Below, one piece after another: positions 1 through 28,757 of a DNA stretch of 28,757 nucleotides. Position 1 is the stretch's first letter, and every line of letters begins with the position of its first letter. A program made the position numbers and the translations under genes. Where the stretch lies: the sequence record SRR20825006_226; one strand, 5' to 3'. The notes under the pieces are model-generated. The model searched no databases, was not told the DNA's origin, and saw nothing but the letters and a program-made list of their open reading frames with translations.

Positions 1-2290
1 TGGGAGCAAGAGACATTTGATGGAAGCTTGTTGTCTCTCCAATGTAATTATCATCTAGATGCCAAAATATTCTGACGCCTACTTCTCGATGAGCTACCTC
101 AAACACTGTTTTCCCTAGCTTTCCATCGAGCTCTATGGGCACATAAATAGTAGAGGCATAGAATGGATAAATAAGGCGCATTGGGGCAATTTGCTCTTCG
201 GCACATGACGGATCAAGTGTAGGTAATGATTTGTACTCTGCGTGTTTTTTCTTGTAATACCATTCCTCAGCAGGCGGCAAAACAAACCAATTTTTTGGGG
301 TAATTTGGGAAATTTCTGAACAACTACTGTTAACTCGTCGCATTTCTTTGTTCAGAAAAACTCTTTGATGGTAAGCACATATTGAGGTTTTCAGTCCTGT
401 TTTCGGCACCGAAACCGTATCCACAAGCTCACAATATTCGCTTGCTCTGTGTCCACTTAAACGGCAAACACTAATTGTTTCCATTTCAAAAATAGGTTCA
501 TTAAACCAAGTAGTTGATGGTAACACATCAAAAACATCGAACAATAATGGCCCTGCAGTTTTTATACCTGTTAAATTCGGTCGACCTTCTCCATCGGCAT
601 TGCCAACCCAAACACCTACCACAAATTCAGGAGTAATGCCAATGGCCCATCCATCACGATATCCGAAGCTGGTACCTGTTTTCCAAGCTACCTTGCGGCT
701 ACTTTCAAAACGCTTCCAGTACGCTTCATCTTCGGGGCGATTTACCTCTAGCATTGCTTGGAATGTAGCCCAAACGGCTCCTTCGTTTAGTGAAAATGAA
801 TTTCCTCGTTCTTCGGGCTCATCCACTGATTGTTTAAAAATCACTTCCTTAAATTTACCTTTGTCTTTTGAGCGAGGGTCGTAATTATTCAACATTTCTG
901 CCAATGAAGCATACGAGGAAGTGACATCCCAAAGTGTTCCCTCTGCTCCACCTAAAATCAACGATAAGCCATAATGCTCAGGTGGATTTGTGATAGTTTT
1001 TAACCCCAATTCATTCAGGTAATGGTGAAATTTAGGAACTCCAAATTCCTGTAACATATACACTGCTGGCACATTTAAGGAACGCGAAAGAGCTTCAGAT
1101 GCAGGAACCGCTCCATCGTAAGTTCGAGTATAATTCTTTGGAGAGTAATCTGAAAACCGAGAAGGAACATCCGGGACTAAAGTATTTGGCAAAATTTCTC
1201 CCTCATTCAATTTCAGCATATACAAAAATGGCTTTAAGATGCTTCCTGTACTTCGTGGAGCTTGAATTATATCCACACTATGTCCATTTCTGTTTCCTGA
1301 ACCTTCCGTATTTGCAACATAAGCAGCCACTTCTTCTGTTTTTACATTTAACACTAATACGGCTGCATTTTGAATGCCATTTGCACTTAGTTCCCTATGA
1401 TGCTGAGCAACAACTTTATTGATTTGCTCTTGTAGCTGCGCGTTAATTGTAGAGTGGATTTTCTTCCCCCTATTCCCATTCAGATATTGGTTTGCGACAA
1501 CGTGTTGTGCTTCAGAAGGCAACGGATGTGGTTTTTCGGGCAAAGCCTCCAACAAAGACAGTGTGTACGTTAGAGAGTCGATTTTAGTCTGTTCAAACAA
1601 TCGAGAGAGTAATCGATCCCTTTTGGCTTTTAGTGCATCTCTATTTCTTCCAGGATGGATAAGCGCCGGACTATTAGGAAGAACTGCCAGCGTTGCTGAT
1701 TCTGCCCAAGAAAGCTGATCGGGTTTCCTTCCGTAATAACGCCAAGAAGCTGTTTCTAAGCCCACAACATTTCCGCCAAAAGGTGCGTGAGCTGCATACA
1801 TGGCAAGAATCTCTTTTTTGGAGTAAGAAAGTTCAAGCCGAGTAGCCTGAACCATTTCTTTCAGCTTTTCCCAAACGGTACGTTTTGGGTTTTGTTTAGA
1901 AAGGCGAACAACCTGCATACTTAATGTACTAGCTCCACTTACCACTTCGCCAGCTTTGTAATTTTGAATAAGTGCTCTACCGATGGCAACTGGGTCTACA
2001 CCGAAATGGCTTTGAAAATTTCGATCCTCGAACTCCATAATAGCTTGCTCGAATTTATACGGGACTTCATCTGAAATTGGGAAACGCCACTGTCCATCAT
2101 CGGCAATTTTTGCTCCTAGCAACTTACCCGATTTATCCTCCACAACTGTAGAATATGACGCCGAAAATAATGGGCTTGACAAAACATTCCAATAACCTAC
2201 GCCCACAAGAATAAGCCCAAGGAAAAGAACCGCTAACTTCGTCCTTTTCCTTGTAAACGGTAATCGTTTCAGCTTATCCTTTTCTTTCAT
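1..2290 (-). CDS. pbpC: Penicillin-binding protein 1C (transglycosylase/transpeptidase), 3' end beyond window edge
   Basis: Manual translation from ATG at 2290: MKEKDKLKRLPF...GYWNVLSSPLFSASYSTVVEDKSGKLLGAKIADDGQWRFP. Contains TG motifs EDRNFQSHFGVDP and SGASTLSMQ, TP motifs RSTGSILKPF (SxxK) and WKTGTSFGYRDGWAIG. Lies directly downstream of alpha-2-macroglobulin, the usual arrangement. Confidence 0.95.
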   Translation of the reverse strand, partial: MKEKDKLKRLPFTRKRTKLAVLFLGLILVGVGYWNVLSSPLFSASYSTVVEDKSGKLLGAKIADDGQWRFPISDEVPYKFEQAIMEFEDRNFQSHFGVDPVAIGRALIQNYKAGEVVSGASTLSMQVVRLSKQNPKRTVWEKLKEMVQATRLELSYSKKEILAMYAAHAPFGGNVVGLETASWRYYGRKPDQLSWAESATLAVLPNSPALIHPGRNRDALKAKRDRLLSRLFEQTKIDSLTYTLSLLEALPEKPHPLPSEAQHVVANQYLNGNRGKKIHSTINAQLQEQINKVVAQHHRELSANGIQNAAVLVLNVKTEEVAAYVANTEGSGNRNGHSVDIIQAPRSTGSILKPFLYMLKLNEGEILPNTLVPDVPSRFSDYSPKNYTRTYDGAVPASEALSRSLNVPAVYMLQEFGVPKFHHYLNELGLKTITNPPEHYGLSLILGGAEGTLWDVTSSYASLAEMLNNYDPRSKDKGKFKEVIFKQSVDEPEERGNSFSLNEGAVWATFQAMLEVNRPEDEAYWKRFESSRKVAWKTGTSFGYRDGWAIGITPEFVVGVWVGNADGEGRPNLTGIKTAGPLLFDVFDVLPSTTWFNEPIFEMETISVCRLSGHRASEYCELVDTVSVPKTGLKTSICAYHQRVFLNKEMRRVNSSCSEISQITPKNWFVLPPAEEWYYKKKHAEYKSLPTLDPSCAEEQIAPMRLIYPFYASTIYVPIELDGKLGKTVFEVAHREVGVRIFWHLDDNYIGETTSFHQMSLAP

Positions 2291-2305
2291 TCTAATTCCA
2301 AAACA

Positions 2306-5300
2306 TCAATTTGTAGGCACAACATTTACCCACATACCAGATGTGCGGGAACTTATTGTTTCATCGTACATGGCGGATGTATTTACCGCTGGCAAATAGT
2401 ATTTACCAACAAAACTGGCGTTTAACTCCACTCTAAATGTTTTGCTTTTGCTCGCTCTTAAATCAAAGTAGGTGTACACTCTGTCATCTCTTACATCTTG
2501 ATATTCGAAACTAGCAGTTGGCTCACTAAAGGATTCATCATCCATGCGTGTATTTCTAATTTCCCAACCTGAAGGGAAGATTTGTGTTAGCACCACTTCT
2601 TCATAATCACCTCTTAAACCCGGATTTGTAATACTTACCTCGGCAATAAAGTCGGTACCCTGCTTAATTTTTGCGGGATCAATTGCTTTGCCTTGTAAAT
2701 CTGTAAATCGAATTTTCTGTTTTAGACTATTGGAGTTAGAAACAGAATCGCCCAAAAGAGGTGTTCCTTTTAGGATTAACCGTGCAAATAAAGCACCCTC
2801 ACCTTGATTAGAAAACTTCAGCTTGTTGGTCGCCTTTTCATCCATCTTCAATTCGAGTTGAGTGATATAAGCTCTAGAATCAATTCCACTATTAGTTTTT
2901 CCATTCAATGTGAATGAGGCTTGAATTTCCCCTGAAGTGCTGAATTGCTCTAAATATTTAGAAATAGCAATGAGACTGTATGCCGTTGTTTGTGTGCTAA
3001 ACCAACGTTGTGAACTTAGTTCTTTGGAAAGATCACGAGCAATCAGGCTAGCTTCATCATTTCGATTTACCAAACTCAACGTCTCTAAAATCATAGCACG
3101 ATCTCGAGTTGAAGAACCATAACTTCTAGAAAGTTCCGTATAGCTTGGAACTTCTACTGAAAGACCATCAATAAGGATGTTAGCCGCTTCTTTTTGGCCG
3201 ATAATTGCATAACTAGCAGCCAATCTCCATTTTGCTTGTAATGATAAATTTTCCTGTTCTCTCAAGCGATTCATTGCCCCGAGGTCGGGAGTATTTGCTA
3301 ATGCTAGCGTATACAAACGGTATGCTTGAATTAAATCTGAACGATAATAATCGGACTGTTTCTTCCAATTACGAGCTCTTTCTCTCTGGAAAGAATTAAT
3401 TCTATCCAGCACATTAGTTGAAACGTAATAGCCTTTCTTTTGGGCTTCGAGCAGGAAGTGGTAAGCATAGTTTGTGCCCCAAGAATTTGGATCTTCTTGT
3501 CTTGGCCAATAAGCGAGCCCACCGCTGGAAGTCATGAATGTTTCAATTCTCTTAATTCCAGCATCAATATTTTTTTGAATTTCTGATTTTCGTTGAGAAT
3601 TGAGATCCATCACATCCGCCACAAAAAGCTGAGGAAATATTCCCGATGTAGTTTGTTCTATACAACCATGTGGATATCGAATGAGATAATCGAGTCTTCT
3701 TCCGAAATCGATTGGTGGAATTCTAGAAATTTCTAGCACCGCTGTATTTGAGCCAATCATTCCCTGCGGTTCAAAATCTATATTCCATTCTTTGCCTTCA
3801 GAAACAATGGCATTCTTCACATCCACATACGGTGTATTTGGATTACGAACGGCAATTTCGATTTCATGGTGAGCGGTTTCGTTTCCACTTCTAACTTCTA
3901 CTCTAATTGTACCTACTCCAATAGCAGGTTTCGTTTTTAGTTTAAAAGAAACTAGTTCGTCACCTGGTTCTGAGAAGTTCACCGTTGCTGTTTTACTTCC
4001 TACTATTTCGAATAATTCGTTCGCCTCAATACGAACATCTACCTCTCTTACTGATTCTTTCATTGCAAAAACATTGACTGGTAAATCTACATTTTCGCCA
4101 GGGCCTAACACACGTGGCAAAGTCGCCAAAACCATAACAGGTTTACGGACAGGAGTGGTGGTTTCGGCATTCCCATAAGCACCATTCTGACCAGCAACTA
4201 CCATTGTGCGAACTGAACCAACATAGTTTGGTATAGAGATGGTGTGCTTTTTGGTTTCCCCTGCATTAAGTGTAAAAGGACCGATAAATCGAACCATTGG
4301 CTTAAATCGATTTGCTTCGTTTAAAGGATCTGCAGCTTTTAATTCACCATCACCTCCAACAGCTAAAATCCGAGATACATTTCCTGCGTAAGCATCGCTC
4401 ACATATTCAAATAAATCCCATGTTTTAACACCTAACGCTTCGCGAGCATAGAATAACTCGTGTGGAGATGGTGTTTTGAAATTTGTAAGGTCGAGCAATC
4501 CGTCATCTACAATAGCTACGGTGTAAGTCATTGCTTTCCCATTCTCTTCACTTATTTCAATTTCAGCCTGAGTTTCTGGTTTTAACTCAACGGCCATATT
4601 AATCTGCGGTTTGAGAATAGTAGCTGGGTTATCAATCTCGATTGGAATAACACCATACATTCTTATTGGCAAATCGTTTCTTTCTTGTCCATGCGGTTGA
4701 ATGTGCATTACATGAGCGTACACATTTGGACTCATTTCCGCCGTAGATTGAAACTCATATTTTGTAGTTCCTTCTTGTCCATTCAGCCACTTTGTACTCA
4801 ATACTTTTGAGCCTGTTTCTAAACTAACAAGGATTTTACTTTCTGCACTGCTTGGAATGTTTAGTGTTACTTTTTCGCCTACAGTGTAATTGTCTTTATC
4901 GGAATTGAATGACAGTCTAGCAGGACTTACCCCAGACCCTCTCCCACCGTACCAACTGTAATACACTACTGTACTTGCTGTATGCCCGCCTTTTGGATCT
5001 TTTACTCTTACTAAATATCGTCCACCATCTTCATTCTCTGGCAATTTTAAATCAAAATATCCTTTCCCATCTGCACCCGTTTTTACTTTTCCTTGAGTTA
5101 CTTGACGAACATTTCTTCGTTCAAAATAGCTACTCAAGTCTTCGTTATTACGCTCCCACCACCATCGGTAGCGGATGTTATACACTTCGTATTCCAATTC
5201 TTTGGAGCCCGTGCCCTCGCCTTCATTATTTATAGAGGCAACTTCAAAGCGATGACTCTCTCCTCTTGAAAGCCAATTCCCATAACTCCAATCTTCTTGA

Positions 5301-7846
5301 TTTGGGCTTTTTATTCCCACTAAATGTTCGAAAGGGAAATAATACGTTGAAGCACTGCCCACACTAAAATTCCCAGAGTTTTCAAATACACGCATTTTTA
5401 AGTTCACACGAACTCTTCCAGGACCTTCCTTCAGTTTATTAAATGTATAATTAACTTTGGCCTTTCCGCTATTATCTAACTTTCCATTAAATATTTGTTC
5501 TGGATCTGATGAATACGAAACTGCTTCATCCGAAAATGAAAATCCTGGAAATTTCTCATAAAATGGAGCTGAAGGTGTGGTACTCATCTCCACGTCTGCC
5601 TTTAAACCACGAGCGATTGCTCCATGTAACCAACGTGATTCCAACTCGGCTTCCAATTTCCTTTCTTTACCTGATATGAAAGTGTCGATGAAATTCATTT
5701 CCACTTTAAGTCGGTTCGGCTTCACCGTTTCAACTTTTAGTACTTTGGAAAAAGTTAAACCACCCACGCGCGCTTTAATTCGCCAATTTCCTGTTGGAGA
5801 TTGTTTCTCTGTATGTCCTTCATACACATACATTCCATTTAAAGAAGCATGGAAGGTCTGTCGATTAACAACCTGTCCCGATGGATTAGATAACTCGAAA
5901 CTAACTGGATGATCTTTAGGCAACACACCATTTTTATCTTCCAAAATTAAGCTAACGTGTAAGGTATCGCCTGGGCGCCAAACACCACGTTCGCCATATA
6001 AAAAGCCTTTTACTCCTGTCTGAACTTCTGCGCCCGAAACATCAAAATCACTCACCGAAAGTGAATTACCATCATTAAGTTTTAAATACCCTTTCTGTTT
6101 TCCTGAACTAGCAACTAGGTAAAATGGATCTCTTGCAACACGTACAGCCACCTTTCCATCTTTATCAGAAATTACTTTAGTGATAGACTGCTGCTGATAA
6201 TCAAAAAATTCAACTTCTACACCGCTTTTTGGTTGGGCAGTATTTATATCGGTTACAAAAGCGATTACATTTTCGCCTTCCGATTTCTTAACGATTAGCC
6301 CCAAATCTGATGCTAAAATTTTGCGTTGCACATTGTGCTCATCTGTGTAATACGAGATATGGCAAGGGTTTTCTCTTTCATTCCATTTAAAGCCATTTGG
6401 ATATCTATTGGAATCGTAACTCTTCCAATAATCAGCCTCCGCATCCGGATTTAATGTCCAAGTTCGGTTTGTTAACGAGCTACGTGTCTCTTCATCATTT
6501 TCGCCACATTCATAAATAGCTTGATGCTTTCTAAACCCAAGCTCAACAAAATAAATAGCGCCGGGTTCAGGTTCTATAATTTTAGATAAATCTAGTGCGT
6601 AATTATTCCAGCTACCAGCTTCTACCGTTCCTAATGTTGAAAGAGGAATTACGCCACCAAATACAGGTCTACCTACTTGATTCAAACTCCATCCACGCAC
6701 CTCACCCATATCTTGGTCTTGGAAATGTTGGCCAATATTATTTTCAAATATTCGAGTTATTCTTACATCAATAGCGCCAAGGCTCACCGATTTAAAAGGC
6801 AACAATAAGTTTTTAGATTTTGGGATGATTACTCCTTTACCCAATAACTCTAGCTGTGGTTTAGGCTGATTGAATTGGATTTGACGAGTTATTTCTGTTC
6901 CTAACTTTTTTCCTTTTTCATTTTGAATGGAAGAATCTATGGTAAGCGTTTTGGCACCTGTTTGTAATCCTCTTGGTGTAACAACAATCTTATTATCTTT
7001 AACTAGAAGATTTAAATTTGGCATGTCTTGAACGGCGACTAAGCCATCTAAATTCTGGCTATCATCTAATGGGTCAGAAAAGGTCAATTCTATTCTTGGA
7101 TTGCTATCCGTAAAAACGCGCGTGCTTATAAGATCGAAATCGGTGGATGGCGTAATATCTATCCATTGCGATCCTTTAGAAGATGCTCCAATTGGAGTTC
7201 CATCCCATTGTATTTCTAACTGTGATGGTGTTCTCTCCCGCTTAATTCCTGTTATCTGAAACCTGTGCTCCAATCTCCCTTGATTTGGCAACCAATTTAG
7301 GACGAGTTCGTTATTCCCTCTTTGCTTTACGTTAAGCACTCTTTTAACGTTAGATAATTTTGCTTCATCTGCGGTAAAAATAGCGCCGGAAAGCTGAACC
7401 AAATTTGAATTTCCAGGAGCCGACTCAACTTCTCCCATTTGTAATTCTAAATCTTGCTGAATGGTTTTGAAAGCGAAATGAAACGCCTGCTTATCCTCAG
7501 ATACATCCACCACTTTGCCCAAGTTGAATGTTACAGAATACTCGGTATCAGAACTTAGAGGCTGGTTTGGTTTAAATACGAACGTCTGATCATTTACCCA
7601 TTTTGAAGTTCCCGCTACTTTCGGTTCTAGTTGTAATAATACCAACAACTCATTTGTCTTTTCTACAGGTTGGGTAAGTGTAACAGCTATTTCACCTACT
7701 GCACTTAGTTCACCAGAGGTATACGCTTGAATGTACTCTGTAAAGTCAGCGGGATTAGAAAGCTGCTCAGATTTATCTTCTTTTGAGCAAGAAAATATTG
7801 TACTAAGAGATACGAATAAGATTAGAAAACAAGCGCGGTTCAACAT
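2306..7846 (-). CDS. Bacterial alpha-2-macroglobulin (YfhM-like) lipoprotein
   Basis: 1846 aa, lipobox IFSC, MG-domain motifs (YGERGVWRPGDT), thioester motif YPHGCIEQ (CxEQ, 3653-3664), C-terminal DVRDDRV...YYLPA...AMY; adjacent to pbpC. Confidence 0.95.
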   Translation of the reverse strand: MLNRACFLILFVSLSTIFSCSKEDKSEQLSNPADFTEYIQAYTSGELSAVGEIAVTLTQPVEKTNELLVLLQLEPKVAGTSKWVNDQTFVFKPNQPLSSDTEYSVTFNLGKVVDVSEDKQAFHFAFKTIQQDLELQMGEVESAPGNSNLVQLSGAIFTADEAKLSNVKRVLNVKQRGNNELVLNWLPNQGRLEHRFQITGIKRERTPSQLEIQWDGTPIGASSKGSQWIDITPSTDFDLISTRVFTDSNPRIELTFSDPLDDSQNLDGLVAVQDMPNLNLLVKDNKIVVTPRGLQTGAKTLTIDSSIQNEKGKKLGTEITRQIQFNQPKPQLELLGKGVIIPKSKNLLLPFKSVSLGAIDVRITRIFENNIGQHFQDQDMGEVRGWSLNQVGRPVFGGVIPLSTLGTVEAGSWNNYALDLSKIIEPEPGAIYFVELGFRKHQAIYECGENDEETRSSLTNRTWTLNPDAEADYWKSYDSNRYPNGFKWNERENPCHISYYTDEHNVQRKILASDLGLIVKKSEGENVIAFVTDINTAQPKSGVEVEFFDYQQQSITKVISDKDGKVAVRVARDPFYLVASSGKQKGYLKLNDGNSLSVSDFDVSGAEVQTGVKGFLYGERGVWRPGDTLHVSLILEDKNGVLPKDHPVSFELSNPSGQVVNRQTFHASLNGMYVYEGHTEKQSPTGNWRIKARVGGLTFSKVLKVETVKPNRLKVEMNFIDTFISGKERKLEAELESRWLHGAIARGLKADVEMSTTPSAPFYEKFPGFSFSDEAVSYSSDPEQIFNGKLDNSGKAKVNYTFNKLKEGPGRVRVNLKMRVFENSGNFSVGSASTYYFPFEHLVGIKSPNQEDWSYGNWLSRGESHRFEVASINNEGEGTGSKELEYEVYNIRYRWWWERNNEDLSSYFERRNVRQVTQGKVKTGADGKGYFDLKLPENEDGGRYLVRVKDPKGGHTASTVVYYSWYGGRGSGVSPARLSFNSDKDNYTVGEKVTLNIPSSAESKILVSLETGSKVLSTKWLNGQEGTTKYEFQSTAEMSPNVYAHVMHIQPHGQERNDLPIRMYGVIPIEIDNPATILKPQINMAVELKPETQAEIEISEENGKAMTYTVAIVDDGLLDLTNFKTPSPHELFYAREALGVKTWDLFEYVSDAYAGNVSRILAVGGDGELKAADPLNEANRFKPMVRFIGPFTLNAGETKKHTISIPNYVGSVRTMVVAGQNGAYGNAETTTPVRKPVMVLATLPRVLGPGENVDLPVNVFAMKESVREVDVRIEANELFEIVGSKTATVNFSEPGDELVSFKLKTKPAIGVGTIRVEVRSGNETAHHEIEIAVRNPNTPYVDVKNAIVSEGKEWNIDFEPQGMIGSNTAVLEISRIPPIDFGRRLDYLIRYPHGCIEQTTSGIFPQLFVADVMDLNSQRKSEIQKNIDAGIKRIETFMTSSGGLAYWPRQEDPNSWGTNYAYHFLLEAQKKGYYVSTNVLDRINSFQRERARNWKKQSDYYRSDLIQAYRLYTLALANTPDLGAMNRLREQENLSLQAKWRLAASYAIIGQKEAANILIDGLSVEVPSYTELSRSYGSSTRDRAMILETLSLVNRNDEASLIARDLSKELSSQRWFSTQTTAYSLIAISKYLEQFSTSGEIQASFTLNGKTNSGIDSRAYITQLELKMDEKATNKLKFSNQGEGALFARLILKGTPLLGDSVSNSNSLKQKIRFTDLQGKAIDPAKIKQGTDFIAEVSITNPGLRGDYEEVVLTQIFPSGWEIRNTRMDDESFSEPTASFEYQDVRDDRVYTYFDLRASKSKTFRVELNASFVGKYYLPAVNTSAMYDETISSRTSGMWVNVVPTN

Positions 7847-8067
7847 TGGACTAAATCTATGGGGTTTGATTGGTAGGTATATCCATAACTACAGATTCTT
7901 ATAAAAGTTCTGCACTTTTATTGTGCTTTTTCCAAAACACACAGAACTTCAATAAGTACTTTCAAAAGTACTTATTGAGGGACTCTTTTGACACTTTATT
8001 TATTGGAAAATCAAAGTTTTGTATACTCGGTCTACAATATTGTATTCAACAAAAGTATATACGAGAG

Positions 8068-9849
8068 CTAAAGGTACTTACTAAAGAGTTCCTCTAGCTT
8101 ATCAATGCTTAACGGCTTACTTAGAAATTCAAGAATGCCCACTTTTTCATAATTTTCTAAATCTGCATTCATAATGTCTGCTGAAACCGCAATTATGCGG
8201 GGGAGGGTTTTGCCAACATAGAATTTTGAGATAATTCCCGAAGCTTCAATACCATTCATTACTGGCATTTGGATATCCATAAAAATGAAATCATAAACGG
8301 TTTCTAGAGCCTTATCAACCGCTTCTTTTCCATTGCTAACAACTTCAATATTAGCAATGCCAATATGATTTAGCATTTTTTCAAGAACTAATTGATTCAC
8401 TAATACATCATCAACCACAAGAATTTTTAGAGAATCATAGGTGACAGAAGTCTCTTCTTCGTCCCTTAGTGAGATAGGAGGACTTTCGCATACATCAAAA
8501 GGTAATTCAAAACTAAATGTAGACCCTTGCCCTGGCGTTGAACAAGCTTGAATAGTTCCACCCATTAACTCTACCAATTTTTTACTTATCGCGAGTCCTA
8601 GCCCAGTTCCTTCTATCATTAAACCACTATTGGCTCTAAAAAATTTATCAAACAAATTTTTCTGATCTTCTTCTGATATACCAATTCCTGTATCAATAAC
8701 AGAAAACTTTACTCTAACACTGTCGAGGGTTGAATTAATCAAATCTACGTTAACAGTAACGCTTCCTTCTCTAGTAAACTTTATAGCATTATTAATAAGA
8801 TTTATAAGAACTTGCCGCACTCTTGTGGTATCCCCAATAACCGTCTCTGGTATCCTATTATCGTAATTTAAGATCAGCTGAACTCTTTTACTTTTTGCCG
8901 AAGTTCTATGCTCAAATAGTTCTATCAGCTCACTAACTTCTTCATGAATATGATTTTCGTTCTTTTCTAGAATTACTTTCTCATTTTCAATCATAGTTAG
9001 ATCCAAAACATCTACAATCAAACTATGCAACATTTTACTGCTATAAGTCAGGCTCTTGAGTAACTCCTTTTGTTCACGATTGAGTTCAGTGCTTGCCAAA
9101 AGCTCTGTTAAACCTACTACTCCATTCAACGGAGTTCGCATTTCATGGCTAATAGTTGCCAAAAACTGTGATTTTGCTTTATCTGCTAGTTGAGCTCTCT
9201 CCTTCTCAATTTCTAGCTCATCAATAACTTTACTCAGCTTTGTTCTATTTGTTAGGTACGCTTTTTTAAATGTATAAAAGCTAAATCCTAACGTAATAAC
9301 CATTATAACACCAGTAATGGTTATATCTCTAATTCGCTCCATATCGGTGGCATATTGAACCGCTACTTGAGGGTTCATTAATTCGAATACGCCATAGCTT
9401 AACACTAGTGTTGCCGAAGCCGAGATTAAAAAGAGATATGTTTTAGGAGGTAAAACTAACAGCCCTGATATAAATATCAGCACGAAAAAATGCATAATCG
9501 AACCGCCAATTCCACCTGAGGGTAACCAAGCTATGGCAAGTATCAAATATGCTGCAGTGTAGTACAAGCTTGCAACAATAGTAAAAGAAACACCTTTTTT
9601 GAATAGTGCGTAAATTCCTAAGTATATAGTAAAACTAATCGCATAAATAATCCTGACAGAGAAATTATAGCCAATGATGTTCGAAACTATAACCCAAAAG
9701 AAAAGAATTAGCACCGTAAGTGCTATTGTGAGTTCAAAAAGCTTGAGTTCTATTTCTAAACTTTTTCCAGCAAAAGATGTCCTTTCTTTACTTTTCAATG
9801 CATCTATTTTTTGCAACAAGTCCATTAGCTTTTTTTCAAGCTGTTGCAT
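8068..9849 (-). CDS. Membrane hybrid sensor histidine kinase (HisKA-HATPase-REC)
   Basis: Several N-terminal TM helices; H-box SHEMRTPLNG, N-box NLINNAIKFT, G-boxes DTGIGI and GTGLGL; C-terminal receiver (VVDD, MDIQMP, KP). Confidence 0.93.
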   Translation of the reverse strand: MQQLEKKLMDLLQKIDALKSKERTSFAGKSLEIELKLFELTIALTVLILFFWVIVSNIIGYNFSVRIIYAISFTIYLGIYALFKKGVSFTIVASLYYTAAYLILAIAWLPSGGIGGSIMHFFVLIFISGLLVLPPKTYLFLISASATLVLSYGVFELMNPQVAVQYATDMERIRDITITGVIMVITLGFSFYTFKKAYLTNRTKLSKVIDELEIEKERAQLADKAKSQFLATISHEMRTPLNGVVGLTELLASTELNREQKELLKSLTYSSKMLHSLIVDVLDLTMIENEKVILEKNENHIHEEVSELIELFEHRTSAKSKRVQLILNYDNRIPETVIGDTTRVRQVLINLINNAIKFTREGSVTVNVDLINSTLDSVRVKFSVIDTGIGISEEDQKNLFDKFFRANSGLMIEGTGLGLAISKKLVELMGGTIQACSTPGQGSTFSFELPFDVCESPPISLRDEEETSVTYDSLKILVVDDVLVNQLVLEKMLNHIGIANIEVVSNGKEAVDKALETVYDFIFMDIQMPVMNGIEASGIISKFYVGKTLPRIIAVSADIMNADLENYEKVGILEFLSKPLSIDKLEELFSKYL

Positions 9850-9962
9850 TAACCCATATTTTCTCTATAACGCAGATATTATTACTAATCACAGTGCCTA
9901 TCTACTTAGCTCTTAAACTAACCCTTTTCTTATAATTGTAAATACATTAATTATTTTTTTTC

Positions 9963-9995
9963 AAAAAAAAAGCACGAGCTGAAAAACCCGTGCTT
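9963..9995 (-). terminator. Rho-independent terminator of hflKC
   Basis: AAGCACG/CGTGCTT stem (9970-9976/9989-9995) with an A-run on the left (U-tract on - strand), just downstream of the hflC stop. Confidence 0.75.
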
Positions 9996-10016
9996 AAAAA
10001 TGTAGGTTGGATTTTT

Positions 10017-10958
10017 TTAGAATCCATTCAAATATTTATAAAACTCACTATTTGTAGATATTATAAGCGATGTTTGGGAGTCAATGGTTTTACCATAAGC
10101 TTCCATGCTTTTTACAAAAGAGTATAATTCGCGCGATTGTCGTGTTTTATTATACGCTGCGTTGTAAATCGATGCCGCTTCAGCATCAGCTTTACCTCGA
10201 ATGGTTTCTGCCTCACGGAAAGCTTCCGATTGAATTCTCTTTAGCTCACGATCTTTTTCACCATTAATACGAGAAGCTTCACCTTGCCCTTCAGAGCGGA
10301 ATTTATCAGCGATTCTATTCCTTTCTGAAATCATACGATCATAAACCGTACGGCGAACTTCTTCAGCATAGTTAATTCTTTTAAATCTAAAATCGAGAAC
10401 TACTATTCCCAAATCAGATGTTCTTTCGTTAGCTAGTCTTTGAATTGTTTCCTGAATTTCTTCACGACCAATTTTAATGGTTTCTAGCGAGTCATTTACA
10501 ATATCAGAAATAATGCCTTCTTGTAAAGGAGCTCGGTTTGAACTTCTTATCAGTTCTACCAAATCATGAGAAGCCACCGCATTTCTAGTTTCACCATCTA
10601 AGATGTCTGCTAGTCGAGACTGTGCTCCACGTTCATTACCTAAGCGTTCGTAATACTTAAGTGGATCTGTTATTTGCCATCTCGCGTACGTATCAACAAA
10701 GATGAATACTTTATCTTTGGTAGGAACTTGATTCGGATCTCCATCCCATTCTAAATAGCGTTTTTCAAAATAATTGGCATCTTGAATAAACGGAGTTTTA
10801 AACTTTAAACCTGGCTCAGAAATTGCATCCCCAATGGGGTCACCAAACTGAGTAATAATCACTTGTTCCTGCTCATTAACTATAAACATCGAGTTCATTG
10901 CAATAAAGCCAACAACTCCCAGAATAATTAGTAATCCAAATCCTTTAACATTCTTCAT
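10017..10958 (-). CDS. hflC: FtsH protease modulator HflC (SPFH domain)
   Basis: N-terminal TM; PGLKFKTPF, TKDKVFIFVDTYARWQI, VYDRMISER...FRSEG, IRGKADAEA; follows hflK. Confidence 0.93.
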   Translation of the reverse strand: MKNVKGFGLLIILGVVGFIAMNSMFIVNEQEQVIITQFGDPIGDAISEPGLKFKTPFIQDANYFEKRYLEWDGDPNQVPTKDKVFIFVDTYARWQITDPLKYYERLGNERGAQSRLADILDGETRNAVASHDLVELIRSSNRAPLQEGIISDIVNDSLETIKIGREEIQETIQRLANERTSDLGIVVLDFRFKRINYAEEVRRTVYDRMISERNRIADKFRSEGQGEASRINGEKDRELKRIQSEAFREAETIRGKADAEAASIYNAAYNKTRQSRELYSFVKSMEAYGKTIDSQTSLIISTNSEFYKYLNGF

Positions 10959-10968
10959 TATAATACCT

Positions 10969-11964
10969 TTAATTTTTAGGGGTGGTTACTTTAGCGCCAT
11001 TCATTTGTAACTGTAATAGAGGAATTACGCTATTTCCCTTTTCATCGGTAATAATTTTTTGCCCCATTTTAGGAAGAATATCTTCCATCGTTTCTAGGAA
11101 TATCCTAGTTTTTGTTACTTCAGGAGCTTTAATATACTCGGCATATAAATCATTAAATTTTGATACCTCACCTTGTGCTCTATTCACTCTATCAAGTGCA
11201 TAACCTTCCGATTTTTGCACAGTCTCTAGTGACTCCCCTTTTGCTCTTGGAATGATACGATTGTAATCAGCTCTGGCTTGGTTAATCAAAGTTTCACGTT
11301 GCTGTTGAGCCTCGTTTACACCATTAAATGATGGTTTAACTGGGTCTGGTGGGTTTGCATCTTGAAGCACAACCTGCTCAATCTTAATGCCCATTTCGTA
11401 TTCATTACAAATTTCTTGTAAAATGATTTCAACCTGAGTCGCTACTTCTGCACGACCAACAGTGAGCACTTCGTTCACTGTTCTATCACCTACAACCTGG
11501 CGCATTGCAGCTTCCGACACATCTCTCAATGTTTCATCAGCATTCCGAACTTTGAATAAATAATTGTAAGGATTATCAATTCTATATTGCACAACCCATT
11601 CCACATCTCCGAGATTTAAATCTCCAGTTAGCATTAAAGACTCACCTGAATACCCAGCTTTCTTATACTTAGAGTTTATGCCTGATGAAGTAGTTCTGTA
11701 ACCAAACTCTTGCTTCAATTGTCTTTGAACTGGTACATATTCTACCCGATCTATAAAAGGAGCTTTAAAATTTAAGCCTGGTTTTGCTTCGCTAACGTAT
11801 TTGCCAAAGCGCATTATAACGCCTACTTCTTCTGTTTCAACCGTAAAAAAGGATTGAAACGCCATTACAATTACAAATAACCCTATAATTATAGAGCGAA
11901 TATTTTTTGTTATTTTCTCAAACTCTGACGGCACCGTGAAAGAGAAATTTGGATCTTGAGCCAT
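10969..11964 (-). CDS. hflK: FtsH protease modulator HflK (SPFH domain)
   Basis: RFGKYV...PGLNFKAP, MLTGDLN...VEWVVQYRI, PPDPVKPSFNGVNEAQQ, APEVTKTRIFLETME. Confidence 0.93.
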   Translation of the reverse strand: MAQDPNFSFTVPSEFEKITKNIRSIIIGLFVIVMAFQSFFTVETEEVGVIMRFGKYVSEAKPGLNFKAPFIDRVEYVPVQRQLKQEFGYRTTSSGINSKYKKAGYSGESLMLTGDLNLGDVEWVVQYRIDNPYNYLFKVRNADETLRDVSEAAMRQVVGDRTVNEVLTVGRAEVATQVEIILQEICNEYEMGIKIEQVVLQDANPPDPVKPSFNGVNEAQQQRETLINQARADYNRIIPRAKGESLETVQKSEGYALDRVNRAQGEVSKFNDLYAEYIKAPEVTKTRIFLETMEDILPKMGQKIITDEKGNSVIPLLQLQMNGAKVTTPKN

Positions 11965-12008
11965 GTTTTCTTTATTAAATTTTAAAAAGGACTATGCCCT
12001 TTAATTAA

Positions 12009-14585
12009 TTAGACTTTTAAGCAAATAATTGTAGTATCGTCTACAAGTTGATGGTTACTAAATTTAGTAACCGTACGTTTAATTTCTTGGGCAATTTCAT
12101 TAGCAGAAAGATTATCGGTATCAATCCGTTCCACTAAGGCGGGGACTTCATCAAATCCGAAACGTTGCCCTTTTTCGTTTACAGCTTCAGGAAGTCCATC
12201 GGAATATAAGAGAATGAAATCACCTTTTTTCAATTTAAATTCTTGAGATTTATATTCAACCTCAGCTTTTAAGCCTAAGGGCCATCTTGGTTCGGGTGTT
12301 TGAATGAAATCCGCTTTTCCATTGCGTTTTAAAATAGGCTTGCAATGTCCTGCATTTGCTACAGACAATCTCTCTGAAGCCAAATCATAGCGAGCAATAA
12401 CACAAGTGATAAAAGTTCTTTTATCGGTTCGTGCATGAATCGGCTCTGCCACTTCCGACATTATTTGAGCTGGTTCCCCATCTTTCATTTTAGCCAATAG
12501 CAGCCCACTCGTAAAAATAGCTGGCATTGCGGCACGCATTGCCTTACCCGACACATCAACCACAACCATGGTAAGTGCTTTAGGGTTCCCATCTGCATCT
12601 TTACTTAATACATAATCAAAATAGTCGCCCCCAACTTCAAACGAAGGTAGAAAAAATCCATACACATCAAATCCGTCAGCCTTTGGGGGCTGAAGTGGCA
12701 TTAGCTTGTATTGGCTTTCGCGAGCAATCTCAATCTCTTTTTCTACCCTTAAATGTTGTGATATTCTCTCTTCATATTCGGGGATGTATTCTCCAGCTTC
12801 AGCAATAGGAGTTCCATATAAGTAAGCAATTATTCCAAAACTAAGGTAAGCTAGTACCATTGCAATTTGTACCCAGGAAACAAAGGCTAATTCTATACTT
12901 GGAGAACCCCAATAAGCAGAAACCATATAGGTAACTACAAAAAGCCACCAGCCTGTCGCAACTGTTAGTATGCCATACTTCCGGTAAGCAAAAATGGTAA
13001 TTAACGAAATAGGTAAGAAAATGAGATAATCGTCCGTAAATCCGCCACTAGTTCCTTGTAATCGCACTAACAACACTAGAAATGCAGTGCTCAATAGAAT
13101 TGATAATAAAAGAACGATACTTTTCTTTTTAATCCATTGATTAAAAGCGGAGTAAACCAGCGCTATTTGAACAATAACAACAAGCCAAGTACTTGTCCAA
13201 GCATTCAAATTCAAAGTAAGGAGCTTATAGCTATTGCCTGCTTCTGAAAACCCGTATTGGCTATCGTATTGGAAGTAATAGCTACCCATTACATAAACGG
13301 CTAGTGCAAATACGCCAATAACTAACCCACCTAATCCAAAACCGTGCAGTATCCCAGCACCAGTTTCTCTCATGAAAAATCTACGCTGCCAAACGGCATC
13401 TATAATTGCAACTTGGGGATGATTTTGGGATCTAGCAAGCGCCTCCCAACTTACATAAGCCATGGCTAAATAAAGCCCACCAGCAACACTTGATAGAAGT
13501 ACATTCACTGAAATCAGGAAAATACTTGTTGTTCCTAAAAACGAGATATAAGTCTCCGTATAGAATATGGCCGTCCATGCAAATAACCCCGTGGAGACTA
13601 CCGCAAATATCAACAATACTCTACGCCACTCAACTTTTCCTCTAAATATGTTTTGAATTCCAATCGAGAAGCTCATTACAGCAAGAAAGAGCAATGCAAT
13701 CACCATAAGTATAGATGATAAAATACTCTCCGCTTCATTTGCTTCTCTTTCTTCGGGCGAGTCATCAATTAATTCAAATTCATTCTTTGCAGAAAAAGAA
13801 TTCAGTTTGTAACCAAACTCAGTTTTAAAATTCCCTGCTGCTCCCGACTCTCTAACAAAAGGTTCTAATTTTAAAGAAAGCATTACAGGCATTTCAGCTT
13901 TATTAGCTTTTGATTTCCACTTTAACTCAAAGCTCTTACTGTTAGCGTCTTTTTCACTTTCTACACTACCTATAGTTGTTTGGCCTTCATCAACTAGAGG
14001 TTCTGTACTCTCGTCCGAAGAGTCAATCTGATCATAATCTTCTAAATTATAGCCTAATATTGACTCTACAACATTTCGAGCAATACCTTGAAGCGACTCT
14101 CCTGTCAAAAATGTCGGATTAGCTCTTTTCGGATTCTCAGAAACTTGGATAATTCGTCCATTATTCGTAGTCCGAAATTTCAACAGGCCATTACTTGAGA
14201 ATAATTTATCAGATTCTACAATAATATCATTCGCTTCAACTTGAACACCAACAATGGTATTCCACGTTTTAAGGTGTCCCCCACTTGCATTAACTTCTTT
14301 TGGGGAAATGTCGCTCCCAAGAGTATCTCTCAGTTTATCGAAATACTTGGTATTCTGTTTCAATTCCGACATTACTTCAAGGCTGTCGAAAGAGAAGCCT
14401 AGTGCAGAAGCTAATTTTTCTATCCTAAGTTCAACTTGTGCTCTGCTTTCAGAAATGGGTGATGCGGCATTAAAATCGACTATTGGTTTTAGGAACAAAA
14501 ACCCAATAAACCCAATAATCCCAATCGTAAAAAGTATATATGAATGTCTGTTAATCAAAATTTCCGAACTAGCCCTTTTACTCAA
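12009..14585 (-). CDS. Polytopic membrane PP2C/SpoIIE-family (RsbU-like) phosphatase
   Basis: Extracytoplasmic N-region, many TM helices, C-terminal EVGGDYFD, DVSGK, NAGH, YSDGLPEA, DDTT motifs. Confidence 0.88.
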   Translation of the reverse strand: MSKRASSEILINRHSYILFTIGIIGFIGFLFLKPIVDFNAASPISESRAQVELRIEKLASALGFSFDSLEVMSELKQNTKYFDKLRDTLGSDISPKEVNASGGHLKTWNTIVGVQVEANDIIVESDKLFSSNGLLKFRTTNNGRIIQVSENPKRANPTFLTGESLQGIARNVVESILGYNLEDYDQIDSSDESTEPLVDEGQTTIGSVESEKDANSKSFELKWKSKANKAEMPVMLSLKLEPFVRESGAAGNFKTEFGYKLNSFSAKNEFELIDDSPEEREANEAESILSSILMVIALLFLAVMSFSIGIQNIFRGKVEWRRVLLIFAVVSTGLFAWTAIFYTETYISFLGTTSIFLISVNVLLSSVAGGLYLAMAYVSWEALARSQNHPQVAIIDAVWQRRFFMRETGAGILHGFGLGGLVIGVFALAVYVMGSYYFQYDSQYGFSEAGNSYKLLTLNLNAWTSTWLVVIVQIALVYSAFNQWIKKKSIVLLLSILLSTAFLVLLVRLQGTSGGFTDDYLIFLPISLITIFAYRKYGILTVATGWWLFVVTYMVSAYWGSPSIELAFVSWVQIAMVLAYLSFGIIAYLYGTPIAEAGEYIPEYEERISQHLRVEKEIEIARESQYKLMPLQPPKADGFDVYGFFLPSFEVGGDYFDYVLSKDADGNPKALTMVVVDVSGKAMRAAMPAIFTSGLLLAKMKDGEPAQIMSEVAEPIHARTDKRTFITCVIARYDLASERLSVANAGHCKPILKRNGKADFIQTPEPRWPLGLKAEVEYKSQEFKLKKGDFILLYSDGLPEAVNEKGQRFGFDEVPALVERIDTDNLSANEIAQEIKRTVTKFSNHQLVDDTTIICLKV

Positions 14586-14796
14586 TTTAGAGAGTTTGCA
14601 ATTATTTATAGCAAATCAAACTACGGTTTTTTTTCTCGTTTGTTGCTCTATTTCCACATTATTTAAAACTTTGTTATTCTTGCGCTATAAACATGTATAA
14701 TCTTAAAAAGATTACTAATTACGTACGTAACATCAAACCTCATTTTAGTCAATACAGCTAATTTGGTTTACATTGTGCCACTAGTCAAACTTTATG

Positions 14797-14804
14797 TAAC
14801 TTTG
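14797..14804 (+). promoter_or_regulatory. Candidate Bacteroidota-type -7 promoter element (TAnnTTTG) for mscS
   Basis: TAACTTTG about 35 nt upstream of the mscS ATG. Confidence 0.4.
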
Positions 14805-14839
14805 GGCAAATATAAAGATTTAGCTTAACTCAAGGATTT

Positions 14840-16531
14840 ATGCGCACTCGATTTTTTCTAAAAGTCTGTATTACACTCATCTTTTTTTCCATACCTATCT
14901 CGGCCCTCAGTTTTCAGGATACTCAAAGAAATCGTACAGACAATTTATCAAGCCCACGAAAGACTGTACACACCTTTTTGTACTGGCAACAAAAAGGGCA
15001 TCTTAATTTGGAACTTTCTGCCTCTACGATGAAGATTTCGGATCAGCCCATTGAAGAGCGAATCCAACTGGCTAAAAGTCTATTAAGGGTGTTAGATGCA
15101 AAAGGTTTACTGATTGATTATTCATCCATACCTGATTCTAAGGACTATGTAGACTCATTATCTGGAATGCAAGAATACACCCTCTTCAATCAACTCTCTG
15201 ATGTTTATTTAGTTAAAAAAGATAATGAATGGGTTTTTTCTGGATCCACTATAAATGAAATCCCAGTACTCTACGCCGCAACATTTTCCACTTTAGTTGA
15301 GTCGCTTGTAGATCGCTTACCAGAGTGGACCAAAGAAGAATGGCTGGGCATTGAGGTTTGGCAATATTTAGCCGTTTTTTGCTGGATTCTTATTGGTTTG
15401 ATCTTCCGCAAAATTTTCGAATTTATTCTCGATAATTATATTCGAAAAATTACAACCCGAACAAATTTCAGTTGGGATGATGATTTACTAGATGGATTAG
15501 AGCGACCTATTGGCTTTATTTTCTTGATGGTATTTTATATGGCTAGCTATACTAATTTACAACTCACAGCTACTTTAAACTATTACCTATCTACTATTCT
15601 TGAGATTGCGACTTCCGTAGGATTCATTTGGTTATTCTATAATCTATCAGATGTATTCACGAAGTATCTGGCTGTATTAACCGCTAAAACAGATACCAAA
15701 TTAGACGATCAACTCGTCCCTCTAATCCGAAAAACTCTTCGCTTTTTTGTGATTTTTATGGGCATCATTATCATCTTGCAAAATAATGGTTACAACGTAG
15801 CTTCACTAATTGCAGGTTTAGGAATTGGTGGGCTTGCCGTTGCGTTAGCAGCCCGTGATACATTAGCTAATTTCTTTGGCTCAGTAACCATTTTTGTAGA
15901 TAAACCTTTCAGAATTGGAGATTGGATTAAAGTTGGCGACGTAGAAGGAACTGTTGAGGAAGTTGGTTTTCGTTCAACCAGAGTTCGAACCTTTTATAAC
16001 TCTCTGGTGAGTGTGCCAAACTCGAACGTGGCAAATACTGATATTGATAATTTAGGACTCCGCGAATACAGAAGGTTAAAAACCGTACTTAACCTCACGT
16101 ACTCAACATCTCCTGAACAGCTAGAAGCTTTTGTTGAGGGGATAAAAGCAATTGTTAAGTCAAATAATCACTTTCGACAAGACTTTTACGAAGTACACTT
16201 CAACTCTTTTGGTGCACACTCTCTAGATGTGTTAGTGTATGTATTTTTCAAGGTCCCAGATTGGAGCACCGAGCTTCAGCAACGCCATAACTTCCTATTA
16301 GAAGTACTTAGACTTGCAAAAGAAGTGGGCGTTGAGTTTGCGTTTCCAACTCAGACACTTCATGTTGATTCTCACTTCCAACAAGAACCTCGCAAGGTGG
16401 GTGAAGAACGTACAGAAGAAGAACTTGCTACTGCCGTATTCGAATTTGGCCCAAATGGATCAAAAGGAAAACCCGAGGGACTTAAGATTTACAAGGATGG
16501 CAAAGAAGTAAATTTTGGGAGTTCAGAATAA
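14840..16531 (+). CDS. mscS: MscS-family mechanosensitive channel with periplasmic N-terminal extension
   Basis: Signal peptide; SLIAGLGIGGLAVALAARDTLANFFGS, DKPFRIGDWI, GTVEEVGFRSTRVRT, EFAFPTQTLH. Confidence 0.92.
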   Translation: MRTRFFLKVCITLIFFSIPISALSFQDTQRNRTDNLSSPRKTVHTFLYWQQKGHLNLELSASTMKISDQPIEERIQLAKSLLRVLDAKGLLIDYSSIPDSKDYVDSLSGMQEYTLFNQLSDVYLVKKDNEWVFSGSTINEIPVLYAATFSTLVESLVDRLPEWTKEEWLGIEVWQYLAVFCWILIGLIFRKIFEFILDNYIRKITTRTNFSWDDDLLDGLERPIGFIFLMVFYMASYTNLQLTATLNYYLSTILEIATSVGFIWLFYNLSDVFTKYLAVLTAKTDTKLDDQLVPLIRKTLRFFVIFMGIIIILQNNGYNVASLIAGLGIGGLAVALAARDTLANFFGSVTIFVDKPFRIGDWIKVGDVEGTVEEVGFRSTRVRTFYNSLVSVPNSNVANTDIDNLGLREYRRLKTVLNLTYSTSPEQLEAFVEGIKAIVKSNNHFRQDFYEVHFNSFGAHSLDVLVYVFFKVPDWSTELQQRHNFLLEVLRLAKEVGVEFAFPTQTLHVDSHFQQEPRKVGEERTEEELATAVFEFGPNGSKGKPEGLKIYKDGKEVNFGSSE

Positions 16532-16548
16532 TTTCTAATTTTGTAAGA

Positions 16549-17094
16549 ATGAGTACTTCAGCTAAGCTAGTCTTATTATCGATTTGTTTATTTTCTTGCA
16601 CCAATACTGCGAACATAGATTCAAACAAAGTAGCAGAGATTATTGATATAAGAGTTTATTCGAACGATAAGCTTGTGATTAATGGAGAGGGAAGTTCTTT
16701 TTATATACTGTCTAATACACTAGAAAGTATTGATAGTGATGAAAAAACTATCATCCGAATCTTTTTCAATGAAAATGCTTCTTTCTACCTTTTGAAGGAC
16801 ATTCAGAGCTTTTTTAATAAAAAGGACGCCAGTAAAATTACTACAAAAATATTTTCGACTAAGGAAATGAGCGACCATTTTAGTTCTCATTCTTATATCG
16901 ATTTACTTGCAGATAATTCGATATTATTCAATGGCCATAAAATACATATAGAGGATTTAGAAACAGCGCTGAGTTCATATAAAAATAACAGCACCAATGT
17001 TTTGTTATCGATAAACGATAGGACAATAATAGGTACCGTTTTTGATGTACAGAGAAAGATTTCTCATCATGATTTCAACATTATATATATGTAA
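16549..17094 (+). CDS. Lipoprotein with two ExbD/TolR-like periplasmic repeats
   Basis: Lipobox LFSC; two similar halves (KLVING...LSNTL...DIQ and SILFNG...LETAL...GTVFDVQ) resembling the ExbD C-terminal domain. Confidence 0.55.
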   Translation: MSTSAKLVLLSICLFSCTNTANIDSNKVAEIIDIRVYSNDKLVINGEGSSFYILSNTLESIDSDEKTIIRIFFNENASFYLLKDIQSFFNKKDASKITTKIFSTKEMSDHFSSHSYIDLLADNSILFNGHKIHIEDLETALSSYKNNSTNVLLSINDRTIIGTVFDVQRKISHHDFNIIYM

Positions 17095-17127
17095 TCAATC
17101 CTTTACTAAAGCTTAATTTTTTGATAT

Positions 17128-17161
17128 AAAAAAACCCTGTACTTGTTTAAATACAGGGTTT
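17128..17161. terminator. Terminator between convergent genes (U-tract on - strand)
   Basis: AAACCCTGTA/TACAGGGTTT perfect 10-bp stem (17132-17141/17152-17161) with A-run on the left. Confidence 0.8.
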
Positions 17162-17181
17162 AAATTTTATAAAAGAAGAAC

Positions 17182-17628
17182 TTATTTCTCTTCTTCCTTT
17201 TTAGCAAAAGCGTCAAAAACCATTTTTAAATCGTTAGCTACATCTTGGCTAGATCGTCCTTCAATGCGATGGCGTGGAATAAGTGCTTTAATCTCTCCAT
17301 CAACAAAATATGCAAATGCTGGTGAAGATGGTGGATACTCACTAAAGTAAGCTCTAGCATGTGCCGTAGCGTCTTTATCTTGCCCAGCAAATACCGTTAC
17401 CATATGGTCTGGTTTTGCTTCGGATTCTTCAAGAGCAATTCCTAAACCAGGGCGCGCATTACCAGCGGCACATCCACACACTGAATTGATTGCCAAAAGC
17501 ATCGTGCCTTTGTACTCTTTCATTGCGCGATCAACATCTTCTGTTGTTTTTAATTCCTCTACACCAAATTGGGTGAGTTCTTCTCGCATCCAACTAGTGT
17601 CCGGGCCTACTCCAAAACCAAACTGCAT
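17182..17628 (-). CDS. BrxA/BrxB family bacilliredoxin (YphP/YqiW-like)
   Basis: NSVCGCAAGNARP (CGC motif), TVFAGQDKDAT, PPSSP, PRHRIEGR. Confidence 0.92.
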   Translation of the reverse strand: MQFGFGVGPDTSWMREELTQFGVEELKTTEDVDRAMKEYKGTMLLAINSVCGCAAGNARPGLGIALEESEAKPDHMVTVFAGQDKDATAHARAYFSEYPPSSPAFAYFVDGEIKALIPRHRIEGRSSQDVANDLKMVFDAFAKKEEEK

Positions 17629-17760
17629 GGCGTTCTCCTTTTTTTAATTTCTCTAAATTTAAAAACTATTCTGTTCAAAAATTCTGTGGCTAACAACAAA
17701 TGACAAACTCTGACATTTTGGTCGTCAAAGCTTGCCACAAACGTTGCCAAATTTTATTGT

Positions 17761-18369
17761 TTACTTAGCTGCTTTGTAATACTCGCTTGCTTGATCCCAA
17801 TTTACAACATTCCAAAATGCAGTAATATAGTCAGGACGGCGATTTTGGTAATTCAAGTAATACGCATGTTCCCAAACATCTAGGCCAAGAACAGGTGTTA
17901 AGCCATCCATTAATGGACTGTCTTGGTTTGGTGTAGAATGAACTTTAAGGTTTCCACCGCCATCTACAGAAAGCCATGCCCAACCTGAACCAAAACGTGT
18001 TGCTGCAGCTTTTGCAAAAGCTTCTTTAAAAGCATCAAAACTTCCAAATGTAGCTGTAATTGCTTCTGCTAGCTCGCCAGAAGGCTGTCCGCCACCATTT
18101 GGAGAAAGAATAGTCCAAAACAATTTATGGTTAGCATAGCCACCACCGTTATTAATAACAGCTTGTTTTTTTTCTTCTGGCACTTCATTAATACGCCCAA
18201 GTACTTCTTCAATTTCTAGGTCTGCAAAAGTGTGACCTTCGAGTGCTGCATTAACATTATTTGTATAACCTTGGTGGTGCTTTGTATGGTGAATTTCCAT
18301 CGTACGGGCATCAAAATTTGGTTCTAACGCGTCGTAAGCATATGGAAGTTCTGGTAATGAATAAGCCAT
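17761..18369 (-). CDS. sodA: Fe/Mn superoxide dismutase, probably Mn-type
   Basis: [48 protein letters not shown]. Confidence 0.93.
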
Positions 18370-18591
18370 GTTTTTCCTCTTTTAATTTATTATTTGCTTT
18401 ATCTAGACATCAACAAAAATGATGCCATTCTTAATTCTCTTCTAATTTAAGCATTGCTCGCATTAAAATCGTTCATATACCTATCTAAAGAATCTATCTT
18501 TGATATTTGTTAACACTATGACAGAATAGAAGTCTGTATTAGGATAAAAAATGAAGTATCTTCAGAGCTTACTCACTCACAATCCCGATTT

Positions 18592-20043
18592 ATGAAGTAC
18601 GATTACGACGTTATTATTTTAGGCAGCGGTCCTGCTGGTTTTTCTTGCGCAATGCAAGCTTCGAAGTTTGACAAAAAAGCACTTATTATTGAAGCGAACG
18701 AAGAATATCTAGGGGGATCTTGGATTAACTCAGGAACTGTTCCTAGCAAGGCGCTACGCGAGACAGCACGCATCATTCAGCGTTATCAGAATCAATTTCC
18801 TAACGAGGCAAAAGTAAAGCCTTATGTTAATTATGAAATGGATGACCTTCTTTCTTATAAGAATAATATTCTCATTGAAAAGAACAAAAAACTAGCTCAA
18901 GATCTTAAAAAGAATGAGATCGATACCTTTCATGGTTTTGGTACACTTTTAGATAATAACACAGTTGAAGTTGCAACCAAAGATGGTAAAAAGAAAAAGT
19001 TTACGGCTGAATTTATTCTACTTTCAACTGGTAGCCACGCACAACCTCCTGTTGGCTTTGATGTAGACCACAACAAAGTTCTAGACTATTCTTCGATTCT
19101 TTCTTTAACTCATATTCCGCGTAGACTTGTAATTATTGGAAGCGGTGTGAACGCTTTAGAATATGCAACTACATTTTCCAGTTTGGGAACTCGTGTTACT
19201 ATCCTAAATGAAAATGAGACTTTTTTACCATGGCTTGACCATGAGATTACTGAACAGCTTAACCAAGTATTGAGCAACAACAAGATTGAAGTCCTCAAAC
19301 TTGTAGAAAACATCACTATTCTAGAGAACGATCTTAGAAACACCACAGAAGTTAAGTACTCTTTTAAGGATGATACAGAGAAAGGTCGCCAATACGTTTT
19401 AGAAACAGAACACGCCTTATATCTTGGTAAAAAATTACCCAATACACACAAGCTTGGTTTAAAAAATGTTGCTATTGATGTTGATGAGGAAGCGTTTGTA
19501 CCCGTAAATAAGGACATGCAAACCTCTACCTCTAATATTTATGCAGCAGGCGATATTATCGGTTTTCCGCGTTTAGCCTCAGCATCATTTTCGCAAGGTA
19601 GAATTGCTGCTTGCCGAATGTTTGGTATTAAAGCTCAAGATGTGCCAGAAGTTATCCCTTATGGCATCTATTCCATCCCTGAAATTGCTAACGTTGGGCT
19701 AACAGAAAATGAAGCTATTGCACAAGGACTTAATGTTACCGTTGGTCGTGCTTACTACAAGAACATTACGCAAGGTGATATAAGCAACCAACAAACTGGA
19801 TTGCTCAAAATCGTTTTTGATACCGATTCTTTACAGCTAATAGGAATCCATATTATTGGAGAACGAGCTAGCGACCTCATCCATTTGGGGCAAGCAGTAA
19901 TGACCCTTGGTGGAGATATTCGATATTTCGTTAATCATATATTGAATTATCCAACCTATAGCGAGGCTTATCGAATTGCAGCTTTTAACGGGTTAAATCG
20001 CGTGCATAAAGCAGGTATTAAATACAAAAAATTGCTTAAGTAG
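18592..20043 (+). CDS. sthA: Soluble (Si-specific) pyridine nucleotide transhydrogenase
   Basis: GSGPAG FAD motif, GTVPSKALRE, IYAAGDIIGFPRLASAS..QGR, GIYSIPEI, C-terminal NYPTYSEAYRIAAFNGLNR signature. Confidence 0.88.
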   Translation: MKYDYDVIILGSGPAGFSCAMQASKFDKKALIIEANEEYLGGSWINSGTVPSKALRETARIIQRYQNQFPNEAKVKPYVNYEMDDLLSYKNNILIEKNKKLAQDLKKNEIDTFHGFGTLLDNNTVEVATKDGKKKKFTAEFILLSTGSHAQPPVGFDVDHNKVLDYSSILSLTHIPRRLVIIGSGVNALEYATTFSSLGTRVTILNENETFLPWLDHEITEQLNQVLSNNKIEVLKLVENITILENDLRNTTEVKYSFKDDTEKGRQYVLETEHALYLGKKLPNTHKLGLKNVAIDVDEEAFVPVNKDMQTSTSNIYAAGDIIGFPRLASASFSQGRIAACRMFGIKAQDVPEVIPYGIYSIPEIANVGLTENEAIAQGLNVTVGRAYYKNITQGDISNQQTGLLKIVFDTDSLQLIGIHIIGERASDLIHLGQAVMTLGGDIRYFVNHILNYPTYSEAYRIAAFNGLNRVHKAGIKYKKLLK

Positions 20044-20052
20044 AAATTTTAT

Positions 20053-20082
20053 AAGCTGTGGCAAATCCCGCAGCTTTTTTTT
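20053..20082 (+). terminator. Rho-independent terminator of sthA
   Basis: AAGCTGTGG/CCGCAGCTT stem followed by T-run, 10 nt after the stop. Confidence 0.85.
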
Positions 20083-20350
20083 GTCCATATTTTAATAACC
20101 TAGCTTAACTCTTTCAGAGTGGTCATTTTTCAATAGTATAAATTTGTTCGGTACCAACTCTAGAAGAATTTGATAATGACTCATACCATCCTAGCTCGTC
20201 TGTCTTGCCTAACGCAAAAGCGAAACACTTGCACTAGTTTTTAGGGTTAGGTTAAGATACATTTCCGGATATCATTCAATGATTACCTACGCCACCATGT
20301 TTAGCTTAATTCCAAAATCTCGTTACTTCAAATAAAATCAGACGCTCAGT

Positions 20351-20722
20351 ATGTTAGCAAAAGGAACTTTCGATATTAAATTAAATCCGATACCAGACGA
20401 TGTTCCTCCAGTTGGAAGAATGATTATTTCTAAAGAATATTCGGGTGATATGGTTGGAACTGGTTTTGGTCAAATGATTAGTAAAAGAACAGCTTCAGGT
20501 ACTGCTGTCTATTCGGCGATAGAAGAGTTTGAAGGAACTGTCAACGGCAAAAAAGGGAGCTTCACTTTTTTGCATATTGGGGAAATGTCTAGTTCGCATC
20601 AATCACTTGAGATTACGATAGTAGCTGGATCTGGGACAAGTGAATTTGAGGGTATTTCTGGATCTATATCTATAGAACAAGAAAATAGCTCTCATTCTTA
20701 TGAGCTTGATTACAGTTTGTAG
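20351..20722 (+). CDS. DUF3224 family protein
   Basis: AKGTFDIKL, K.YSGD..G, YSAIEEFEGTVNGKKGSF..LH.G, IV.GSGT.E..GISG, HSYELDY pattern. Confidence 0.85.
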   Translation: MLAKGTFDIKLNPIPDDVPPVGRMIISKEYSGDMVGTGFGQMISKRTASGTAVYSAIEEFEGTVNGKKGSFTFLHIGEMSSSHQSLEITIVAGSGTSEFEGISGSISIEQENSSHSYELDYSL

Positions 20723-20948
20723 GAGTTCATACTTTTCTCATTCTATATTTAAGAGATTTGGTTAAGTCCAACAATTAGCAAACTAGCAATTGCCAAATAT
20801 GTACAATCGTTTTTTACTACCAAATTCTTTATCAACTTCTATTAGGGAATTTCGGCAAGAAGCGAGACCTTTACTTATTGCTTGTTTCTTTAATGCCATC
20901 TAAAAATAAGGCGTTTGAAGTGATAAGAATTCAACCACCATTATTTTT

Positions 20949-21182
20949 ATGAAACTACTAGTACTAAATCTTACCCGAAGCATTAAAGAAAATGAGATCA
21001 AAGCTCTCTTTGAGAAATATGGCACGGTGGAAAGCTGTGATTTGGTTTTAGATAAAAGCACACGTAAGTCCAAAGGTTTTGCCTTTGTGGAAATGCCTGT
21101 CGAAGATGAAGCCAATGTAGCTATCAAAGAATTGCATGGCAAAAAAGTTGTTAATCATTCCATAAAAGTAAAACCAGCTTAG
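20949..21182 (+). CDS. Single-RRM RNA-binding protein
   Basis: 77 aa; RNP1 KGFAFVEM, RNP2-like LLVLNL, LFEKYGTVES, AIKELHGK. Confidence 0.92.
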   Translation: MKLLVLNLTRSIKENEIKALFEKYGTVESCDLVLDKSTRKSKGFAFVEMPVEDEANVAIKELHGKKVVNHSIKVKPA

Positions 21183-21880
21183 TTGTTGCTGGTGTATACC
21201 CCTCTTGGCTTACACTAAAGTTTAGAGCACCTCAATTAAAGTTCTGATTTAACTCCTCCAGAGTTATTACATCTCAAAACAGAATTTATTCGCAATTTAA
21301 TTATGGAAAGTTTGGGAAAAGCCTATCCACGGGATTAGTCAAGCTAATCTTTGGCTCAGCAACACCATTTGAAGTAATTCACCTGATTTGTTCTAAATCT
21401 AAAATTTCGTTAATTCAAACTGAACCGAAACCCTCGCTACTTTAATGTGGGATTGTTAGCCAGAAAGCTAGACATTGATTATTAATCCATCATTTTATCA
21501 TATAGTAAAAACGCCTTTTTGGTGGCAGTTATATGCTATTTGATGCTCCGTAATATTTATTGGAAATATATTTGATCTTAAAGACAATCAATTTATTGCG
21601 CATTCATTCTTGTTATTCTTTACTCTTAGGTATGCCGCATTCCACTTTTGTATTTTATTCGTTAAACCATTTAGATTGGCAGTAACTCGTAAGAATGCTT
21701 ATTGGAGCAATTGGCATTACATCGAGTTCACATGTCATTTTCTAGCTTCTAGTTATTTCAGCTACATATTTATTGATTATTTCTTTAGCTAGCAACAAAT
21801 TGGAATACTCCTCACTTCTTGTTTGGTTGGGATTATTAGCAGGTTTTAGCTCATTTCCCCAAAACAATTACTGTGTACAC

Positions 21881-21942
21881 TACCACTTTATAGGTATTAA
21901 AAATCTCTTTTGGGAGATGTTTTTATACACTTTTGTGTGATG
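21881..21942. promoter_or_regulatory. Three phased operator-like boxes upstream of the 132-aa gene
   Basis: TACCACT-TT-ATAGGTA (21881-21896, 7-2-7 inverted, NarL-like), ATCTC-N6-GAGAT (21903-21918) and TACACTTTTGTGTGAT (21926-21941); starts spaced 22 and 23 bp; related boxes recur at 26124-26662. Confidence 0.6.
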
Positions 21943-22038
21943 CATTACAATAGAAAAAGGCATTAGTTAACCATTGTAGCCAGTGAATATTCATCCGATA
22001 TGAGAATATTTTTATTACGCAATAAATGGAGAGGATAG

Positions 22039-22437
22039 ATGAGCAACATAATTAAGTCAGTGCAATTAGCAACCAGCAGGGAAGCAAAAGCCTCTGGAAA
22101 ATCCGGCCCCAACGATGTCTTTTATAGTTCTACAGATTATAATTTCCCAGTACCAAAAAATCTAACCAAAGTGATCCTCTGCAGTAATCCTGATGGAACA
22201 GGTGACACGTTTGTGAATGATCAAATAAGCATCTCAGTAAATGGTACCCTGATTTATAAACATGATTACACCCACCGTAACCAAGGACATATCACACCTC
22301 TTGCACCTCAAAGTCTGATATTCTCATTTCATAATTATGAAGGACAAAGTGTAACAATAGAAACAAAGTATACTGATTTATACACAAACAGTAATGGAGC
22401 TTCAAATTTCTATTTATACATAGAAAGTAATGGCTAA
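22039..22437 (+). CDS. Hypothetical protein, probably beta-sandwich, no signal peptide
   Basis: 132-aa ORF with SD-like GGAGAGG, followed by a structured terminator; beta-strand-like pattern (FVNDQISISVNG). Confidence 0.75.
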   Translation: MSNIIKSVQLATSREAKASGKSGPNDVFYSSTDYNFPVPKNLTKVILCSNPDGTGDTFVNDQISISVNGTLIYKHDYTHRNQGHITPLAPQSLIFSFHNYEGQSVTIETKYTDLYTNSNGASNFYLYIESNG

Positions 22438-22449
22438 GAAATTGGTTTC

Positions 22450-22521
22450 CTGTTTCCGGTGTGAGGCATGTACTTAAACTCATACGTGTCCAGCATTGCT
22501 TTCCACCGGGAGCAGTTTTTT
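22450..22521 (+). terminator. Large branched stem-loop with U-tract after the 132-aa gene
   Basis: CTGTTTCCGGTG (22450-22461) pairs with CACCGGGAGCAG (22504-22515, two G-U), followed by T6. Confidence 0.6.
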
Positions 22522-22559
22522 ACTGATAAATGTTACCGCTAGAGTTGTTGAGATTCTAT

Positions 22560-23216
22560 CTATTCTATCAGGCCAAGAATAAAAGCTTTTTTTATCATCC
22601 CGGCAGTGTTCTTCACATCTAGTTTCGCCATAATGTTCTTGCGATGGGTCTTGACGGTATGCTCGCTTAGGAAAATTTTATCGGCAATTTCTTTCATGGT
22701 TAGTTCCTCACCGATTAGCTTAATCAATTCAATTTCTCTATCAGTAAGTTGGCTTGACACTGAATCTCGTTTATGAGAACCTTGAGACTCTGAGGAAATT
22801 TTATAGCCACCCACAATTACTTCCATTATTTCTGGGCTAAAGGCAAAACTCCCTTCTGCCACTTTTCTAATGGAGTCTTTCAGCTCCGGAAAACCTGTGC
22901 TTTTTAAAAGGTATCCAGAAATTCCGCTTTCCATTAATCGGCTTACAAAGTCTTCGCTAAAGTAGGTACTGAGCATAATAACTTTAATCGAAGGATATTG
23001 ATGAAGCACATTTTCAGCAACATCAACACCATTGGTGCTTCCCATTTCAATATCCAAAAACAAAACATCCGGCAAACCACCTTCTGCTAGGTAGCGCATC
23101 AAATCCAATCCGTTATTGAAGGTCTTCATTACTTCAAAATCGTCTGAACGTGAAAGTAATGCTTCCACGCCTTGTACAAATACCTGATGATCGTCAACGA
23201 GTATAATTTTTATCAT
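22560..23216 (-). CDS. NarL/FixJ (LuxR-HTH) family response regulator
   Basis: REC domain (LVDDH, FLDIEM, MLST, GYLLK) plus LuxR HTH LTDREIE...KEIADKIFLSEHTVKTHRKNIMAKL. Confidence 0.95.
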   Translation of the reverse strand: MIKIILVDDHQVFVQGVEALLSRSDDFEVMKTFNNGLDLMRYLAEGGLPDVLFLDIEMGSTNGVDVAENVLHQYPSIKVIMLSTYFSEDFVSRLMESGISGYLLKSTGFPELKDSIRKVAEGSFAFSPEIMEVIVGGYKISSESQGSHKRDSVSSQLTDREIELIKLIGEELTMKEIADKIFLSEHTVKTHRKNIMAKLDVKNTAGMIKKAFILGLIE

Positions 23217-23217
23217 A

Positions 23218-25617
23218 TTAGTTTAGCGCTTCGGAACTCCATCCTTCCTTGTTTAGTGGAATTTGAATATTGATATCCACTCCCTTCCCTTTTGCAGTTT
23301 GCAACTGGAACTCTCCACCAAGTAATTTCACTCGGTTTTCCATATTACCAACTCCATAACTTTCCCGCTCACTTTTTGGTGTATTATTTTCGGAAGGATC
23401 AAACCCAATTCCATTATCCTTTATTTTTAACGTTAAATACTTCCCATCTGTTAATAATAACTCTATCACATCTGCTTTCGAATACTTAAGTGCATTACTT
23501 AATGCTTCCTGAATAATCCTAAATACATTAATTTCTATATGGGTATCAAGGTTTTCGCTTAAATTGATATTGCTTTGAACTTCTACACCAATTTTACCAA
23601 TTTTGATCAGTAATTCATTTACATCATTTTTTAAGCCATCTCCAGAAATTTTTCCTTCTTGCATTTCTTTGATGATGGCACGAACTTCCAAAAAAGCATC
23701 ATCCAAAAACCTATTCCCTTCTTCAAAGTGATTATATAGCTCTGGTTGTTTTTCTTTGATGTCTTCATTTAAGGAGCTGAAGTACAATTTAACCAAAGAA
23801 AGAATACTACCTAAACGATCATGGAGCTCTGCCGCTAATCGCTTTCGTTCTTTGTCTTGGCCTTCAAGCATTGCTCCAATCGTTTTCAATTGTTGGTTAT
23901 TAAGTAAAGAGTCGATCTCTTTTTGGTAAATTTCTTCCTTCTGTGAAGCAATAATTCGTTTCTTTCTAGAGCTATAAACAAACCAAAAGGTGATGCCAAT
24001 AGCAGCGCTAAAAAGAGCTAATAGCCCAATAATTAGCAATTTTTTTTCAGCATTTCTTTTTTGAATGAGCGCTTCATTTTCTGCTTGTTCAGCGGTTAAG
24101 ACTTTAATCTCTGTATCCTTCTTTTCAGTCTCGTACTTAGTAATGAGTTCTTCAATTACTTTTGTTTTCTCAGAATTCAACAAGCTATCCTTCATGGTGT
24201 TGTATCTAAATAAATACTCATACGCCTTAGGAAAATCTTCTTTTAGTTCATATACATCAGCAATAGCAGATAGTGCTCTAGTCTCAAAGCTCAGGTGATC
24301 TGAATTAAGGGCATTTTCTAGGCTTTTTTGAAAGAAAGAAAGAGCTTTATCATATTCTGACCTATAGTAGTGGTTAGATCCAATATTAAAATATAGCTCA
24401 GCTAGTTGTCTTTGATTGCCTGAATTCTCATATACATCCAACGATTTTTCGAAATATTGAAGTGCGGTTCCATACTCATTCTTCTCATTATATATTGCTC
24501 CAATATTATTATATACAAGGGCTGCTGATTCATTGTCACCCAGTGCTTCATATTCAGAAACAGCGAGGTTGAAGTAATAAAGAGAAGAATCGGGCTGGTT
24601 TAGATTCAAAAAAATTACCCCAATGTTTTGAAGCATACTGCCAATCCTTTGCGGATCTTGAAACTTCTCATATACTTTTAATGCTTTAGAATAATACTCG
24701 ATTGCCTGATCAGAATAGCCCTGTTTTTCATACACATACCCAATTTTTTCAAGTCTGGACGCTATTTGTTTGTCTTCGTTTATCCCAGCCTTATTCAGTA
24801 GAAAAAGGCTTTCTAAATAGTTCGCAAGGGCTTCTTCGTAGGAGCCTTGACTAAAAAACACATTACCCATATTTAAAATCACTAAAGAAAGGCCTGCAGT
24901 ATCCCCGACAGATTCTTGTACTTTACGATACTTTTGATAGTAAAACATAGCATTTTCATATTCAGCCTCTTCTGACATCCAGTTGCCAAAATTTAAATAC
25001 GAAGTAGAAACGCTACGTTCATCTCCAAGCTTTTCTTTTATTTCAATACTTTTTAGATAACTCTCATAGGCTTTCTCCTTTTCACCCATAATGCGGTATA
25101 GGCTTCCCATGTTATTCAAGGTTCCAGCAGCTCCCAAAACATTTCCCACTTCCTCTTTAAAGGCTATACTTTTTTGGTAACTCTCTAACGCTTCCTCATA
25201 TCGTCCCGTACCTCGATATAACAATCCTATCCGGTTGTAAGAGTCTCCCAGTTGCATCGTATTGTTTCTTTCTTCGCTTAAAACAATACTCTGTTTAAAG
25301 AAGTCCTCTGATTTTGCAGGATCCCCAAGTCTCCGGTAAATCCTACCCTGCAGATCCAACATCTGCTCCTCAAATGGGGAGTTTAGGCCTTCGGATTTAA
25401 TAAGTTTAATTAGATATTCCGCATAGTAAATACTGGAATCCATGGTCGCGGGATAGAAATCTTCAGCTTTGTTAGCCAAATATTCAACTTTGTCCTGATT
25501 CTCAGCTGCACACACTGGTTTTACAAAGGCTACAACAAAAAGTAGCCCTAATAAAACCAAAAGCATGCTTTTATTCGCCCCAAATACAAAATAATTCTGA
25601 GGGCTATGTCCTTTCAT
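23218..25617 (-). CDS. Sensor histidine kinase with extracytoplasmic TPR array (HisKA_3/HATPase)
   Basis: N-terminal hydrophobic signal, many TPR repeats (SYNRIGLLY...YEEALESYQKS etc.), TM helix, H-box ERKRLAAELHDRLGS, FRIIQEALSNALKYS, IKDNGIGF, YGVGNMENRV. Confidence 0.93.
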   Translation of the reverse strand: MKGHSPQNYFVFGANKSMLLVLLGLLFVVAFVKPVCAAENQDKVEYLANKAEDFYPATMDSSIYYAEYLIKLIKSEGLNSPFEEQMLDLQGRIYRRLGDPAKSEDFFKQSIVLSEERNNTMQLGDSYNRIGLLYRGTGRYEEALESYQKSIAFKEEVGNVLGAAGTLNNMGSLYRIMGEKEKAYESYLKSIEIKEKLGDERSVSTSYLNFGNWMSEEAEYENAMFYYQKYRKVQESVGDTAGLSLVILNMGNVFFSQGSYEEALANYLESLFLLNKAGINEDKQIASRLEKIGYVYEKQGYSDQAIEYYSKALKVYEKFQDPQRIGSMLQNIGVIFLNLNQPDSSLYYFNLAVSEYEALGDNESAALVYNNIGAIYNEKNEYGTALQYFEKSLDVYENSGNQRQLAELYFNIGSNHYYRSEYDKALSFFQKSLENALNSDHLSFETRALSAIADVYELKEDFPKAYEYLFRYNTMKDSLLNSEKTKVIEELITKYETEKKDTEIKVLTAEQAENEALIQKRNAEKKLLIIGLLALFSAAIGITFWFVYSSRKKRIIASQKEEIYQKEIDSLLNNQQLKTIGAMLEGQDKERKRLAAELHDRLGSILSLVKLYFSSLNEDIKEKQPELYNHFEEGNRFLDDAFLEVRAIIKEMQEGKISGDGLKNDVNELLIKIGKIGVEVQSNINLSENLDTHIEINVFRIIQEALSNALKYSKADVIELLLTDGKYLTLKIKDNGIGFDPSENNTPKSERESYGVGNMENRVKLLGGEFQLQTAKGKGVDINIQIPLNKEGWSSEALN

Positions 25618-26012
25618 TATTCGTCTTCAGCATCTTCATAAGTTACTTGCGAGCTTCCCGATGGAGGAGGGGGATCACCGCCACCAACTTCACCTGTTAC
25701 CGTAATACTTTCATTCATATTTACAGTTATCATAGAGGCTGATGTTATTCCACTTCCAGTAGAAGGCAAGGTACATGTTCTAAGAACTGCTTTCCAAGAA
25801 CTTGGAGAACCAGAACCCGTTACAGGTATATCGACTGTCACGGCATCCCCTGATGAAGTTACAGCACATGCGCCTACGGCATAATTAGACGGAACCGTAA
25901 TCAGCGCGCTTAAAGTGTAAATGTTTTCAGTAACAGTTAATCTTAAGTATGGTACTATTTTATAAACTGAAGACCCACCTTCTGTTAAATCGAGAGTATT
26001 CTTTTCGCTCAT
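25617..26012 (-). CDS. Hypothetical Ser/Thr/Gly-rich protein, first gene of the TCS operon
   Basis: 131-aa ORF; its TAA overlaps the kinase ATG (TAATG), implying translational coupling; ends GGGDPPPPSGSSQVTYEDAEDE. Confidence 0.75.
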   Translation of the reverse strand: MSEKNTLDLTEGGSSVYKIVPYLRLTVTENIYTLSALITVPSNYAVGACAVTSSGDAVTVDIPVTGSGSPSSWKAVLRTCTLPSTGSGITSASMITVNMNESITVTGEVGGGDPPPPSGSSQVTYEDAEDE

Positions 26013-26123
26013 AGCTATTATAGATTTAAGAGTTTGATTTAAACTATTTAATAAAAAGCATTCACTAGAAAATTAAAACACTAAAACCCACAGAAATGGT
26101 GTTGCTAAATGTACTTTATAGTA

Positions 26124-26140
26124 ATCTATTTTGAGAGATG
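26124..26140. promoter_or_regulatory. Operator-like box upstream of the TCS operon
   Basis: ATCTATTTTGAGAGATG, 15/17 identical to 21903-21919 (ATCTCTTTTGGGAGATG). Confidence 0.5.
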
Positions 26141-26414
26141 CACTTACCTATTAAATATGTCCTTTCATAGCAACATACTATCAATAGTGCATGAATACAA
26201 GCTACTATTCGCTAAAATTCATTTTTATTTGTTAGAATTTTCCTCCTAATTCGAGCATTAAATACCACCAAATTATCCACTATTAATAGTCTTAGAATTT
26301 TACTTCTCTAGATACTTTAGTCAGTCCTCCAAATTATTCAAACTATCCCTAAAAAGTGGTACTACTCCATAGCCTTTTGAGTGATGTTATTGAAAACCCA
26401 TTCCCTCATCTTGT

Positions 26415-26608
26415 TAAAAGTTCAAGTGTAAAGAACTATCAGATATAAATCTGAAACTAGAGTTTTTGAAATAGTGGATCGAGATAACACTCTAATATAG
26501 AGTAGAGTTTGCCTAGGGGTATTGTAAAAGCGAAAAAGATGAGGGAAGTTGACCTCCCTCATCATCCTTCCGAGCCGTGTGGATTAGTAGCCGCACGGCT
26601 CTTTTTTT
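26415..26608 (+). ncRNA. Putative small RNA, copy 1 (5' end approximate)
   Basis: Follows the conserved operator/promoter block; no credible ORF; hairpins 26538-26563 and terminator 26572-26608 covary with copy 2. Confidence 0.55.
26572..26608 (+). terminator. Rho-independent terminator, repeat unit 1
   Basis: GAGCCGTGTGG-ATTAGTAG-CCGCACGGCTC then T7. Confidence 0.85.
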
Positions 26609-26690
26609 GTTCTTCAGACTATCCCTAGAAAGTGGTACTACTTAATAACCTTTTGAGTGATGTTATTAAAAACCCATTCCCTCATCTTCA

Positions 26691-26887
26691 TTAGGAGTTC
26701 AATTGAGCACTATATGACAGATAGAGTTAAAACGAACTTGGTGTTCAAATAACAAATGGGTAAGCACTTTAACATAGAGCACATGATTGATTTCGGGGTA
26801 CAGTAAAAGCGAAAAGAGAGATGAAGGAAGTTGACCTCCTTCATTATCATTCTGGGCCGTGTGGGGTAGAGACCACACGGTTCCTTT
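26691..26887 (+). ncRNA. Putative small RNA, copy 2 (5' end approximate)
   Basis: Paralog of copy 1; hairpin 26820-26845 and terminator-like hairpin 26854-26887. Confidence 0.5.
26854..26887 (+). terminator. Terminator-like hairpin, repeat unit 2 (short U-tract)
   Basis: GGGCCGTGTGG-GGTAGAGA-CCACACGGTTC then CTTT. Confidence 0.6.
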
Positions 26888-27025
26888 AAATATACACATG
26901 ACGTTTGTGTCGCATAGTTTAGTCGCTATGCGATTCTTTAAATTAGTAAACACTAGTTAATAAATCTTGCCGATTGACGAGCTAATATCAAGTTAAATTC
27001 AAACGAACCTAAAGAGGAGTTAATA

Positions 27026-27520
27026 ATGAAATCTTCAGAAAATAATGGACATACCATTGGCGATTATACAGCAGACAACATTTTCCTCCGCATGGATGGT
27101 TCAGAAGTAAAAGAGTTCATGCCGTATGGTGGTGGAAGTGTAAATTGTCAGGTCGAAGCTGGACCTTGGGAAAAATTTAACATCCAGAAACAAACTGATA
27201 ATATTTATACTATTGAGTCCATTGCTTTCCCTGGAGTTTACCTTCGCATGGATGGAAGAGGTGTAAATGAATCTAACCCAATTGGCGGTGTAGTTAACTG
27301 CCAACTTGGCGCCGGGCCTTGGGAGAAATTCAAGATTACTATACACCTATATGGCTATTCCATCGAATCTGTTTCCTTTCCAGGTGTATTCCTTCGAATG
27401 GATAGTGATAATTGTTCCGTCAATTCCGCCCCAGGATGCGGTTCTATCAGCTGTAGCTTTGGAGTTAGCATGACAGCTCCAATAAGAGGTCTTTTTTATA
27501 TTAAGCCGATACTTCCATAA
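27026..27520 (+). CDS. Fascin-like beta-trefoil repeat protein
   Basis: SD GAGGAG; three internal repeats of (IES..FPGV)[FY]LRMD...GG.VNCQ..AGPWEKF.I; no signal peptide. Confidence 0.75.
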   Translation: MKSSENNGHTIGDYTADNIFLRMDGSEVKEFMPYGGGSVNCQVEAGPWEKFNIQKQTDNIYTIESIAFPGVYLRMDGRGVNESNPIGGVVNCQLGAGPWEKFKITIHLYGYSIESVSFPGVFLRMDSDNCSVNSAPGCGSISCSFGVSMTAPIRGLFYIKPILP

Positions 27521-27715
27521 AATTATAGATTTCCATTTCGCATATACAAAAATCAAATGATTCTAGTGCTGAAGTCCAGTGGGCTTGCGGATATGAGTTT
27601 AATTCAGTTACTTCAATAATAACTAAACTCTGTGCCTATTTAACGAGGCTGGTTATTCCGCAATAGAAATTAGTTTCGCATTTATTTGAAGCTTAATATC
27701 TTGAAATGAAGACTT

Positions 27716-28129
27716 ATGAAAAAAGCATCTCTTGTTTGTTTTGTTTTGGCAATCATCGTTTTTGTCTCTTGTTCAGTTTTCGATTCAGATTCTAATACAG
27801 TAGACTCTCGAATTATTGGCAATTGGCAGTTAATTCGTACTAGTGGTGGATTTATTGGAGAAGTTCAAACTCCTGATTCGGCTGGATTCAAAGCTAATCT
27901 GCTCGAATTTACATCTAATCACACCTATTCTATTTCATTTGATGATAGCATCATAAAACATGGATCGTATAGTCTAACGGAAAAAGATGGAGAGCTTTAT
28001 GTAACCTACATCCAAACTGATGATGGATACTTCCCAAATAAGTATGCATCATTTGAATCAAACGATATTCTGATATTAAATGACGAGTGTACAGATTGTT
28101 ATACATCTACCTACAAGCGAATTAAATAA
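27716..28129 (+). CDS. Lipoprotein, lipocalin-like beta-barrel domain
   Basis: Lipobox FVSC; IIGNWQLIRTSGGFIG (GxW motif); C-terminal CTDC..STYKR. Confidence 0.75.
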   Translation: MKKASLVCFVLAIIVFVSCSVFDSDSNTVDSRIIGNWQLIRTSGGFIGEVQTPDSAGFKANLLEFTSNHTYSISFDDSIIKHGSYSLTEKDGELYVTYIQTDDGYFPNKYASFESNDILILNDECTDCYTSTYKRIK

Positions 28130-28189
28130 CTTAATAGACTTTAGAATGCCTAGATTTAGTGCACTAAACTTAACAGATAGCTCACCACT

Positions 28190-28630
28190 TTGAAAATAAA
28201 GCAGACAGATATTGAGGCTAATGCAGTCAGCGTGGAAGTGTATTCTCTCCGAGTATTACTGTACTGGCTGCAATACGAAAAGCGCACTTGGATTTTAGGT
28301 GCTGGTGGAATCTATATACCCATTGGATTGATTTTGATGCTAGTAACATTACTTGCCATCGTTTTTACCCCTTACATGCTTTGGCACTTGTTCAAAGCTA
28401 AATGGTATAAATCAATCGTTGTATTTCTAATCATTGTGGTACTACCGTTTATAGCTTTTCAGATTATCGAAATTGAGAATGAGGTAATGAGTTATATAGC
28501 CATGTCTATACCTCTTCTAACATTTTATCTATACACGAACGTAATTAGTTACGTGATTGGTGGACATTTAAACAAGGTAGATACTCTAAAAGAGATGGAT
28601 TTTGAAAGTAGAATGAGACGTCGATATTAG
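28190..28630 (+). CDS. Hypothetical membrane protein (start uncertain)
   Basis: About three hydrophobic helices; the TTG start may be too far upstream. Confidence 0.6.
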   Translation: MKIKQTDIEANAVSVEVYSLRVLLYWLQYEKRTWILGAGGIYIPIGLILMLVTLLAIVFTPYMLWHLFKAKWYKSIVVFLIIVVLPFIAFQIIEIENEVMSYIAMSIPLLTFYLYTNVISYVIGGHLNKVDTLKEMDFESRMRRRY

Positions 28631-28757
28631 TACGTTCAAGACTATTTTGGAGGCTTTGATTTAACATTTCCGACATTCGATTTGTATTACCAAACGCACA
28701 ACCGTGACGCTTGCGCTGGGTTTGGGGAAGAGAATTAAGAATGTAGAATTAATGATT

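Follow-up and report, generated by a model that had tools for sequence, protein, structure and literature searches.

The tandem small RNAs (sRNAs) OmrA and OmrB of enterobacteria depend on the EnvZ-OmpR system, and the csRNAs of streptococci depend on CiaRH. Regulators of the LuxR/NarL type typically bind inverted repeats as dimers. To our knowledge, Bacteroides lacks Hfq. For Bacteroides thetaiotaomicron, one report describes a multicopy FopS/GibS sRNA family with the RRM-1 protein RbpB (PMC11697453). Here, we analyzed a stretch of DNA, called the window (28,757 nt in its full length), in which an earlier note had pointed to twin non-coding units resembling regulator-controlled sRNA genes. 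The host of the window is a Balneola and belongs to the Balneolaceae, a family of marine bacteria. Comparison of the sequences suggests that the units form a new RNA family whose functional kind is familiar, namely sRNA paralogues driven by a two-component system. A full-text literature search, in which papers were judged on title or abstract, found no paper on Balneola sRNAs.

The window contains two head-to-tail units at positions 26334-26888, with a period of 276 nt. The 5′ repeat, D1 (26334-26412 and 26610-26688), covers 79 nt at a spacing of 276 nt with 91% identity, which agrees with the high identity of the 5′ block given in the earlier note. Toward the 3′ side, the repeat D3 (26516-26536 and 26795-26815; 90% identity) is followed by D2 (26537-26605 and 26819-26887; 69 nt, 80% identity). 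The middle of both units, between the 5′ and 3′ repeats, is diverged. The observation of two tandem units with the three-part architecture described before was confirmed. A BLAST search of the nearest genome, G001, gave matches only at its two tandem units, and the next best match after both copies had an E-value of 0.003 over 28 nt. Other genomes carry one or two units each instead of many copies. On this ground, a dispersed repeat of the REP or MITE type, which the earlier note had named as an alternative, was rejected.

The units were found by BLAST in six of the 23 genomes of the genus. Two copies are present in G001, G115, and G159, and one copy in G082, G183, and G167. In all six genomes, the units are located divergently upstream of an operon coding for a 131-aa protein (p131), a histidine kinase, and a response regulator. 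Genome G099 has a diverged copy of the operon with a diverged unit at the same place. A profile search with p131 revealed homologues in 18 of the 201 sampled genomes of the family, which represent six genera, and in each of these 18 genomes a unit precedes the p131-kinase-regulator operon in divergent orientation. Outside the genus, a unit of the same layout was observed upstream of p131 in each of the 11 p131-positive genomes. A single metagenome contig also has a unit beside the same operon; it was the one true homologue among the matches listed (at least 121 loci) in a pattern scan of metagenomes. A total of 151 genomes of the family were searched with R1, a covariance model built on the 3′ domain. 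All 17 matches of at least 47 bits fall in 15 p131-positive genomes, and the next match (39.7 bits) is a different RNA. In the window, R1 scored 89.3 bits at 26517-26606 (unit a) and 88.5 bits at 26796-26887 (unit b). As far as searched, the family is restricted to Balneolaceae, where its distribution is patchy (6/43 sampled genera). The comparison of related genomes for covariation and copy number thus yielded homologues within this family, with compensatory changes and one to two copies.

The first ~100 nt of 22 units from six genera were aligned to examine the 5′ block. The alignment contains 75 gap-free columns leading from an operator-like pseudo-palindrome through a second conserved box to a −10-like hexamer, and indels and divergence set in directly after this hexamer. 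For this reason, the conserved 5′ block was read as a promoter ending at −7, and it behaves as one. The pseudo-palindrome is located on the + strand at 26344-26361 in unit a (TATCCCT-AAAA-AGTGGTA, with a predicted centre near −66) and at 26620-26637 in unit b, where it has zero mismatches to the pattern. The second box, CTTTTGAGTGATG in unit a, lies at 26374-26386 (+ strand), where it overlaps the predicted −35 region; its counterpart in unit b, at 26650-26662 (+ strand), was assigned by conservation in the 22-unit alignment. Within the box, G44, G46, A47, and T48 show no or almost no variation. The −10-like hexamer CATCTT was located at 26407-26412 in unit a and, by repeat comparison and the 22-unit alignment, at 26683-26688 in unit b (both + strand). 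Its conservation suggests a promoter role: all 22 units have A at position 2 and T at position 6, and position 5 is invariant or almost invariant. The RNAs would start near 26419 and 26695 (±5 nt). Since the unit promoter stayed below the threshold of a sigma-70 scan, this placement was taken from conservation only. The weak match to sigma-70 fits with dependence on an activator. Inspection of the invariant columns by eye showed no conserved GG/GC pair at −24/−12 spacing in the 22-unit alignment.

The palindrome in most genera is a perfect 6-4-6 repeat, TACCAC-N4-GTGGTA; the copies in the window have a degenerate left half. The perfect form occurs once per genome, at this promoter, in all five genomes tested (four genera). 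Among the matches listed, exact genome-wide matches to the second box were found only at the units or upstream of p132, a gene for a 132-aa protein; this search covered five Balneola genomes, with seven listed matches in four of them and the three first-listed loci of G001. In the window, p132 is located at 22039-22437 (+ strand), and synteny and the shared operator point to it as a putative co-regulated gene. A third copy of the operator (21881-21897) and of the promoter box (21930-21942) lies upstream of it at 21881-21942 (+ strand). Both elements are kept ahead of p132 in the four genomes compared, and the window copy is identical to that of G001. As the same elements precede a protein gene, the operator and the box are considered to act as DNA.

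The divergent operon of the window is encoded on the minus strand. Its first gene, p131 (25617-26012), has no Pfam match. The histidine kinase (23218-25617) contains TPR repeats and the Pfam domains HisKA_3 and HATPase_c, and the response regulator (22560-23216) contains a receiver domain and a GerE/LuxR-type HTH. Based on synteny and the uniqueness of the palindrome, this neighbouring regulator is the likely activator of the units, acting via the palindrome.

The 5′ block was also considered as belonging to the RNA. In folds of single sequences, TATCCC in the block pairs with GGGGTA ahead of hairpin H2, and this long-range pairing breaks down in the units inspected from G159, G082, and G183. 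Another hairpin, H1, was proposed inside the block by RNAalifold, with 87.5% pairing and a single covarying pair. On these grounds, and since the block resembles promoter DNA, aligns without gaps, and recurs ahead of p132, its reading as RNA was rejected. A CU-rich stretch (26397-26412) was likewise rejected as a 5′ seed, because it lies between the predicted −35 and −10 elements and is not conserved across genera.

The predicted sRNA a (~190 nt) extends over 26419-26608 on the + strand, with its start placed from the hexamer and its 3′ end after the T run. The predicted sRNA b (~194 nt) covers 26695-26888 on the same strand, from a start inferred in the same region of its unit. The fold z-scores are −4.3 for sRNA a and −1.95 for sRNA b. 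Hairpin H2 has a 9-bp stem and an 8-nt loop and is located at 26538-26563 in unit a and at 26821-26846 in unit b (both + strand). In nine Balneola units, 97.5% of the H2 cells are paired. Across genera, a sequence-based alignment of 21 units gave 73% paired cells, with changes on both sides in four of the nine pairs; in the model-fitted alignment, which is biased towards structure, six of the nine pairs showed such changes. The G-C to A-U double change reported in this stem between the two copies was found in the window alignment. The H2 loop had been called invariant. Its 8-nt sequence is indeed common to both copies and present in six of nine Balneola units (alignment A1), but other genera differ. 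H2 is weak in G087, G012, and G051 (genus g12). Independent folding of the region upstream of the linker gave a hairpin in most lineages, with unrelated sequences.

The CU-rich linker follows H2. In unit a, it is located at 26564-26571 (+ strand), has the sequence AUCCUUCC, and is predicted to be single-stranded, which makes it a candidate seed or protein-binding site. In unit b (26847-26854, + strand), the linker is degenerate and reads AUCAUUCU instead of AUCCUUCC. The TCCTT within the linker is the best-conserved stretch of the RNA, nearly invariant in 21-22 units, and the linker consensus is UGUCCUUCC. In minimum free energy folds, the linker is unpaired in 10 of 21 units, including unit a, in which the hairpin closes alone, and an outer helix absorbs a part of it in 11 of 21.

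An intrinsic terminator completes each unit. The terminator of unit a (26572-26608, + strand) consists of an 11-bp stem (26572-26601), an 8-nt loop, and seven U. That of unit b (26855-26888, + strand) has an 11-bp stem (26855-26884) with two G-U pairs and a short U tail; the G-U pairs in the window terminators confirm the swaps between G-U and Watson-Crick pairs noticed before. In the sequence-based alignment of 21 units, 93% of the terminator cells pair, and all 11 pairs have changes on both sides; over the alignments made, compensatory changes were observed in 10-11 of the 11 pairs. Both helices together have 84% of cells paired versus 41-53% in slid controls. These sequences are not independent of each other, since a single bacterial family supplied every homologue. 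Among the 21 homologues, 48 G-U cells were counted versus 11 A-C cells. The G-U pairs of the terminator would be A-C on the other strand, which bears out the claim that pairing is specific to the + strand. The assignment of the + strand follows from this excess of G-U over A-C, the U tails, and the promoter position; folding energy alone did not separate the two strands. The compensatory changes in H2 and the terminator, together with the G-U bias, support the view that the units are kept by selection on RNA structure.

A small hairpin had also been proposed in the middle of the units. It exists in the window, but it is weak (78% of cells paired in nine Balneola units) and was not recovered in other genera. 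No consensus structure was obtained across units for the 5′ and middle parts of the RNA. Outside the six close Balneola genomes, more single-stranded motifs are kept in the 5′ half, without a consensus helix. A second, otherwise unrelated candidate sRNA, found in many Balneolaceae genera, ends in the same 3′ module of hairpin, AAUGUCCUUCC, and terminator. On comparative grounds (promoter conservation, covariation, synteny, and no Rfam match), the earlier proposal that each unit is a promoter followed by a ~190-nt sRNA and a terminator appears to hold.

We consider it probable that each unit is an independent sRNA gene, that the response regulator encoded next to the units activates both through the palindrome, and that the RNAs act in trans. 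In the proposed mechanism, the TPR histidine kinase would phosphorylate the LuxR-type response regulator, which would then bind the palindrome and switch on both RNAs and probably p132 as well. Each sRNA gene would have its own activator-dependent promoter, made of the palindrome, the box at −45 to −33, and the weak CATCTT, and would end at its own intrinsic terminator. Both RNAs would act post-transcriptionally without Hfq or CsrA. The likeliest active site is the CU-rich linker UCCUUCC, presumed single-stranded between H2 and the terminator; it could base-pair with ribosome-binding sites rich in purines. This pairing is the weakest part of the proposal; it is suggested by the conservation of the linker, its single-stranded context, and the Shine-Dalgarno-like sequences of the host, one of which is seen in the window, for example, before 27026.

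The search for targets was carried out within the window, and no conserved target of the linker was found there. For p132, as for other translation starts of the window, the linker matches were at the background level. The sole strong local complementarity was between the linker of unit a and the 3′ end of the kinase gene (9 bp, −16.4 kcal/mol), which lies ahead of the regulator gene. Feedback of the RNA on the mRNA for the regulator was rejected as a candidate, since the 9-bp match is not conserved in G115 and G082 and is absent in G183, G167, and G099.

A more far-reaching version, which we regard as rather unlikely, is that the RNA genes, together with p132, would be the sole direct targets of the kinase and regulator, and that the 3′ module with UGUCCUUCC would dock a global RNA-binding protein. 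The module is shared with the second Balneolaceae sRNA, and the RRM protein encoded beside the locus is one candidate partner. If true, it would make the RNA an obligate output of the pathway, as in Gac/Rsm but in a phylum in which neither Hfq nor CsrA was found, and the 3′ module a new post-transcriptional hub.

The rival explanation that survives best, though it is unlikely, sees the units as a cis-acting leader or attenuator with a conditional terminator that governs read-through into the gene behind it. In the window and in G001, G115, G159, and G082, the units are followed by a gene on the + strand, and the terminator of unit b has only a short U tail. Downstream of the units, we found a trefoil-like gene in four genomes (at 27026 in the window), a UbiB-like gene at a distance of ~400-550 nt in G183 and G167, and an ORF of a 92-aa family in seven genomes (G112, G120, G078, G019, G030, G127, and G114) and the metagenome contig. 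The last one lies close behind the terminator, starting ~25 nt past it in several genera, which leaves little space for a promoter of its own. Against a leader stands the variation of these genes itself, to which G099, G087, G012, and G051 add convergent downstream genes, while in G159 the 92-aa-family ORF lies upstream of the units instead. Moreover, the terminator was the only consensus helix recovered, no conserved anti-terminator pairing was found, and tandem units, each with a full promoter and terminator, exceed the needs of a single leader. Given this variety of downstream genes, the units are unlikely to be leaders in all genomes; read-through into the 92-aa ORF may occur in some genera.

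Next in order, and improbable as well, is that the RNAs bind a protein, as a decoy or as clients of a chaperone, rather than base-pair with targets, with the hairpin, UCCUUCC, and the terminator as the binding platform. The recurrence of the 3′ module AAUGUCCUUCC at the end of the second candidate sRNA in many Balneolaceae genera would suit such a role, as would the tandem duplication of the linker-plus-terminator module in G019, G183, and G167. An RRM_1 protein is encoded at 20949-21182 of the window, ~5 kb from the units, and the gene is syntenic in four genomes; RRM-1 proteins are reported to bind sRNAs in Bacteroides (PMC11697453). On the other side, CsrA was not found in any of the five genomes searched, and RNA a has just three GGA triplets, one of them atop the H2 stem and one at the edge of the terminator loop. 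One site per RNA would also be few for a sponge, and the partner protein is only a candidate.

The function of the units may also be thought to lie in the DNA only, with duplicated regulator sites and terminator-like hairpins that shape flanking transcription and no functional stable RNA. The promoter and operator DNA is the best-conserved part of the units, and the palindrome, which in other genera is only ~55 nt from the start of p131, might act on the divergent operon. We regard this explanation as highly improbable because of the compensatory changes and the G-U bias in two helices, and because the linker and several internal motifs are kept across genera at 100-200 nt from the operator. 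Small proteins of 46-47 aa starting inside H2 on the minus strand can be practically dismissed: such ORFs (26422-26565 and 26710-26850) have a common N-terminus in the window, resemble ORFs in seven of nine Balneola units, and accompany indels of 3 and 6 nt just upstream of H2, but the ORF is absent in G115_a, altered in G159_a, frame-shifted after ~15 residues between species, and absent or unrelated in all other genera and the metagenome unit, and the conserved part is H2 itself, whose paired double changes and G-U bias fit RNA, not codons.

With the units regarded as trans-acting sRNA genes, the history of the pair was traced. In the 3′ 90 nt, the a copies cluster with 88-96% identity, and the b copies cluster with the single copy of G082 at 80-94% identity. 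Because the copies group by type, the duplication is older than the split of G001, G115, and G159. Over the 5′ 80 nt, the G159 copies share 98% identity with each other and only 75-80% with their orthologues, which points to gene conversion of the promoter half. It indicates that the 5′ identity between the copies is partly due to concerted evolution. The region after the hexamer is 43-87% identical between units. The degenerate linker of unit b, AUCAUUCU, without two of the four C's, is also present in G001 and G115_b, and G159_b retains the consensus. The b copy may be diverging or decaying.

The earlier note did not recognise the family, and Rfam 15 gave zero matches at the gathering threshold over the whole window. 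In a permissive search of 26000-27100 (E-values up to 10), the best match was SdsR_RyeB with 20.5 bits versus a threshold of 38, confined to the terminator. Such matches are at chance level. Hfq (PF17209) was found in none of five Balneola genomes (98-99% complete), and the controls matched in 5 of 14 genomes. CsrA/RsmA (PF02599) was likewise found in none of five genomes, and the control genomes gave matches.

The locus forms a compact, testable circuit of a sensor kinase, a LuxR-type regulator, a genome-unique palindromic operator, and one or two predicted sRNAs, and the circuit is conserved in six genera. The covariance model derived from it is usable for annotation. The 3′ module common to a second RNA family hints at a lineage-specific handling of sRNAs. 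The tandem pair further illustrates how a gene is duplicated, how its promoter half undergoes gene conversion, and how the putative seed of one copy may decay.

The earlier note had compared the units with the sRNAs OmrA/B, RsmY/Z, Qrr, and csRNAs, which are driven by two-component systems. The architecture is alike, but the units belong to none of these families, given that no Rfam match, Hfq, CsrA, or sigma-54-type promoter was found. The Qrr RNAs differ in two points, as neither a sigma-54 (−24/−12) promoter nor Hfq was detected here. The csRNAs resemble the present RNAs in that several sRNAs are under one response regulator and have an unpaired CU-rich stretch and intrinsic terminators. 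However, the operator found here is a palindrome, whereas that of the csRNAs is a direct repeat; the RNAs have roughly double the length, and the phylum is unrelated.

Within the same broad lineage, RbpB/FopS offers the closest context. The host of that system belongs to a related phylum group, and Hfq, which Bacteroides is not known to have, was not found in the Balneola genomes searched either. The FopS/GibS RNAs are paralogous sRNAs with a short common sequence (PMC11697453), and their RRM-1 protein has a candidate counterpart in the RRM_1 gene of the window. In contrast to them, the RNAs of Balneolaceae accompany a two-component system, with one or two copies per genome and not fourteen. 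The RRM_1 link is only a lead.

OmrA and OmrB are, by their description, similar in that adjacent paralogous sRNA genes have their own promoters (here inferred) and terminators, similar ends, a diverged middle, and presumed control by a two-component response regulator. The present locus differs from them in several respects: no Hfq and no Rfam match were found, the regulator is of the LuxR/GerE and not the OmpR type, and the phylum is another one. In addition, the conserved 5′ block is promoter DNA here and not a 5′ seed, and the element conserved in the RNA is situated close to its 3′ end.

The systems GacS/GacA-RsmY/RsmZ and BarA/UvrY-CsrB/C differ from the locus in that CsrA/RsmA was not found here (0/5 genomes), GGA triplets are few, and the palindrome and the RNA are unlike theirs. 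A protein gene, p132, also seems to share the operator here. What these systems have in common with the locus is a regulator of the NarL/LuxR family, often two paralogous RNAs, and a palindromic, nearly genome-unique upstream site before the sRNA genes. The palindrome of the units, unique in each genome tested and located beside a gene for a regulator with a GerE domain, is a candidate for an upstream site of the RsmY/RsmZ type, and in both cases the pathway seems to act mainly through the RNA.

The search with R1, a covariance model of the 3′ domain of the RNA units (hairpin, linker, and terminator), covered 151 Balneolaceae genomes and gave some match in 47 of them. The weaker matches pointed to a second, distinct candidate sRNA of ~135-150 nt, whose 3′ end is the same module as in the RNA units, namely the hairpin, CAAUGUCCUUCC, and the terminator. 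The candidate is located at loci L239-L253, for example around positions 1170-1600 of L239; L253 comes from a genome (G035) of the same genus as the window. Among the matches listed, it was present at 14 of the 14 weaker ones, and a conserved small protein gene is located divergently from it. A search of Rfam families on six such loci showed no match for this candidate. The linker-plus-terminator module was also observed doubled in tandem, immediately 3′ of the first terminator, in three genomes: G019 (L220, 2132-2272), G183 (L049, 6011-6047), and G167 (L050, 5975-6011).

Downstream of unit b, an additional terminator-like hairpin (26909-26934, + strand) precedes a gene coding for a trefoil-like protein of 164 aa (27026-27520, + strand). 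The protein contains three internal repeats, and its only Pfam match, to AbfB (beta-trefoil), was sub-threshold. Its gene was found downstream of the units in four of the six Balneola genomes compared; it was looked for in G099 and not found. Several genera have, alongside the RNA locus, an ORF of a 92-aa family without a match in Pfam, most often directly 3′ of the RNA (a member is located at 895-1173 of L217, - strand). In G159, the ORF of this family lies upstream of the RNA units, between p131 of the divergent kinase operon and unit a. Separate homologues, with stop codons inside the match, were detected elsewhere in four Balneola genomes.

The spacer between p131 and unit a is 320 nt in the window, and the palindrome-to-p131-start distance in other genera is only ~55 nt. 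Two direct repeats of ~60 nt, D5 and D6, were observed between p131 and unit a (26232-26340). The promoter spacer and -10 region of both units (26401-26415 and 26677-26688) are complementary, at 93% and 100% (I1 and I2), to the 5′ arm of the unit a hairpin H2 (26533-26547). This complementarity was not kept in G159, where the units were read by eye, and could be relevant only to read-through transcripts.

A gene coding for a 77-aa RRM_1 RNA-binding protein (20949-21182, + strand; E = 5e-21) is syntenic with p132 in G001, G082, G115, and G159; the ~850 nt between the two genes contain no ORF of at least 100 aa. The window itself appears mosaic when 22560-26012 is compared with 26334-27520. The kinase is 97% identical to that of G115 and 89% to that of G001, the genome nearest to the window, and the corresponding values for p131 are 96% and 73%, whereas G001 shows 100% identity to the window in the regulator, p132, and the RNA units. 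These sequence comparisons suggest recombination inside the locus.
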